Notes under the pieces: model-generated
Told to the model about the DNA's origin: nothing
The model's database searches: none
Seen by the model: the letters and a program-made list of their open reading frames with translations, nothing else
Program-made: the position numbers and the translations under genes
Shown: one piece after another, positions 1 through 64,000 of the stretch
How positions within the stretch are numbered: position 1 is the stretch's first letter
Layout of the letters: every line of letters begins with the position of its first letter
Source of the DNA: Alphaproteobacteria bacterium
Lineage (GTDB): Bacteria > Pseudomonadota > Alphaproteobacteria > GCA-2746255
Direction: 5' to 3'
Length of the DNA: 64,000 bases
NCBI GenBank assembly: GCA_965249135.1
Contig: OZ252220.1
Coordinates: 1 to 64,000, forward strand

Positions 1-3000
1 GCCTGCCGCTCGCCCCGGCCCCACACCACCGGCCCGCCACCCGTCCTGTCGCCGCTCGCCGCCGCGAGCGGCAGCCGGAAGGACGAGCCCGCCAGCACAT
101 CATCGAGGGTGAGCGTGCCGTCCTCGATCGCCCGCGCGTTCGATCGCAGCGTGTCATGGATCGTCGATCCGCCGGCCAAGCTATAGGCGGCCGACTGTTT
201 GCCGCACGCCTCGTCCATGCGCGCACCGATCGCCCGGTTGGTCACATCGGCGAGGGTCAGCGCGTGCTTGGAGAGGATCTCGGCGTTGAGGCGCCGGAAG
301 CGGGCGCGGACCGCGACGCCTTCAGCGTCGACGATGGTCAGGGTGGCTGTGGCAGGTGCCCCCTCCGTCACGCCCTGGGGCAGGTCGCCGAAGCCCAGCG
401 CCACCCTCACGTCATGGAAATTGTCGTCTTGTTGGGCCTGTCCCGTGGCCTCGATGGTGAAGCTCCTGGTGGTGTCGCCCATCTCCTCGAATTTGAGCGT
501 GACGGTCCCGGTCGCAGGATCCAAGACATCCGGATCCGTAACCGTAACCGTATAGTCGGCCGCCACGGTCCGGCCCCGCGGGGTCACCGTGATCGGGATC
601 TCCAGCGCGTCGGCCGCTTGCTTGCTCAGCGTCACCGTCACCCTTACCGGATCGCCGCCCTCTTCGACCGCATAGGCCGCGGCGCCGAAGCGCACCGAAT
701 ACACCCGCACCACTTTAATGGCCATGGCGTACGCCACGCTGTCGCTCTCGCCGTCACTGACCTTGAACTCGAACGTCGCGAAAGGATCGCCGTGCGCGTT
801 CTCCGGCGGAGTGTAGAGGAGGTTGCCCGCTTCGAGGTCGGCCGGCGTCACCTGCCGGGGTAGGGTGTCGCTGGTGATGGCCGCGCCGTTAAGCGACAGC
901 GTCCCCCGGTCATTCCCCTCGTCATCCACGGGCGGCGAGGCTATCTTCACGTGGTGCAGCGTGTCCACTTCGTCGTCTGAATAGGCGAAGTCTTTCATCG
1001 TAAAGCGGTACGATTCGTTATCGTTCATAGACACCTTCCCGTTGTAACCCGTGGGGGGGTAGTTGAACGGCGTGGCGTTCGCGACGGATGCGTCGCCCTC
1101 GCCGGCATCGTTCGTCGCGCGCACTGCCAACGTGTACTCGGTGCCGTTTTTCAGGCCGGTGACGGTGTGTGTGGTGGTTCCGGCACCGCTCCTGCTGATT
1201 TCGGCGAATTTACCGCCACCGTCGGTGCTGACCTGGTAGCCGGTGATGGTGCTGTCGTTCGGATCGACCCACTCAAGCTCGACCTGGCGGTAACCCGGCC
1301 CGACCGAGGAAATCTCCGGGGCGGCCGGCGGCGCAATCGGCCTGGCGGTCACGGTGGATGCCGGGCCGTTACCGGGATCGTTTACCGCGCGCACTGCAAA
1401 GGTGTACTCGGTGCCGTTGGTCAGGCCGGTCACGATGTATCCGGTGGGGGGCGCATCGGGGTCGGTGACGGCGATGTTCGCCCAGTCAGTGTAGGTGCTG
1501 TCGTCGCTGTTCCTCACTTTCGAGCGGACCTGGTACTTGGTGATCGATCTGTCGCTCGGATCGTTCCACGCAAGCACCACCTGGCGGTCGCCCGGCGTGG
1601 CCGAGGAAATCGTCGGGGCGTCCGGCACCGCAATCGGCGTGGCCCCCACGCTGGAGGCTTCGCCGTCACCGGAAGCGTTCACCGCGCGCAGCTCAAACCC
1701 GTACGGGCTGCCGTTAGTCAGGCCGGTCACGGTGTAGGTGGTGGTAGTCGCACTGCTGCCGACGATGTCGCTCCAGTCGCCGAAATCGGCGCCGCTCACC
1801 CTCTGCCGGTACTGATACTTGGTGATGCTGCTGTCGTTCGGATCGTCCCAGGTCAGCACAGCCTGCCCGTTAGCCGGCATGGCCGCGAGGTTCGCCGGCG
1901 CGGCCGGCACCGGCACCGGCCTGGCGTCCACGCTGGATGGCCGGCCGGTGTCGGTGCTCCCGGACGTATCCACCGCCTGCACCTTGAAGGTGTAGTCGGT
2001 GCGATTGGTCAAGCCGGGAATGAGCAGGGTCGTCTGATCCCCCGAGCCGGGCGAGAGAAACGTTGTCAAGAGCGGGTCCACGGAGTTGATGGGCGTGTAG
2101 TAGGTGCTGACCTTATAACGGGCGATCCCGGGGTCGCCCCTGTCCCACGTCAGCATGACCTGGCCCTCGCCCGGCGCCGCCACCAGACCGGTCGGCGCGG
2201 GCCAGAGCGGCGTGGCGGTTTCGGGGGACGCCGCGCCGGCACCGGACAGATTCACCGCCCGCAGCTCGAACGTGTATTCGGTGCCGTTGGTCAGGCGGGT
2301 ACCGGTGCCGTCGCTCAGGACGGTCACGGTGTGGGTGGTGGTGGCCGCACCGCTGCTCTCGATATCGATGAAGGTCGTGCCGCCGTCGGTGCTGTACTGG
2401 TATCCGCTGACCGTGTTGTTGTCCGGGTCGTCCCAGGACAGTGTGACCTGACGGTCCTCCCCCCCCTCGGCCATGAGGCCCGTCGGGGCGGCCGGAAGCG
2501 TCGGCGCGGTCACGGTAGACGCCGCGCCCACACCGGAAGCGTTCACCGCGCGCAGCTTGAACGTGTACTCGGTGCCGTTGATCAGGCCGGTCACGGTGTA
2601 GGCGAGGGTGTTGTCCGTATCGTTTTCGCTGATGTCGGTGTCGTCGATATCGGCGAACGTCTCGCCGCCGTCGGTGCTGACCTGGTACCCGGTGATCGTG
2701 TCGTCGTCCGGATCGTCCCAGGTCAGCGCAACCTCGGTGGCGCCCGCCGCGGCCGAGAGCGCCGTCGGGGCGGCTGGCACCGCAATCGGCGTGGCGGTTA
2801 CGGTGGCTGCGAGACCTTTACCCGCATCGTTTTCTGCACGCACGGCAAACGTGTACTCGGTGCCGTTGGTCAGGCCCATGACCGTGTGTGCGGTGGTCTC
2901 CTTGTCGCTGTCGGCGATCGGGCTGTAGTTGGCGCCGCCATCGGTGCTGACCTCATAGCTATAGCTGCCGATGGTTGCATCGTTGCTCGGCTTCTCCCAG

Positions 3001-6000
3001 GACAGCGCCACCTGGCCGTCGCCCGGCGCGGCCGCGAGGTTCTCCGGGGCGTTCGGGATCGCAATCGGCTTGGCGTCCACGGTGGACGCCGGGCCCTCAC
3101 CGGTACCGTTCCCCGCGCGCACCTCAAACGTGTAGGTCGTGCCGTTGGTCAGGCCGGTCGCGGTGTATGTGGTGGGGGGCGTGGGGGGCGTCGCATGGGG
3201 GTTGGGGTGGGTGATGTCCGCCCAGGGGGTGTAGGTGCTGTCGTTGCTGTCCTTCTCCTTCCAGCGGACCTGGTACTTGGTGATCGTGATGTTGTCCGGA
3301 TCGTCCCATTTCAGCACGACCCGGCTGTCACCCGGCGTGGCCGAGGAAATCGTCGGGGCGGCTGGCAGCGGCGGCGCCACCGGTGTGGCTTTCACGCTGG
3401 CTTTCACGCTGGTTTGGGTGCCGCCGGCTGTGGTCGACCACACCATGAAGGTATATTCGGTGCCGTTGGCCAACGGCTGATTGGGATCGAGGCCAATGGA
3501 ATCGTCAACCTTCGACGGCGATGCGCCAAAGCTGAGGAAAGATGACCAATTTACTCCGGGGCCTATGGTTGTGACAATATAGTCTTTCGCCCCGGGGACG
3601 CCCGTCCACTCCAGATGAACCCGGGTGTGGTCCGGCGTCGCCACGAGATTCGGCGCGGGCCAGAGCGGCGTGGCTTTATCGCTGGACGCCGCGCCCTCGC
3701 CGGAAGCGTTCACCGCCCGCAGCTCGACCGTGTGCTGCCTGCCGTTGCTCAGGCCGGTCACGGTGTGTGAGACGGTGGTCGCACCGCTGCCGTCGATGTC
3801 GGTCCAGTCGCCGAAAGCGCGGTTGCCCCTCTTCTGCCGGTATTGGTACCCGGTGATCGGGACGTTGCCCGGATCGTCCCAGGTCAGCGCCACCTCGCCC
3901 CCGTCGCTGCCCCGCGTGGCCGCGAAGTTCGCCGGGGCGGCCGGTACCGCGATCGGCGTGGCGGTCACGGTGGCCCACGGGCCGTCACCGGAAGCGTTCT
4001 TCGCGCGCACCCCCAAGGTGTACTGGGTGCCGTTGATCACGGTGTTACCGCCACCATCGCTCAGGAAGACTACGGTGTATTCGGTGGTGGTCGCGCTGCT
4101 GTCACCAATGGAGACGAAGGTCGTCACGCCGCCGTTGGTGCTGTAGTCGTACCCGCTGATCGTGAGGTTGTTCGGATCGTCCCAGGTAAGCAGAACCTCG
4201 CCGTCACCCGCCGTGGGCGTGAGGCCCGTCGGCGCGGCGGGCAGAGCCACCGCCGGCGTGGCGGTCGCGGTAGATGCCGCACCGGTGATCTGGAAATTGG
4301 TGAAGGTTCCCGACGCCGCCCGCACTGTGAAGGTGTAGTTGGTGCCGTCGGTTAACCCGCCAACGGATACGGTCGCCTTATTCCCCGATCCGGACTCGTG
4401 CGCATTATCCGAAACCTGAGTGTTGGTGCCGGTGAGCGTCGTCCGGACCGCATAACGGGCGATCCCGGAGTCGCCCGTGTCCCACTGCAGCACGACCCGG
4501 CCTTTGTCCGGCACCGCCGTCACGACCGGCGCGGGCCACAGTGGCGTGGCGGTCACGCGGGGCGCCGCGCCGGGACCGGAATCGTTCACCGCGCGCACCG
4601 CCAACGTGTACGCGGTGCCGTTGATCAGGCCGGTCACGGTGGTGGCGGTGGGGGGCGCAGCGGGGTCGGTGACGGCGATGTTCGCCCACGCAGTGTAGGT
4701 GCTGTCGTCGCTGTCCTCCACCTTCGAGCGGACCTGGTATTTGGTAATCGTGCTGTCGGCCGAACCGTCCCAGGTGAGCGCAACCTCCTGGCTGCGCGCC
4801 GTGGGCGAGAGATTCGCCGGGGGGTCCGGCACCAGCGCCGGCGTGGCGATCTTGCTGGAGGGCAGGCCGGTGATCACGGCGGTGCTGCCGGACTTATCCA
4901 CCGCCCGCACCGTGAAGGTGTATTCGGTGCCGTTGGTCAAGGGGGAAATGGTGGTGGTCGTCGTGTTCCCCGATCCGGCCGGGACGTCCAAGATCTCAGG
5001 CGTCGCGCCGCTGCTGGTGGCCTGCCAATGGATCCGATAATGGGTGATCAAGGCGTCGCCCGTATCCCACTGCAATATGGTTTTGCGGTCGCCCGGATTC
5101 GCCGCCAGATCGGCCGGCGCGGGCCACAGTGGCGTGGCGGTGATGGCGGCGGCCGTGCCGCCAGCTAAATCGTTAGCCGCGCGCAGCGCCAACGTGTATG
5201 CGGTTCCGTTGGTCAGGCCGGTCACGGTGTGTTCGAGGGTGTTGTCCGTATTGTTTTCGATGATGTCGTTGCTGTCGATATTGGTGAAGGTCGTGCCGCC
5301 GTCGGTGCTCACCTGGTATTTGGCAATCGTGCTGTCAGCCGGATCGTCCCAGGTCAGAGTGGCCTTGCGGTCTTCGCCCTGCGTGACCGAGAGGTTCGCC
5401 GGGGCGGGCCACAGGGGAATAGCATCGGCGTCGGCCGGATTGCCGTTTCCGTAAGCGTTCACCGCGCGTACCCACAATGTGTATTGGGTGCCGTTGGTCA
5501 GGCCGGTCACGGTGTAGGTGGTGGTGGTCCGACTGCTGCCGCTGATGTCGGTGAAGTTCCCGCCGCCGTCGGTGCTGACCTGGTACTTCCGGATTGTGTT
5601 GTCGCCCGGATTGATCCAGGACAGCGTGGCTTGGCCGTCACCCGCCGTAGCCGAGAGGCCCTCCGGGGCGGCCGGTGGCGCGCGCGGCGTCGCGGTCGTG
5701 GTGGATGCCCGGCCGGGACCGGAAATGTTCCTCGCGCGCAACTCGAACGTGTACTCGGTGCCGTTGGTCAGGCCGGTCACGGTGTGTTCGGTGGTGTCCG
5801 CACCGCTGCCGTCGATGTCCGTCCACGCAGTGTAGGTGCTGTCCGTCACCTTCGAGCGGACCTGGTATCTGGCGATCGTGTCGCCGCCCGGATTGGACCA
5901 GGACAGCGTGACCGCGCCGTCACCCGGCACGGGCAAGAGGTTAGTCGGGGCGGCCGGAAGCGTCGCGGCGGTCACGGTGGCTGCTGCGCCGTTGCCGCCA

Positions 6001-7139
6001 ACATTCTTCGCACGCACCGCAAACGTGTACGCGGTGCTGCTGGTGAGGCCGGTCACGGTGTATCCGGTGGGGGGCGCATCGGGGTCGGTGACGGCGATGT
6101 TTGCCCACGCAGTGTAGGTGCAATCGTCGCAGTCACTCACCTTCGAGCGGACCTGGTATCTGGTGATCGTGTTGTTGCCCGGATCGCCCCAGGTCAGCGT
6201 CACCTCGTCGGTTTCATCCGACGCGGCCGAGAGGTTCGGGGCGGCCGGAAGCGTCGCGGTGGTCACGGTGGCTGCTGCGCCGTTGCCGCCAACATTCTTC
6301 GCACGCACCGCAAACGTGTACGCGGTGCCGCTGGTGAGGCCGGTCACGGTGTAGCTGTCGGTGCTCGCATCACTGCCGTCGATGTCGGTCCAGTTGCCGT
6401 AGGCGTCGTCGCCTGTTTTCCAGCGATACTGGTACTTGGTGATCGTGTTGTTGGCCGGATCGTCCCAGGTCAGCGCCACCTGGGTTTCACCCGGCGCGGC
6501 CGAGAGGTTCGGGGCGGCCGGGGCCAAGGTGTTCCCCTGGACCCTGATTTGTATCGAAGTCGAGTACACACCGCCATCACCCTCCCAGCCCCCGGTTCCG
6601 TCAGACCGGCGCGTGTAGCGATGATCGCCGATGCTCCACCCTATGGCCTTGCCGGAATCTTCGTTGTCGTTAGCCGTCAGGTTCCAACGAGGTCTGGTTC
6701 CGCTACCGTCAAACGTCATGTGCACGAAGTATTGGGTGTCTCGATTCAAACGGGCTCCGCCAGGGGCGGTGAATGTCTGGACTCCCGTCCCCACGTTGGA
6801 CGGGTTGGTCAAGGTGTATAAGACCGCGTTGCTCGGGCGACCCGATCCGGTGGCGGCTCTCACCGTGACCGTCAGGGTTCCACTACCCGGAGCCCCCTGC
6901 GTGTCCAACTGGATACTTGATAGGTCGTAGCCCCGCGTATTCTGGCCCGTAAAGAACCCCTGAGCGCAGTCTAGTTCTATTACTGGTTCAGAACCCAAGA
7001 CACATGCTGTATGGCCGTGAGTGGTTTGCCCCGTGTTGCTCACGAGGGTCTGGGCGTGCGCCGGCGCCGAAAAGCCGAGCGGCAGCGCGGCGGCGGCGAG
7101 AACTGCGCCGATCAATTTCAGCCTCGGGAAAGGTCTCAC
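1..7139 (-). CDS. Giant secreted fibronectin type III repeat protein, autotransporter-like adhesin (3' end outside window)
   Basis: One minus-strand frame with no stop to position 1 (hence absent from the ORF track). GTG at 7139 follows an AGGGGG RBS; an in-frame ATG at 7223 is the alternative start. Signal peptide ends FSAPAHA|QTLVSNTGQ. About 19 FN3 units (W..P....I..YQ, TVTGLTNGT.Y.F.VRA.N..G.G), then cadherin-like and Calx-beta-like domains and a linker into ..GSSFRLPL..VVWGRG, resembling an autotransporter barrel start. Confidence 0.85.
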   Translation of the reverse strand, partial: MRPFPRLKLIGAVLAAAALPLGFSAPAHAQTLVSNTGQTTHGHTACVLGSEPVIELDCAQGFFTGQNTRGYDLSSIQLDTQGAPGSGTLTVTVRAATGSGRPSNAVLYTLTNPSNVGTGVQTFTAPGGARLNRDTQYFVHMTFDGSGTRPRWNLTANDNEDSGKAIGWSIGDHRYTRRSDGTGGWEGDGGVYSTSIQIRVQGNTLAPAAPNLSAAPGETQVALTWDDPANNTITKYQYRWKTGDDAYGNWTDIDGSDASTDSYTVTGLTSGTAYTFAVRAKNVGGNGAAATVTTATLPAAPNLSAASDETDEVTLTWGDPGNNTITRYQVRSKVSDCDDCTYTAWANIAVTDPDAPPTGYTVTGLTSSTAYTFAVRAKNVGGNGAAATVTAATLPAAPTNLLPVPGDGAVTLSWSNPGGDTIARYQVRSKVTDSTYTAWTDIDGSGADTTEHTVTGLTNGTEYTFELRARNISGPGRASTTTATPRAPPAAPEGLSATAGDGQATLSWINPGDNTIRKYQVSTDGGGNFTDISGSSRTTTTYTVTGLTNGTQYTLWVRAVNAYGNGNPADADAIPLWPAPANLSVTQGEDRKATLTWDDPADSTIAKYQVSTDGGTTFTNIDSNDIIENNTDNTLEHTVTGLTNGTAYTLALRAANDLAGGTAAAITATPLWPAPADLAANPGDRKTILQWDTGDALITHYRIHWQATSSGATPEILDVPAGSGNTTTTTISPLTNGTEYTFTVRAVDKSGSTAVITGLPSSKIATPALVPDPPANLSPTARSQEVALTWDGSADSTITKYQVRSKVEDSDDSTYTAWANIAVTDPAAPPTATTVTGLINGTAYTLAVRAVNDSGPGAAPRVTATPLWPAPVVTAVPDKGRVVLQWDTGDSGIARYAVRTTLTGTNTQVSDNAHESGSGNKATVSVGGLTDGTNYTFTVRAASGTFTNFQITGAASTATATPAVALPAAPTGLTPTAGDGEVLLTWDDPNNLTISGYDYSTNGGVTTFVSIGDSSATTTEYTVVFLSDGGGNTVINGTQYTLGVRAKNASGDGPWATVTATPIAVPAAPANFAATRGSDGGEVALTWDDPGNVPITGYQYRQKRGNRAFGDWTDIDGSGATTVSHTVTGLSNGRQHTVELRAVNASGEGAASSDKATPLWPAPNLVATPDHTRVHLEWTGVPGAKDYIVTTIGPGVNWSSFLSFGASPSKVDDSIGLDPNQPLANGTEYTFMVWSTTAGGTQTSVKASVKATPVAPPLPAAPTISSATPGDSRVVLKWDDPDNITITKYQVRWKEKDSNDSTYTPWADITHPNPHATPPTPPTTYTATGLTNGTTYTFEVRAGNGTGEGPASTVDAKPIAIPNAPENLAAAPGDGQVALSWEKPSNDATIGSYSYEVSTDGGANYSPIADSDKETTAHTVMGLTNGTEYTFAVRAENDAGKGLAATVTATPIAVPAAPTALSAAAGATEVALTWDDPDDDTITGYQVSTDGGETFADIDDTDISENDTDNTLAYTVTGLINGTEYTFKLRAVNASGVGAASTVTAPTLPAAPTGLMAEGGEDRQVTLSWDDPDNNTVSGYQYSTDGGTTFIDIESSGAATTTHTVTVLSDGTGTRLTNGTEYTFELRAVNLSGAGAASPETATPLWPAPTGLVAAPGEGQVMLTWDRGDPGIARYKVSTYYTPINSVDPLLTTFLSPGSGDQTTLLIPGLTNRTDYTFKVQAVDTSGSTDTGRPSSVDARPVPVPAAPANLAAMPANGQAVLTWDDPNDSSITKYQYRQRVSGADFGDWSDIVGSSATTTTYTVTGLTNGSPYGFELRAVNASGDGEASSVGATPIAVPDAPTISSATPGDRQVVLAWNDPSDRSITKYQVRSKVRNSDDSTYTDWANIAVTDPDAPPTGYIVTGLTNGTEYTFAVRAVNDPGNGPASTVTARPIAPPAAPEISSVGPGYRQVELEWVDPNDSTITGYQVSTDGGGKFAEISRSGAGTTTHTVTGLKNGTEYTLAVRATNDAGEGDASVANATPFNYPPTGYNGKVSMNDNESYRFTMKDFAYSDDEVDTLHHVKIASPPVDDEGNDRGTLSLNGAAITSDTLPRQVTPADLEAGNLLYTPPENAHGDPFATFEFKVSDGESDSVAYAMAIKVVRVYSVRFGAAAYAVEEGGDPVRVTVTLSKQAADALEIPITVTPRGRTVAADYTVTVTDPDVLDPATGTVTLKFEEMGDTTRSFTIEATGQAQQDDNFHDVRVALGFGDLPQGVTEGAPATATLTIVDAEGVAVRARFRRLNAEILSKHALTLADVTNRAIGARMDEACGKQSAAYSLAGGSTIHDTLRSNARAIEDGTLTLDDVLAGSSFRLPLAAASGDRTGGGPVVWGRGERQ

Positions 7140-7203
7140 GGAAACTGTCCCCCTGCACGCGACTGTTCGACACGACGCCGGGCTGCCGCTCGGCTTTTCG
7201 GCG
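7065..7203. repeat. Perfect 22-bp inverted repeat (7065-7086 / 7182-7203) bracketing the adhesin RBS and start codon
   Basis: cgccgaaaagccgagcggcagc and its exact reverse complement gctgccgctcggcttttcggcg, 95 bp apart. Confidence 0.9.
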
Positions 7204-7597
7204 TCGATAATGTCGTTATTCATGATTCATGTTGGTCTGCTTGCGGTCAAGCTATACCCTTCGCCGGCCGCGGGCCTCGCTGGCGGCCTTCGGCCGGTGA
7301 CGGTACCACGGGGCGCACCCTTTCGATCTCGAAGCGGCCGGCGAATGACGCGATGCCGACGCTCAGACGCCGGGATTCAGTGTTCGTGGTCGGACTTCAC
7401 TAGCCGCCCGCCGGCGGCGAAGACGATCACGTCGTCGACGCGCGCCGGCCCCTGTCACGAGCGCACGCCCTCAAACACCGCCGCGCAGGGCCGCAGCCGG
7501 CTGGTCGAACGGAGACACTCTCCCTGCTCCGCGAGGATGCGACGAATGCCGGGCAGTCCGGCCCGCGGCCCGTAGGTCCGAACCAAGCTCTCGATCC

Positions 7598-7780
7598 GAT
7601 AGCGGCCTCAAGATCGCCTTCGAGGCCCACGAGGTCTATCTGCCGAAGCCCGCGCTCACGGTCGAGGGGCCGGGCGGGGTCTCGGCTCGCTTCGACTTCC
7701 AGGGCGCGAAGAATGACACCGCAGGTCAAATGCTCACGGTGACGCTGATCAACGATCTCGACGGGAGCGATTACGCATGA
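7598..7780 (+). pseudogene. C-terminal fragment of phage tail tube protein
   Basis: Reads ..AHEVYLPKPALTVEGPGGVSARFDFQGAKN..VTLINDLDGSDYA*; no start; lies directly upstream of tail chaperone and tape measure genes. Confidence 0.65.
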
Positions 7781-7790
7781 GGAGGTCGGC

Positions 7791-8300
7791 ATGATCAGCC
7801 TCAAACAGGAGGCCGGCCCTTACGAGCTGACGCTGCCCTATGGCGTCACCGTCACCGTGACGCCATTGACCACCGCCGCCATGGCGGCGGCGCAAGCCGA
7901 GGCGCGCAAGCGTCTCGAAGGGTTGGAGGCGCAAGCCAGAGAGCGGACCGAAGCCGGCCTGCCACTCGACGGCCTGCCCGATCTCACCGACGACGGCGCC
8001 CGCGAGGGCCAGTACCAGGCGCTGCTGATCCATAGCCTCGCGGCCCGCCACATCACCGCCTGGTCGGGCATCGAGGACGATCCGCCGGTCACGCGCGAGA
8101 ACGTCGCGGCGCTGATGGACCTCTACCCGGTGGGCGAGCGGTTCATTCAGGAGTTCACCCTTAGACAGGTGCTGCTCACCGCGGCAAAAAACGCATCCGG
8201 GCCCTCTGCCGATGGCACCTCCAGCCCGGCGGCGGGCCCGGATATTGCGAAGCCTGCGAGGCGGAAAAAACGCCCTGCGCCCAAGGCGGCCTCGGCCTGA
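7791..8300 (+). CDS. Phage tail assembly chaperone (gpG-like)
   Basis: GAGGAGG RBS; sits between tube and tape measure; in-frame slippery heptamer A AAA AAC at 8186-8192. Confidence 0.75.
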   Translation: MISLKQEAGPYELTLPYGVTVTVTPLTTAAMAAAQAEARKRLEGLEAQARERTEAGLPLDGLPDLTDDGAREGQYQALLIHSLAARHITAWSGIEDDPPVTRENVAALMDLYPVGERFIQEFTLRQVLLTAAKNASGPSADGTSSPAAGPDIAKPARRKKRPAPKAASA

Positions 8301-8548
8301 ACGGCCAGCCCTGCCCGTATCGCGAACACGCGCCGGTCGCACTCGAGGAGCACCAGGCCTGGGATGTCCTGACGGCATCGCTCGGGCAGCTCCGCATCGT
8401 GGCGGCCGGCCGGGTCGTGGGCATCGACATGAACGCGGCGCTCGGTATCGCCCGGGCGCGCGGCTTCGATGAGGCCGTCGTCTCAGAGCTGTTGCAGGCG
8501 GCCGAGGCCGGGTTGATCGAGGCGATGAACGAGAAGGATAGCGACTGA
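8186..8548 (+). CDS. -1 frameshift extension of tail assembly chaperone (gpT-like)
   Basis: -1 frame after the slippery site is open (RIRALCRWHLQPGGGPGYCEAC..MNEKDSD*); its TGA overlaps the tape measure ATG. Confidence 0.7.
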   Translation, partial: KKRIRALCRWHLQPGGGPGYCEACEAEKTPCAQGGLGLNGQPCPYREHAPVALEEHQAWDVLTASLGQLRIVAAGRVVGIDMNAALGIARARGFDEAVVSELLQAAEAGLIEAMNEKDSD

Positions 8549-11547
8549 TGGCCAAGGCCAAGCACACATATGCGGTCCGCCTCGAGGTCGAGGGCGGCAA
8601 TCGGGTCAAGGCCGATTTGAGGTCCGTGGGCGCGAGCGGCGAGCGCTCGCTCAAGAAGATCGACCGCGCCTCCGACAAGGCCTCGCGCGGGCTCGGCACG
8701 CTCGGTGACCGTGCCTCCGTTCTCCGCCGCCACATGCGGTTGTTGGGCGGTGTGATCGCCGTCGCCGCCGTCGGCCGCGGCTTGCAGCAAATGGCGAGGC
8801 TGTATGCGGATTTCGAGACCGGGCTGATCGGCGTCGGCAAGACGGTGGACCTGTCGGGGGCCGAGTTCGAATCCCTGGGCAAGGATATCGATGAGCTTTC
8901 CAAGCGCATGCCGGTGGCCACGGACGAGTTGCTCGCCATCGCCCAAAGCGCCGGCCAGCTCGGAGTGAAAGGCTCCGACAACATCCTGAAGTTTACCGAG
9001 ACCGTCGCCAAGCTCGGGACGGCGACGGACCTCAGTGGCGACCAGGCGGCCATGGCGCTCGCCCGCATTCTCAATGTCACCGGCGAGGCGCTGGGCAAGG
9101 TTGAGGTGCTCGGATCGGTAATCGTCGCTCTCGGCAATAACTTTGCCGCCACGGAAAGCCAGATCGCCGAGATGGCCACGGAGGTCGCGCGCGGCGCCGC
9201 CGTATTCGGGGTGAGCTCCGCTCAAGCTTCGGCCTTGGCCGCGGCGCTGGCTGCCGTCGGTGTCAAGTCGGAGGTCGCGGGCACGTCCATCGGCCGCATC
9301 CTGCGCACGATCGACGCCGCCATCCGTAGCGGAGGCGAACATCTGGCCATCCTTACGCAGATCACCGGCCGGACTGCGGAAGAGATCAAGGAGCTGTTCC
9401 AGAGGGATGCGACGGCTGCGTTCGCGTTGTTCGTCGAAGGTCTAAAGCGGGTCGGTGACGCCGGCGGCTCGGTGGCCGATGCCATGGCGGCGCTGGGCTT
9501 GGCCGACCAGCGTCTGCTGAAGACCATCCCGGTGCTGGCGAATCGCGCCGATCTCCTTGCCCAGGCACTCGAAATCGCCAACCGTGAAACCGAGAACGCC
9601 ACCGCGTTGAACGAGGAAGCGGCAAGGGCGTTCGAAAGCCTGAACAATCAAACCGAGGTGATGTGGAACAACATCAAATCTCTCGCACGGGCCATCGGTG
9701 CAGACCTGGCGCCTGGCGTTACCGTTGCAGTCCAAGGGCTGTCCGATCTCGCCAGCGAGGCCGGAGACGCCTACGAGAAGCTCAAGCTCATCGCTGAAGG
9801 CGACTTCAACTTCGAGGGGCTCAGTCTCAGCGCCACGCGACGCCAGGTGGAGGATCTCAGGGAGGAGATGGTCGAGCTGGCGAAAGAGATCAACGCCATG
9901 CCCGACATTACGCCGCCTGCTTTCTTCGAGGACCCACTGGGCTTCCTCGCGAACATTCCGGCGCGGCTCGTCGGTGCGGACCGCGAGAGCAAGATCGAGG
10001 AGTTGAATGAGGTCGTCGCCAACTGGCGGCAGTGGAAGGCGAAGCTCGAGTGGGAACTGGAGCAAGAGCGCAAGCGTCGCGAGAAGCGGGCTGCCGCCGA
10101 GACCGAGGACCCCCCCGAGGGCGACCCGGCCGAGTCCCCGGAGGACATCGCGGCGGCCCAGGAGCGGGCACGGCGTCTCGTGCAGATCGAGACGAGCCTT
10201 AACCGGCAACTGTTCCAGTTCTGCTACCAGGGCGCCGATCGCATCCGCGAGGAGTACCGGAAACTCGACAACGAGCTGAAGGATCTAGGTAAGGCCGGCG
10301 CCGATCCAGAAATGATCGAGCGCCTGCGGTTCGGCGCGGCGGCGGTGCGCGACGACAAGCTCACCGCGCTCGCCCGCCGCGAGGATGAGATCGCCGACCG
10401 GCGCGCCCAGGCCAATCAGCGCGTTGTCGAGAGTCTGGGCTTCGAGCTGGAGGCGCTCAGGAAGACCGAGCGGCAACGCTTTGTCGATCTGGCGCTCAGA
10501 AGGTTATCGGCCGAGGCGACCCCGGAGCAGCGCAAGGAAGTCGAACGACTGGCCGGTGCGCTCTTCGACGAGCAACGCGCGATCGAAGCGCGCAACGAGG
10601 CCGAACGCGAGGCCAACCGGCTGCGCGCCGAGGGCAAGGCGCTGACCGACCAGTTGCGCACGGCCGAGGAGGCTTACGCCGACGAGATCGAACGGCTCAA
10701 TGAACTCCTCGACGCCGGCGCGATCGACAAGGAGACCTTTGCCCGGGCCTCGGAACAGGCCGACGACCGCATGCTGCAATCGAGCCGCGAATGGTCGGAC
10801 GGCGTGCGGCGCGCCATCCGCGATTATCTCGACGAGGCCACCGATGCCGCCAAGACCTTCGAGCAGGCGACCACGCGGGCCCTGAAGGCGAGCGAGGACG
10901 CCTTCGTCGAATGGGCGATGACGGGGAAGTTCTCCGCCAAGGACCTGTTCAACACCATCGCCGAGGAGGCATTGAGGGCCGCCTACCGCATGGCGGTGGT
11001 GGCCCCGCTCAACAACATCCTCGGGAGCATCTTCGGCGCCATCGGCGGCAGCATCTTCGGCGGGACCGGTGTCGCCACCACGTCCTCCGGTACGCCGATG
11101 ATCGGCGACTTCCCGGTGTCCTCGGGACCCACCATGCTGGCCCATGGCGGCGGCGTGATCGGCCGCGACGCCTTCCCGGCCCGCATGGTCGATCCTGCCG
11201 TGTTCGACGGAGCGTCCCGCTACCACCGCGGCGGCATCGTCGCCGGCGAGAGGCCGATCGTGGCCCGTAGCGGTGAGGGCGTGTTCACGCCTGGGCAGAT
11301 GCAGAACCTGGCCCCGGTCTCGGATGCGAAGCCCGTGGTCCATGTCGCGGTCAACGTCCGCAACACCGCGCCCGGCGCCCGGGCTTCCGCCGACGTGCGG
11401 CGCGAGCCGGGCGGCGATCTCACCCTCGACATCATGGCCGAGCAGGTCGAGGGCGGCATGGCCCGCCATATCGGCCGCGGCGAGGGTTTGGCGCCGACGC
11501 TCGAGCGCCGCTACGGGCTCAATCCTGCGGCCGGCTCGCTAAGATGA
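8548..11547 (+). CDS. Phage tail tape measure protein
   Basis: 999 aa; TP901-like N-terminal region (FETGLIGVGKT..IVALGNNFAATESQI), long coiled coil, C-terminal HGGG/ERPIV..GEGVFT motifs. Confidence 0.9.
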   Translation: MAKAKHTYAVRLEVEGGNRVKADLRSVGASGERSLKKIDRASDKASRGLGTLGDRASVLRRHMRLLGGVIAVAAVGRGLQQMARLYADFETGLIGVGKTVDLSGAEFESLGKDIDELSKRMPVATDELLAIAQSAGQLGVKGSDNILKFTETVAKLGTATDLSGDQAAMALARILNVTGEALGKVEVLGSVIVALGNNFAATESQIAEMATEVARGAAVFGVSSAQASALAAALAAVGVKSEVAGTSIGRILRTIDAAIRSGGEHLAILTQITGRTAEEIKELFQRDATAAFALFVEGLKRVGDAGGSVADAMAALGLADQRLLKTIPVLANRADLLAQALEIANRETENATALNEEAARAFESLNNQTEVMWNNIKSLARAIGADLAPGVTVAVQGLSDLASEAGDAYEKLKLIAEGDFNFEGLSLSATRRQVEDLREEMVELAKEINAMPDITPPAFFEDPLGFLANIPARLVGADRESKIEELNEVVANWRQWKAKLEWELEQERKRREKRAAAETEDPPEGDPAESPEDIAAAQERARRLVQIETSLNRQLFQFCYQGADRIREEYRKLDNELKDLGKAGADPEMIERLRFGAAAVRDDKLTALARREDEIADRRAQANQRVVESLGFELEALRKTERQRFVDLALRRLSAEATPEQRKEVERLAGALFDEQRAIEARNEAEREANRLRAEGKALTDQLRTAEEAYADEIERLNELLDAGAIDKETFARASEQADDRMLQSSREWSDGVRRAIRDYLDEATDAAKTFEQATTRALKASEDAFVEWAMTGKFSAKDLFNTIAEEALRAAYRMAVVAPLNNILGSIFGAIGGSIFGGTGVATTSSGTPMIGDFPVSSGPTMLAHGGGVIGRDAFPARMVDPAVFDGASRYHRGGIVAGERPIVARSGEGVFTPGQMQNLAPVSDAKPVVHVAVNVRNTAPGARASADVRREPGGDLTLDIMAEQVEGGMARHIGRGEGLAPTLERRYGLNPAAGSLR

Positions 11548-11559
11548 TGACCGCGGCGG

Positions 11560-11841
11560 TCACAGACCGAGCTCGCTGTGGGAGCCGAGGCGCACCAGAT
11601 CGAGGTGCCCGGCATCGGGCTTGCGGTAGATCAGCACCAGGTCGGGCCGGAGGTGGCAGTCCCGGAAATCCTTCCACGGCCCGGTCAGGGCATGGTCGTG
11701 ACAGCGCCGGGGAAGCGCCCGGTCGGCCGTAAGATCGGCGACGACGGCCCCGAGGGTCTCGTCCAGCGTTCTGGCGAACCGGCCCTTCTTCTCGCGTTTG
11801 TAATCTCGCTTGAAGGCGGCGGTGCGCCTAATCGTCCGCAT
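11560..11841 (-). CDS. yafQ: YafQ-family mRNA interferase toxin
   Basis: FKRDYKR..HDHALTG.WKDFRDCHLRPDLVLIY..LVRLGSHSEL. Confidence 0.9.
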   Translation of the reverse strand: MRTIRRTAAFKRDYKREKKGRFARTLDETLGAVVADLTADRALPRRCHDHALTGPWKDFRDCHLRPDLVLIYRKPDAGHLDLVRLGSHSELGL

Positions 11842-12085
11842 TCAGATCGGCCATCAGGGCGTCGACGCCGCCGACCTCGACCAGATCGCCGCGCCGGGCC
11901 GCCTTCATGGCCTCGATCGTCTCCTCGTTGGGCACCAGGGGATCGAAGGGCAGCCGCTTCTCGGCCGCGATCCGCACCATCATCAGGCGGAACGCATCGG
12001 ACACGGTGAGGCCGATCGAGCCCAGCACGGCCGTGGCCTCGTCCTTGATCTTCTCGTCGATGCGGGCGCGAACGACGGTGCTCAT
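11828..12085 (-). CDS. dinJ: RelB/DinJ-family antitoxin
   Basis: MSTVVRARIDEKIKDEA..GLTVSDAFRLMM..LPFD..PNEETIEAM; GGAGG RBS; overlaps toxin gene. Confidence 0.9.
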   Translation of the reverse strand: MSTVVRARIDEKIKDEATAVLGSIGLTVSDAFRLMMVRIAAEKRLPFDPLVPNEETIEAMKAARRGDLVEVGGVDALMADLNADD

Positions 12086-12092
12086 GACAATC

Positions 12093-12129
12093 CTCCATAT
12101 GTGGGCCATATTGTAGCCCATGTATGGAG
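12093..12129 (-). promoter_or_regulatory. Palindromic operator over the TA promoter
   Basis: ctccatatgtgggc-N9-gcccatgtatggag (12/14 inverted match) enclosing TACAAT on the minus strand. Confidence 0.55.
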
Positions 12130-12156
12130 CCGCGTCCACGCTTTGAAGGGTGTCCC

Positions 12157-12636
12157 ATGCCGAACCGCTGGCCCGACCGCCTGCCGCTGCCGACGCTGGA
12201 GGGTTACGGCGTCCAGCCCGGCGAGGCGATCCTGCGCACCGAGATGGAGGCGGGCCCGGCCCGTCAGCGCCGGCGCTTCACCGATGTGCCGAGCCGCATC
12301 GCCGTGCGCTGGGTGCTCGGGCCCGATCAGTTTGCCCTGTTCGAGGCCTGGTACCGCTGGGCGGCCCATGAGGGCGGCGCCTGGTTCGAAATGGACCTGC
12401 TGGGCGGTCTCGGCCTGTTGCCGCAGGAAGCCCGCTTCACCCGCCAGTTCGATGCGCGGCCCTATCGCGGCCGCCTCTGGGAAGTAGCCAGCGAGCTCGA
12501 AATCCGTGCCCGGCCGACGCTGAGCGAAGGCGCAATGACCGTGCTGCTCACCGAGGACATGCCGGCTCTCAACGCAAGCATCGATGCGCTGCACGTCCTC
12601 GTCCACGAGACCCTGCCCGGACCCCACGCCTGGTAG
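12157..12636 (+). CDS. Phage minor/distal tail protein
   Basis: WPDRLPLP..ILRTEMEAGPARQRRRFT..FEAWY motif; follows tape measure. Confidence 0.75.
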   Translation: MPNRWPDRLPLPTLEGYGVQPGEAILRTEMEAGPARQRRRFTDVPSRIAVRWVLGPDQFALFEAWYRWAAHEGGAWFEMDLLGGLGLLPQEARFTRQFDARPYRGRLWEVASELEIRARPTLSEGAMTVLLTEDMPALNASIDALHVLVHETLPGPHAW

Positions 12637-12688
12637 GGGTCCTCCCCGGACGGCGCACCGGCGCCGTCACCACAATTTGGAGAAGAGC

Positions 12689-13006
12689 ATGAATCTCGAA
12701 ACCGAGCTGCGCGCGGCGGTCTCGCGCGCCGACGCCGACAGCCGTCTGCTGCACGAGATCGTGCACGGCGATGCCGCCGCCACCGTCACCACCGAGGGCG
12801 GCGTGGTCAAGACGGCTGCCAAAGCCATCGGGGGTGTCGAGGCGAGCGTCGCCGCGGCCGCGAGCACCGTGACCGAAGGGGTCGCACAAGCTGAGATCGC
12901 ACGGGACGAGGCTGTTGCTGCCCGCGATGCGGTTGAGAACGCCGTCCGCACCGTGGCCGTGTCGGCAACCGACACCACGCCCGCCGCGCTTTCGGATATT
13001 TCTTGA
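12689..13006 (+). pseudogene. Truncated phage tail/fibre protein N-terminus
   Basis: MNLETELRAAV..HEIVHGD..TVTTEGGVVKT; stops shortly after colliding with the integrase remnant near 12993. Confidence 0.55.
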
Positions 13007-13583
13007 TGTGCCGGCGCGGGTTCGATCCGTCCGGCCGCAGACCCCACATCTCCGCGAGATTGAACATTTTGGAGATGATCTCGAGGTTCCGGTTGGCCTG
13101 GTAGGGGAGATGGCGGAGTTCGTGGTGGAATCGGGAGATGTCGGCCCGGACCACGTCGGCCACCGTGAGCCGGCCCAGGGCCGGGAGGATGAAGCGGCGG
13201 AGGTTGCGGCGGTACTCCCGCGCCGTGCTGGGCTTGAGGCGAACGGAGATGTGCTCCTCGTCGAAGCGCTTGGCGAGGTCGGCGACGCTCAGCGCGTCGC
13301 GATGGCCTCGCCTGTCGTGGGCCGGGTCCTCACCGCGCTCGACCGCCGCCAGGGCTTATCGGGCCAACCGCCGTGCTTGCTCGGGCGTCAGGACGCCATG
13401 CCGGCCGAGAGTGAACTTGCGGGACTGTCGGCGCAGGTTGCGGTACTGGATGACATAGGCCTTTACTCCGCTGGGCTTGACTCGGACGCCTAAGCCCGGA
13501 AGGTCCTTGTCCCACACCCAAAGGTCCGTTCCGGCCTCCGGGGTGAGGTCTTCGACGAGCCGCTTGGTGATCTTCGCCTTCAT
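12993..13583 (-). pseudogene. Tyrosine integrase remnant (arm- and core-binding domains only)
   Basis: MKAKITKR..VWD..LPGLGVRV..TLGRHG.LT.EQAR, in-frame TAA at 13356-13358, continues to ..NPRRHIKKYP; catalytic domain deleted. Confidence 0.85.
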
Positions 13584-13760
13584 CGATCTCCTCCGCTTAG
13601 CTTGCTCCCCGGGGGAGCACTGGGGGAGCACGAGGGCGCGTTTCGGTGCGCAAAAGGGTGAAGATCAGAGTAATGCGTTCGAAGAAAAAATAAAGTAAAC
13701 CTTTGTTTTTTCATACTATTTCGTATTTGTTCGAAGTAAAGCGAAAGTCTTGAGACATGA

Positions 13761-13805
13761 CTCATAACCTGAAGGTCGTTGGTTCAAATCCAACCCCCGC
13801 AACCA
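13761..13805 (+). other. att site: 3' half of initiator-type tRNA-Met (anticodon loop to CCA), not a complete tRNA
   Basis: CTCATAACCTGAAGGTCGTTGGTTCAAATCCAACCCCCGCAACCA; upstream bases give no D-arm or 5' acceptor strand. Confidence 0.85.
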
Positions 13806-15442
13806 CTGAGACCGACATTCCGCGCGACGGAGTGTCGGGTTTGTTCTTTTTATCCTTCGCCGCCGTCCATTCGATGATGGTGCCGAGGTCGCCGTAGAGG
13901 GTGGCGTCGATCTGCCCGCGCCTGGGGCCAGGCGTGAGAGTAATGCGCTCGATGAGACCCGGATGGCGGCGGCCGCCTCGTCGCGCTCCTGCGGGTGCTT
14001 CAGCGCCTCCGCGAGGCGTTCGACCTTGCGGCGATAGATGCCGGCGACGTTCGGATGAATGTCCGGGAGGATTACAGGTGTGCCCGAGAGGCGCTCCGTC
14101 AGCTCGTCCTGTCGCGCTTCCAGTTCGCGGAGCCGGTCGGTCAGCCCACGGGTGTAGCCGCCGTCCTCGATGACGGTGACGATCTCCTTGATCTTCTTCT
14201 CGATGCCAGCCAACGCCGTGCGGTCGCTCACGCCGGATGAACGCCGCTCGCGGTTGAGTCGGTTGGTTTCTTCGACATAGGCGCGCATGGCCTCGGCGGC
14301 GACCTCGGGCGCCATGAGCCGGTCCTTGAGCCCCGCCAGCAAGCGTTCTTCCAGTGCTGTACGGGCGATGCCGCGGCTGTTCTCGCAACTGCCGTTCATG
14401 ACGTGGTTGGAGCAGCCGTAGCGGTCCTGGCCCCTCAGCGCATAGGAGCCGCCGCAGCTCCCGCACTCCAGGAGGCCGGACAGGAGCGAGCGGGGCGCCG
14501 ATGGGTGCGGTTTAGGCGGTTGGCATGGGCGGCGCGGACGGCTTCAATGCTATTCGCGTATTTGATCGAGAGCTCGTTCTGGCGATCCTTCGCAGCCTGC
14601 CACAGGCCGTCATCGACGATGCGGAGTTCGGGCACCTCGATCGTGACCCAGTCCTCGGGCGGGTTGATCCGGGAGACGCGCTTTCCCGTCGAGGGGTCTT
14701 TGACGTAGCGCTGGCGGTTCCAGACCAGACGACCGATATAGAGCTCGTTGTTGAGGATGCCGGTGCCGCGCTTGGCATGGCCGCGCAGGGTGGAGTCGGT
14801 CCACAAGGCACCGGACGGGCCAGGAATGCCCTTGGCGTTGAGACGACGCGCCAGGGTGCGCGGGCTGACACCGGCGGCGAACTCCTTGAAGATGCGGTGA
14901 ACGATCTCGGCCTCATCCTCGTTGATGCGCCGCTCGCCCCGTATCGGCTCTCCCTTGTCATCGGTGCGCTTCACCACGTCGTAGCCGTAGCAGAGCCCGC
15001 CGCCGGACTTGCCCTGCTCGATACGCCCCCTCAAGCCCCGATGGGTCTTGGCGGCGAGGTCCTTGAGAAAGAGCGCGTTCATGGTGCCCTTGAGGCCGAC
15101 GTGAAGCTCGCTGATCTCGCCTTCCGCGAGCGTCACCATGCGCACGCCGGCAAAGCGGAGATGCTTGAACAGGGCCGCCACGTCCGCCTGGTCGCGGCTC
15201 ATGCGGTCCAAGGCCTCGGCCACCACCAGGTCGAACTTGCCGCATTGCGCGTCGGCCAGGACTGTCTGGACACCCGGCCGCAGGATCACGCTATCGCCGG
15301 AGATGGCGGAGTCCTTGTACGTGGCGATGATCTTCCATCCTTCGCGTTTCGCATACTCGCGGCAGACGCGAAACTGATCCTCGATGGAGGCCTCCCGCTG
15401 CTGGTCCGACGAGTAACGGGCATAGAGGGCAACGCGGGTCAT
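13762..15442 (-). pseudogene. Large serine recombinase with two frameshifts (~14495, ~13960)
   Basis: MTRVALYARYSS..SIEDQ, DRMSR, recombinase domain; zinc ribbon (LLSGLLECGSCG) in a second frame; tail LIERITLTP..VAGVGFEPTTFRL in a third segment. Confidence 0.85.
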
Positions 15443-15455
15443 CTTATCGGGTCTC

Positions 15456-15653
15456 CTAATCCTCACCGGCCTCCGATGCCGGGGCATTATCGTTGACGGC
15501 GTGGAGCCGTTCGAACGCCTCTCGGGCGATCTGCCGCCCAATTAGGCGGGCGATCATCAGCACGGCGGACTCTACCCTGGACTCCGCCGTGCTGACGTCG
15601 TTCGCCGCGCTGCCCCGCTTGAGGGCGATGGTACGCGCCCCGTCCCCGATCAT
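15456..15653 (-). CDS. Small protein upstream of recombinase (candidate directionality factor)
   Basis: 65 aa with amphipathic helix IARLIGRQIARE and ANDV/VNDN motifs; ends 13 nt before recombinase start. Confidence 0.5.
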   Translation of the reverse strand: MIGDGARTIALKRGSAANDVSTAESRVESAVLMIARLIGRQIAREAFERLHAVNDNAPASEAGED

Positions 15654-15958
15654 TCTCGACCCTTTCCCGGGAAGACCTCGGTAAAAGGTCAGAGTTGATC
15701 TCGGCAGGCGGCGGCGTCAACATGTTTTAGTCAATAATTTCCTACAGTTAGATCGCAGTCTGGTGAACTTGAGGGCGCTACGGGCAAGGCCAGGATACGC
15801 CAGCTAGCGAGGGGCAAGGCAGGAATTTGTTGCTGGTGGATTGTTCCGGCTGCTCCGCTCGCTCAAACACTACGTACCGCTCAGGCCGCTGCTTGGTGGT
15901 CCAATGGGCGGGGGAAAGGGGCGGTCACGCGGGACCGGGGCGCCCCAGTTTTCTAGCG

Positions 15959-17443
15959 TTAGGTAAGGTTCTGTTTCCGGAGAAAAGCGATGTCGGCGCC
16001 GATGGCTTCGGAGGCCAGCCAGTGCGCGCCATGAGCAGTGAGGAGCATTGGGGAAATTTGCTTGAGCAGGGGAGAGCCTTGAAGGGCCGCGCGTATGCGG
16101 TCCGGTGGCAAGCGGCCGAGCGTGGCGACAATCCAGTCAGGGACTGGTTGCGTGGCATTGGACGCGGCGATCAAGGCTTGCAATACCTCGTCTGAAGCAA
16201 TGATGCGGAGGGCTTCGGATGCCGCCGGTGCACGGCGCGGGTAGCCAGCGATGAGATCCTGAACGAGACGGTTGATGACCGGTCGAGGTGTATCGGTTCC
16301 AAAAGCGCTGATGGCATGCAGGGCGAGGTTTTCATCGGCGTCGTCAATGAACGGCAAGGCATCTTCGTAGCATTTGAGTCCTGCTTTACCGAGCGCCCAG
16401 ACAGCGGCTTGTTGGAGTTCATCGCCTTCGAAGCGGGGATCGGTCAGAACGCGGTTGAGCTGGTCGCGGGTAAAGGGGCTGTGACCGAGCTCAGTCAGGA
16501 TGAACACGGCTTCCATGCGCAGTTCCGGTCGTTCGTTGTTGTCCCAGATAAAATGGGCGATTTGCTCCTGGCCGAATTCCGAGCCGAATGCGGCGGCGGA
16601 GCCCGCTGCTTCGAGGGCGACACGTTCTTCGGCTTCACGGCGGATGAGGTCTTCGAGTGCCGGAATGACACGGTCACGCGGATCGTCGCGGAAGCGTAAG
16701 GCTTTGACCGCGGCGTAGCGATCAACGTCAGTGTCTGCCTGTAGATCGTCGAGCGGTGCGTAGCGGCGGGACAGATAGGTGGACAAGTCGGCAAGTGCCG
16801 GGGGTTCCCCGGCCAGAATCGTGGTATCCGCAGTGAAGGTGTCACCGGGAGAGACGTAAACAGACCTGCCACGTAGCGTGTAGGTCTGTCGGCGGGCCGG
16901 ACGCTCGGTATCGGCATTCATCTGGACGATGAGCCGCTGATCCGTGACTTCAAGCACGGTGCCGTCGCGTGTGGGGACGGTGGCGGGCCATGTCCGGTCC
17001 CGCTCAGCGCCCTCAGAGGCGGATTTCGGCGGACCGAGCCTGGATCGGCTCACGGAAGCTCGGAGCGCGCCGACAGTGAAGTAAACCGCGTCATCGGCGG
17101 GTTCCGGGCCATCGTCAGTGTCGAAACAAGTGATGAGGGCGACGATATCGCTATCACGTAGGCCGGCGTCCCATACCCTGTCGGGGTTGGCCGGTGCGTC
17201 GCTCATGCGGATCTTGAGGTCCGTCTTGGCGCGAACTTCGGCGCGCATACCGGACTTTACGCAGAGCAGGTCGGGGAGGCGCAGTCGCTTGACCTTGGTG
17301 GTCCAGATTTTGTTGGAACCGCAATAGCGCTCCAGTTCGATCGGTTCGAAACCGCGGTCGCGGAGCCGGTCAATCGTGCGATGGACACCGAACGCACCCA
17401 TGCTGAGAAACCGCAGGAAACTGGTATCGGCCTTGAAACCCAT
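15959..17443 (-). CDS. Putative restriction-type endonuclease: PD-(D/E)xK-like N-domain + HEAT-like repeats
   Basis: LPDLLCVKSGMRAEVRAK motif; helical repeats (RYAAVKALR, VALEAAGSAA, LRMEAVFIL, LQQAAVWALG); coupled to controller gene, divergent from a methyltransferase. Confidence 0.65.
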   Translation of the reverse strand: MGFKADTSFLRFLSMGAFGVHRTIDRLRDRGFEPIELERYCGSNKIWTTKVKRLRLPDLLCVKSGMRAEVRAKTDLKIRMSDAPANPDRVWDAGLRDSDIVALITCFDTDDGPEPADDAVYFTVGALRASVSRSRLGPPKSASEGAERDRTWPATVPTRDGTVLEVTDQRLIVQMNADTERPARRQTYTLRGRSVYVSPGDTFTADTTILAGEPPALADLSTYLSRRYAPLDDLQADTDVDRYAAVKALRFRDDPRDRVIPALEDLIRREAEERVALEAAGSAAAFGSEFGQEQIAHFIWDNNERPELRMEAVFILTELGHSPFTRDQLNRVLTDPRFEGDELQQAAVWALGKAGLKCYEDALPFIDDADENLALHAISAFGTDTPRPVINRLVQDLIAGYPRRAPAASEALRIIASDEVLQALIAASNATQPVPDWIVATLGRLPPDRIRAALQGSPLLKQISPMLLTAHGAHWLASEAIGADIAFLRKQNLT

Positions 17444-17670
17444 CAGGGGCTGACGTGCGGGATGGGTTTCAGCAGCTCTGCCGGGGTGGTGCCAAGGGCA
17501 TCGGCGATCTGAAAGATGTTTTCAACCGCGACGTTGCGCTGTGCGCGCTCGATGGAGCTGATATAGGTGCGATGCAGGCCGGCACGGTCGGCCAACTCCT
17601 CCTGGGAGATACCGGCAGAGGTTCGGAGGCACTTCAGGTTGAAGGCCAGTATCTCTTGTGGCGTAGCGAT
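17443..17670 (-). CDS. XRE HTH controller (C) protein; no canonical in-frame start
   Basis: ISQEELADRAGLHRTYISSIERAQRNVAVENIFQIADALG; TGA overlaps nuclease ATG; only ATC codons in frame, nearest ATG (17686) is 1 nt out of frame. Confidence 0.8.
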   Translation of the reverse strand: MATPQEILAFNLKCLRTSAGISQEELADRAGLHRTYISSIERAQRNVAVENIFQIADALGTTPAELLKPIPHVSP

Positions 17671-17720
17671 GGCGATGGCCTTGCATTCGTGGTTATGGAC
17701 AACAGACTAGGGGCCGTGTA

Positions 17721-17746
17721 AACTATGCGTCTACAGACTTTGCGTC
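17721..17746 (-). promoter_or_regulatory. Double C-box operator (PvuII-type layout)
   Basis: Minus strand GACGCAAAGTC-TGTA-GACGCATAGTT, matching GACT-N3-AGTC-TGTA-GACT-N3-AGTC architecture. Confidence 0.75.
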
Positions 17747-17770
17747 ACGCATCTGGAAGATTATGGACCT

Positions 17771-19555
17771 GTGAAGCTTGAACCCATACGGCTCCCCGAC
17801 ACGATCACGGTGCCGCGAACAGACCCGATCTATAATTGCCACTCCTATCTGACGAAGGTGCCGATCGGCGCTATCCAGCCGTTCATCGAGACGTTCACGA
17901 AGCCGAGCGAGGTGGTGGTGGACTTCTTCGCCGGTTCCGGGATGACGGGCCTTGCCGCGTTGACGTTGAACAGGCGCGCGCGGCTCAGCGATATCTCGGT
18001 ACTCGGTAAGCATATCGCGACGGGCTACCTGACGGATGCGCCAGCGCAAGATGTACGCGCCGCGGCGGACCGGGTGATAGCGGCGGCCCGAAAGGCCATT
18101 GGAACGCTATATATGACAAAGCGCGCTTCGGATGGGGCGAAAGCAGAGTTGATCCGGACTATTTGGTCGTTCACCTATCTGTGCCCATCTTGCGGGGATG
18201 AGATGGTGTTTTATGAGGCCCTGAGCGCCCGAGGGGGCGTGCCGCAACGATGTCCGTCCTGTGGCGGTCCGTTTGCGCGTCGCAGCTGGCCGCGCGGCGC
18301 GGACGTACCAGTCGAGGTCGTCGTTCAGGGGGAAAACGGCAGGCAAGTGGGGCAGTGCGTGTGCGAAACCGACCGGCGCAGGATGCGCGCGGCCCTGAAG
18401 GACGAGCGCTTGCGCGAGGTGCCGTCACTGTCGATCTCGGAGGACCGCGAGATGTACAGCCGCTCCGGTCTCGGGAGATCTGGTATGACAGAAACCAGAA
18501 AATTCTTTTCGCCGCGCAACGGAATCGCCTTGGTGGAGCTGTGGCGCGCGATCAATGACGTTGAAGACGAAGCGATACGGCAGGAACTGCGTTTCGCCTT
18601 CACGGCCATCCTGCCCCGCGCCTCGATGCGCTATCAGTGGAGCTCGAAGCGGCCTCTGAATGCGCAGAATCAGACCTATTACATCGCGCCGGTATATTTC
18701 GAGTGGAACGTCCTTGATCTGTACGGCCGCAAGGTCAATGCCGTTATCCGGGCGAATGAGGCTCTGTATAACAGTAGCGATTCATTCAGCGCTGATAGGC
18801 TGCGGGATGTGAGCTACGAGATCGCGTCAGCAGAAATGCTGGCTCATCTGGATGACGGTTCGGTCGATTATGTGTTCACCGATCCGCCGTTCGGCAGCAA
18901 CATATTTTACTCCGATATGAACATGTTCCATGAAGCGTGGCTGGGCGAGAGTACAGACCATGAACGCGAGGCCGTCGTGCATACGACGGGCAAAAGAAAG
19001 AATGGGTCCAGCGAGCGCTATGAGAAGTTGCTCCGAAGCGCCTTTTCCGAGGCGTTCAGGGTGTTGAAGCCGGGCAAATATATGTCGGTTGTGTTTGGGA
19101 ACAGCAGCGGCCGGATATGGGGCTTGGTGCAGCGGGCTTTGCGTGACGCCGGGTTCAAGGTGTCGCCGGTACATGTGGCGATCCTGGACAAGGGGCAGCG
19201 CTCGGTGAAGGGGCTGAATTCAGGGTCGGAAGGTGTCGTCACGGTCGATTTGATCGTGACAGTGAAGAAGCCTGCGAAAGGCGAGGGAACGGGCGGGGCC
19301 GCGACACACGCGAACGGAAATACGGATGCGCTGATCAAGACGGCAATCGACGAGCTGTCGGCGGACGACGCGCGCAATCCGAGCCATGTCTATGCGCGGA
19401 TTCTGCGCAAAGCCATTCAGAAGGGGTTGGTGCTGGACGACCTTCATCTGGGTGATGTGCTGATCGCCCTGCGGAACGCGGGGTACCGCGTTGACCGAAA
19501 AACGGGTCTTCTATACGGCGATGCCGCTAGCTCAGCCGCGCTTCGCGGAGCTTGA
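17771..19555 (+). CDS. Amino (N6A/N4C) DNA methyltransferase with zinc-ribbon insert
   Basis: Motif I DFFAGSG near N-terminus, CPSC..CPSC, motif IV FTDPPF, FRVLKPG. Confidence 0.9.
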   Translation: MKLEPIRLPDTITVPRTDPIYNCHSYLTKVPIGAIQPFIETFTKPSEVVVDFFAGSGMTGLAALTLNRRARLSDISVLGKHIATGYLTDAPAQDVRAAADRVIAAARKAIGTLYMTKRASDGAKAELIRTIWSFTYLCPSCGDEMVFYEALSARGGVPQRCPSCGGPFARRSWPRGADVPVEVVVQGENGRQVGQCVCETDRRRMRAALKDERLREVPSLSISEDREMYSRSGLGRSGMTETRKFFSPRNGIALVELWRAINDVEDEAIRQELRFAFTAILPRASMRYQWSSKRPLNAQNQTYYIAPVYFEWNVLDLYGRKVNAVIRANEALYNSSDSFSADRLRDVSYEIASAEMLAHLDDGSVDYVFTDPPFGSNIFYSDMNMFHEAWLGESTDHEREAVVHTTGKRKNGSSERYEKLLRSAFSEAFRVLKPGKYMSVVFGNSSGRIWGLVQRALRDAGFKVSPVHVAILDKGQRSVKGLNSGSEGVVTVDLIVTVKKPAKGEGTGGAATHANGNTDALIKTAIDELSADDARNPSHVYARILRKAIQKGLVLDDLHLGDVLIALRNAGYRVDRKTGLLYGDAASSAALRGA

Positions 19556-19773
19556 TCAGTTCCTCGGACCCAATGACCTCGACGGAAAGTTTGTCGAGCC
19601 TATGGCCCTTGATGCGAAACCGAGGCCGCGTGCCCATCTTAGGGTCGCGAATGTCTCTGGTGGAATGGAAGGCTGATTCGTTCGTTTGGTTGCCTCTGGC
19701 GGATTTGAAGAAACGGATCAGACGTCTGAGGGAGGGGTTGAGCAGGAAATGGGTAAGCTGATGGTAAAGAGCG

Positions 19774-22158
19774 ATGAGTGACGTATCGGTAATGGGTGGC
19801 GAAGCAGGAGCGGCAGCAGCTCCGGGGAAAGTAGCTGTGTCGGCGGTGCCGCACGAGCTGAGCAAGGTCAAATACGTCCAGAACATCGGGCGGTTTGAAA
19901 AATGCCAGTCAGTCACCGACGCGACGTTCGGTCCGTGCACGTTGGTTTTCGGGGAAAACGGCTGGGGTAAGTCAACGCTGGCCGACCTGCTGCGCTCGCT
20001 AACCACGGACGATCCCGACATCGTGATCGGCCGGAGAACCCTCGCGGGCGGGCCCGTGCAAAAAGCGGTCGTGTGCTTCGGGGATCAGCAGGCTGTTTTC
20101 GAGAACGAGGCCTGGTCGGGGATTAGGCCGCGCATCGCTGTGTATGACAGCGTGTTCGTCAACGAGAACGTGTTTTCAGGTGATGTCGTCACCAATGAGC
20201 ACCTAAAAAATCAGTATGGCATGGTAGTCGGGGAGGAAGGCGTGCGCCGCGTGCGGCGGATTGTGGAGCTGGACAACCAAAACCGCGAGAACAACAACCA
20301 GTTGCGGGTCGTCGAGGCGGAGCTGGACGGTATCGTGCGGGATGTCGGACCGGAAGGGATGACGCGCAAAGAGTTTCTGGCCCTCGAAGTAATTCCCGAT
20401 GTCGATGCGAAGATCATGGCCATGGAAAGGCAAGTGCAGCGGGCAAGCCGCACGAAGGAGTTAAAGGGTGCAGGCGAGCCGCGGGGTTTACCTGTTCCGA
20501 CGGAAACCGAGGAATTCAGGAAAAGCGTGCACAGCACAATCGAGGGCATCGCGGAAGCGGCGGCTAGTGCTGTCCGGGAGCATATCGCGAAACACGAGGA
20601 AAAAGGTCGCGGCGACGCGATGACGCACGAAAGCTGGCTGGAAGCCGGGATGACCTTTGTCGACGTGGCGGAGTGCACGTTTTGCGGTCAGCCTCTTGAC
20701 GATCGCACGCTCCTTGATTCCTATGCGGAGTTTTTCAGCGACGCCTACACGGCGCTGGCCGCTGATGTGAAGACGAAACGCGACACGTTTGCGCGGTACG
20801 AGAATGGGGAGTATCGCGACCAGGCCACGGAAATCGTCGGGCAAAACGAGACGCTGTACGCTTACTGGAAAGAGGCGGGACAAATCGAGCCGCCGAAGCT
20901 TGAAGGCGTCGAGGCGACGGTCGAGGGTATGGAAGTCGCTGCGCGGCTGCTCAATTCTGTGTTCCTTGAGAAACAAGGAAATCTGACGGAAGCGGCCACG
21001 GGCGGGGACGTGGAGGCCGCGATCACGGCTTGGGACGGGGGCCGCAAGGCGATTGTCCGACTGAACGGCATCGTTGAGGCTCATGTTGCGAAAATCAAGG
21101 CGGTCAAGGAGTCGGTTGACGAGACCGAGCTACCGCGGCTCGAAAAAGAATTGAAGACACTGCAGGCTGCGAATCGGCGGCATGAGGATGAGACTGTCGT
21201 CGTGATTGAAAAACTTGTGGGGCACGACGCAACGAAAATGTGCATCGCGAAAGAGAAGGCCGACGAGAAAAAGGAACTCAACGAGCACGGCCGTGTGATC
21301 ACGGAAACGCTCGGGAAGACAATTAACTCGTATCTCGGCCGCCTGAACGCGGGCTTCAAGATCGACTACCGGGAACCGAACTACCAGGGCAAGGAACCCG
21401 CCGCGAGCTATCAGATTCTGATCAACGACGTACCGGTGTCTCCGCGCAGCACGTCCGAAAATCCTGCCGAGGCGAGCTTCCGGAATACGCTGAGTGCGGG
21501 GGACAAATCGACTCTGGCGCTGGCACTGTTCCTGGCGAAGCTAAACGCTGATTCGGCATTGGGCGAGACGATCGTGGTGCTGGATGATCCGTTCACGAGC
21601 CTCGATAACTTCCGGCGGCAATTCACGGCAATCGAGATCAGGAAGCTGTGCGGCGCGGCCGCGCAGACGGTCGTGCTGTCGCACGAAAAGTACTTCCTGC
21701 GGCTACTGTGGGACAAAATCGATCAGAGCACGATTAAGTGCGTTGCAATACAGTCGGGCGCCCCCGGCATGATGACGATTGCGCCGTACGACATCGAATC
21801 GGAGACGCGGCCACGTCATATCACTGAACGCATGGAGATCGAGGAATTTGTCGAGGGTGAGCCGAAGAAGACAGCGTACATCAAGACGCGGCTTCGGACG
21901 GTCTGTGAAGACTTTTACCGGCGCGGGGACCCGGGGCGGTTCCACGAGGCCGCCAGCCTCAATGAAATCATCAGGCTCCTTAAAGAGGCGCCTGAGGAAC
22001 ATCCGTACAAGGGCGTCATCGAGGACCTGCGTGGTATCAACGAATACTCGCGCGGCGAACATCACGCCGAGGTCGAGGACGACCCGAGCGGTGAATCCTC
22101 GGACGAGGAATTGAAGGGCTTTTGCCGCCGGGTTCTGGAACTGACGCGTGGCATGTAA
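19774..22158 (+). CDS. RloC-like (AAA_13, Rad50-type) ATPase with zinc hook and HEPN-like C-terminus
   Basis: GENGWGKST Walker A, coiled coil with CTFC, LSAGD signature, LDDPFTSLD Walker B, LSH switch, C-terminal INEYSRGEHH. Confidence 0.75.
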   Translation: MSDVSVMGGEAGAAAAPGKVAVSAVPHELSKVKYVQNIGRFEKCQSVTDATFGPCTLVFGENGWGKSTLADLLRSLTTDDPDIVIGRRTLAGGPVQKAVVCFGDQQAVFENEAWSGIRPRIAVYDSVFVNENVFSGDVVTNEHLKNQYGMVVGEEGVRRVRRIVELDNQNRENNNQLRVVEAELDGIVRDVGPEGMTRKEFLALEVIPDVDAKIMAMERQVQRASRTKELKGAGEPRGLPVPTETEEFRKSVHSTIEGIAEAAASAVREHIAKHEEKGRGDAMTHESWLEAGMTFVDVAECTFCGQPLDDRTLLDSYAEFFSDAYTALAADVKTKRDTFARYENGEYRDQATEIVGQNETLYAYWKEAGQIEPPKLEGVEATVEGMEVAARLLNSVFLEKQGNLTEAATGGDVEAAITAWDGGRKAIVRLNGIVEAHVAKIKAVKESVDETELPRLEKELKTLQAANRRHEDETVVVIEKLVGHDATKMCIAKEKADEKKELNEHGRVITETLGKTINSYLGRLNAGFKIDYREPNYQGKEPAASYQILINDVPVSPRSTSENPAEASFRNTLSAGDKSTLALALFLAKLNADSALGETIVVLDDPFTSLDNFRRQFTAIEIRKLCGAAAQTVVLSHEKYFLRLLWDKIDQSTIKCVAIQSGAPGMMTIAPYDIESETRPRHITERMEIEEFVEGEPKKTAYIKTRLRTVCEDFYRRGDPGRFHEAASLNEIIRLLKEAPEEHPYKGVIEDLRGINEYSRGEHHAEVEDDPSGESSDEELKGFCRRVLELTRGM

Positions 22159-22320
22159 AGGGAAAGGCGGAGCTCCGAGCTAGAAATATTCTCGTTGCGA
22201 AGCGAAGTGCGAAAACTGCGTGTGTATCAAGGCATGGATGACTGGGGCCGGACTTCGACGAGATGGGAAGTCTTCGAGAGCAAAGAGCCGGATGCGACTA
22301 CCGTGGGTCGAAAGCGCTGA

Positions 22321-22446
22321 GATCCGGTCGACGAGGAACAGGACACGGGTGACGATGGCGACCTCGAACAGCCGCTTGATGAAGGCCGCTGCCGTGCGGA
22401 TCTTGCCGGTCGCCGTCGCCATCTCGACCAGCAGCTTGCGCTGCCC
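22321..22446 (-). pseudogene. hsdR: Short internal relic of type I restriction subunit HsdR
   Basis: RKLLVEMATATGKIRTA..VTRVLFLVDRI (degenerate MATGTGKT helicase motif I and motif Ia). Confidence 0.7.
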
Positions 22447-23125
22447 CCACGATACTTCGCCGGGCAGCGCCCCGATACAGTCTCTACGATGCGGATAAGC
22501 GGAGCATGTGCGGCGGCGTTTGTGCGCTGCGGTATTGGTCCCGACTCCGATGCGCGATCTGTGAAGAATGCCGCCGGCCGCTTGCGCCGCGCGTTGTTAC
22601 CTCATATTGCCGGGACGACAACGCGAAACACATACAGAGATCGCGGGCCGGGCGTCTCGCTCAATCGCCGCGACGGCTGCAACCCCTTGCGGCGCTGGCG
22701 TTTCAAACCGGTAACGGTCTGGAGGACAACTCTGCCCCTCTCGACTCCCGTAGGAGTTCAGTTTCTCACACCCGCCGCAGCACGCTGCAACCCCTGCCAC
22801 GCTATGGACTGGCTGCGGCGGAATACGCTGGCGGCGCCCGCGGTTGCCGGAGATGTCGTGGTAAAGGTGCAACCATTTTGCGACGCTGCCGTATGCTCTG
22901 AGCATACATCCATTGTTTTCAATGTGTTGGGGGTCACACGAATCAGGGACACAGAGACGCCGTGGGGGCTCGTTGTCCCCCGAGCTTGCAAAATGCACGC
23001 GCGCTGAGCTACGCCCAGCGATGAGAGCATACGCCGCGTGCGACATTCAGTGCCACGACGGGGCTGCGCTGCGCCATGTTCGCGTGGCCGGAAGCGGGGC
23101 GGGAACCGGCGCCGAGCGTTTCGAT

Positions 23126-23165
23126 TTCCGGCCGCGACCGGCGGGTTCCGGCCGCGACCGGCGGG
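23126..23165. repeat. Perfect 20-bp tandem duplication
   Basis: ttccggccgcgaccggcggg x2. Confidence 0.9.
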
Positions 23166-23259
23166 ATTGCAGGCCCGATCCTGTCAGGATTTCGACGGGA
23201 TTGCGTCCGGTTTCGGTGCAGTGTCGTCGGGGGAGCGGGCGCGGCAGGGGCGTGGACCG

Positions 23260-26196
23260 CTACATCCCGAGGTCCATATCGACCGATTTCTGCTTCGGTT
23301 CCGGGGCGATCTCGGGTCCGGTTTGGTGCGCTGCCTCGTTCGACCGATCGGCTTCGTGCTCGGCCTGGCGCACGGGGTCGCCTACATCGCGCCCCTCGCG
23401 CTCCCGGACCTTGTCCGGTTCGAGCGTCTTTTCCTCCCCGATCTCGATGCCCAGCGTCACGTACTTCTTCGCCGCATCGAGCGCGCTGACCCGCTCGCCG
23501 GTGGCCTTTTCGAGATGATCGGCGAGCAGTTTTGCATCGTCGGTGACCAGCTCCGCGCCGTCGCGCGCGCGGCTGATCGCCACGTAGAAGGCCTTCCGCG
23601 TCGTCAAGTGCGGATGGCTCGATTCCATGGCGGCGATGATGTTGTCCACGGTCCGGCCCTGGAAGGCGTGAACAGTGGACGCCCAGCCGTGATCAAGGTG
23701 GCGGAGTTGGGGGTCGCCTTCGGCGAGCTTGAGCGTCTTTCCGTCGTCGAGACGGAACCGTACGCCGTCCTTCTCGACGGATTCCACTGCGGCCATCTGC
23801 CCATTGACGAGACCGGAGCCGGGATCGTTGCGCGTCCAGCGGATGCGGTCGCCGGCGCGGAGTTCCATCGCCTCGCTCCGGTAGACCTCGACCCCGCCCT
23901 TGGCGCCCGCGAGCAGGTACGGCCTCCAATCGACGGTGCGTCCCTTTTTGTCCGCGAGACGAACGGTGCCCTCTTTGTGATCGACCTCCGAGACCGTGCG
24001 CTCGTCGCCCTTCTCGACCCCCAGGGTCTTGTAGGGACGGTTGAAGATCACCGTGTCGCCCGACGCGCAGTTCGACCGGACCGCCATTTCGGCGTTGGTC
24101 ATCCCCCGCGAGACGAGCTTTTCGCCGTCCCTGGCCGGGCCATGGATCGCGCCTTCCTCGATCAACTGCCCACGAATTACCACGTTGATCTCATCGCGAA
24201 GCGCACGCGTCGGCGCGATCACTCCGGTTCTATTCCGTTCCGCGTGCGGGAGTTCCAACCAGCGCATCGCGACATCAATGCCGAGAGCTTCCCTCTCGAC
24301 TTCGGAGACGCGGTCGCCCAGCTTCTCGAAGGCCGTCCCGATCTCGCCCCGGAGGCCGGCGCGGACGGCCTCTTTCAGGTCTACATCACGCTGGCGCACG
24401 ATCTCGTCCATTACGACCGTCTGCATGCCGGCCTGCTTCAATTGGGCGAACGGCCTGCCGGCTTCCACCCCGTCGAGCTGCTTCTCGTCGCCCACCAGGA
24501 CCACGCGAGGGACACGAAGCGTCGTCGCGATCCTCAGCAGGTCGCGCATCTGCGCGGTGGAGGCAAGGGAGGCTTCGTCCACCACCAGGAGGGTCTTCCG
24601 GAAGGAGGACCGGAGGTTCCGCAAGCCCTTGGCACTCCCCCGCCCTTCGGCGATGCCGGCATGGCGGGCGAGGAAGCGTTGCAGGGTCTGGCTCTCAATT
24701 CCGGACTCTTCGCCAAGCGTGCGCGCCGCCGAGGCCGAGGGCGCAAGGCCCATCACCCGGCAGTCGCGGCGTTCGGCGAGGCTTCGTACCCGATTCAGCA
24801 TCGTCGTCTTGCCGGTCCCAGCATAGCCCTGGATGCCGATCACCCGGTCTTTGGTCGCCAGGATGGCTTTGGCCGCTTCCTTCTGGCCCTCGGTCAACCG
24901 GCCCCGGTGGAACTTGGTCTCCGCGATCCAGCGACGCATTACGGTCCGCTCCGCACCCTGGCCGCCCCGCATCAAGGCGATGGTCTCGGATTCACGCGCG
25001 ATCGCCGCGTCCGCGGTCCAGCCCCGTCCCTGGCTCAGACCCTTCGCGGCGTGGAGACGGCCTTCCGCCGCCATGCGCTCGATCGCCCGTTCCGCCGCCT
25101 CGACGGAGACCGCGCCCGGATCGCGGCCGAGCGCGGCGGCCAGAAGATCGGCATGAGAGAATACCGTCTGGCGCTCGCTCAGATGCTCCACCGCCCAGGA
25201 CGCCGTCTCGGCCGCGACATAGTTCCGGCTTGAGAACAGATTGGCTTGAACGGAGCCACGTTGCGGTTCGGCCTCGCGTGCCTTGGCATCCCGGGCAACC
25301 GCTTCGGCCGAGAACCCCAGCTCCGCCGCCTGGCGCGACCAGGACCGCGCCAGCTCGCCCTTGTCCACGTCCCGCTTGGCCGCCCGCGTCATCAGCGCGG
25401 CGCGGTCCGCGAGCCTCGGGTTGTCCCCCGGCGTCCCGAGCTCGCGCTCCCGCATCGCCGCCTCGATCTCCGTGCGTCGGGTCGAGAACGCCTCGATCAC
25501 CTTCCGGGGCACGCCGGCGATCTCGAACCGTCCGTCCTGGTGCGTCTTCTCGATCCGGTAGCCGAGCCCTTTGAGGGACCGTGCCAACTCGGCACGGTAG
25601 ACTGCGCCGATGGTCATCTTCCCGCCATAGAGGCCATCGTCCACCATGGTTCGCCATTTGCCGTCCTCGCTCTGGACCATGTTTGCGATCACGCAGTGCG
25701 TATGAAGCTGCGGATCGAGATTGCGGGAGGTGTTGTGGCGGAAAGTTGCGACGACCATCTTCTGGCCGCCGGCGCGCACCATGCTCCCGGTGGCCTTGTC
25801 CTGCATCCGGGTCTCTACGGCGTTCTTCTCGATCCAGGTGAGCGTGCGTGATACTGACGCGTCGTGGGCGGCGATCACCCGATCGTCGCCGCCCACGAGC
25901 GCGGCGAGCGAGACCGACTTCGGTGCCGAGAGCGTGACATCGCGGCCGGGACGGTGATGGATGGTCCCGTCCTTGCCTCGCTTCCCGAGCTGCGGTCCGT
26001 CCGGCACCTTGCCTTCAAGGATCGCCCGGAAGGTATCGGGATCGACCGGACCCAACAGACCGAGCGCTTCAGCACCCTTGCCCGCCCAGGCGCTCGCGGC
26101 CTTGTGCGCCGGGTCGTCCTTGGCATAGTAGCCGTCCCGCTCGAAGTAGCTGACGCCCTGCGCAGGCGAGGCAATCTTGCCGATCGAGACTACCAT
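23260..26196 (-). CDS. MobF (TrwC/TraI-like) relaxase-helicase
   Basis: YFERDGYY tyrosines, HNTSRNLDPQLHTH HUH motif, GYAGTGKTT, DEAS, ASTVHAFQGRT, FYVAISRAR. Confidence 0.95.
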   Translation of the reverse strand: MVVSIGKIASPAQGVSYFERDGYYAKDDPAHKAASAWAGKGAEALGLLGPVDPDTFRAILEGKVPDGPQLGKRGKDGTIHHRPGRDVTLSAPKSVSLAALVGGDDRVIAAHDASVSRTLTWIEKNAVETRMQDKATGSMVRAGGQKMVVATFRHNTSRNLDPQLHTHCVIANMVQSEDGKWRTMVDDGLYGGKMTIGAVYRAELARSLKGLGYRIEKTHQDGRFEIAGVPRKVIEAFSTRRTEIEAAMRERELGTPGDNPRLADRAALMTRAAKRDVDKGELARSWSRQAAELGFSAEAVARDAKAREAEPQRGSVQANLFSSRNYVAAETASWAVEHLSERQTVFSHADLLAAALGRDPGAVSVEAAERAIERMAAEGRLHAAKGLSQGRGWTADAAIARESETIALMRGGQGAERTVMRRWIAETKFHRGRLTEGQKEAAKAILATKDRVIGIQGYAGTGKTTMLNRVRSLAERRDCRVMGLAPSASAARTLGEESGIESQTLQRFLARHAGIAEGRGSAKGLRNLRSSFRKTLLVVDEASLASTAQMRDLLRIATTLRVPRVVLVGDEKQLDGVEAGRPFAQLKQAGMQTVVMDEIVRQRDVDLKEAVRAGLRGEIGTAFEKLGDRVSEVEREALGIDVAMRWLELPHAERNRTGVIAPTRALRDEINVVIRGQLIEEGAIHGPARDGEKLVSRGMTNAEMAVRSNCASGDTVIFNRPYKTLGVEKGDERTVSEVDHKEGTVRLADKKGRTVDWRPYLLAGAKGGVEVYRSEAMELRAGDRIRWTRNDPGSGLVNGQMAAVESVEKDGVRFRLDDGKTLKLAEGDPQLRHLDHGWASTVHAFQGRTVDNIIAAMESSHPHLTTRKAFYVAISRARDGAELVTDDAKLLADHLEKATGERVSALDAAKKYVTLGIEIGEEKTLEPDKVREREGRDVGDPVRQAEHEADRSNEAAHQTGPEIAPEPKQKSVDMDLGM

Positions 26197-26317
26197 ATCG
26201 GCCGTTCCCGAATCGTCTTGCGTTCATGTTCGTTACACTCAACTATGAGCTGAGCAATTAGGGTTAGTGAACATGCCCGGCACTGGATGGATCCGAAACG
26301 CTCACAACACGACAAGT

Positions 26318-26967
26318 TCAGCCCTGAGAGACGATAGAACGGATTTCTTGCATTCTTGAGCGTAGGGCGCTCTTGTCTTCCTCCGGCATATGCCTGAACG
26401 GCCAATGATCGTCCAGAATCGAACACAGAACATCAATGGTATCGCCAATTGTTTCCTCTATAAATTCCAGTTCGATACTCCACCCCTCGGACTGAAATGA
26501 GAAAATTTGTTGCGGAGATTGTGCAAACGTTTGAATGATTTCCTCTGCTTTTCAGTAATCGATATAATTCCACCGCATCCATTGTCGATCCGCAACGACG
26601 GACAGCTTAGCCTCTTGAATAGCTCGTCAGCGTTGGCGACGAATTCCCCGGGGGGCTGATCTTCCTTTTTCCCGATACGCTTGATCGGGTCACCGAATTC
26701 GTCAACGCCCTTTATCCATGTGATTTCACCGCGGCGGTCTCTCTCATGCCATTCGAGCCACTTCGCAGCGCACTTCTTAGTTGGTGCACCCAGTTGGGCC
26801 GTCCCGGACAAGTGACAGACCATTGCGCCTTGCAAAGCGCTATGGAACGACAGAACAACCCACTTCCAAGCACGATCTGATTGTCGGGCTTGAATCAAGC
26901 TCAGTGCGCAATGTTCCAGAGATGCCAATACATCCTGACACTCATCAGTGCGTGCGTATCTTGACAT
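26318..26967 (-). pseudogene. HEPN-motif protein with one frameshift (~26484)
   Basis: LRNKFSHF Rx4H motif; restoring one base in the G-run continues WSIELEFIEE..IRSIVSQG*. Confidence 0.55.
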
Positions 26968-27191
26968 TTTCAAAAATTCTCCCGCTAATCCGCCAATCGG
27001 CGCGTTAAACGAGGACCACCAGTCAGGCTAATAGGGTAACCGCGAATCCGCCTCAATCCTAGCCGATGAGTTCTTGGCTAGTGAAAGGCGCAAAGGTCGT
27101 CTCCCGGTGTCAGATCGGCGTCACAAGGAAATGTCGGTCTCGGCCATTGCGTGCCCCCGCAACCAAATCATCAAGAAAATCAGTAAGATAC

Positions 27192-27218
27192 AGGCTCACC
27201 CTTGGGCGGGCTTTTTTT
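27192..27218 (+). terminator. Imperfect intrinsic terminator after the att site
   Basis: aggctcacccttgggcgggc followed by 7 T. Confidence 0.5.
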
Positions 27219-27294
27219 GTGGCGATGGCGTATTCTTAAACCTCACGGCGGCCTGACCGCCGGATAAACATGACCGATACGAGGGAGGAAACCG

Positions 27295-27588
27295 ATGGCA
27301 GTCGTTGTACTTGTCTCCATTCCGTTCGATGAAGCAAAGGCCGACGAATACAAGGCCGCGCTCAAATCCATGTTGCCCGACACCCGCGCCCGCCAGGGCG
27401 CCATCAAGGTCCATCTGATCGAGGATAAGGATCAGCCGGCCGATGTGGTGGTCTATGAAGAGTGGGAATCCCGAAAGGACCACGAGGACTATATCGCCTG
27501 GCGGACCGAGCGCGGCGACATGGATGCACTGGCCGGCATGCTTCGCGCCGAGCCTTCGATCAAATATTACGACGTGATCGACAGTTAA
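27295..27588 (+). CDS. Antibiotic biosynthesis monooxygenase (ABM) family protein
   Basis: 97 aa; LPDTRA..G, YEEWES..DHEDY.AWR; strong RBS. Confidence 0.8.
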   Translation: MAVVVLVSIPFDEAKADEYKAALKSMLPDTRARQGAIKVHLIEDKDQPADVVVYEEWESRKDHEDYIAWRTERGDMDALAGMLRAEPSIKYYDVIDS

Positions 27589-27634
27589 ACGTCGTTTCGA
27601 TCCGGAAGGCTTGGGTTTAGGGAGGAGGAGCCCG

Positions 27635-29662
27635 ATGAACGACACTGTACGCGGCGCCCGTTGCGCCGCCCTCGTGGGGCCGTTTTCGAGTGGCAAGACG
27701 ACCCTGATGGAGGCGTTGCTGTTTGCGGCGGGCGCGATTCACCGCAAGGGGAAGGTGACGGAAGGAAACACCGTCGGCGACGACAACCAAGAAGCGCGCG
27801 CCCGACAGATGAGCACAGAAATCTCCACCGCTACATGCGAATATCTCGGTGACAAATGGACGCTTCTCGATTGCCCCGGTTCCGTCGAATTTGCCCAGGA
27901 TACCTATAACGCCCTCATGGTTGCCGATGTTGCGATCACGGTCTGCGAGCCCGACGTGGATAAGGCCCTCGCCCTTGGCCCCCTCTTCCAGTTTCTCGAA
28001 ACCCACAACATTCCGCAAATTCTCTTCATCAACAAGATGGACGGCACCGCGGCCCGGTTGGATGAGGTCATTGCGACGCTGAAGGAAATGTCGTCGCGCC
28101 CCCTCGTGCCGCGCCAAATCCTGATTCCGAATGGCGAGGCGCCATCCGGCTATGTGGACCTGATCAGCGAGCGGGCCTTTACCTATAAGCCGGGCGAGGC
28201 TTCCGCCACGGCCGATATCCCGGACGCGCTGAAGGTGGACGAACAAGTGGCCCGTCAGGATCTTTTGGAGTCCCTGGCCGATTTCGACGACCAGCTCCTG
28301 GAACAGCTTCTGGAAGACGTCGTGCCGGAGACCGGCGCCGTTTATGGCACGTTTACCGAAAGCTTCGGCCAGGGCCAGGTCGTGTCGGTCCTCATGGGAA
28401 GCGGCGAGGCGCAAAACGGCATCGTGCGCCTGTGGAAGACGCTCCGTCATGACACACCGGGGCCGGAAACCACGGCAAAACGGCTCAGGCTGGATACGAA
28501 AGAGGCACCGACGCTCAAAGCCTTCAAGTCCTTTCACGCCGCCCATGCCGGCAAGCTTACCCTGGCGCGTATCTGGGCTGGCGAGGTGGGCGAGGGCGAT
28601 AACCTGGGCGGCATGAGGGTAGGCGGGCTCGCCCATGTCATGGGCGCGAAGCAGGAGAAAACGCCGAGCGCCGGCTTGGGCGAGATTGTCGCACTTGGCC
28701 GCATGGACGAGGTGCAGACCGGTGAAACGCTCACGAAGTCAAAGCATGAAAAAATCGCCGCCGATTGGCCTGCGCTCGAACCCGTCTATTCGCTGGCACT
28801 TGTGACGGAAAAGCGCGAGGACGAGGTGCGGCTCATGGAAGCCCTTCACAAGCTGATCGAAGAAGACCCTTCCTACCGGCTGGAACAGAATGCGGAAACC
28901 CATCAACTGGTGCTCTGGGGACAAGGCGAAATGCATTTAAGGGTCGCGACCGAGCGGCTTCAAAACCGCTACAACATTTCCGTAAAAACCCAACCGCCCC
29001 GGGTGGCCTATCGGGAAACAACTCGCAAACCTGTCAAGCAGCACGGGCGGCATAAGAAACAGTCGGGTGGTCATGGTCAGTTTGGCGATGTGCATCTTGA
29101 AATCACACCGAAGCCGAGGGGTTCCGGATTCGAGTTCATGGATAAAATCGTCGGTGGTGCGGTACCGAAGCAGTTCATCCGATCCGTCGAGGCGGGTGTG
29201 AAGGAATACCTGCATAAGGGGCCGCTTGGTTTCCCCGTTGTCGATCTTTCCGTCTGCCTCTTCGACGGCCAGTACCATGCCGTCGACAGTTCGGACCAGG
29301 CGTTTCGGGCGGCAGCCCAGCTCGCCATGCGGGAAGGGATGCCGCAGGGTGGACCCGTCCTGCTGGAACCGATCTGCAAGGTCGCCATCAACGTGCCCAC
29401 GGAACACACGAGCAAGGCGACGAAGCTCGTCACCGGGCGCCGCGGTCAGATCCTGGGCTTCGACGCGAGCGAAAATAAAAAAGGCTGGGATATTCTTCAG
29501 GCCTATCTGCCACAGGCCGAGATGCATGACCTGATCATCGACCTTCGCTCGCTTTCCCAAGGGGTCGGCAACTACTCCTTCGAGTTTGACCACCTGGCCG
29601 AACTCACCGGCAAGGAGGCGGATAAGGTCGTCGAGCAGCACGCCGCAGGCGAAGGAGGCTGA
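27635..29662 (+). CDS. fusA: Elongation factor G paralogue (EF-G2-like)
   Basis: GKTTL, DCPG, NKMD, GQGEMHL, HKKQSGGHGQFG, LLEPI; not in an rpsL-rpsG-tuf operon. Confidence 0.9.
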   Translation: MNDTVRGARCAALVGPFSSGKTTLMEALLFAAGAIHRKGKVTEGNTVGDDNQEARARQMSTEISTATCEYLGDKWTLLDCPGSVEFAQDTYNALMVADVAITVCEPDVDKALALGPLFQFLETHNIPQILFINKMDGTAARLDEVIATLKEMSSRPLVPRQILIPNGEAPSGYVDLISERAFTYKPGEASATADIPDALKVDEQVARQDLLESLADFDDQLLEQLLEDVVPETGAVYGTFTESFGQGQVVSVLMGSGEAQNGIVRLWKTLRHDTPGPETTAKRLRLDTKEAPTLKAFKSFHAAHAGKLTLARIWAGEVGEGDNLGGMRVGGLAHVMGAKQEKTPSAGLGEIVALGRMDEVQTGETLTKSKHEKIAADWPALEPVYSLALVTEKREDEVRLMEALHKLIEEDPSYRLEQNAETHQLVLWGQGEMHLRVATERLQNRYNISVKTQPPRVAYRETTRKPVKQHGRHKKQSGGHGQFGDVHLEITPKPRGSGFEFMDKIVGGAVPKQFIRSVEAGVKEYLHKGPLGFPVVDLSVCLFDGQYHAVDSSDQAFRAAAQLAMREGMPQGGPVLLEPICKVAINVPTEHTSKATKLVTGRRGQILGFDASENKKGWDILQAYLPQAEMHDLIIDLRSLSQGVGNYSFEFDHLAELTGKEADKVVEQHAAGEGG

Positions 29663-29716
29663 GGCCTTCAAAAGTCCCAGCCTCGCGAGCTCTCGCCTCG
29701 CACCTTCAACCTATCG

Positions 29717-29744
29717 AAAAGCCCCGGTTTTCTGGGGCTTTTTT
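29717..29744. terminator. Bidirectional intrinsic terminator
   Basis: aaaagccccgg-tttt-ctggggctttttt between convergent genes. Confidence 0.8.
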
Positions 29745-29926
29745 CGTGAACGGCGGGGCTTGGAATTAAATGTTCTCTTTTTGTTCTATTTCGGCTAAGA
29801 TTCCCAAATCTCCCCTGCCCGGGCGGTCATCCCCCCCTTTTTTGGTCGCCCGGGCTTTCCTTGTCTTAAGCCCAACGGGGTGCGCCATGGCCGGACGGCC
29901 CAGCCCCGCACGGGTAAGAAAAGCAC

Positions 29927-31165
29927 TTAAGTCTTTTCGAGTCGGGCGAGCCGGGCAAGTGGCGGGGGATGGGAATAGTAGAAGGCGGCGTAAAGGGGAT
30001 CCGGAGTCAGTGTCGAGGCGTTGTCACGGTAAAGTTTGACGAGCGCCCGGGTGAGTGCCACCGCGTCGGACACTTGTGCTGCGAAGGCGTCCGCCGCGAA
30101 TTCGTGCCGTCGCGAGTAGGCGGCAAGAAGCGGGGTGAGCAAGAAGGCAAAAACCGGTCCCGCCATCGCGAAGAGAAGAAGGGCCAAGTGATTCGAAGGC
30201 ACGGTTACGCCGAGGCCGCTATAGAACCAAGGTTGCCCGAGAAGAACACCTAAAAGGGCGAAGCCAAGAAGCGAGGCGCCGGCACCAAGCAGAAAGCCGT
30301 TGCGCACGTGGTGCAGCTTGAAATGCCCCAGCTCATGAGCCAGCACCGCCTCCGCCTCATCCGGGCTCAGCGTCTCCACCAACGTGTCGAACAGCACGAT
30401 CCGCTTGTTGCGACCGATGCCGGTGAAGTAGGCGTTCCCATGGGCGGAACGGCGTGAGCCGTCCATCACGCGAACATCCCGGATCGCAAAGCCAATGCGC
30501 TTCGCTAGGCGTTCGATTCGCCCCTTCAGCGTTTCGTCTGCAAGCGGCGAGAAGCGATTGAAAAGGGGCGCGATCAACCGCGGATAGGCCCAGAGCTGCA
30601 GCAGGGAAAACCCGACCCATGTGAGCCAGCCGAACGTCCACCAATAGGGGCCGGTTGCCACCATTACCCAGAGAATGAGGGCGCTGAGCGTACCGCCAAA
30701 GAGAAAAAGCAAAACGCCGCCTTTCAAAAGGTCGATCATGAAGAGCTGGGGGGTTGTCCGATTGAAACCGAAGCGTGCCTCCAGCCAAAACGTTCCATAG
30801 ATGGAAAACGGAAGATCGAAAACCGCCATCAGAAAACCGACACTTAAGATGACGGCAATACCAAGGGGGATCGGTTCGCTCGTCACGTTTCGCCAAAGGG
30901 CGTCCAGCAGATCCAGGCCGCCGCCCAACGTCCAGCCGAGCAAGAGCAGGCCGTTGAAGATGAGGGCAATCAACTGAAGACGGGTCTTGGCAGCCGTATA
31001 GTCGGCGGCTTTCGCGTGCGCTTCCGTTTCGATTACTTGCCCAAACGCTTCCGGTACCTGGCCCCGATGGGCCCCCATATAGGCGAGGTTCCGAAGGCCA
31101 AGCCAGAATCGTAGGCCCAGCGATGCACCGATTGCCCCCAAAAAGATGAGTGTAAAAATTTCCAT
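29927..31165 (-). CDS. M48 (Ste24/HtpX-like) membrane metalloprotease
   Basis: DGSRRSAHGNAYFTG, AHELGH, EFAAD, YSHP; multiple TM segments. Confidence 0.9.
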   Translation of the reverse strand: MEIFTLIFLGAIGASLGLRFWLGLRNLAYMGAHRGQVPEAFGQVIETEAHAKAADYTAAKTRLQLIALIFNGLLLLGWTLGGGLDLLDALWRNVTSEPIPLGIAVILSVGFLMAVFDLPFSIYGTFWLEARFGFNRTTPQLFMIDLLKGGVLLFLFGGTLSALILWVMVATGPYWWTFGWLTWVGFSLLQLWAYPRLIAPLFNRFSPLADETLKGRIERLAKRIGFAIRDVRVMDGSRRSAHGNAYFTGIGRNKRIVLFDTLVETLSPDEAEAVLAHELGHFKLHHVRNGFLLGAGASLLGFALLGVLLGQPWFYSGLGVTVPSNHLALLLFAMAGPVFAFLLTPLLAAYSRRHEFAADAFAAQVSDAVALTRALVKLYRDNASTLTPDPLYAAFYYSHPPPLARLARLEKT

Positions 31166-31306
31166 TCCCTTGTCCTTGACGCCAATCCTCTACCTATCAT
31201 GTGGGAGGATAAACGGGAAAAATCGCCAGGGGATTGAAGTCGGCCGGGCTTTGATTGTCTAATGGCCAAGGAAGCAACGGGGGCAAGCCGAGGAAAGGAA
31301 AAAATA

Positions 31307-31753
31307 ATGGCCCGCCTGCTGTTTTCACTGATCCTTGTTGCCGGCCTTTTCTTGCCGCCCGCAGCCACCGGCCAGGAACCCTTGGCGGCGGAAGAACCCG
31401 CCATCAACGCGGTGATCCAGGCTCAGCTCGACGCCTTCAAAAACCATGACGCCGATGCCGCCTTCGCCCTTGCCGCGCCTGGCATTAAGGCGAGGTTTCG
31501 AACGGCGGAAGACTTCATTTCCATGGTCGCCACCCAGTATTTGCCGCTCTATAGCCCGAAGCGGACCGAGTTTCTTGGCCTCGTCAAGGAAGGGCCCGCC
31601 GTGATCCAACGGCTGAAGGTACTGGGCCCGGACGATAACGAATATATTGCCTACTACCCCATGGAACGGCAGGCCGATGGCATCTGGAAGATCGGCGGCT
31701 GCTATATCGAGCCTTTCATCGAATCGGAATCGACGCCGGGCACCGACGCTTAA
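31307..31753 (+). CDS. Secreted DUF4864-like protein
   Basis: Signal peptide; VIQAQLDAF..AFALAAPGI..YPMERQADGIWKIGGC. Confidence 0.7.
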   Translation: MARLLFSLILVAGLFLPPAATGQEPLAAEEPAINAVIQAQLDAFKNHDADAAFALAAPGIKARFRTAEDFISMVATQYLPLYSPKRTEFLGLVKEGPAVIQRLKVLGPDDNEYIAYYPMERQADGIWKIGGCYIEPFIESESTPGTDA

Positions 31754-31768
31754 ACAAACCTTGCTCCC

Positions 31769-32542
31769 TTACGCACCGGACTTCGATCCGCCCGAACCGC
31801 CGGGGGCGAGGCCTTTGAAGATCTCCATCGGCAACGGCAGCACGATCGTCGATGTGTGATCACCGGCAATCTCATGCAACGCCTCGAGATAGCGAAGCTG
31901 CATGGCCTGGGGCTGCGTAGACAGGATCTGCGCGGCCTCGACCAGCTTCTGGGCAGCCTGTTGCTCGCCTTCCGCATTGATGATCTTGGCGCGGCGAACA
32001 CGCTCGGCTTCTGCCTGCTTCGCGATGGCGCGCACCATGCTTTCGTCGATGTCCACGTGCTTGATCTCGACATTCGCAACCTTGATGCCCCAACTGTCGG
32101 TTTGAACGTCCAGGATTTCCTGAATATCCCGGTTCAGCTTGTCCCGCTCCGACAGCATCTCATCCAGATCGTGTTTGCCAAGCACCGAGCGCAACGTCGT
32201 TTGGGCAAGCTGGCTGGTTGCGATCATGAAGCTTTCGACCTGGATCACGGCACGTTCCGGATCGACGACTCGAAAATAAAGGACCGCGTTTACCTTCACG
32301 GAAACATTGTCCCGCGAGATCACGTCCTGGGTCGGCACGTCGAGGACGATCGTCCGCGTATCGACGCGTACGGTTTGCTGGATGAACGGGATGACGATGA
32401 TCAGCCCAGGCCCCTTCACGCTGGTAAAACGCCCCAGCGTAAAGATGACGCCGCGCTCGTATTCCCGGTAAATCTTGATCGCCGAAGCGAGAAAGATGAC
32501 AACAAAAAATAGAAGAACTGCGTAGATGATCATGTTCATCAT
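31769..32542 (-). CDS. SPFH/stomatin-like (slipin) protein
   Basis: [47 protein letters not shown]. Confidence 0.92.
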
Positions 32543-32558
32543 TTAACTCCTCCCCGGA

Positions 32559-33971
32559 TTACGTCGAGGCAACGATTAAGGTAAGGCCCCGCCTTTCAAT
32601 GACTTTCACGCTATCACCCGGCACGAAGCCGCGATCGGCCTCCGCCTGCCAGCTTTCCCCATGGACGAGGACCCGGCCGGTCCTGCCGGTCCAGTCGATC
32701 ACCTCGCCCTCGATTCCAATCATCTCCTCCTTGCCGGTGACGACCGGGCGGCGATGGGCACGGACCGCCATGGCGAGCACGATGGCCAAAAGGCCGGCGC
32801 TCACCGCCGTCGTGCCGATGATCACCGGCCAGGAAAGACCAAGGCCGGGCACATCCGTGTCGAACAGAAGCGTCGCCCCGATCAGGAAGGATGCCGTGCC
32901 GCCCAGACCCAGAATGCCGAAGGATGGCACGAAGGCTTCGGCGACCATCAGGGCGATGCCAAGGAGAATGAGGGCTACCCCCGCATAGTCAACCGGAAGC
33001 ACGTGCATCGCATAGAGCCCGATGATGAGGCTGATAGCGCCGATCGTGCCCGGATAGATGGATCCGGGATTGATGAATTCGAAGATGATTCCGTACATGC
33101 CGATCAGCATCAGGATAAAGGCGACGTTCGGATTCGTAATCACGGCGAGAAGATTCGTCCGCCAGTCCGGCTCCAGGGTTTCCGTCGCGAGGCCGGCGCT
33201 GGCAAGCGTTCTTTCCCCGCCAGGCACGCTGACCGTCCGCCCATCCGCCTTGGCAAGCAGATCGCTTAAGTCCGTTGCCACGAAGTCGATGACCTTTGCC
33301 GCTTCCGCCTCGCTGGCAGCCAGGCTTACCGCCTCGCGCACCGCCTTTTCCGCCCATTCCACATTGCGGCCACGCAGTTCGGCGAGGCTTCGGATATAGG
33401 CGGCGGCGTCATTCAGGATCTTTGCCTCCATCGCATCCCGGCTTTCCTCCGCGGCTGCGGCGCGCGTCGTCTCCAGGGTGCTTTCCTTAAGTGGGACGAT
33501 GTTGGGCGGCGGCTTCTTCTCTTCTTCCCCTTCTTTTTCCTTCGGGAATGGCAGCGGCTGTCGGCCGCCGCCGATCCTGACCGGCGTCGCCGCGCCCAGA
33601 TTCGTACCCGGCGCCATGGCGGCGATGTGGCTGGCATAAAGAATGTAGGTGCCGGCACTTGCCGCGCGTGCACCGCCCGGGGCGACGAAGGTGGCAACCG
33701 GAACTACCGAGGTGAGGATCGCCTGAATGATCTCCCGCATGCTGGTGTCGAGACCGCCCGGCGTGTCCATCCGAAGGATGACAAGCGATGCGCCACGAAC
33801 CCGCGCGACGTCGAGGCTGCGGGTCACGTAATCGCTGATCGCAGGTCCGATCGGTCCCTTGATATCGAGGAGAAGGGCGATGCCCTGAGGCTCAGGCTTC
33901 GTCTCGGCCGGGAGCTGCGATGGGAGAAGAAGCGCAAGACCAAGGAGGCACCCGTAGAAGGTGAATCGAAA
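32559..33971 (-). pseudogene. nfeD: NfeD membrane serine protease, body of gene separated from its first codons by IS1595
   Basis: DTPGG, AASAG, NLGAA motifs, TM region, C-terminal OB fold; removing the IS restores MHLCGLRWFRFTFYGCLL.. from ATG 36514. Confidence 0.85.
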
Positions 33972-33993
33972 GGGAATTATATACTTGACTCCC

Positions 33994-34560
33994 TTAAGCC
34001 AGAATTGGCTTGCCGTTCTTGATGATGATACCAGGCATTGAGTAGGCCGCGCACCCCTTCAAAATTGTCGCCGGTTTTTTGACCCCGAAGGTATGTGTTC
34101 GACCCCCTTGGCCCTCCTTGGCTTTGCTCCCTTCATATTTCCAATTATCGGAAACAAGGAACGGCACATCTACCCGCCACACAACGACCGAGAAGCCCGG
34201 TTTCATCGTTTGAGTAGGGTCAACGAGATAACGCCAAATTACATACCATCCGGCATGATTGTAGTGCGACTGCAAAGCCCACGGGCGCGTCGTACCCTTG
34301 GATTCCAAAGCGTGTTCCGGCGGCGGATTGAGTTTCCCATTTAGCGAAAGGTCGGGGAACCGCTGGGCGGCTATATCGGGATGTTTGTGCTTCTTATACG
34401 GACTGACGGCATGCAGCCCCTTGGTCCCCATAATACCGACGACCGCACTAAAGACATTCGCCTGCTCGAAATATATGTCGATGAGTTCGGCCGTCTCTTT
34501 CTCGACGTAATCAACGGCTTTCTCGATGTGATTTAGCTTGAGTCCGCTGGGTAATGGCAT
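33994..34560 (-). CDS. Putative type II restriction endonuclease (PD-(D/E)xK)
   Basis: RFPDL..ALESKG motif; overlaps methyltransferase 3' end; stop abuts the IR. Confidence 0.6.
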   Translation of the reverse strand: MPLPSGLKLNHIEKAVDYVEKETAELIDIYFEQANVFSAVVGIMGTKGLHAVSPYKKHKHPDIAAQRFPDLSLNGKLNPPPEHALESKGTTRPWALQSHYNHAGWYVIWRYLVDPTQTMKPGFSVVVWRVDVPFLVSDNWKYEGSKAKEGQGGRTHTFGVKKPATILKGCAAYSMPGIIIKNGKPILA

Positions 34561-35503
34561 CAGGCGGCGTGTATTTTGCGAGTGAAGGGATGGCCTTTTT
34601 GGCCATGGCAAAATATGCCGAATCCTTCTCGATTCCAATGCTGTAATAGCCAACGGCTGTCGCCGCTGCGATGGTAGCCCCCGATCCCATGAACGGGTCT
34701 AGGATCACGCCCTTTCCCAAGGGCAGCATTGCCCGGACAATTTGGCGCATAAAGGCTTGCGGCTTAAGGGAGGGATGCCGCGCTATTTCACGCTCGCCGT
34801 TGCGGGTTGGGGAAGACCGGATCACGTCTCCAAACGGCTCGTCGCTGGAAATGCGCCTTAGTCCGCCCGCGCCCCATTTTCTCAAGTTGTCCTGCACGCG
34901 TCCTTCTATGGGCTTTCTGAACAGTCCCCACGGCTCCCATGCGGAACGCGGCATTACCGATACATCGGAAAATTCGTTATGGGCGTTCTTTGGCCGGTCG
35001 CCGCCACGCAGCGTTTGGACCATGCGAATAATCTCGCCGCGCTTCTCGAAACCGGCTGCCAGCATCGGAGCATAGACAAATTGCGAAAGCAGAGGATGCG
35101 TTGCAATCACAACATGGCCGCCCGGCACCACGATTCGCATGGACCGCTTGGCAAAATTCTCAAAGAACGCACCGAGTGCCTCTTTGTCCGCATCGCCCAA
35201 CACTGTGAATCTTGGAAGCGGGCTGCGCTTGTACCCGTCCAAGGCTGGCGGATGCCGCCATACGCCGCCGCGACCGTTATGCAGTTTTTCCTTTTCCGCC
35301 GCCGAGTATTCCTTGAGCCCGTATGGAGGGTCGGTAACTATCGCATGGACGGATTTGCTTTTGCGTTTCGCCATCCAGGCAAACGCATCATCGTGAAAAA
35401 TCGTGTACCTACCTTGCTGCAAGGCAGTGGCGCGGTTTTTCGTGGGGCTGTAGGAAAGAATCGTGTCCGCGAAAGCATCAAGCTCGGTATGCCGCGATGT
35501 CAT
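34511..35503 (-). CDS. Beta-class N4C/N6A DNA methyltransferase
   Basis: VTDPPY precedes HPSLKP and LDPFMGSG. Confidence 0.92.
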   Translation of the reverse strand: MTSRHTELDAFADTILSYSPTKNRATALQQGRYTIFHDDAFAWMAKRKSKSVHAIVTDPPYGLKEYSAAEKEKLHNGRGGVWRHPPALDGYKRSPLPRFTVLGDADKEALGAFFENFAKRSMRIVVPGGHVVIATHPLLSQFVYAPMLAAGFEKRGEIIRMVQTLRGGDRPKNAHNEFSDVSVMPRSAWEPWGLFRKPIEGRVQDNLRKWGAGGLRRISSDEPFGDVIRSSPTRNGEREIARHPSLKPQAFMRQIVRAMLPLGKGVILDPFMGSGATIAAATAVGYYSIGIEKDSAYFAMAKKAIPSLAKYTPPDAITQRTQAKSHRESR

Positions 35504-36414
35504 GCGGTCAATTCCTTGTATGTGATTCTGGGACCGAAGGACGCAGATACCAACCTCGCGAGTCGTTCCAAAGTGTGATGCTTCACATTGCCGTCGTTAA
35601 GGCGGAATGTAAATTCATCCACATAGCGGTGCAGATGTTTTTCACTGGCGTGATGGTAAACACCGTTCAATCCGCGCTTCATTACCACCCACACGCTTTC
35701 TATGTCGTTGGTGTGAACGTTCCCTCGAACATATTCCCCGGCACTATGGCGGACTGTTTCGTGGTTGTAGAATTGACCAATGCCCCTGTAGCCGCCGTGA
35801 TCGTCAGTATGAAGCGTCGCGCCAACCGCCACGTGCTCATGAATAGTAGATTGAAGCGTGTCCGCATCCGTATCCTTGACCGGCTTGGCCTTGGTTCGCC
35901 CGCCGCGCTCGCGCATTCCAATAACCGGCATTTTCCCGACTGGGCCGCGTCCGGCACGGAGTTTCTTCTTGGAGTGCTTGTTGCGTTCCTTGCCGCCCAC
36001 GTAGGTTTCATCCACAGCCACGATTCCGCTTAGAACCGATGGATCATTGCCACATGCTTCGCGCAAGCGGCCAAGGATAAACCACGCTGTTTTTTGCGTG
36101 ACGCCGATCTCCTTGCCCAGTTGAAGGCTGGAGACGCCCTTGCGGGCCGTCATAAGGAGGCACATCGCCAAAAGCCACTTATCGAGCCCCACATGCGACC
36201 TCTCGAAAATCGTGCCTGTGCGGACTGTAAAATCCTTCTTGCAGGCATTGCAGCGATAGAAGCCCTTCGGTCGGGGCGTGAGGCGCTTTGCTTCTTCACA
36301 GTGAGGGCAGATCACGCCATCCGGCCAGCGGCGCGATTCAAAGTAGGTTTTTGCAGCGTCGGCGTTGGGGTACAATTTGGAAAGCTGATAAAGGCTGATG
36401 GTCGAACGAGACAT
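35500..36414 (-). CDS. IS1595-family transposase
   Basis: CPHC..CNAC zinc finger, HTH, VDETYVGG, HTDD, HTNDIESVW, YVDEFTFR.N. Confidence 0.95.
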   Translation of the reverse strand: MSRSTISLYQLSKLYPNADAAKTYFESRRWPDGVICPHCEEAKRLTPRPKGFYRCNACKKDFTVRTGTIFERSHVGLDKWLLAMCLLMTARKGVSSLQLGKEIGVTQKTAWFILGRLREACGNDPSVLSGIVAVDETYVGGKERNKHSKKKLRAGRGPVGKMPVIGMRERGGRTKAKPVKDTDADTLQSTIHEHVAVGATLHTDDHGGYRGIGQFYNHETVRHSAGEYVRGNVHTNDIESVWVVMKRGLNGVYHHASEKHLHRYVDEFTFRLNDGNVKHHTLERLARLVSASFGPRITYKELTA

Positions 36415-36482
36415 GGAACAACTCCCTAAGTGATAGTAGATAACTACCCTTTTTTTGTGAGGGAGTCAAGTATATAGTTCCC

Positions 36483-36514
36483 AATCGAAACCACCGAAGA
36501 CCACAGAGATGCAT
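36483..36514 (-). pseudogene. nfeD: Detached 5' end of nfeD
   Basis: GGAGG RBS then ATG CAT CTC TGT..TTT CGA; joins the nfeD body in frame across the target duplication. Confidence 0.8.
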
Positions 36515-36899
36515 GCCGGGAGAACCTCCATCCCCATCCTAGCAAATCGCCCCAAGGGCGGCTCGATGACCTCGCGCGCGTTGGGTCCGCGGCCACCGAG
36601 GCCGGTTGGTTCACCGGCGGCCTTCGATCCCTGGGAAGGGCTCGAATCGCCTGATTTTAAAGACTTTTCGGCAGAAGGACATGGCTTTCGAGGCCGCTTG
36701 CGTATGGTAAAGACCCGCCTCGCCGGTTGTTTCAAATCTGATAGAAATTATTGCGGATTTCAGGTAGGTTTTTGAACAGCTTAGGGAATTATCCCCCTCC
36801 TTCCACGGCAACCACGGGTCCTTCCACGGCAACCACGGGAGGGGAGGTTCTTGTGCAGGGATGAATCCAGTTGGGCGGATGCCCAAAAGGGAGAACGTC

Positions 36900-37190
36900 A
36901 TGAAGACAATCCACGTCATGAAGACACTGAACATGAAGACACTGAACAAGGCGCTTTTCGCCTTTCTCCTCGTCGTGCCGTTCGTGCTGGCCGATGCCGC
37001 GCGGGCACAGGCAGTCGATCCGACGCTCGCGACAGGCGTCCCGGGATTGGTAGGTGGTGACATCCCGCAAATGCTAGGTGAAGGCACCATCGTAAAGGTA
37101 CCTTTTGGTCCCAGCTACGTTCAGATGCCGGACGGCAGCACGCTGCCGCTTCCGTATGCCGATGCGTTGGATCGAATAGAGCGGACGTAA
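36900..37190 (+). CDS. Small secreted hypothetical protein
   Basis: GGGAG RBS, three in-frame MKT starts from duplications, signal peptide ending ARA|Q. Confidence 0.6.
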   Translation: MKTIHVMKTLNMKTLNKALFAFLLVVPFVLADAARAQAVDPTLATGVPGLVGGDIPQMLGEGTIVKVPFGPSYVQMPDGSTLPLPYADALDRIERT

Positions 37191-37482
37191 TCGAATAGAG
37201 CGGACGTAGGAGAGACTCGAAACCGTATAGGCCAAGAAAGTAGAAGGTGGTCACTGCCATCGCGGACTGGATGATCATGGCCGTGAGATAAAGCTGGGCC
37301 TTGCCCTCCGTATTCCAGCCGAGATAGGCGAGATAGATGAACAAGCCGGTCAGAAAAACGGCAAGCCCATCCCCAATGGCAAATAGCCCCGCCGCAATAC
37401 GCGGCGAAAACGCCTTACTGCGCGGAAGTGCGAACGCGTTCATCGCTATGTCCGATCGGGAAAGATCGAGATTTTCCGCCAT
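37190..37482 (-). pseudogene. Probable N-terminal fragment of a WcaJ-like polyprenyl glycosylphosphotransferase
   Basis: Two TM helices ending FLGLYGF..LLRP, then runs into a 19-bp duplication and the antisense of the neighbour; no catalytic domain. Confidence 0.4.
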
Positions 37483-37689
37483 GAAGACCTCTGTGTCTGC
37501 CGCCGCTGGAGAAAGCCATTTTTCTTTATCCAACAAGGTCCTAGCTTACAGGAAAAGGCCGTCGCACGGTGGCGAAAAATGGGCCCGGGCCCGTCTTTAC
37601 CTTCACTCCCCCGAGGAGGGTTTGTGCTTCTGCCAATTTTCCACGCTAAGATTAACTATGTTGATGAAAGCTGCAACGAAGAAAAGCTC

Positions 37690-40371
37690 ATGCAAGCGGA
37701 ATGGAGTCTGTCACGTTTGCTAATGGGGATGACGGAAAGGAACGACCATCCGGCCATCCTCGTCCTGCGTGGCGACAGCATTGAAAGTCATTCCTATAGA
37801 GACATCGCCGTCGCCTCGCGGCGATTGGGTCGCGGCCTGGCGAAGACCGGCATTCGCCCGGACGATGCGGTCGGTATTTGGGCGCCCAACCTTCCGGAGT
37901 GGATCATCCTTCGCTTTGGGATCGGCCTGGCGCGCGGCCTCGCCGTCGCAATCGATGATCTGGCAACGGAAGCCGAAGCCCGGACAATCCTTTCCGACAG
38001 CGATTGCCGGTTGCTGTTCACGACGGAGGAACACCTTCCGGCGGTCCGCAGCTTTTTTGCGGAAGGCGAGGGGCCCGACGTCTTTCTCCTCTCGGATGAC
38101 AAGAGCTATGGGAAAGACTTTCTCCTCTCGGATGACAAGAGCTATGGGAAAGACTGGAGGGAGTTGCTTGCGGAAACAGATGTCGAATTACCGCCGACGG
38201 ATATCCATTCGCCTGCGATGCTGGTCTATACCTCCGGTACTACCGGAAATCCGAAGTCCTTTGCACTCACGGAGAAACACCTCGCCGTCAATGTAGAGGC
38301 ACTGACGGCCGAGGGTCTGGTTACGACTTCCGACCGGGCAGTGTTGCCACTGCCTTTGCACCACGTCTATCCCTTCGTCATTGGAATCCTGACGCCGTTC
38401 TCCTGTGGCGCGACGGTCATCTTCCCGGAAACGGTTTCCGGCCCCGACCTCGTTCGGGCCATTCGCTTAGGTCGCGCCAGCATCCTCGTCGGCGTGCCGC
38501 GCCTTTACGCCGCGATCGTTTCCGCACTGGAAAGCCGTGTCGCGGATCGGGGCCGGCTTGCGGCGGTGCTTTTCCACCTGCTCCTTCGTCTCTCGATCTG
38601 GGGACGCCGCCGGCTCGGCCTTCGGTTAGGCCGACTGTTTTTCCGGGGCGTGCACGCCCGCCTTGGCTCGAACCTGCACCTCCTGGCTTCCGGTGGCGCG
38701 CGGTTCGAGGCGAGCCTCGTTTGGAAGCTGGAAGGTCTTGGCTGGGAGGTCTTGAGTGGCTATGGCCTTGCCGAGACCGGCTCGATCTTTACGGCCAACC
38801 TCCGGGGCCGCCAGCGGCTGGGCAGCGAGGGGTTGCCGCTGCCGGGTGGCGAACTTCGCATCGTGGACCCGGATGAAGACGGTGTCGGCGAAATTCAGCT
38901 AAAAGGCCCGAGCGTCTTTGCCGGCTATCGAAACAACCCCGAGGCCAACCAGACCGCCTTTACCGAGGATAAGTGGTTCCGAACCGGCGATCTCGGTTAC
39001 CGGGACGAGGATGGCTATCTCTATGTGACCGGTCGTGCCAAGGAGATGATCGTGCTTGGCGGGGCCAGGAATGTCTTTCCGGAGGGGGTCGAGCAGGTCT
39101 ATGGACAAAGCCCTTATATTGCCGAAATCGCCGTGCTGGAGCGAGCCGGCAAGCTGGTGGCGCTTGTCCGACCGGATTTCGATGCGATCCAGAAAAGCAT
39201 CAGCGCACGCGTCGAAGACGTGCTGCGTATAACCCTTTCCGAACTTTCCCAACGGCTTCCCTCCTTTCAACGCATCGCCGGCTACGCCATCGTTCGCGAG
39301 ACGTTGCCGTGCACCCGTCTTGGCAAATACAAGCGCTATCAGCTGCCGGAGATTTACGAGAACGCGCTTGCCGGCCGCAGGGCCGTAGGGCCGGCAAGGC
39401 TCACGGACGAGGACGAGGCGCTCTTGGCGAATTCGCCCGTTAGGGAAGTCTGGGAATGGCTCCACCAGCGCTTCCCGGGAAAAGAGATCGCGCTTGAGAC
39501 CAGTCCCCAACTCGACCTGGAAATCGATTCCCTCGACTGGGTGAATCTCTCCCTTGAACTTGAGAGCAGGTTTGCCATCAAGCTCGCCGAGGCGGACTTG
39601 GCGGGGGTCCAGTCGATCCGGGAATTTCTCGAACTCACGAGAAGTGCGGAACCGGCACCCGCCCACCCGCCGGGGGAAGCCTTGGCAGCCGAACTCACCC
39701 CCGACCAAGCGGCCTGGCTTGCCCCCACCGGCATGGCGGCGACCTTTCTCGGGATTTGTCTCTACGGCCTTAACCGGCTTCTCGTGCGCCTTTTCTTCCG
39801 CCTTAAGGTCGAAGGCCTCGAGAACCTGCCAAGGGAAGGGGCCTATGTCGTCGCCGCGAATCACGCAAGCGACCTCGATCCGCTCGTGATTGCGGCGGCC
39901 TTTCCGTTACGGGCCATGCGACGCATTTACTGGGGAGGCGAGGTGAGCCGGCTCTTTACCTCCGGGCTCAAGGCGCGGCTTGCGCGGGCGATCCACATCT
40001 TTCCGGTGGATGAACGGGCCCCAGGGACGGTGCTCGCCATGGCCTCAAACGTGCTGGCTGCGGGCAACGCGCTTGTCTGGTTCCCCGAATCCTGGCGCTC
40101 GCCGACCGGCGAGCTGCAGCGTTTTCTTCCCGGCATAGGCAGGCTGCTCGAGCAATCCGCCGTGCCCGTATTGCCGGCCTATATTCAGGGTACGTTCAAA
40201 GCCATGTCCCGCGACCGACGGCTGCCTCGGCCGTACCCCGTGCGCGTCATCCTGGGCAAGCCGTTGGATCCCGCCGGCCTCTTGGAAGCGGGCAAGGGGG
40301 ATACGGCCTACGCTCGGATCGCAAGCGCGTTGAAGGAAAAGGTGGCCGAGCTGCGTCCGGAGACCGGCTAG
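37690..40371 (+). CDS. Long-chain acyl-CoA/ACP ligase fused to carrier domain and PlsC-type acyltransferase
   Basis: YTSGTTGNPK, GYGLAET, FRTGDLG; IDSL phosphopantetheine motif; NHASDLD and FPE acyltransferase motifs. Confidence 0.9.
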   Translation: MQAEWSLSRLLMGMTERNDHPAILVLRGDSIESHSYRDIAVASRRLGRGLAKTGIRPDDAVGIWAPNLPEWIILRFGIGLARGLAVAIDDLATEAEARTILSDSDCRLLFTTEEHLPAVRSFFAEGEGPDVFLLSDDKSYGKDFLLSDDKSYGKDWRELLAETDVELPPTDIHSPAMLVYTSGTTGNPKSFALTEKHLAVNVEALTAEGLVTTSDRAVLPLPLHHVYPFVIGILTPFSCGATVIFPETVSGPDLVRAIRLGRASILVGVPRLYAAIVSALESRVADRGRLAAVLFHLLLRLSIWGRRRLGLRLGRLFFRGVHARLGSNLHLLASGGARFEASLVWKLEGLGWEVLSGYGLAETGSIFTANLRGRQRLGSEGLPLPGGELRIVDPDEDGVGEIQLKGPSVFAGYRNNPEANQTAFTEDKWFRTGDLGYRDEDGYLYVTGRAKEMIVLGGARNVFPEGVEQVYGQSPYIAEIAVLERAGKLVALVRPDFDAIQKSISARVEDVLRITLSELSQRLPSFQRIAGYAIVRETLPCTRLGKYKRYQLPEIYENALAGRRAVGPARLTDEDEALLANSPVREVWEWLHQRFPGKEIALETSPQLDLEIDSLDWVNLSLELESRFAIKLAEADLAGVQSIREFLELTRSAEPAPAHPPGEALAAELTPDQAAWLAPTGMAATFLGICLYGLNRLLVRLFFRLKVEGLENLPREGAYVVAANHASDLDPLVIAAAFPLRAMRRIYWGGEVSRLFTSGLKARLARAIHIFPVDERAPGTVLAMASNVLAAGNALVWFPESWRSPTGELQRFLPGIGRLLEQSAVPVLPAYIQGTFKAMSRDRRLPRPYPVRVILGKPLDPAGLLEAGKGDTAYARIASALKEKVAELRPETG
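38082..38153. repeat. Perfect in-frame 36-bp tandem duplication
   Basis: FLLSDDKSYGKD encoded twice with identical DNA. Confidence 0.95.
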
Positions 40372-40397
40372 GCTTCCGGCCCTTCAGGCCAAGCGGC

Positions 40398-41672
40398 CTA
40401 TGCAGCGTCCGGTTCCCGAACCAGGAGCATCAGCAGAAGGCCGATCACGAAGAAGGGCACAATCGTCGCCATGCCGGCGCGCTGACTTTCCGTAATCACG
40501 ACGACGAAACTAAACAGTGCCGGCCCGATGAAGGCGGTCGCCTTCCCGGTGAGCGAGTAAAGGCCGAACATCTGCGAATGCATACCTTCCGGTGCCAGTC
40601 GGGCCATCAGGGACCGGCTTGCCGATTGGACCGGGCCGAAGAATATGCCTAACACGAGCCCAAGTCCCCAGAACCAGGTTTTTGATTCCGTAAAGAGAAT
40701 AGCGACGGATGTGAATATCAACGCGACCAATGCAATGGCAATCACTCGGCGCGCCCCGATCCAATCGTCGAGCCAGGCGAAGGCGGCTGCCCCGATACCG
40801 GCCGTTACGTTCAGTGCGATCCCGAATTCCAGCACTTCGATGATGTCCATCTGAAAAGTCCCGGCCGCATAAATCCCACCGAACAGGAAGAGGGTATTGA
40901 TTCCGTCGATGTAGATCATATGGGCAAGCAGATACCAGGCGACCGACGGATAGCGCCGCACGGTGCGCAGCGTGCCCAGCACCTCGGCAAAGCCTTCACG
41001 CAGAACCTTGGCCTTCGACAGGCCGGTTCTCGGCTCGTCCGGCGTAAAGAAAAAGAGAGGCAGCGCAAAGACGGCAAACCAGATCGCCGCAAGCGGCGCG
41101 ACGGCCCGGACGTGTTCGGCGGCCTCCTTGTCGAGGCCGAAAGGCGGGGTTTCCGGCTGAACGATCCAGACGAGCGCGATCGCAAGGCAAACCAGACCGC
41201 CCGCGTAGCCGGCTCCCCAGCCCCAGCCGGAAACGCGTCCGAACAGATGGCGCGGTACGAACGCCGGCAGCATCGAATTGTAGAAAACGATCGCAAGCTC
41301 GAAACCGAGATTGGTGACGGCAAGCAGAACGAGGGCAAAGAGAACGTCATCGACGGATGGGCGCACGAACCACATGCACGCGACCGCCAGGATCGCAATC
41401 AGGCTGAACATGCCAAGCCATGGCTTTCGCTGGCCGGCCTTGTCGGAGAAGGCCCCGAGGATCGGGCTCAGCACCGCGATCAGAAGGGCGGAAATGGTGA
41501 GCGTCAGCCCCCATTGGGCGGTCCCCGTTACCGGATCGGCAGCGACGGCCTGGGTGAAATAAGGCGCGAAGACGAAGGTAAGAATGATCGCCGGGATGGC
41601 TGAGTTGGCCCAGTCATAGAAGCACCACGCCGTCACCGACGCCCGAAGCTTGCTGGATTCAGGCCCTCCCAA
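40398..41672 (-). CDS. MFS transporter (UMF1/ATG22-like)
   Basis: AWCFYDWANSA, FYNSMLP, GRVSGWGWGAGY, QSASRSLM; about 12 TM. Confidence 0.88.
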   Translation of the reverse strand: MGGPESSKLRASVTAWCFYDWANSAIPAIILTFVFAPYFTQAVAADPVTGTAQWGLTLTISALLIAVLSPILGAFSDKAGQRKPWLGMFSLIAILAVACMWFVRPSVDDVLFALVLLAVTNLGFELAIVFYNSMLPAFVPRHLFGRVSGWGWGAGYAGGLVCLAIALVWIVQPETPPFGLDKEAAEHVRAVAPLAAIWFAVFALPLFFFTPDEPRTGLSKAKVLREGFAEVLGTLRTVRRYPSVAWYLLAHMIYIDGINTLFLFGGIYAAGTFQMDIIEVLEFGIALNVTAGIGAAAFAWLDDWIGARRVIAIALVALIFTSVAILFTESKTWFWGLGLVLGIFFGPVQSASRSLMARLAPEGMHSQMFGLYSLTGKATAFIGPALFSFVVVITESQRAGMATIVPFFVIGLLLMLLVREPDAA

Positions 41673-41701
41673 TCGGTTTTCCTTTCCTTGGCTTTCTTGG
41701 C

Positions 41702-43081
41702 TTATCCGGCAAGTGACTCACCAAGGTCTGCGGCGCGCTCACACGCCTCGAGGGCCTCAATCCGCTGCAGGATGGCTTCGCTTCGCTCGGCATCCGCGAC
41801 AAAAGCCGCGTTCTCCCGGAACTTCGCGCGAATCTCCTCCATCGTGAGAGGGCGGTCCGCGCAACCCCGGTTCTGGTGCTCGCGGTGGGAAAGCTCACGC
41901 CCGTCTTTCATCGTGACGACAAGTTCACCGGAAAAGTATTTCGGGAAGCCGGCGTTCGGATCCGCCTCGTAGTCCACCTTTTGAGCCAAGGCCAGGATCG
42001 CCGGGTCCGAAAGCACCTCTTGCTCGAGTTCCGGCAAACCGAAGCGTCCACGTAGGAAGGCGGTGGCGACGAGATAGGGAACGCTGAACTGGGCATCGTA
42101 GCCATTCGCCGGCTTTTGCTTGTTTTTGACCGGCTCGCAGACGGTCGTGATGACCTCCTTCGGCACCAGGGCCCGAACATGGGCGATGTCTTCGACCCGT
42201 AATTGTTGTTCGTTCCTTAAGGCAAGGGCGGCGTCGATGCAGGCGTGTGCGAAATGGCAGGCAGGGTAGGGCTTCGTTGCGACGTTTTGAAGCTCCCAGA
42301 CGCTTCCCAAGGCCGCTGTTGCGAGGCCGTAGTCGCAATTCGCCTCCTCCGGCCCAAGGTGGGATTTGTAGAGTCCGAAGCGGCCCTCATAGGCTCGTCT
42401 CGGGCCGATGAAGCCGTGTTTTGCAAGCATGGCCGCCGTCAGACCGGCCGCCGCCGCCCAGCCCGGGTGCAGCCGCTTTGTCCAGGCCCCATCCTCCAAG
42501 AACTCCATGCTGCCAGACGCGAGGCTAAGGGCCACCCCTTGCGCCATGGCATGGGCATTTGCGTCGAGCCCGAAAAGCCTGCCTGCGATCAGCGTGCATC
42601 CGAAGATGCCGGCAAGGCTCGTCGGGTGAAATCCCACCTGATGGAACCCTCCTTTCGCCACCGCCCCGATCCGTGCGCTCACTTCGATACCAAGCACGAA
42701 GGCGGTGAGCATGGCCTTTCCGGAGGCCTCGGCCAGGGTGGCGGCAGCAAGTGCCGTGGGAAAGGCGCTGGCCGTCGGATGGACGATGCCGGCGACGTGG
42801 GTGTCGTCATAGTCGAGGCCGTGAATCAGGAAGCCGTTCATCACCGCCGCATCGCGCAAAGGTAGCCGTTCCTTGCGGCCGATGACAGGCGCACCGCCAT
42901 GGGAGGAAAGGGCGCTCAAGCCCCGGAAGGTCTTTTCCGCGAAGTCGAAATGGTTGGAGGCAAAGGCGATACCGACCGCATCCAGGATGAGGGCCTTCGC
43001 GCGGGTCCGCACCTCGAGAGGCACGTCTTCGTCCCGAAGGCCGGCGGCAAATTCGCCAAGGGTTTCCGAAATGCTCGCCAT
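41702..43081 (-). CDS. MmgE/PrpD family protein
   Basis: HGLDYDDTH..HP, GFHPT, WTKRLH, KPYPACHFAH, YDAQFS. Confidence 0.9.
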   Translation of the reverse strand: MASISETLGEFAAGLRDEDVPLEVRTRAKALILDAVGIAFASNHFDFAEKTFRGLSALSSHGGAPVIGRKERLPLRDAAVMNGFLIHGLDYDDTHVAGIVHPTASAFPTALAAATLAEASGKAMLTAFVLGIEVSARIGAVAKGGFHQVGFHPTSLAGIFGCTLIAGRLFGLDANAHAMAQGVALSLASGSMEFLEDGAWTKRLHPGWAAAAGLTAAMLAKHGFIGPRRAYEGRFGLYKSHLGPEEANCDYGLATAALGSVWELQNVATKPYPACHFAHACIDAALALRNEQQLRVEDIAHVRALVPKEVITTVCEPVKNKQKPANGYDAQFSVPYLVATAFLRGRFGLPELEQEVLSDPAILALAQKVDYEADPNAGFPKYFSGELVVTMKDGRELSHREHQNRGCADRPLTMEEIRAKFRENAAFVADAERSEAILQRIEALEACERAADLGESLAG

Positions 43082-43144
43082 GGGGGGCCCTTAAGGTGCG
43101 GGTTGAAGGGGCTGCCTGAACGCTCTCCTATACCGCCCTGGAGC

Positions 43145-43687
43145 CTAGCTTGAAAGCAGTGGCGTGGGATCGATGACCGGATAGGTCTTGTAGAGATCCA
43201 CCAGCCTGCCGGACGGGTCCCGGACCCGGTGGTTCCGGCGCGCCGGGTCCTCCGCCTGGCGCATCTCGAGATGGAGGTGATTCGTGATCCCGGGGTATCG
43301 CCGTGTCGGGTCCTGGACCGTGCCAAGTCGGGTCTTTCCAGCCTCCACGGCCTCGTTCGCCTCGACGAAGGGGAAGACGTAGAAATGCCGAACCACCTGG
43401 CCCGCTGCCGTCGTGACCTCTACGTAGCGGTAATGGGGGTCCCCCGAATAGGCCCAGCCGAGACGGCTGACGGTCCCGCTGACGGAGCTCATGACAGGGG
43501 TGCCATGGGCGGCGATCAGGTCGACCCCCAGATGTTTTCGCCTGCCGCCGTCACGGGCCACACCGAAGTGGCCTTCCCCTTTTGTATCCCTTCCACGGAT
43601 TGTCGGGCTGGGGATCGGGTTGGCCAGTCGGGGCAGGGCCGGGGGGATCGCCGCGGGCAGAGGCTTTGGTAGGACCGGTATGGCCAT
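43145..43687 (-). CDS. M23 zinc metallopeptidase, LECT2-like
   Basis: HLGVD and HLH zinc ligands; YPGITNHLHLE..DPTPLL. Confidence 0.8.
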   Translation of the reverse strand: MAIPVLPKPLPAAIPPALPRLANPIPSPTIRGRDTKGEGHFGVARDGGRRKHLGVDLIAAHGTPVMSSVSGTVSRLGWAYSGDPHYRYVEVTTAAGQVVRHFYVFPFVEANEAVEAGKTRLGTVQDPTRRYPGITNHLHLEMRQAEDPARRNHRVRDPSGRLVDLYKTYPVIDPTPLLSS

Positions 43688-43828
43688 AGGAACTACTTTG
43701 TTATGGGATATGCCATCCGCCCGCTTGTCATTTTACGGAATTAGGAATAGTATCCTAGTTCGCGGGGACCGTCAAGAAGCAGGGCTTACGTATTGCCTTT
43801 CCTTGTCTGGCAAGCCAAGGTCGCGCCC

Positions 43829-44878
43829 ATGATGAAGACAGAGCCGGCTCGGTTGGACCGCCGCATCTCCGTCGCCCCCATGATGGATCGGACGGACCGC
43901 CATGATCGTTACTTCCTGCGGCAAATCTCAAGGCGGGCCCTTCTCTATACGGAGATGGTGGCGACCGGGGAGGTCCTCCATGGGGACCCGGAACGCTGCT
44001 TGGCCTTCCACCCGGACGAACATCCGCTGGCCCTGCAGCTCGGCGGCTCGGAGCCTGTCGAGCTTGCCGCCGCGGCCCGGCTTGGGGAAGCGTTCGGCTA
44101 TGACGAGATCAACCTCAATGTCGGCTGCCCAAGCGATCGGGTCCAACGGGGCCGCTTCGGCGCCTGCCTGATGACCGAGCCCGAGCGCGTCGGAGAGGGC
44201 CTACGGGCGATGGGAGAGGCCGTTGTGGTCCCGGTCACGGTCAAGACCCGGATCGGGGTCGACGAGAACGACGGCTACGATTTTCTGGTTCGCTTCATCG
44301 AGGCGGTAGCGGCAGCGGGCTGTAGGACCGTCATCGTCCATGCCCGCAAGGCCTACCTGAAGGGCCTGAGCCCGAAGGAGAACCGCTCGGTGCCGCCGCT
44401 TCGCTATGAGGTCGTTTATCGGCTGAAGGCGGATTTCCCCGATCTCGAGATCGTCCTCAATGGCGGCGTCGAGACCCTGGATGCGGTGGAGGCCCATCTT
44501 GCCCATGTCGATGGCGCGATGATCGGGCGGGCCGCCTATCAGAACCCCTACCTGCTAGCCGAGGTCGATCGGCGCTTCTTCGGCGAGACCGAACCGCCCC
44601 CCTCCCGGCAGGCGGTCCTGGAGGCCATGCTTCCCTACCTGGCGGCCGAGGTCGAAAAAGGGGTTCCCCTTGCCCGGATGACCCGCCATCTCTTTGGTCT
44701 GTTTACCGGGGTCCCGGGGGCAAGGGCTTGGCGGCAACACCTAAGCGAGCTTGCCATCCTGCCCTGCGCCAATGAAGACGTCGTTCACGAAGCCCTTCGC
44801 GCGGTCGTCATGGCAGAGGCCCCAACGCCAAGCCTTGGCGTCGAGCCGGTCGTGTCAGCCGTCGGGGATGTGTCCTAG
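43829..44878 (+). CDS. dusA: tRNA dihydrouridine synthase A
   Basis: SVAPMMD.TDRH, LQLGGS, NLNVGCPSDRVQ, HARKA.L.GLSPKENR. Confidence 0.95.
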   Translation: MMKTEPARLDRRISVAPMMDRTDRHDRYFLRQISRRALLYTEMVATGEVLHGDPERCLAFHPDEHPLALQLGGSEPVELAAAARLGEAFGYDEINLNVGCPSDRVQRGRFGACLMTEPERVGEGLRAMGEAVVVPVTVKTRIGVDENDGYDFLVRFIEAVAAAGCRTVIVHARKAYLKGLSPKENRSVPPLRYEVVYRLKADFPDLEIVLNGGVETLDAVEAHLAHVDGAMIGRAAYQNPYLLAEVDRRFFGETEPPPSRQAVLEAMLPYLAAEVEKGVPLARMTRHLFGLFTGVPGARAWRQHLSELAILPCANEDVVHEALRAVVMAEAPTPSLGVEPVVSAVGDVS

Positions 44879-45216
44879 ACGCTGAAGGATTCCCCGCAGC
44901 CGCAGGTTCCCTTCACGTTCGGGTTCTTGAAGACGAAGCCGGATTGGAACGTGTCTTCGACGTAGTCGATCTCGCTGCCGATCAGAAACATCAGAGCCGC
45001 CGGATCGATGAAAAGCGTAATCCCCTTGACCTCGATAACCTCGTCGCCCGCCGGCGCGTCATCGACATATTCCATCTTGTAGGAATGGCCGGAACAACCG
45101 CTATTCGTCACGGCAAGCCGGAGGCCAAGGGCAGACTTTTCCTGCCGGCGCGCGAGCAGCGCCTTGACCCGCTCGGCGGCGGCGTCCGTCATCGTCACTG
45201 GGGCGTTTTCCGGCAT
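44875..45216 (-). CDS. sufA: A-type Fe-S carrier (IscA/SufA)
   Basis: GCSG..CGCGESF. Confidence 0.9.
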   Translation of the reverse strand: MPENAPVTMTDAAAERVKALLARRQEKSALGLRLAVTNSGCSGHSYKMEYVDDAPAGDEVIEVKGITLFIDPAALMFLIGSEIDYVEDTFQSGFVFKNPNVKGTCGCGESFSV

Positions 45217-45228
45217 ACGCTTCCTTTC

Positions 45229-45780
45229 CTACAAGATACCCACTTCAAGCCGCGCCGCTTCCGACATCATGCTCTGGTCCCAGGGCGGATCGAAAACGAC
45301 CTCCACATGCGCCTCCTTCACGTTCGGCACGCTGAGCAGTTTCTGACGGACGTCCTCGGCAATGATATCCCCCATGCCGCAGCCCGGCGCGGTAAGCGTC
45401 ATCGTGACCTCGACCCCGCTTCCACCCGTCTCAAGCGCTGAGATCTTGCAGTCGTAGATGAGGCCCAGCTCGACGATGTTGATCGGGATTTCCGGATCGT
45501 AGCAGGTCCGAAGCCGCTCCCAGATTTCCGCCTCATCCGCTTCCGCGCCTTTCCCCGCTTTCTTTGATGGCGCTGCCTTGTCCCCGGTTTCCAAGCCAAG
45601 GGCGTCCGCGTCCTTGCCATCGATGCGGGCGAGGTTGCCGTGTACGGCGACCGTAAAGGACCCTCCGAGCGCCTGGGTGAGCGTCACCGGGGTGCCGGCC
45701 TGAAGCTCGATCCGCGTACCGGCGGGGATCAGGGTCGCGTCGCAATCCCGTCCCAATGTGAGGATGCCTTCTTCGGTCAT
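45229..45780 (-). CDS. sufT: Fe-S assembly protein SufT (DUF59)
   Basis: YDPEIPINIVELGLIY, TLTAPGCGMG, FDPPW. Confidence 0.9.
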   Translation of the reverse strand: MTEEGILTLGRDCDATLIPAGTRIELQAGTPVTLTQALGGSFTVAVHGNLARIDGKDADALGLETGDKAAPSKKAGKGAEADEAEIWERLRTCYDPEIPINIVELGLIYDCKISALETGGSGVEVTMTLTAPGCGMGDIIAEDVRQKLLSVPNVKEAHVEVVFDPPWDQSMMSEAARLEVGIL

Positions 45781-45796
45781 TCCTTACTTGCTCCGT

Positions 45797-46252
45797 CTAC
45801 TCCGTTTTTACGGCCTCGTGCCGCTCGTCCAGCGCGGCGGCGAGCGTGTGCCAGGCGAGCGTTGCGCACTTCACGCGTGCTGGGAACGCCCGCACACCCG
45901 TCAACGCAGCCAGCTTTTCCATTGCCACAAGCTCATCCGCTGTAGGCGGCTCCTTCCGCGTGACCAACCCCTGAAATTGGCGGAAGAGGGCCCGCGCCTC
46001 CGTTTCCGTCTTGCCCACGACCATGTCCGTCATCATCGAGGCCGATGCGGTTGAAATCGCGCAACCGACGCCCTCGAAGGCGACGGCCTTCACACGGCCA
46101 TCTTCGACGATCAATGCAACCACGAGCCGATCGCCGCAGAGCGGATTGAAGCCTTCCGCTTCGCGATTCGAGCCCGCAAGCCTTCCGAAATGCCGGGGCC
46201 GCCGGCTGTGGTCGATGATGACTTCCTGATAAAGATCCTTGAGGTCGAACAT
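45797..46252 (-). CDS. sufU: SUF sulfur-transfer protein SufU
   Basis: LYQEVIIDH, NPLCGD, GCAIS, RVKCATLAWH. Confidence 0.92.
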   Translation of the reverse strand: MFDLKDLYQEVIIDHSRRPRHFGRLAGSNREAEGFNPLCGDRLVVALIVEDGRVKAVAFEGVGCAISTASASMMTDMVVGKTETEARALFRQFQGLVTRKEPPTADELVAMEKLAALTGVRAFPARVKCATLAWHTLAAALDERHEAVKTE

Positions 46253-47508
46253 CAGCCAAAGATCTCCAGCACCTTTTCGAGGCCGGCCGCTAAGGCGTCC
46301 GCATCCTCGGTGGTGTTGTAAAGTCCAAACGAAGCCCGCGCCGTTGCCGGCACACCAAAGCGTTCCATAAGCGGCTGGGCGCAGTGATGACCGGTCCGGA
46401 TCGCCACCCCTTCGCCATCGAGAACCGTCCCCACATCGTGGGGATGGACACCCTCGAGGGTGAAGGAAAGGATGCTTGCCTTCACCCTTGCCGTGCCGAT
46501 CAGCCGAAGCCCCTTGATGCGAGAGAGGCATTCCGTTGTGTGATCGAGGAGCGTCTGCTCATGGGCCATGATTGCAGGGATCTCGAGCCCCTCAAGGTAG
46601 TCGATCGCGGCACCCAACCCGATGGCGCCCGCGATGTGCGGCGTTCCCGCCTCGAACTTGTGGGGCATGACGTTGTAATCCGTCTTCTCGAAGGTAACCG
46701 AGCGAATCATGTCGCCGCCGCCCTGATAAGGCGGCATGGCTTCAAGGTGTTTGGCCTTTCCGTAAAGCACCCCGATGCCGGAGGGGCCATAAAGCTTGTG
46801 GCCGGAAAAGACATAGAAATCGCAATCGAGGTCCTGAACATCCACCTTCCGATGCGGAACGGCCTGGCAACCATCGACGAGCACCGGCACGCCCCTTTCA
46901 TGGGCAAGCCGAATGATGTCGTGAATGGGTGTGACCGTCCCGATCGCATTCGAAACCTGCGTCATTGCCACGAGACGCGTACGCGCATTCAAAAGCTCTG
47001 AATACGCGTCCATCCGAAGTTCTCCGGCATCGTTTACAGGCACAATCCGAAGTACGATGCCGGTCATGTCCCTTAAGATCTGCCATGGCACGATGTTCGA
47101 ATGGTGTTCGAGGACGGAGAGAACGATCTCGTCGCCTTCCTTCAGGAACGCCCGGCCAAAGCTTTGCGCGACGAGGTTGATTCCTTCCGTTGCCCCACGG
47201 ACGAAGATGATCTCGCGTCCCTCGGGCGCATTCAGGAAGGCGCGGACCTTCTCGCGGGCGCCTTCAAAAGCAGCCGTCGTCTTTTCAGACAACTCGTAAA
47301 CGCCGCGATGGATGTTCGCGTATTCCGCCTCGTAGACATGGCTGACCGTCTCGATGACCGGACGCGGTTTCTGTGCACTCGCGGCGCTGTCCAGATAGAC
47401 GAGCGGCCTTCCATGAGCCTGCGTCTTCAGGATCGGAAAGTCTTCCCGGGCGCGCCAGGCGTCGAAACCGGGTGGCGCCGGCCGCAGGGTGGGGGCGAGT
47501 TTCGTCAT
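46252..47508 (-). CDS. sufS: Cysteine desulfurase SufS
   Basis: YLDSAASAQKP, FSGHKLYGP, RTGHHCAQP. Confidence 0.95.
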   Translation of the reverse strand: MTKLAPTLRPAPPGFDAWRAREDFPILKTQAHGRPLVYLDSAASAQKPRPVIETVSHVYEAEYANIHRGVYELSEKTTAAFEGAREKVRAFLNAPEGREIIFVRGATEGINLVAQSFGRAFLKEGDEIVLSVLEHHSNIVPWQILRDMTGIVLRIVPVNDAGELRMDAYSELLNARTRLVAMTQVSNAIGTVTPIHDIIRLAHERGVPVLVDGCQAVPHRKVDVQDLDCDFYVFSGHKLYGPSGIGVLYGKAKHLEAMPPYQGGGDMIRSVTFEKTDYNVMPHKFEAGTPHIAGAIGLGAAIDYLEGLEIPAIMAHEQTLLDHTTECLSRIKGLRLIGTARVKASILSFTLEGVHPHDVGTVLDGEGVAIRTGHHCAQPLMERFGVPATARASFGLYNTTEDADALAAGLEKVLEIFG

Positions 47509-48836
47509 GCCGGCCCTCCCATCCTGGACATTCCGGAAAGCCAGCCCGCCATCGAATGGCGCATCGCCTCGCGAACCGGAACAATCTCGATTTCGTCGAT
47601 CATCTCGGCGACGAAGGCCTCCGTCAGTAGACCGCGTGCGGCATCCTCCGCGATCCCCCGCGAGCGAAGGTAGAAAAGTGCCTGTTCGTCAAGCTCGCTT
47701 ACGGTGGCCCCATGGCTGCACTGAACATCGTCCGCGTGGATTCGAAGCTCCGGTTTCGTATTGGCCTGTGCCTCATCCGAAAGCAGGAGATTGCGGTTTA
47801 GCTGATGCGCCGACGTTTTTTGGGAATCCTGGCGGACGATGATCTTTCCCTGGAAAACGGTCTTTGCATGGCCGTCGACGACACCCTTATAGGTTTCGTT
47901 GCAATTGCTTCCGGGCTTTGCGTGATCGATGACGGTCGTCGTATCCAGGTGCTGGCGGTTGCGCGCAAGATTGACCCCGTTCAGCCGACAATCGATCCCG
48001 CTGCCGTCCAGCAGGGCCTGAATCTCGTTTCTGGAAAGGATGCCACCAAGCGACATCGCAAAACTGTCGTAAGTTGCACGATCCCCGATTTTTGCAACGG
48101 TCATGGCGATGTGGTAGGCGGCTTCCCCCTCGTTCTGTAATTTGTAGTGGCGGAGATGAGCGTCTTCATCGACGACGACTTCGGTCACGACGTTCGTCCA
48201 ATATTCGGTTTTTCCCGTTCCGAGGTAGCTTTCAAAGATGGTGGCGGTACTTCCCTTTCCGGCCACGATAAGGTTTCGAAGATGCATGGCCGATTGAGCC
48301 GCCTCGTCTGTCGTCAGAAAAAACAGATGCACCGGTGTTTCCAGCTCAACCCCGGGCTCAAGCATCAAAACGGCACCTTCCGTCATGAGCGCGGTGTTCA
48401 TTTCGAAAAGGGCGCGCTCTTCCGGCTTGCCGCTCGCCGCCAGGTGGGTTGCGATCAGGGCCGGCTCCTTTTCTAACGCCTCGCCGAGGGTTATGAGCCG
48501 AACGCCTTTGGGCAATGCGTTGAGCGCGGAGCCATCGGCTTCCAATCGTCCGTTCACGAAGACGATCCGATGGGCGGTCATCTCGTTCGGGGCGTGGGCA
48601 GGCGCGGCCGCCAGGCCCTTCCCGGCAACGCTCGCTTTCGGTGCGAAGACGCCCCTCGCAAGCGGCGCAAGGTTTGTGTACTTCCAGGCCTCCGTCCTTC
48701 GTGTCGGGAAGCCGCGTTCGGCGAAGTGCTCGAAAGCATCCGCACGCATCTCCGTGAGCCACGCGAGATCCTTTCCCGGAAGGCTCTCCCGCCATTCTGG
48801 ATAGCGTTCGATGTATTCGCTGCCGATCTGCGTCAT
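47505..48836 (-). CDS. sufD: Fe-S assembly protein SufD
   Basis: EAWKYT, KPELRIHADDVQCSHGAT, FYLRSRGI. Confidence 0.93.
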   Translation of the reverse strand: MTQIGSEYIERYPEWRESLPGKDLAWLTEMRADAFEHFAERGFPTRRTEAWKYTNLAPLARGVFAPKASVAGKGLAAAPAHAPNEMTAHRIVFVNGRLEADGSALNALPKGVRLITLGEALEKEPALIATHLAASGKPEERALFEMNTALMTEGAVLMLEPGVELETPVHLFFLTTDEAAQSAMHLRNLIVAGKGSTATIFESYLGTGKTEYWTNVVTEVVVDEDAHLRHYKLQNEGEAAYHIAMTVAKIGDRATYDSFAMSLGGILSRNEIQALLDGSGIDCRLNGVNLARNRQHLDTTTVIDHAKPGSNCNETYKGVVDGHAKTVFQGKIIVRQDSQKTSAHQLNRNLLLSDEAQANTKPELRIHADDVQCSHGATVSELDEQALFYLRSRGIAEDAARGLLTEAFVAEMIDEIEIVPVREAMRHSMAGWLSGMSRMGGPA

Positions 48837-48847
48837 TCGTTACGACC

Positions 48848-49642
48848 TCATGCGCCTTGTGTGGGTGCACTCGCCGTCATCGCCGGCGTCTCCTTCCCCT
48901 CGAAAGTAGCGTAGCCCTTCTTCTCAAGTTCGAACGCCAGCTCCTTCCCGCCGGTCTCGACGATCCGGCCATCCGATAACACGTGGACCTTGTCCGGCAC
49001 GACGTATTCGAGAAGCCGCTGGTAATGGGTGATCAGGAGAACGGCATGTTCCGGCGAGCGAAGCGCATTGATGCCATTCGCAACGATCTTCAACGCGTCG
49101 ATGTCGAGACCGGAATCCGTCTCGTCGAGAACGGCGAGGGCAGGATCCAGCAAAGCCATCTGAAAGATTTCATTGCGCTTCTTCTCACCGCCCGAGAAGC
49201 CAACGTTCACCCCGCGCTGCAGAAGATTCTCGCCGATCTCCAGAAACTCGGCCTTTTCGCGGGCAACTTTCAGGAATTCGACGGCATCGAGTTCCGGCTC
49301 ACCTCGGTGTGCGCGAAGCGCGTTCAGTGCCGCCTTCAGGAAATACATGTTTGAAACCCCCGGAATCTCGACCGGGTACTGCAATCCGAGAAAAACCCCT
49401 TCGTAGGCCCGCGCTTCCGGCGCCATCTCGAGGAGATTCTTGCCCCGAAACCGGACCTTGCCTTTCGTCACCTCATAGCCGGGCCGGCCGGCGAGCACAT
49501 GTGCCAGCGTGCTTTTCCCCGAGCCGTTCGGCCCCATCACGGCATGCACCTCGCCAGCCTCTATGGAAAGCGTAACGCCGCGAAGGATTTCCTGGCCTTC
49601 GACCGTCGCGTGCAGGTCTTTTATTTCCAATAAACTCGGCAT
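48848..49642 (-). CDS. sufC: Fe-S assembly ATPase SufC
   Basis: GPNGSGKST, FSGGEKKRNE, LDETDSGLD, ITHYQR. Confidence 0.95.
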   Translation of the reverse strand: MPSLLEIKDLHATVEGQEILRGVTLSIEAGEVHAVMGPNGSGKSTLAHVLAGRPGYEVTKGKVRFRGKNLLEMAPEARAYEGVFLGLQYPVEIPGVSNMYFLKAALNALRAHRGEPELDAVEFLKVAREKAEFLEIGENLLQRGVNVGFSGGEKKRNEIFQMALLDPALAVLDETDSGLDIDALKIVANGINALRSPEHAVLLITHYQRLLEYVVPDKVHVLSDGRIVETGGKELAFELEKKGYATFEGKETPAMTASAPTQGA

Positions 49643-49661
49643 CTCAAACGTTCCTTATGCC

Positions 49662-51122
49662 TCAGCCAACCGCGCCTTCGAGAGTCACGCCCATCAACTT
49701 CGTGGCCTCGACGGCGAACTCCATCGGCAGTTTCTTGAAGACTTCCTTGCAGAAGCCGTTGACGATCATCGAGACGGCGTCCTCTTGCGAAAGACCGCGC
49801 TGGTTACAGTAGAAAAGCTGATCCTCACTGATCTTCGAGGTCGTGGCCTCATGCTCGACACGGGCCGTGCGATTCCGTGATTCGATATAGGGCACCGTAT
49901 GTGCCCCACACCGATCGCCCAGAAGCAGGGAATCACACTGGGTATAGTTCCGGGCGTTCGCGGCACCGCCGAGTATCTTCACAAGGCCTCGGTAGGTGTT
50001 CTGGCTTCGCCCTGCCGAAATGCCTTTCGAGATGATCGTGCTGCGCGTGTTCTTGCCGATATGAATCATCTTCGTACCGGTATCGGCCTGCTGAAGGTTG
50101 TTCGTCGTGGCAACGGAATAGAATTCACCGACCGAGTTATCGCCTTGAAGGATGCAACTCGGATACTTCCAAGTGATGGCGGAACCGGTCTCGACCTGTG
50201 TCCAGGAAATCTTCGAATTCCGGCCGCGGCAGGCGCCCCGTTTCGTGACAAAATTATAGATGCCGCCTTTTCCTTCCTTGTCGCCCGGGTACCAGTTCTG
50301 AACGGTCGAATACTTGATTTCGGCATCCTCCATCGCGACCAACTCGACGACCGCTGCGTGCAGCTGGTTTTCGTCGCGCATCGGCGCCGTGCAGCCTTCG
50401 AGGTAGCTCACGTAGCTGCCCTTCTCCGCGATGATGAGGGTGCGCTCAAACTGACCCGTTTTTGCAGCATTGATCCGAAAGTAGGTGGAAAGCTCCATCG
50501 GGCAACGAACTCCCTTCGGCACGTAAACGAAGGAGCCGTCGCTAAAAACAGCCGAATTCAGGGTTGCGAAGAAGTTATCGGAGTAGGGAACGACACTCCC
50601 TAAATATTTCCGGACCAATTCCGGATGCTTCTCGACGGCCTCCGACATCGGGCAAAAAATAACGCCAACCTCCGCCAGCTTTTCCTTATAGGTCGTGGCG
50701 ACGGAAATACTGTCGAACACGGCATCGACGGCGACCCCGGCCAGAGCTTCTTGCTCCCTCAGGGGAATGCCCAGTTTTTCATAGGTGGCAAGCAATTCCG
50801 GATCGACTTCATCGAGACTTTTCGGCCCGTCCTTGTCGGATTTTGGCGCCGAATAGTAGTAGGCCCCCTGATAGTCGATCGGCGGGTAATGGATGTTCGC
50901 CCAGCTCGGCTCTTCCTTTTCCATGGCAAGCCAGGTCCGGAAGGCCCTCAACCGCCATTCGAGAAGCCACGCCGGTTCGTTCTTTTTGGCAGAGATAAAG
51001 CGAACAATGTATTCGTTTAGGCCGGGCGGTGACTGCTCGACTTCGATGTCGGTGACGAAGCCGTATTTGTACTCCTCGGTGGCGGAGCGAACCGCCTCAA
51101 CGGTATCGGTGTTTGTTGTCAT
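49662..51122 (-). CDS. sufB: Fe-S assembly protein SufB
   Basis: [31 protein letters not shown]. Confidence 0.95.
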
Positions 51123-51149
51123 TTCTTTTACGCTATTCGTTTCGTGGTT

Positions 51150-51611
51150 CTAAACGGCGCCGATGTCTTTTCCGTCTTTGGGCAAAGGCGGCTCAAAGAA
51201 GGAGGGCAGTGGTGCCGTCAAATCGGAAAGCCGGATATCGGAAAGAGCGCTTCGCACCGTGCGGTTGATGATTTGCCAGTTGCCCCGTTGCGGGCAGAGC
51301 GATTCGATTCCGCAAGTGCCGTCGGAGTCTTCAATGCAATCGGTAAGCGCAATTGGCCCGTCGATGGTCGAGATGATATCCGCAACCGTAATCGCTTCCG
51401 CGTCCCGGGCGAGGCGGTAACCGCCCTTCGCTCCACGGTAGGACGTGAGCAGGCCACGGTGGGCAAGCCCCTTCAGCACCTTGCTAACCACCGGCACCGG
51501 AAGGCCAAGCTCGCTCGCCAGATCCGGGGCGCTGAACCGGCGGTCCGAATGCGCCGCAATGTGGCTCATCAGTACGATGCCGTAATCGACCAGCCTGTTC
51601 AGGCGAAACAT
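51150..51611 (-). CDS. Rrf2-family SUF regulator
   Basis: SYRGAKGGYRL wing; three Cys (DC..TC..LC); first gene of the operon. Confidence 0.9.
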   Translation of the reverse strand: MFRLNRLVDYGIVLMSHIAAHSDRRFSAPDLASELGLPVPVVSKVLKGLAHRGLLTSYRGAKGGYRLARDAEAITVADIISTIDGPIALTDCIEDSDGTCGIESLCPQRGNWQIINRTVRSALSDIRLSDLTAPLPSFFEPPLPKDGKDIGAV

Positions 51612-51631
51612 GACACTCCTCTGCGAAGCCT

Positions 51632-51685
51632 AATCAGTACTAAAACAGTCCACTTTAAAATTGGCAAATTCCGGCCGTCTGTCAA
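51632..51685 (-). promoter_or_regulatory. SUF promoter -35 and IscR-like operator
   Basis: TTGACA at 51685-51680; AAAGTGGACTGTTTTAGTACTGATT (GACT-N5-AGT core) at 51656-51632. Confidence 0.45.
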
Positions 51686-51916
51686 GGCCTGAAGGCCATG
51701 ATTTTCCATAAAAATTATGGGGTTATCGGGCTCGAATGGGCCGTGACGGGTGGCCTGGGGCCTTCGAACGTCTAAATTCGCTCAAATTTCGCTCAAATAT
51801 AGGCATTTTTAACCAGTCTTAACTAAACAGGGCCCCTGAGAGTGTCCGGGCATGTCCGGGAGTTATCCCGGCAGCTTAGGACGATTGGGGGTACTAAGCT
51901 TAAGGACTTTCGAAGG

Positions 51917-52972
51917 ATGGCCTATCACGAAAGCTTGGAGCAGGCGGTAGCATTCGCTAAAGCAGCGTTTGCCAAAATGGCGACGCTCAAAATTGCGGCG
52001 CAGCCGAAGAATTTCGAGCTCTGGTATTGCTACTATTCTGGCACGAACCCAGAACTGAAGCAGACCCTTGAGGTCATCCTTAGGAAAAAAGAAGCATTCA
52101 CGGATGACCTGAACGTCGAACTCCACGACCGTTTCTTCGGCCATTCCCACGAAGTGGCGGAAATTCAAAAGGCAAGCGATCGGATCCAATCGGCCGTGAC
52201 GCGGGTGCTGGAGTATCTCGGGGATACGAATACCGAAGTTGCCGACTATGGCGAGGCATTGGAAACGATGTCTGGGCGAATCGCGAACGAGACGGATATC
52301 GAAGCGATCCGCTCGACGGTGGCCGGCATCCTGTCGGAAACAAAGCGAATGACTAAGAAAAATAACCAGCTCGAAAGCCAGCTAAAAACCGCCAGCGACG
52401 AAATCGTCGAGCTTCATGAACATATCCAATACATCCGTCAGGAAGCGACGACGGACGCACTGACCGGCCTGCCGAATCGCAAGCATTTTGACGAGCAACT
52501 TCGTCTATGCATTCGTCAAAGCGAGGAGGCGAATGAGGCCCTTTGTCTGGTCATGGCGGATATCGATCATTTCAAAAAATTCAATGACAATTACGGCCAT
52601 CTCTTGGGAGACCAGGTATTATGGCTCGTCGCGAACACACTCATCGAATGCGTGAAGGGGCGCGATATACCAACGCGTTTCGGTGGTGAAGAGTTCGCGA
52701 TCATTCTTCCGCGTACGAATATCCATGGGGCGAAGAAGGTCGGACAGGACATTCGTGCGCGTGTTGCTTCGAAGAAAGTTGTCCGAAAAGCAACGGGCGA
52801 AGCTCTGGGCGCCATCACCCTTTCTCTCGGTGTCGCGCAATACCGTCCCGGAGAACCCTCCGAGAGCTTCATTCAGCGGGCGGACAATGCCCTTTACCGT
52901 GCAAAGAATCAGGGGCGAAACCAGGTTGTGACAGAAGCCGCCCCCGATTCAGACGTTACCATGCACGGTTGA
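51917..52972 (+). CDS. Cytoplasmic diguanylate cyclase
   Basis: TDALTGLPNR, DIDHFKKFND.YGH..GD, RFGGEEF. Confidence 0.92.
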   Translation: MAYHESLEQAVAFAKAAFAKMATLKIAAQPKNFELWYCYYSGTNPELKQTLEVILRKKEAFTDDLNVELHDRFFGHSHEVAEIQKASDRIQSAVTRVLEYLGDTNTEVADYGEALETMSGRIANETDIEAIRSTVAGILSETKRMTKKNNQLESQLKTASDEIVELHEHIQYIRQEATTDALTGLPNRKHFDEQLRLCIRQSEEANEALCLVMADIDHFKKFNDNYGHLLGDQVLWLVANTLIECVKGRDIPTRFGGEEFAIILPRTNIHGAKKVGQDIRARVASKKVVRKATGEALGAITLSLGVAQYRPGEPSESFIQRADNALYRAKNQGRNQVVTEAAPDSDVTMHG

Positions 52973-53017
52973 TTGGAACCTTGCCGTCTAGGCAGGCAAT
53001 CTTGAGAAGGCGAGCGC

Positions 53018-54001
53018 TTAATCGGAAGCATGGTCGAGCAGGCTTGCGAGTCCGAGGAAGGCCGGCTCCGGGTGACGAATGACGAAAGTCGGAATTTCCG
53101 CAAGGTAATCGGAGAAACGTCCCCTTTCCCCGAAGCGCTGGCGAAACCCAGAGGCTTCAAAGAAACCCGTAAACTGCGGAATAATGCCGCCGGCCACATA
53201 GACGCCTCCCTGCGCGCCAAGGTTAAGCGCCAGATCTCCGGCAACCGTTCCCAGCATCTCGCAGAACATACGAAGCACGGCAAGACAATCTGGATCGCCT
53301 CCATCGAGGGCGCGGTGCGTAAGCTCGTCCGGTGAAGCAGGCGCGGGGCCTTTTCCGGACGTACCGCCGATCGCCTCGTATAGGTTGAGAAGGCCCGGGC
53401 CCGAAACGACACGCTCGGCGGAGACATGGCCAAAACGCTTGCGCAGGTTTTGCAAGGTGTCCGCCTCTGCGTCTGTAGTCGCTGCCATCGTCACGTGGCC
53501 TCCCTCGGTCGAAAGGGCCATCCATTCGCCATCGGCCATCGGCATAAGGCCGGAAACGCCAAGTCCCGTGCCGGGCCCGATCACCGCAATCGGCGTGTCT
53601 GCCACCGCCTGGCCACCGCCAATTTTGGAAAGATCCCCTGCCTCAAACTCCGGGACGGAAAGCGCGATCGCGGTAAAGTCGTTGATCACATCAAGGCGTT
53701 CGAAGCCAAAACTTTTTCGGGTTTCTTCGATGGAAAAGGTCCAGGGGTGATTCGTAAGTTCAACCTTATCGCCATCGACCGCAGAAGCGACAGCGAAGGC
53801 GGCGTGTTTTGGCGCGGGTTTCATCGGAATGCGATTGAGGTAGTCGGCAATGGCACTTGCCAGATCCGCGTAGTCTGCCGAGCAAAACGATTCGCAATGA
53901 CTCACCGCCCCCCCCTTTTCGTGAAGGGCGAAGCGAACGTTCGTTCCGCCAATATCCGCAAGGAAACGGCCGGTTTGTTCTTCCCGTTGCCCGTCGGTCA
54001 T
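53018..54001 (-). CDS. glk: Glucokinase
   Basis: ADIGGTNVRFA, INDF, GPGTGLG, EGGH, SAERVVSGPGL. Confidence 0.93.
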   Translation of the reverse strand: MTDGQREEQTGRFLADIGGTNVRFALHEKGGAVSHCESFCSADYADLASAIADYLNRIPMKPAPKHAAFAVASAVDGDKVELTNHPWTFSIEETRKSFGFERLDVINDFTAIALSVPEFEAGDLSKIGGGQAVADTPIAVIGPGTGLGVSGLMPMADGEWMALSTEGGHVTMAATTDAEADTLQNLRKRFGHVSAERVVSGPGLLNLYEAIGGTSGKGPAPASPDELTHRALDGGDPDCLAVLRMFCEMLGTVAGDLALNLGAQGGVYVAGGIIPQFTGFFEASGFRQRFGERGRFSDYLAEIPTFVIRHPEPAFLGLASLLDHASD

Positions 54002-54005
54002 GGGA

Positions 54006-55397
54006 TCAATAGACGGAGTACGGTGCTTCCTGAAGCGCCGCTACAAACTTTTCACGCCATATCGTGATGTCGTTTCGACGCAGCGTCTTCATCATCTCTT
54101 TCCAACGCGCCTTGCGCTCGTCGAGTGGCATGACGAGCGCCTGTTTCAGGGCATCCGCCACTTCCTCGGTGTTGTACGGATTGACGACGATCGAGTTGTT
54201 GTCCAGCTCATGTACCGCGCCGGCGAAACGGGAAAGGACCAGAACGCCGGGGTCTTCTGGATCCTGAGCGGCAACGTACTCCTTGGCGACGAGGTTCATG
54301 CCATCCCGCAAAGGCGTCACGAAACCGACATTGCTGGCTCGGAAGAACCCCATCAATGTCCGGCGCTTGAAGCTATGATTGATATAGCGAATCGGCACCC
54401 AGTTGAATTCGGAGAAGCGTCCATTGATCCGGCCGGCGGCGGTGCTGATTTCCTCTCGCATTTCTTTGTATTCCTGCACATGTGACCGGGAAAGCGGGGC
54501 GATCTGAATCAGTGTGACGCATTGCTTCTGGAATTCCGGAGAATCCTTGAGCAGACTTTCGAAGGCAAGGAACCGCTCAATGATCCCCTTGCTGTAATCC
54601 AGTCGATCGACCCCGATGATCATCGGGCGATCGTGAAGGCTCTCCTGCATCTTTATGGCAGAGGTCGAGTTTTTCGAATCCCTGGCAAGTGAAGTGACGT
54701 TTTTCATGTCGATGCCGATCGGAAAAACACCGGCCAGGAAAGTGCGGCCGTTCACCTTCACAATCCCGTTCGACATCACCTGTCCCTGAACTTCACGGTT
54801 GATATAGTTATGAAAGGCGTAAAGGTCCATTTCCGTCTGAAATCCGACGACATCATAAGCGCAAAGGCCTTCCACCAGCTCTTGATGGCCGGGAAGCGAC
54901 GTCAGGACTTCGGGCACCGGGAAGGGGGTATGTAGGAAAAAACCAATTGGATGGTTTATTCCCTTTTGGCGAAGTTCGTGTGCAAGCGGGATTAGGTGAT
55001 AGTCGTGGACCCAGATGAGGTCGCCGCCTTCCAACAACGGAACAAGTTTCTTCGCGAAATTGGCATTGACCCTCTGGTAGCCTTTGTAGTCGTCTCGGTG
55101 GAAGGCCATCAAATCCGGACGGTAGTGAAAAGCTGGCCAGATGGCACGATTCGCATATCCAGAGTAATACTCTTCGTAATCCTTCGTCGAAAGATCGAGC
55201 GTGGCATAGGTCAACCCATTCGTCGAAAAAACTTTCGGCCGAACAGAAACCTTCGCTGCGTACTTACCGCTCCATCCGAACCAAATACCGCCATAGGCCT
55301 CCAGCGCCGTCTGGATGGAGATGGCAAGGCCGCCTACGCTGGTTTGACTCTTTCCAACCACTTCCACGCGATTGGAAACGACGACGAGACGGGTCAA
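54006..55397 (-). CDS. otsA: Trehalose-6-phosphate synthase
   Basis: LVVVSNR, WVHDYHL, GVDRLDYSKG, DGMNLVAKEY; TTG start with GGAGG RBS overlapping upstream stop. Confidence 0.93.
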   Translation of the reverse strand: MTRLVVVSNRVEVVGKSQTSVGGLAISIQTALEAYGGIWFGWSGKYAAKVSVRPKVFSTNGLTYATLDLSTKDYEEYYSGYANRAIWPAFHYRPDLMAFHRDDYKGYQRVNANFAKKLVPLLEGGDLIWVHDYHLIPLAHELRQKGINHPIGFFLHTPFPVPEVLTSLPGHQELVEGLCAYDVVGFQTEMDLYAFHNYINREVQGQVMSNGIVKVNGRTFLAGVFPIGIDMKNVTSLARDSKNSTSAIKMQESLHDRPMIIGVDRLDYSKGIIERFLAFESLLKDSPEFQKQCVTLIQIAPLSRSHVQEYKEMREEISTAAGRINGRFSEFNWVPIRYINHSFKRRTLMGFFRASNVGFVTPLRDGMNLVAKEYVAAQDPEDPGVLVLSRFAGAVHELDNNSIVVNPYNTEEVADALKQALVMPLDERKARWKEMMKTLRRNDITIWREKFVAALQEAPYSVY

Positions 55398-57181
55398 AAC
55401 GCCTCCTCCCAGGACTTGCTTAGTCGCATGGCGGAGTTGATTAGCCCCACCATTGAATAGGTTTGGGGAAAGTTTCCCCAAAGCTCGCCCGTTTTTGGGT
55501 CTATGTCCTCAGAGAGCAATCCTACATGATTTCGGCGGGCAAGCATATTTTCGAAGAGCTCACGCGCCTCCTCCTTGCGGCCAATGGCGCCTAACGCGTT
55601 TATGTACCAGAATGTACAGACGCTGAAGGAGGTCTCCGGTCGGCCAATATCGTCCGGGGCCGCGTAGCGAAACAAGAAATCGCCCTGTCGCAGTTCCTTT
55701 TCGACTGCGTGAACGGTCTGTTCGAAGCGTGGGTCTGTTGGAGGAAGGAAGCCCAGCTCGTGTAAGAGCAGAAGAGAGGCATCCAGATCCGAGCCCCCAA
55801 AACTTTCGACAAAACTTTTTTTCTTCTCGTTCCACGCCTGCTTGCAAATTACGGCATGGATGTCATCTGCCTTTTTTCGCCAGGTCTTTGCCTTCGACGT
55901 CAGGCCAAGCTGCGTCGCAATCTTTGCCAGCCGGTCGCAAGCTGCCCAACACATGACACTGGAATAGGTGTGGACCCGCTCGCGTGTTCTGAATTCCCAC
56001 GGGCCGGCATCGGGTTGATTGTAAAGCTTGGCGGCCAGATGACCGGCGCGCTCCAGTTCCTCAAAAAGGCGAATATCTCCCTGTCGGGAAAGCCGTGTAT
56101 CGAAGAAGGCCTGGGTGGAGGCAAGCACGACGCTTCCGTAAACGTCGTTCTGAGGCTGGCGGAAGGCTGCGTTGCCGGTGCGGACCGGTCCCATCCGGCG
56201 GTAACCGGCAAGGGTCTCGATTTCTTGCTCATGAAGCTGCGATTCAAGCGTAATGCCATAGACCGGCTGCAGTTCGCCATTTTCGGCACCGGCAACGATA
56301 TTGATGATGTAGCGCAGGTAATTCTCCATCGTCAGCGTCGCCCCCAACTGGTTGAGGGCATGCACGACGAAATAGGAGTCCCGCAACCAGCAGTAGCGAT
56401 AATCCCAGTTACGGCGGCTGTTCGCGGCCTCCGGGATCGAGGTCGTCATCGCGGCGATGAGGGCGCCCGTTTCTTCGAAGCTACAGAGCTTGAGCGTAAT
56501 TGCCGCACGGACGACCGCTTCCTGCCATTCAAAGGGCAGGGATAAGTAGCGCACCCAATCATGCCAATATTCGACGGTCTTTTTGTAGAAGTCCTTACTC
56601 GTGTCGTCGATCGGACTGGCCAGGCTTTCGTCCGGGCCCAGCATCATCGTGTGTGGAAGCTCAAGAACGAACGATTTTTCTTCAAGCAAGAACGCAACCG
56701 GTAAATCCGTCGAAACGCGCAGCGTCACCGCAGCCGTAACGTAACGAATATGATTGCTGCCATGGGTGGTCGACGGCTTTTCGGCTCCGTAGTTCGAGTT
56801 GGGGCGTACACGGACCCGAATTCTGGGCGTTCCGTTTACCGGCCGCACGTGCCGGACCATCATAATCGGGCGAAAGATGCGCCCGTACTGTCGGAAACGG
56901 GGCGCAAAATCCGTCAATTCGATGGATGCACCCTTCGTATCATAAAGTTTCGTAATGAGAACGGCCGTGTGCGGAACGTAATACTGTTCGGAGTGGGAGA
57001 AATGCTCGATCTCGATATCGAAGAACCCGGTTTCTTTGTCCTCTCCGTCGCCGTTCAGCAATCTGCAGAAAATCGGATCGCTATCGAACCTTGGAAGGCA
57101 CGCCCAAACGACTCGTCCCCGCTGGTCGATCAGGGCCCCATAGGAACCATTCCCGATAATGCCCAGGTTAAGATCCGTCAT
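55394..57181 (-). CDS. Glycoside hydrolase family 15 (trehalase-like)
   Basis: RNWDYRYCWLRD, WEFR, GLLSED, WGNFPQTYS; between otsB and otsA. Confidence 0.9.
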   Translation of the reverse strand: MTDLNLGIIGNGSYGALIDQRGRVVWACLPRFDSDPIFCRLLNGDGEDKETGFFDIEIEHFSHSEQYYVPHTAVLITKLYDTKGASIELTDFAPRFRQYGRIFRPIMMVRHVRPVNGTPRIRVRVRPNSNYGAEKPSTTHGSNHIRYVTAAVTLRVSTDLPVAFLLEEKSFVLELPHTMMLGPDESLASPIDDTSKDFYKKTVEYWHDWVRYLSLPFEWQEAVVRAAITLKLCSFEETGALIAAMTTSIPEAANSRRNWDYRYCWLRDSYFVVHALNQLGATLTMENYLRYIINIVAGAENGELQPVYGITLESQLHEQEIETLAGYRRMGPVRTGNAAFRQPQNDVYGSVVLASTQAFFDTRLSRQGDIRLFEELERAGHLAAKLYNQPDAGPWEFRTRERVHTYSSVMCWAACDRLAKIATQLGLTSKAKTWRKKADDIHAVICKQAWNEKKKSFVESFGGSDLDASLLLLHELGFLPPTDPRFEQTVHAVEKELRQGDFLFRYAAPDDIGRPETSFSVCTFWYINALGAIGRKEEARELFENMLARRNHVGLLSEDIDPKTGELWGNFPQTYSMVGLINSAMRLSKSWEEAF

Positions 57182-57183
57182 GC

Positions 57184-57969
57184 CTATCCACTCTCCTGCA
57201 GTTTGGCCGTGGTTAGAATGGCATCGGGCAGGGAGGCAAGCCAACCAAGAAGCGCAGACACGGATTCGATTCGCCTAGTGGCGGCAGTCGCACCTTCCAT
57301 GCCGACCCGGATGGAATGCCCGCCAAGCCGATTGACCGTGGCAAACCCGTCTTCGTCCGTGATGTCGTCCCCGATATAGACGGGAAGACGCCCGGCAAAG
57401 GGCGGCGCGCTTAGCAAATGTTCGACTGCCTGGCCCTTGTGTACGTTGGCCGGCTTTACCTCCAGCACCATTTTTCCCTTGAGAAAGTGGTAGTTGCCGT
57501 CTTGTTTGCCAAGAAGGTCCGATACGAGCGTCTTTGCGGCCTCTGCCTGCTCAGGCGCCTGCCGGTAGTGAAGCGCCAGCGTTGCGCCTTTATTCTCAAG
57601 AAGGATACCAGGGGACTCATCGGCGTACCGCTTCAGCGTCTCCCGGATTTCTTCCAACCGATTGCTCTCGCTCGCCACCCGGTGGATGTCCCCCTTCGCG
57701 TTACGTACCTCCAACCCGTGAAGGCCGGCAACGGGAAGGCAAAGGGGTTCGAACAGCCGATCGATGGTTTCGATCGAGCGCCCGCTTACAAGGGCTACGG
57801 CATTCTCGAAAGTGCCCGTAAGGCGGCGAAGAATCGTCAGCACGTCCGGCTCGATATGAACCGCAGCCGGCGTCTCCGCAATCTCGACCAGCGTTCCGTC
57901 CACATCTAGGAAAAGAGCCCAGTTTCGGTTGGGCATGGGAAGATCTGGAAGCGGCATTCCGTCGTCCAT
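57184..57969 (-). CDS. otsB: Trehalose-6-phosphate phosphatase
   Basis: FLDVDGTL, VSGR, HGLE, GDDITDEDGF. Confidence 0.92.
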   Translation of the reverse strand: MDDGMPLPDLPMPNRNWALFLDVDGTLVEIAETPAAVHIEPDVLTILRRLTGTFENAVALVSGRSIETIDRLFEPLCLPVAGLHGLEVRNAKGDIHRVASESNRLEEIRETLKRYADESPGILLENKGATLALHYRQAPEQAEAAKTLVSDLLGKQDGNYHFLKGKMVLEVKPANVHKGQAVEHLLSAPPFAGRLPVYIGDDITDEDGFATVNRLGGHSIRVGMEGATAATRRIESVSALLGWLASLPDAILTTAKLQESG

Positions 57970-58103
57970 GTCGATGAAGGCAATGGGCGCATGCCAAGGA
58001 TGCTACGGACATCTGTCCGTAAGGTTAATAAAGGCTCCCCCTTGCATGGGCAAGGGCCGGTGGTGCTGACTTGGAACGCGTATGGATTTCAGGGATTAGA
58101 GGA

Positions 58104-58880
58104 TTAAGCCCGTCCTCTCGCGACAAAAGCCGGATTCTCGAAATTCGGCTTCCCGTAGCGCAATTCCTCACCATCCAGCGTCGTGATGTTTCCGCCCGCT
58201 GCAAGCAGGATGGTGTGCCCGGCCGCCGTGTCCCATTCCATCGTTCGCCCGAAGCGCGGGTAGAGGTCGGCCTCACCTGCCGCGATGACACAAAATTTCA
58301 TCGCACTGCCGAAGATCCTACGTTCCCGCACCTTCAGCGTCGTGAGGTATTCTTCCGTCTGGGGCCCGGCATGGGAGCGGCTGGAGACGACGACGAAGCC
58401 TTCCGCAGACGCCTTGACGGCGGTGATGGGCCTAGGTTCGTCTTCTCCGACGGCAAGGGTGGCAGTGCCGGGCCCGGCCGCCGCGTAAATGGTTTCCTTT
58501 AAGGGGACGCCGATAAGGCCAAGAACCGGGCGATTGTCTATCACGAGGGCGACATTGATCGTGAATTCACCGGTTTCCCCGATGAACTCCTTCGTGCCGT
58601 CGAGGGGGTCCACCAGCCAAAACTTTCCCCCGGCGATGGATGGAATGTCGCCCCCCTCGGCACGCTCCTCCGAAACGACGGGAATTTCTGGCGTAATCTC
58701 ACGAAGCGCGTCTAAGATGATTCGCTCCGAAATTTCATCAGCCTCCGTAACGGGAGATAGGTCCTTCTTCTTCCGAACGGTGTACTCTTTTTTCTCATAG
58801 ATTCGAACGGTCTCCCTTCCGGCCTTCCGGACGATAGGGCGAAGCGCCTCGATGAGTTCGAGATAGTCCATTTCTTTCAA
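58104..58880 (-). CDS. cysQ: 3'(2'),5'-bisphosphate nucleotidase
   Basis: SPVTEAD, SEE, WLVDPLDGTKEF, EWDTAAG. Confidence 0.92.
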   Translation of the reverse strand: MKEMDYLELIEALRPIVRKAGRETVRIYEKKEYTVRKKKDLSPVTEADEISERIILDALREITPEIPVVSEERAEGGDIPSIAGGKFWLVDPLDGTKEFIGETGEFTINVALVIDNRPVLGLIGVPLKETIYAAAGPGTATLAVGEDEPRPITAVKASAEGFVVVSSRSHAGPQTEEYLTTLKVRERRIFGSAMKFCVIAAGEADLYPRFGRTMEWDTAAGHTILLAAGGNITTLDGEELRYGKPNFENPAFVARGRA

Positions 58881-58895
58881 GCCGGACTTTCCAAT

Positions 58896-59588
58896 TCAGC
58901 GGCGTTCGTATTGTTGGCTGCCGAACATGACGTTCCAGGCATCCTTGTCTTCCGACCAGTCGGTTTCCATCTTTCTTGGCACCTTCATCCCTCGCTTCAC
59001 GCCAGGCCGCTCGTCGATGGCGTTGTACCAACGCTCGACATTTGGAAAATCCTCCAGTTTCTGTCCGTGCATGTCATGCCATCGGGTCCAGGGGAAGGTC
59101 GCGATATCGGCGATCGAATAGTCACCAGCCAAATACTCGCTTTCCCCGAGCCGTCGGTCGAGGACGCAGTAAAGTCGCGCAGCTTCCTTCGTATAGCGCT
59201 CGATCACATAAGGGATTTTTTCCGGTGCGTATTTTCGAAAGTGATGGGCCTGGCCGAGCATAGGGCCGACCCCGCCCATCTGGAACATCAGCCACTGGAG
59301 CGTCACGTATCGCGTTCGTGCATCCGTCGACAGGAATTTGCCGAGTTTCTCACCCAGATAAATCAGGATGGCGCCGGATTCGAAAAGCGCGATCGGTTCA
59401 CCGCCCGGCCCCTCTGGATCGACGATCGCCGGAATCTTGTTATTGGGGCCTATTTTCAAGAACTCCGGCTTGAACTGGTCGCCCTTCGTGATATCGATGT
59501 GGATGGGGCAATAGGAAACGCCGGCTTCCTCAAGAAAGATCGAAACCTTGTGTCCGTTCGGCGTTCCGTCCGTATAGAGTTCAAGCAT
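58896..59588 (-). CDS. Glutathione S-transferase (YfcG-like)
   Basis: TPNG, PNNKIPAI, FESGAIL, QWLMFQMGG.GPM.GQ. Confidence 0.9.
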   Translation of the reverse strand: MLELYTDGTPNGHKVSIFLEEAGVSYCPIHIDITKGDQFKPEFLKIGPNNKIPAIVDPEGPGGEPIALFESGAILIYLGEKLGKFLSTDARTRYVTLQWLMFQMGGVGPMLGQAHHFRKYAPEKIPYVIERYTKEAARLYCVLDRRLGESEYLAGDYSIADIATFPWTRWHDMHGQKLEDFPNVERWYNAIDERPGVKRGMKVPRKMETDWSEDKDAWNVMFGSQQYERR

Positions 59589-59737
59589 TGAGTTCTCCCA
59601 AGGGCACATGGCCCGATCCCGTCTATAACATTCCTTATCTCGCGAAACGACTCTGGGTAAGGGCTTTCTCCATCTATATAAGGCGTTTTGGTATTTATGC
59701 TAACCTGTCATAGGAAAGAACGTTGGGACGTCGAGGC

Positions 59738-60583
59738 ATGACGGCGATTAGTTCCGTCGAAACCCCATCCGGCAAGGGTACTGGGCACGAAAACTTCCCG
59801 GTTGGGTCCTGGTTGTTGCCGGCGAAGCTGCGGCCACATGTCGCCATTTTTTACGCGTATGCACGGGCGATCGACGACATCGCGGACGACCCGGAGCTTG
59901 CCCCGGAAGACAAGATCGCGCGGCTGGAAGGTTTCGCGCGAGCCATCTCAGGCGCCGAAACGAAGGACCCAGCCTATGGGAAGGCGCATCGTATGCGGGA
60001 GAGTCTCGGCGAGACGCAGATTTCAACCGCCCATTGCATGAATCTGATCGCCGCCTTCAAGCAGGACGCAACAAAACTCCGCTACCGGGACTGGCAAGAG
60101 CTTATGCATTACTGCGACCGCTCCGCTTCTCCGGTGGGACGCTATCTGCTGGACCTCCATGGAGAATCGAGGACCGGTTATGCAGAATCGGATGCGCTTT
60201 GCAACGCACTTCAGGTTTTGAATCATCTCCAGGACTGCAAAGCGGATTACCTTCGCCTCAACCGGGTCTATCTTCCTGAAACGTGGCTGAAAGAGGCGGG
60301 CAGTTCCGTCGAAGAGCTGGCCGACCCTGCCGCGAGTCCCGGTCTTCGCCAGGCGATCGACCATTGCCTCGACGGCGTCGAGGAGCTCCTCGTCTCGGCA
60401 CGCAGGCTGCCGGCCGTGCTTGGGAACCGTTTTCTTGCGATGGAATCCGCGGTCATTGTGGCGATCGCCCAACAACTGACCCACCAGCTGCGCCGCCGGG
60501 ACCCGCTTGCCGAACGCGTCGTTCTGTCAAAGCCGGCGTACGCATCCTGCTTCCTGAAGGGGGTTGCCCGCGTTCTCTTGTGA
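59738..60583 (+). CDS. hpnC: Hydroxysqualene synthase
   Basis: ENFPVGS, DDIADD, YC..SA.PVGR, NHLQD. Confidence 0.92.
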   Translation: MTAISSVETPSGKGTGHENFPVGSWLLPAKLRPHVAIFYAYARAIDDIADDPELAPEDKIARLEGFARAISGAETKDPAYGKAHRMRESLGETQISTAHCMNLIAAFKQDATKLRYRDWQELMHYCDRSASPVGRYLLDLHGESRTGYAESDALCNALQVLNHLQDCKADYLRLNRVYLPETWLKEAGSSVEELADPAASPGLRQAIDHCLDGVEELLVSARRLPAVLGNRFLAMESAVIVAIAQQLTHQLRRRDPLAERVVLSKPAYASCFLKGVARVLL

Positions 60584-60687
60584 GGCTTCCCTCTTGCCAC
60601 AGCAGCTCTAGCTTCTGTTTCTTTTCGCGTTCTTCGTTTCGGGCTATGCTCGCGCGTTTTTTGAATGGTCCGAACGGATGATCTAGC

Positions 60688-61575
60688 GTGCAAATGCCAT
60701 TCGCTACCTCCGAGGCTTCCCGAGATCCAGAAGCGTTCGCATCGGTCCAGCGGGTCGTAGGCGGCTCCGGCACGTCTTTTTTCTGGGCGATGCGGCTGCT
60801 TTCCCGACGTCGCCGGGAGGGGATATTTGCGATCTATGCGTTCTGTCGCGAAGTCGACGATATTGCCGATGAGCCGGCCCCGAAAGAAAAGAAATTAGCA
60901 GCCCTCGACAAATGGCAAGCGCAGATCGAAAGGCTCTATGGCGGCATCTACGGGAAGGACGAACCCCTTTATCCGACGGCTTGCGCCTTGACGGAGGCGA
61001 TTGCCGAATTCGATCTTCGGAAGGAAGATTTCCTGGCCATCATCGAAGGCATGCAGCTGGATGCAAACGGGCCCATCCTGGCGCCCTCGATGCAGGAACT
61101 GGAACGTTACTGTGACCGCGTGGCGTGTGCCGTCGGGCGACTCTCCGTGCATGCGTTTGGAGTTCCGGGAGGGAAGGGATATGCCGTCGCGGACAAACTT
61201 GGCCAGGCGCTGCAGTTGACGAATATCCTGCGCGACTTGCACGAAGACGAAAGAGAAGGCCGCCTCTATCTGCCGGTGGAGCTTTTGGAGAAGCATGGCA
61301 TTGCCGATCGGACGCCGGAAAAGGTGTTGGGCCATCCGGCGTTGCCGGCGGTCTGCGAGGACCTTGCCCGGATCGCCCGCCGCCGCTTCGAAGAGGCGGA
61401 AATAGCCCTCGCGCCGTGTTCACGTCGCAAGATGCGGCCTGCCGTCGTCATGATGCGGGTCTATTGGAAAATTCTTGAAGCATTGCAGGCGAGGGGATGG
61501 GGGGATCTCGATCGCGCGGTCGGGCTCTCGAAGGCGGGCAAGATGTGGATCGCGCTCCGCTACGGAATACTTTAG
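60688..61575 (+). CDS. hpnD: Presqualene diphosphate synthase
   Basis: SFFWAM, FCREVDDIAD, QLTNILRD..ED. Confidence 0.92.
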   Translation: MQMPFATSEASRDPEAFASVQRVVGGSGTSFFWAMRLLSRRRREGIFAIYAFCREVDDIADEPAPKEKKLAALDKWQAQIERLYGGIYGKDEPLYPTACALTEAIAEFDLRKEDFLAIIEGMQLDANGPILAPSMQELERYCDRVACAVGRLSVHAFGVPGGKGYAVADKLGQALQLTNILRDLHEDEREGRLYLPVELLEKHGIADRTPEKVLGHPALPAVCEDLARIARRRFEEAEIALAPCSRRKMRPAVVMMRVYWKILEALQARGWGDLDRAVGLSKAGKMWIALRYGIL

Positions 61576-61578
61576 GGC

Positions 61579-62829
61579 ATGGGCGTCGTTCACATCGTAG
61601 GCGCTGGTCTGGCGGGGCTTGCCGCGGCCGTTCGCCTTGCAGAGGCGGGGAGACGGGTTGCCCTTTACGAAGCCTCCGATCACGCAGGTGGGCGTTGCCG
61701 TTCCTACGTCGACGCGACGCTTGGGAAGCGGGTCGATAATGGAAACCACTTATTCTTCCGGGGCAATCGGGCGGCGCTTCATTACCTGAGGACGATCGGC
61801 GCGGTCGATCGCTTCATCTGTCCAAGCGAGCCGGCCTTTCCCTTCATCGATCTCACCACGGGCAACCGCTGGGTCGTTCGTCCCTCCGGCCCCGTTCCAT
61901 GGTGGGTCTTCGTACCCTCGCGCCGCATTCCGGGGACGAAACCAAGCGACTATTTGGCGGCGCTTCGGCTTTTCACGGCAAAGCATGACGCCACCGTTGC
62001 CGGAACCTTCCCGGAAGGCGGTCCGCTCTACCGTTATTTTTGGGAGCCGCTCGCCGTCGCCTCGCTAAATACGCCGGCCGAAAAAGGGGCAATACGGCTT
62101 CTTCTTCCGGTCATCCTGCGCATTTTCGGAAAAGGGCGTGAGGCAGCGCGTCCGATGATCGCTAGGGACGGGCTTTCGGAAAGCTTTGTGGATCCGGCGC
62201 TTGACTATATTCAAAAAAACAACGGAGAACTTCATTTCACCCATCGCCTTCGTGCCATCGCGTTTGACGCTGCGCGCGTCTTGGAACTGGATTTCGGCGA
62301 GCGCCGGGTGACCTTTGAGGAAAACGACCAACTGATCCTTGCCTTGCCGCCGGCAAACGCAGGCGATCTCCTTCCCGACCTTTCCGTGCCAAAGGAAACC
62401 GAGCCCATCCTCAACGCCCATTTTGACTTGCCCGAGGCCCCGTCCTGGCTTCATGAAACCCCGTTCATCGGCGTCATTGGCGGACTTGCCCAATGGATCT
62501 TTCTACGCGGCCGAATGGCCTCCGTCACCGTGAGTGCCGCCGAAGGCCATATCGACAAAACACCGGAGGATCTCATTCCAAGGCTATGGGCAGACGTTGC
62601 GCAAGCGCTTCAGATTTCCGAATCATCGCCGCCCCCTTGCCGCATCATTAAGGAGCGCCGGGCGACCTTTCGCCAAACACCTTCCGCGCTTTCACTTCGC
62701 CCCAAAACCCGGACGAAATACGCGAATTTGTTTCTGGCCGGCGATTGGACCGACACTGGCTTGCCTGCTACGATCGAAGGGGCAATATTCTCCGGCAATA
62801 AGGCCGCTCAGGCCGCCATGAAGCGATAG
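61579..62829 (+). CDS. hpnE: Hydroxysqualene dehydroxylase
   Basis: GAGLAG, GGRCRSY, DNGNH, LAGDWT.TGLPATIEGA. Confidence 0.92.
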   Translation: MGVVHIVGAGLAGLAAAVRLAEAGRRVALYEASDHAGGRCRSYVDATLGKRVDNGNHLFFRGNRAALHYLRTIGAVDRFICPSEPAFPFIDLTTGNRWVVRPSGPVPWWVFVPSRRIPGTKPSDYLAALRLFTAKHDATVAGTFPEGGPLYRYFWEPLAVASLNTPAEKGAIRLLLPVILRIFGKGREAARPMIARDGLSESFVDPALDYIQKNNGELHFTHRLRAIAFDAARVLELDFGERRVTFEENDQLILALPPANAGDLLPDLSVPKETEPILNAHFDLPEAPSWLHETPFIGVIGGLAQWIFLRGRMASVTVSAAEGHIDKTPEDLIPRLWADVAQALQISESSPPPCRIIKERRATFRQTPSALSLRPKTRTKYANLFLAGDWTDTGLPATIEGAIFSGNKAAQAAMKR

Positions 62830-62855
62830 CGAACAAAGAACCAGGCGGGAACAGC

Positions 62856-64000
62856 ATGGCAATCTCCCCAGATTTCGCCCCTGCGAGCGCTGAGCCGGCA
62901 GAGATCGATGCGCTTCTCGATGCGCTCATTGACGAAAGCCGAAGCGACTGCTTTCGTCGGCAAGCCGACGACGGCCATTGGGTTTTCGAGCTTGAAGCCG
63001 ACACGACGATCCCGTCGGAGTATATCCTGTTCGAGCATTTCTTCGACGAGATCGACGACGATCTTGAAAAGAAAATTGCAGTCTACCTTCGACGCCGTCA
63101 ATCGGACCGGCACGATGGCTGGCCGCTTTTCCATGATGGCGATTTTGATATGAGTGCAAGCGTCAAGGCGTATTTCGCACTCAAGATCGTGGGCGATGAC
63201 GTAAACGCACCGCATATGAAGCGCGCCCGCGAGGCAATTCTATCCCGCGGCGGCGCTGCAAAATCGAATGTCTTTACGCGCATCGCGCTGGCGATCTTTG
63301 AACAGGTGCCATGGCGGGCGGTGCCGGTCATGCCAGTCGAGATCAGCTTGCTGCCAAAATGGTTTCCATTTCACCTGGACAAGGTTTCCTATTGGTCGCG
63401 AACGGTGATCGCGCCCCTTCTTATTGTGATGGCAAACCGGCCGAAGGCGAAGAATCCGCGGCGGGTCGATATTCGTGAGCTCTTTGTCACGCCCCCTGAG
63501 GAAGAGAAAAACTACCACGTCAATCCGATGGGATCCTTGCTCGGATCCGTCCTCCTGCGGGTCGATAGCCTGCTGCGCGTTCTTGAGCCCTACTTCCCGA
63601 AGGGGGTCCGCAAGCGTGCAACGGAAAGGGTGCTCGCCTTTACGAAAGAACGGCTCAATGGCGAGGATGGCGTCGGTGGCATTTTTCCGGCAATCGTGAA
63701 CTCGGTCATAGCCTTCGACTGTCTTGGCTACCCGAAGGACCATCCGGACGTGGTGGTTGCAAAGAAAGCAATACGCCGTTTGCTCGTGATCAAAGAGGGA
63801 GAAGCCTATTGCCAGCCATGCTTCTCGCCAGTCTGGGATACGGGACTCATGTCGCTCGCCCTTCAGGAAGAGCCGCAGAGTACGGAACACGATGCCCACC
63901 AGAAGTCGCTCGACTGGTTGGCGAATCGCCAAATTCTCGACGTCGTTGGTGACTGGGCCGCCCAACGGCCCAAGCTGCGGCCCGGTGGCTGGGCCTTTCA
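62856..64000 (+). CDS. shc: Squalene-hopene cyclase (partial, runs off right edge)
   Basis: Q..DGHWVFELEAD.TIPSEY, QPCFSPVWDT, PGGWAF; follows hpnCDE. Confidence 0.93.
   Translation, partial: MAISPDFAPASAEPAEIDALLDALIDESRSDCFRRQADDGHWVFELEADTTIPSEYILFEHFFDEIDDDLEKKIAVYLRRRQSDRHDGWPLFHDGDFDMSASVKAYFALKIVGDDVNAPHMKRAREAILSRGGAAKSNVFTRIALAIFEQVPWRAVPVMPVEISLLPKWFPFHLDKVSYWSRTVIAPLLIVMANRPKAKNPRRVDIRELFVTPPEEEKNYHVNPMGSLLGSVLLRVDSLLRVLEPYFPKGVRKRATERVLAFTKERLNGEDGVGGIFPAIVNSVIAFDCLGYPKDHPDVVVAKKAIRRLLVIKEGEAYCQPCFSPVWDTGLMSLALQEEPQSTEHDAHQKSLDWLANRQILDVVGDWAAQRPKLRPGGWAF

Follow-up and report, generated by a model that had tools for sequence, protein, structure and literature searches.

Architecture of the element

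The window analyzed here is a 64,000-nucleotide stretch of alphaproteobacterial DNA, in which positions 33972–36482 form an element of 2,511 bp bounded by two 22-nt inverted ends. The end on the nuclease side (33972–33993, plus strand) reads GGGAATTATATACTTGACTCCC, and the end on the transposase side (36461–36482, minus strand) has the reverse complement GGGAACTATATACTTGACTCCC; the two match at 21 of 22 positions. Immediately outside lie the left (33964–33971) and right (36483–36490) copies of a target-site duplication, AATCGAAA, identical in all eight bases. Three overlapping genes fill the interior, all on the minus strand, in the order transposase, methyltransferase, 188-aa ORF. A 46-nt leader (36415–36460, minus strand), with GGGAG located 8 nt before the start codon, connects the inverted end to the ATG of the IS1595-family transposase (35500–36414, minus strand, 304 aa), which comprises a zinc ribbon and a DDE domain. 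The transposase TGA overlaps with the ATG of a beta-class DNA methyltransferase (34511–35503, minus strand, 330 aa) as ATGA. The 3′ end of the methylase gene shares 50 nt with the ORF of a putative type II restriction endonuclease (33994–34560, minus strand), a 188-residue PD-(D/E)xK protein with D70, E86, and K88 as catalytic candidates. The stop codon of this last ORF (33994–33996) directly adjoins the inverted end. The length of 188 residues is counted from an ATG; a 219-residue reading starting from TTG is also open.

The three genes occupy 2,421 of the 2,511 bases, and the GC content of the element is 54.5% compared with 60.3% for the genome. The sequence-only reading that preceded this analysis had described inverted ends with one mismatch, a perfect 8-bp duplication, a tight operon without spare DNA, and a last stop codon touching the inverted end, all of which hold at the positions given above. 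It had also proposed counting genomic copies, and the element is present as a single copy in the host genome. Imperfect ends are normal among insertion sequences, so the insertion, considered recent in that reading, carries no date, and a recent event is plausible.

An IS1595-type transposase and its sister elements

The transposase matches PF12762 at 4.3e-45 (profile positions 2–153 of 153), PF12760 at 1.8e-10, and NF033547 at 2e-58 with 197.8 bits against a cut-off of 75. Its ORF is full-length and the domain matches are complete. The element thus combines the traits of the IS1595 family, namely a zinc-ribbon DDE transposase, short inverted ends, and an 8-bp target duplication, the last being typical of this family. 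The 120 close relatives of the transposase are named only “IS1595 family transposase” or “transposase-like protein”. Genes unrelated to transposition reside inside the inverted ends, which is the defining feature of a transporter IS (tIS). The transposase profiles and the two cargo genes between the ends agree with the earlier assignment as an IS1595-type element with passengers.

Elements with the same kind of ends and other cargo, which the sequence-only reading had suggested looking for, were found in the same genome. The 2.1-Mb genome has eight IS1595 transposase loci, seven of which carry cargo, in six cases of a defense type. Apart from the element described here, the six cargo-bearing elements contain three restriction-modification operons, one methylase-nuclease fusion, one candidate defense ATPase, and one cargo without assignment. 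Sister elements B, C, and D show the order transposase, methylase, nuclease and have recognized nucleases: element B encodes a BglII-family enzyme (PF09195, 2.3e-33; PADLOC REase_II, 8.9e-86), element C matches REase_II at 7.4e-41, and element D carries a C5 methylase together with an HNH nuclease and Vsr. A single conserved set of ends is shared by transposases with only 50–68% mutual identity, and the cargo differs from element to element.

The DNA methyltransferase

The methylase matches PF01555 at 8.6e-19 over profile positions 1–221 of 221 and a single type II model of PADLOC, PDLC03215 MTase_II, at 9.1e-117. The translation contains DPPY followed by FMGSG, from which the motif order of the beta class was read. 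Because of the DPPY motif, the enzyme is predicted to be, most likely, an m6A-forming methylase. The close relatives of both the methylase and the transposase bear generic names only, and no recognition site could be inferred from these names.

The 188-residue protein is predicted to have a restriction endonuclease fold

No model in Pfam, NCBIfam, PADLOC, or PHROG matches the 188-residue protein, and a Pfam search with 33 family members at E ≤ 10 returned no restriction-enzyme model. Comparison with solved structures, including a profile search of PDB sequences, gave no sequence link. The protein nevertheless belongs to an abundant family: 2,804 relatives reach E ≤ 1e-3, matches were confirmed in 365 stretches of a one-genome-per-species collection, and the identity remains 62–86% across phyla. 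P69, D70, K88, and G104 do not vary among 130 sequences, at least 90% of which also have E86. The “PD..ESK” motif noticed earlier indeed exists, where family conservation places it at F68-P69-D70 and E86-S87-K88, not at H60-P61-D62.

We modeled the protein with AlphaFold using an alignment of the 130 sequences, which resulted in a pLDDT of 93.6 and a pTM of 0.90. This model was used in place of an earlier one from 22 sequences (pLDDT 65.7, catalytic region below 50), for which Foldseek returned no useful match. In the model, the PD...ExK signature opens one β-strand and continues within the next. The top 10 of 48,161 chains compared by VIA-align are all type II restriction endonucleases: NaeI (Z 9.0), 3ndh (8.7), which we take to be ThaI, SfiI (7.8), SwaI (7.3), and NhoI (6.8), followed by DpnI (6.2), BglI (6.0), NlaIV (5.5), EcoRV (5.4), and HincII (5.3), although Z scores of 7–9 fall within the range that can reflect merely a common arrangement. 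The top four chains match over 133–157 residues with Z scores of 7.3–9.0. The first ten Foldseek ranks are likewise restriction enzymes, the best at E = 2.7e-2 and none at E ≤ 1e-3. The model resembles the EcoRV-like lineage of blunt cutters (NaeI, 3ndh, SfiI, SwaI, EcoRV, and HincII), to which the sequence identity is 8–14% and which no sequence or profile search connects to the protein.

The sequence-only reading had made its interpretation depend on a nuclease fold of the third ORF, and AlphaFold, VIA-align, and Foldseek together point to such a fold. Sharing a predicted fold is not proof that the protein cleaves DNA or recognizes a particular sequence. The score of the predicted homodimer, 0.20 against a mark of 0.42, counts neither way. 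A protein-atlas search pointed to the ScaI family at rank 15 (score 0.92), in a cluster of which 21% of the members carry PF09569 (ScaI endonuclease); this model matched none of 33 nuclease-family members at E ≤ 10.

The methylase and putative nuclease genes occur as a pair

In 78 of 80 nuclease-family loci from several phyla, the gene immediately preceding the nuclease gene on its strand encodes a methylase homologue. One of the two exceptions is cut by a contig edge, and the other is a truncated nuclease gene without a methylase, as expected of a toxic partner. Together with the methylase models and the nuclease fold, this linkage substantiates the apparent restriction-modification pair of the sequence-only reading.

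A transposase is present in only three of the 80 loci. Since the pair mostly occurs without a transposase but is found here inside an IS, we regard it as a two-gene restriction-modification module riding on a transporter IS. Locus L014, from a different genome, has the same order and the same 22-nt ends, with 76% (transposase), 70% (methylase), and 74% (nuclease) identity. Elements ending in GGGAATTATATACTTGACTCCC also occur in L014 and 75 metagenome loci. In the window as in L014 and L007, the stop codon of the nuclease gene is flush with the inverted end, suggesting a single capture with subsequent losses. The transposases of L007 and L044 are truncated. In the tree, the four IS-linked nuclease genes all fall into one 31-row clade without being monophyletic.

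A transporter IS with a probable type II restriction-modification module

We consider it probable that the element is an IS1595-family transporter IS carrying a compact type II restriction-modification module. The transposase would act on the 22-nt ends, move the whole unit, and generate the 8-bp duplications. The methylase would protect a short DNA site, and the 188-residue protein would cut the same site when unmethylated, presumably as a small, probably dimeric, Mg-dependent PD-(D/E)xK enzyme of an EcoRV/NaeI-like lineage. Post-segregational killing is known of some type II systems. For the present element, we infer enzymatic activity and specificity, phage defense, element-stabilizing post-segregational killing, and current competence for transposition.

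The 188-residue protein could instead have a nuclease fold without being a restriction enzyme. It might, for example, nick or repair DNA in the manner of Vsr or MutH, act as a methyl-directed nuclease, or be inactive and bind DNA as a partner regulating or targeting the methylase; the cargo would then consist of an orphan methylase plus an accessory protein. MutH (Z 5.0) is among the structural neighbors, as are DpnI and NhoI, which are methyl-directed and not classical partners of a methylase; the lack of a matching restriction-enzyme sequence model and an identity across phyla that is unusually high for a restriction enzyme point in the same direction. However, the family retains D70, E86, and K88, the ten best structural matches are all restriction endonucleases, and sister elements of the same layout carry recognized type II enzymes. 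The methylase-then-nuclease order in 78 of 80 loci, with the sole methylase-less copy broken, also argues against an accessory role, and a methyl-directed nuclease encoded together with a methylase would cut the DNA of its host unless it recognized a different site from the methylase. We consider such a non-restriction role unlikely.

It is from structure only that we infer the mobility of the element, because it is single-copy and neither an empty site nor an excision junction was seen. Over 33400–37000, contigs from four sequencing runs of one sample revealed neither a joint spanning the element nor an empty site; several different sequences adjoin position 33972 in these contigs, as expected of a shared end sequence. 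A comparison of the DNA of 32500–38000 with five genomes of the same genus gave no usable flank match for an empty site. The element DNA had no match in a plasmid collection, and tblastn with the nuclease likewise found none among 72,556 plasmid and 50,697 phage records. A relic, in which cassette and IS are mere neighbors or the element is immobile so that the passengers are not mobilized as one transposon today, would suit the single copy, the contigs, the 77 of 80 loci without a transposase, the non-monophyletic IS-linked nuclease genes, and the truncated transposases of L007 and L044, but is less probable still. All three genes lie between the inverted ends and within the perfect 8-bp duplication, the same trio is found between the same 22-nt ends in L014 from another genome, the stop codon of the nuclease gene touches the end at three loci, and the transposase is encoded by a full-length ORF whose domain matches are complete.

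Relation to known mobile restriction-modification units

A transporter IS with a restriction-modification module belongs to a general kind of element that is known, since both tIS and transposon-like restriction-modification units are already in print. The tIS of the IS1595 family (Siguier, Gagnevin and Chandler 2009, as cited in 10.1101/2021.05.26.445724 and PMC11891212) are described in the available portions of the citing papers with the zinc-ribbon transposase, the short terminal inverted repeats, and the passengers inside the ends that we find here. The tIS passengers given in these portions include regulators (ISNha5), methyltransferases (IS220, IS1380 family), and resistance genes; none of the examples is an IS1595 element bearing a full methylase-nuclease operon. 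No paper found in our literature search reports a complete restriction-modification operon carried by an IS1595 element, although such cargo may be described in the 2009 IS1595 paper or in a 2014 FEMS review.

Restriction-modification units between inverted repeats with 8-bp duplications were reported by Furuta, Abe and Kobayashi (2010, PMC2853133). According to the accessible part of that report, these units have imperfect terminal inverted repeats and an 8-bp target duplication around the restriction-modification genes, as does our element. The unit in Neisseria gonorrhoeae possesses 26-bp repeats and a gene with the transposase motif COG3677, a transposase-like gene that is likely an inactivated derivative, with a truncated type IIG gene, and the unit in Xanthomonas is without a transposase. 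Unlike these units as described there, the element in the window has its transposase, methylase, and nuclease genes intact in one overlapping operon. The PaeR7I system similarly moves in association with insertion sequences (PMC3031569), although the available text of that study concerns a plasmid-borne system in the laboratory, whereas here the system lies inside a single element with its own transposase.

The element is a clean and intact example of how restriction-modification can travel within a minimal transposon. It also brings to light an abundant nuclease family (2,804 relatives) that is uncharacterized and without a name in any model library checked. The compact three-gene unit might serve as a convenient model for asking whether restriction-modification addiction stabilizes a transposon. 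That seven of the eight IS1595 loci carry cargo, six of a defense type, suggests a systematic census of small IS1595 elements as carriers of defense genes. Tentatively, IS1595-type elements may even be a specialized and widespread shuttle for minimal defense modules and not occasional carriers, in which the operon order and the stop codon flush with the end would tie both establishment, with the methylase made first, and addiction to transposon expression. If so, the restriction-modification pair would stabilize the transposon while the transposon spreads the pair, and such elements could supply a small genome with the greater part of its restriction systems.

Expression signals and control

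The inward-facing TTGACT, which the sequence-only reading had noted in one end, is present in both, but a sigma-70 scan of 33800–36700 gave zero promoter-like sites, so the hexamer stands as just −35-like and not as a promoter. No Shine-Dalgarno-like sequence precedes the ATG of the nuclease gene. As that reading had stated, the element has no controller gene of the type of a small helix-turn-helix protein with an operator: no further ORF with a family match was found inside the ends, and the three genes leave no DNA over for one. The alphaproteobacterial SOS box of LexA, GAAC-N7-GAAC, is absent from positions 33672–36782 of the window and occurs within 300 nt upstream of the methylase gene in six of 74 nuclease-family loci.

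Ends and gene layout of element A

Element A, the IS1595-type unit, occupies 2,511 bp (33972-36482) between 22-nt inverted repeats (left GGGAATTATATACTTGACTCCC, right GGGAACTATATACTTGACTCCC as reverse complement) that are identical at 21 of 22 positions, and a perfect 8-bp direct repeat, AATCGAAA, flanks it at 33964-33971 and 36483-36490. All its genes lie on the minus strand. The transposase (304 aa, 35500-36414) is followed by the methyltransferase (330 aa, 34511-35503), whose start codon and the transposase stop codon overlap in an ATGA, and by a third ORF of 188 aa, whose end at 33994 places its stop codon next to the left inverted end. Comparison with homologues placed the start of this ORF at an ATG (34560) rather than at a TTG further upstream, so that it overlaps the methylase gene by 50 nt. 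Coding sequence accounts for 2,421 of the 2,511 bases. The sequence-only reading had described ends differing at one base, a perfect duplication, three tightly packed genes and a last stop touching the repeat, and all these features were confirmed. Its proposal of a promoter within one end was not supported: the TTGACT does occur in the element, but a promoter scan gave no sigma-70-like sites in 33800-36700.

AAGGA and GGGAG are found 5' of the methylase and transposase start codons, respectively, and no Shine-Dalgarno-like sequence is found 5' of the third ATG. The alphaproteobacterial SOS-box pattern GAAC-N7-GAAC was absent from the element and from up to 300 nt around it. The G+C content is 54.5%, compared with 60.3% for the whole 2.12-Mb genome. 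Directly left of the insertion lies a gene for an NfeD-like membrane protease (32559-33827, minus strand), which shows 65-68% DNA identity to sequences in genomes of three other families but had no match in any of the five genomes of the same genus that were searched; the region around element A may itself be variable.

The transposase and the methylase

The transposase matches PF12762 over the full profile (4.3e-45) and PF12760 (1.8e-10) in Pfam, and NF033547, "IS1595 family transposase", in NCBIfam (2e-58). For the methylase, the matches are the entire PF01555 profile (8.6e-19) and, in PADLOC, a single model of type II methylases (9.1e-117). The enzyme's closest solved relatives by sequence are the CcrM, DpnA, MboIIA and RsrI methylases, with similarity confined to the SAM-binding part. 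A DPPY motif preceding FMGSG marks the beta class of methylases and is taken as a hint of adenine methylation. As this order is present here, we read the methylase as having the beta arrangement, with a hint of adenine as its target. Close relatives are named in their sources only "site-specific DNA-methyltransferase (adenine-specific)" or "DNA modification methylase".

The 188-residue protein as a putative restriction nuclease

The 188-aa protein had no match in Pfam, NCBIfam, PADLOC or PHROGs, nor among PDB sequences when searched as a single sequence or as a profile, and 33 members of its family lacked a Pfam match even at E<=10. Even so, a search at E<=1e-3 brought up 2,804 relatives, the best 120 of which are 65-100% identical to the protein and nearly all 188-216 aa long; clustering at 50% left 189 representatives, mostly fragments. 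Judged by these identities, lengths and clusters, the family is compact and highly conserved. An alignment of 130 sequences, the most divergent full-length relatives among them, shows no variation at P69, D70, K88 and G104, and at least 90% of the sequences have E86. The pattern P69-D70...E86-K88 is, on this alignment, a PD...ExK motif.

With 22 sequences, a first model of the protein was of low quality (pLDDT 65.7), while that from 130 sequences was confident (pLDDT 93.6, pTM 0.90). In the predicted model, D70 directly precedes strand 71-73, and E86-K88 lie inside the following strand 84-90. When the model was compared with 48,161 representative chains using VIA-align, the first ten places were all taken by type II restriction endonucleases: NaeI (Z 9.0; 141 residues aligned, rmsd 3.6), 3ndh (8.7), SfiI (7.8), SwaI (7.3), NhoI (6.8), DpnI (6.2), BglI (6.0), NlaIV (5.5), EcoRV (5.4) and HincII (5.3). 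Z scores of 7-8 may reflect a common arrangement. The argument for a nuclease is therefore built on how uniform the best matches are, combined with the motif and the genes around it. The ten best Foldseek rows among 350,542 chains were likewise restriction enzymes, none of them matching at E<=1e-3 (best SfiI, 2.7e-2).

A conserved methylase-nuclease module

A scan with one genome per species identified 365 stretches encoding a relative of the 188-aa protein, from which we kept 80 loci with 62-77% identity in Acidobacteriota, Alphaproteobacteria, Verrucomicrobiota, Myxococcota, Dormiibacterota and others. A homologue of the window methylase (49-73% identical) lies directly upstream of the nuclease on the same strand in 78 of them. 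One exception (L038) begins 13 nt before the nuclease gene; in the other (L026:458-1021) the nuclease reading frame is truncated and the 457 nt upstream contain no methylase. Given this pairing, the methylase and the nuclease form a conserved two-gene module. Besides L026, no assessable locus lacks a methylase beside the nuclease homologue, and the truncated frame of L026 would be expected if the nuclease were toxic by itself; this is one case, on a contig of 2 kb.

Only three of the 80 loci carry a transposase beside the pair. L014 has a full-length transposase (76% identical) and the window's 22-nt ends on both sides, with the nuclease stop abutting the end; L007 retains a C-terminal transposase remnant and an end on the nuclease side, and L044 an N-terminal remnant and an end on the side of that remnant. 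Contigs of the same sizes (8864, 8133 and 107487) recur across the match lists for nuclease, transposase and methylase, which suggests that further metagenomic copies may have all three genes together. In a nuclease tree of 78 sequences, from which a length or stop filter had removed three loci, the four IS-linked copies all fall inside one well-supported 31-row clade without being monophyletic there. Repeated capture of the pair by IS elements is a conceivable alternative; the shared junction favours a single capture event, after which the transposase was lost repeatedly.

GAAC-N7-GAAC occurs upstream of the methylase in 6 of 74 other loci. In L049, L060 and L064, GAACAAAA..GAAC, of the SOS-box pattern, lies about 280 nt upstream of the methylase; this word recurs in one alphaproteobacterial subclade of transposase-free cassettes and is absent from element A.

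Sister elements in the same genome

The window transposase gave ten matches at eight loci of its own genome, with 36-52% identity to the other loci, and seven of the eight have inverted ends enclosing cargo. Element B (L104; 887984-890711, 2,728 bp, duplication 8/8) carries a transposase, an N6/N4 methylase and a BglII-family endonuclease (PF09195, 2.3e-33; PADLOC REase_II, 8.9e-86). Element C (L238; about 1281019-1283533, about 2.5 kb, duplication about 7 bp) encodes a transposase, a methylase (PDLC03271, 3.1e-80) and REase_II (PDLC03487, 7.4e-41), and its nuclease stop adjoins the end as in element A. Element D (L105; 1511352-1515017, 3,666 bp, 27-nt ends, duplication 7/8) contains a transposase, a C5 methylase, an HNH nuclease, Vsr and an unknown ORF. 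Besides these three restriction-modification operons, element E (L106; 671449-674927, 3,479 bp, duplication 8/8) combines a transposase with a 745-aa protein matching PADLOC candidate PDC-S46 (1.9e-256), a candidate defence ATPase. Element F (L107; about 1038830-1041277, about 2.4 kb, no target duplication found) has a transposase and a 545-aa methylase fused to an Mrr-like nuclease domain, and element H (L108; 2029855-2032211, 2,357 bp, duplication 8/8) a split transposase and unknown cargo. At the eighth locus, near recA, the transposase is broken and no ends were detectable.

The order transposase-methylase-nuclease recurs in B and C, whose nucleases are recognised by sequence models, which supports by analogy the reading of element A as a restriction-modification carrier. 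Together, the predicted fold, the motif, the gene context and these sister elements support the earlier view that the insertion sequence doubles as a restriction-modification system. We infer that its cargo may have enzyme activity, a specificity and a defence role; it could also cause addiction and an establishment delay, and element A might be mobile at present.

Two solo copies of the left 81 bases of element A, each comprising the inverted end and the final 59 bases of the gene for the nuclease, are 100% identical to the window and lie at 1012173-1012253 and 1058920-1059000 (L003 and L002, about 1501-1581). Each sits within a block of about 4.2 kb, repeated at 99.8% identity (1011912-1016105 and 1058659-1063558), that starts at the 3' portion of a tRNA-Thr(GGT) gene. 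The blocks look like related islands integrated in series, and element F is positioned between them.

Relation to known elements

Insertion sequences with passenger genes, or transporter IS, are an established category. Passages of a 2025 review (PMC11891212) name regulators, methyltransferases and resistance genes as passengers. Furuta, Abe and Kobayashi (2010; PMC2853133) described units in which inverted repeats and 8-bp duplications bracket restriction-modification genes, among them one from Neisseria with a transposase motif (COG3677) in its third gene. Element A resembles those units in its restriction-modification genes, inverted repeats and 8-bp duplication, and the kind of element is already known. 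A full-text search, with the founding 2009 paper, the main reviews, ISfinder and REBASE outside its scope, gave no paper describing an intact operon of methylase and nuclease on an IS1595 element. New here are element A as a member, the abundant family of 188-aa putative nucleases without a name in any model library, and the fact that one 2.1-Mb genome holds as many as seven IS1595 elements with cargo.

The same ends and IS1595 cargo elsewhere

A search of metagenomes for the 20-nt pattern of the ends returned at least 134 stretches, and the 75 loci examined (L109-L183) include at least 27 distinct elements with two inverted end copies 0.7-2.3 kb apart and transposases 50-68% identical to that of the window. 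None of those examined carries the window's cargo, and their cargo ORFs of at least 140 aa share no mutual similarity at E<=1e-8. Most cargo ORFs lack a Pfam or PADLOC match, the exceptions being two C5 methylases, a Mom-family protein, a methylase fragment, a type I specificity-like protein and a SocA/Panacea antitoxin. One 703-bp element (L150) has no transposase and only a methylase fragment.

IS1595-type transposases occur in 32 of 121 sampled genomes of the class. Among 29 other genomes, considered at one IS1595 locus each and by gene neighbours only, a DNA methylase directly adjoins the transposase in three: with an HNH nuclease in L247, as MT-A70 with a BglII-family nuclease in L261, and as a C5 methylase in L267. 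A few further loci (L241, L254 and L255) have defence-like neighbours, namely KilA-N with an OLD-type TOPRIM domain, SIR2 and AAA_13.
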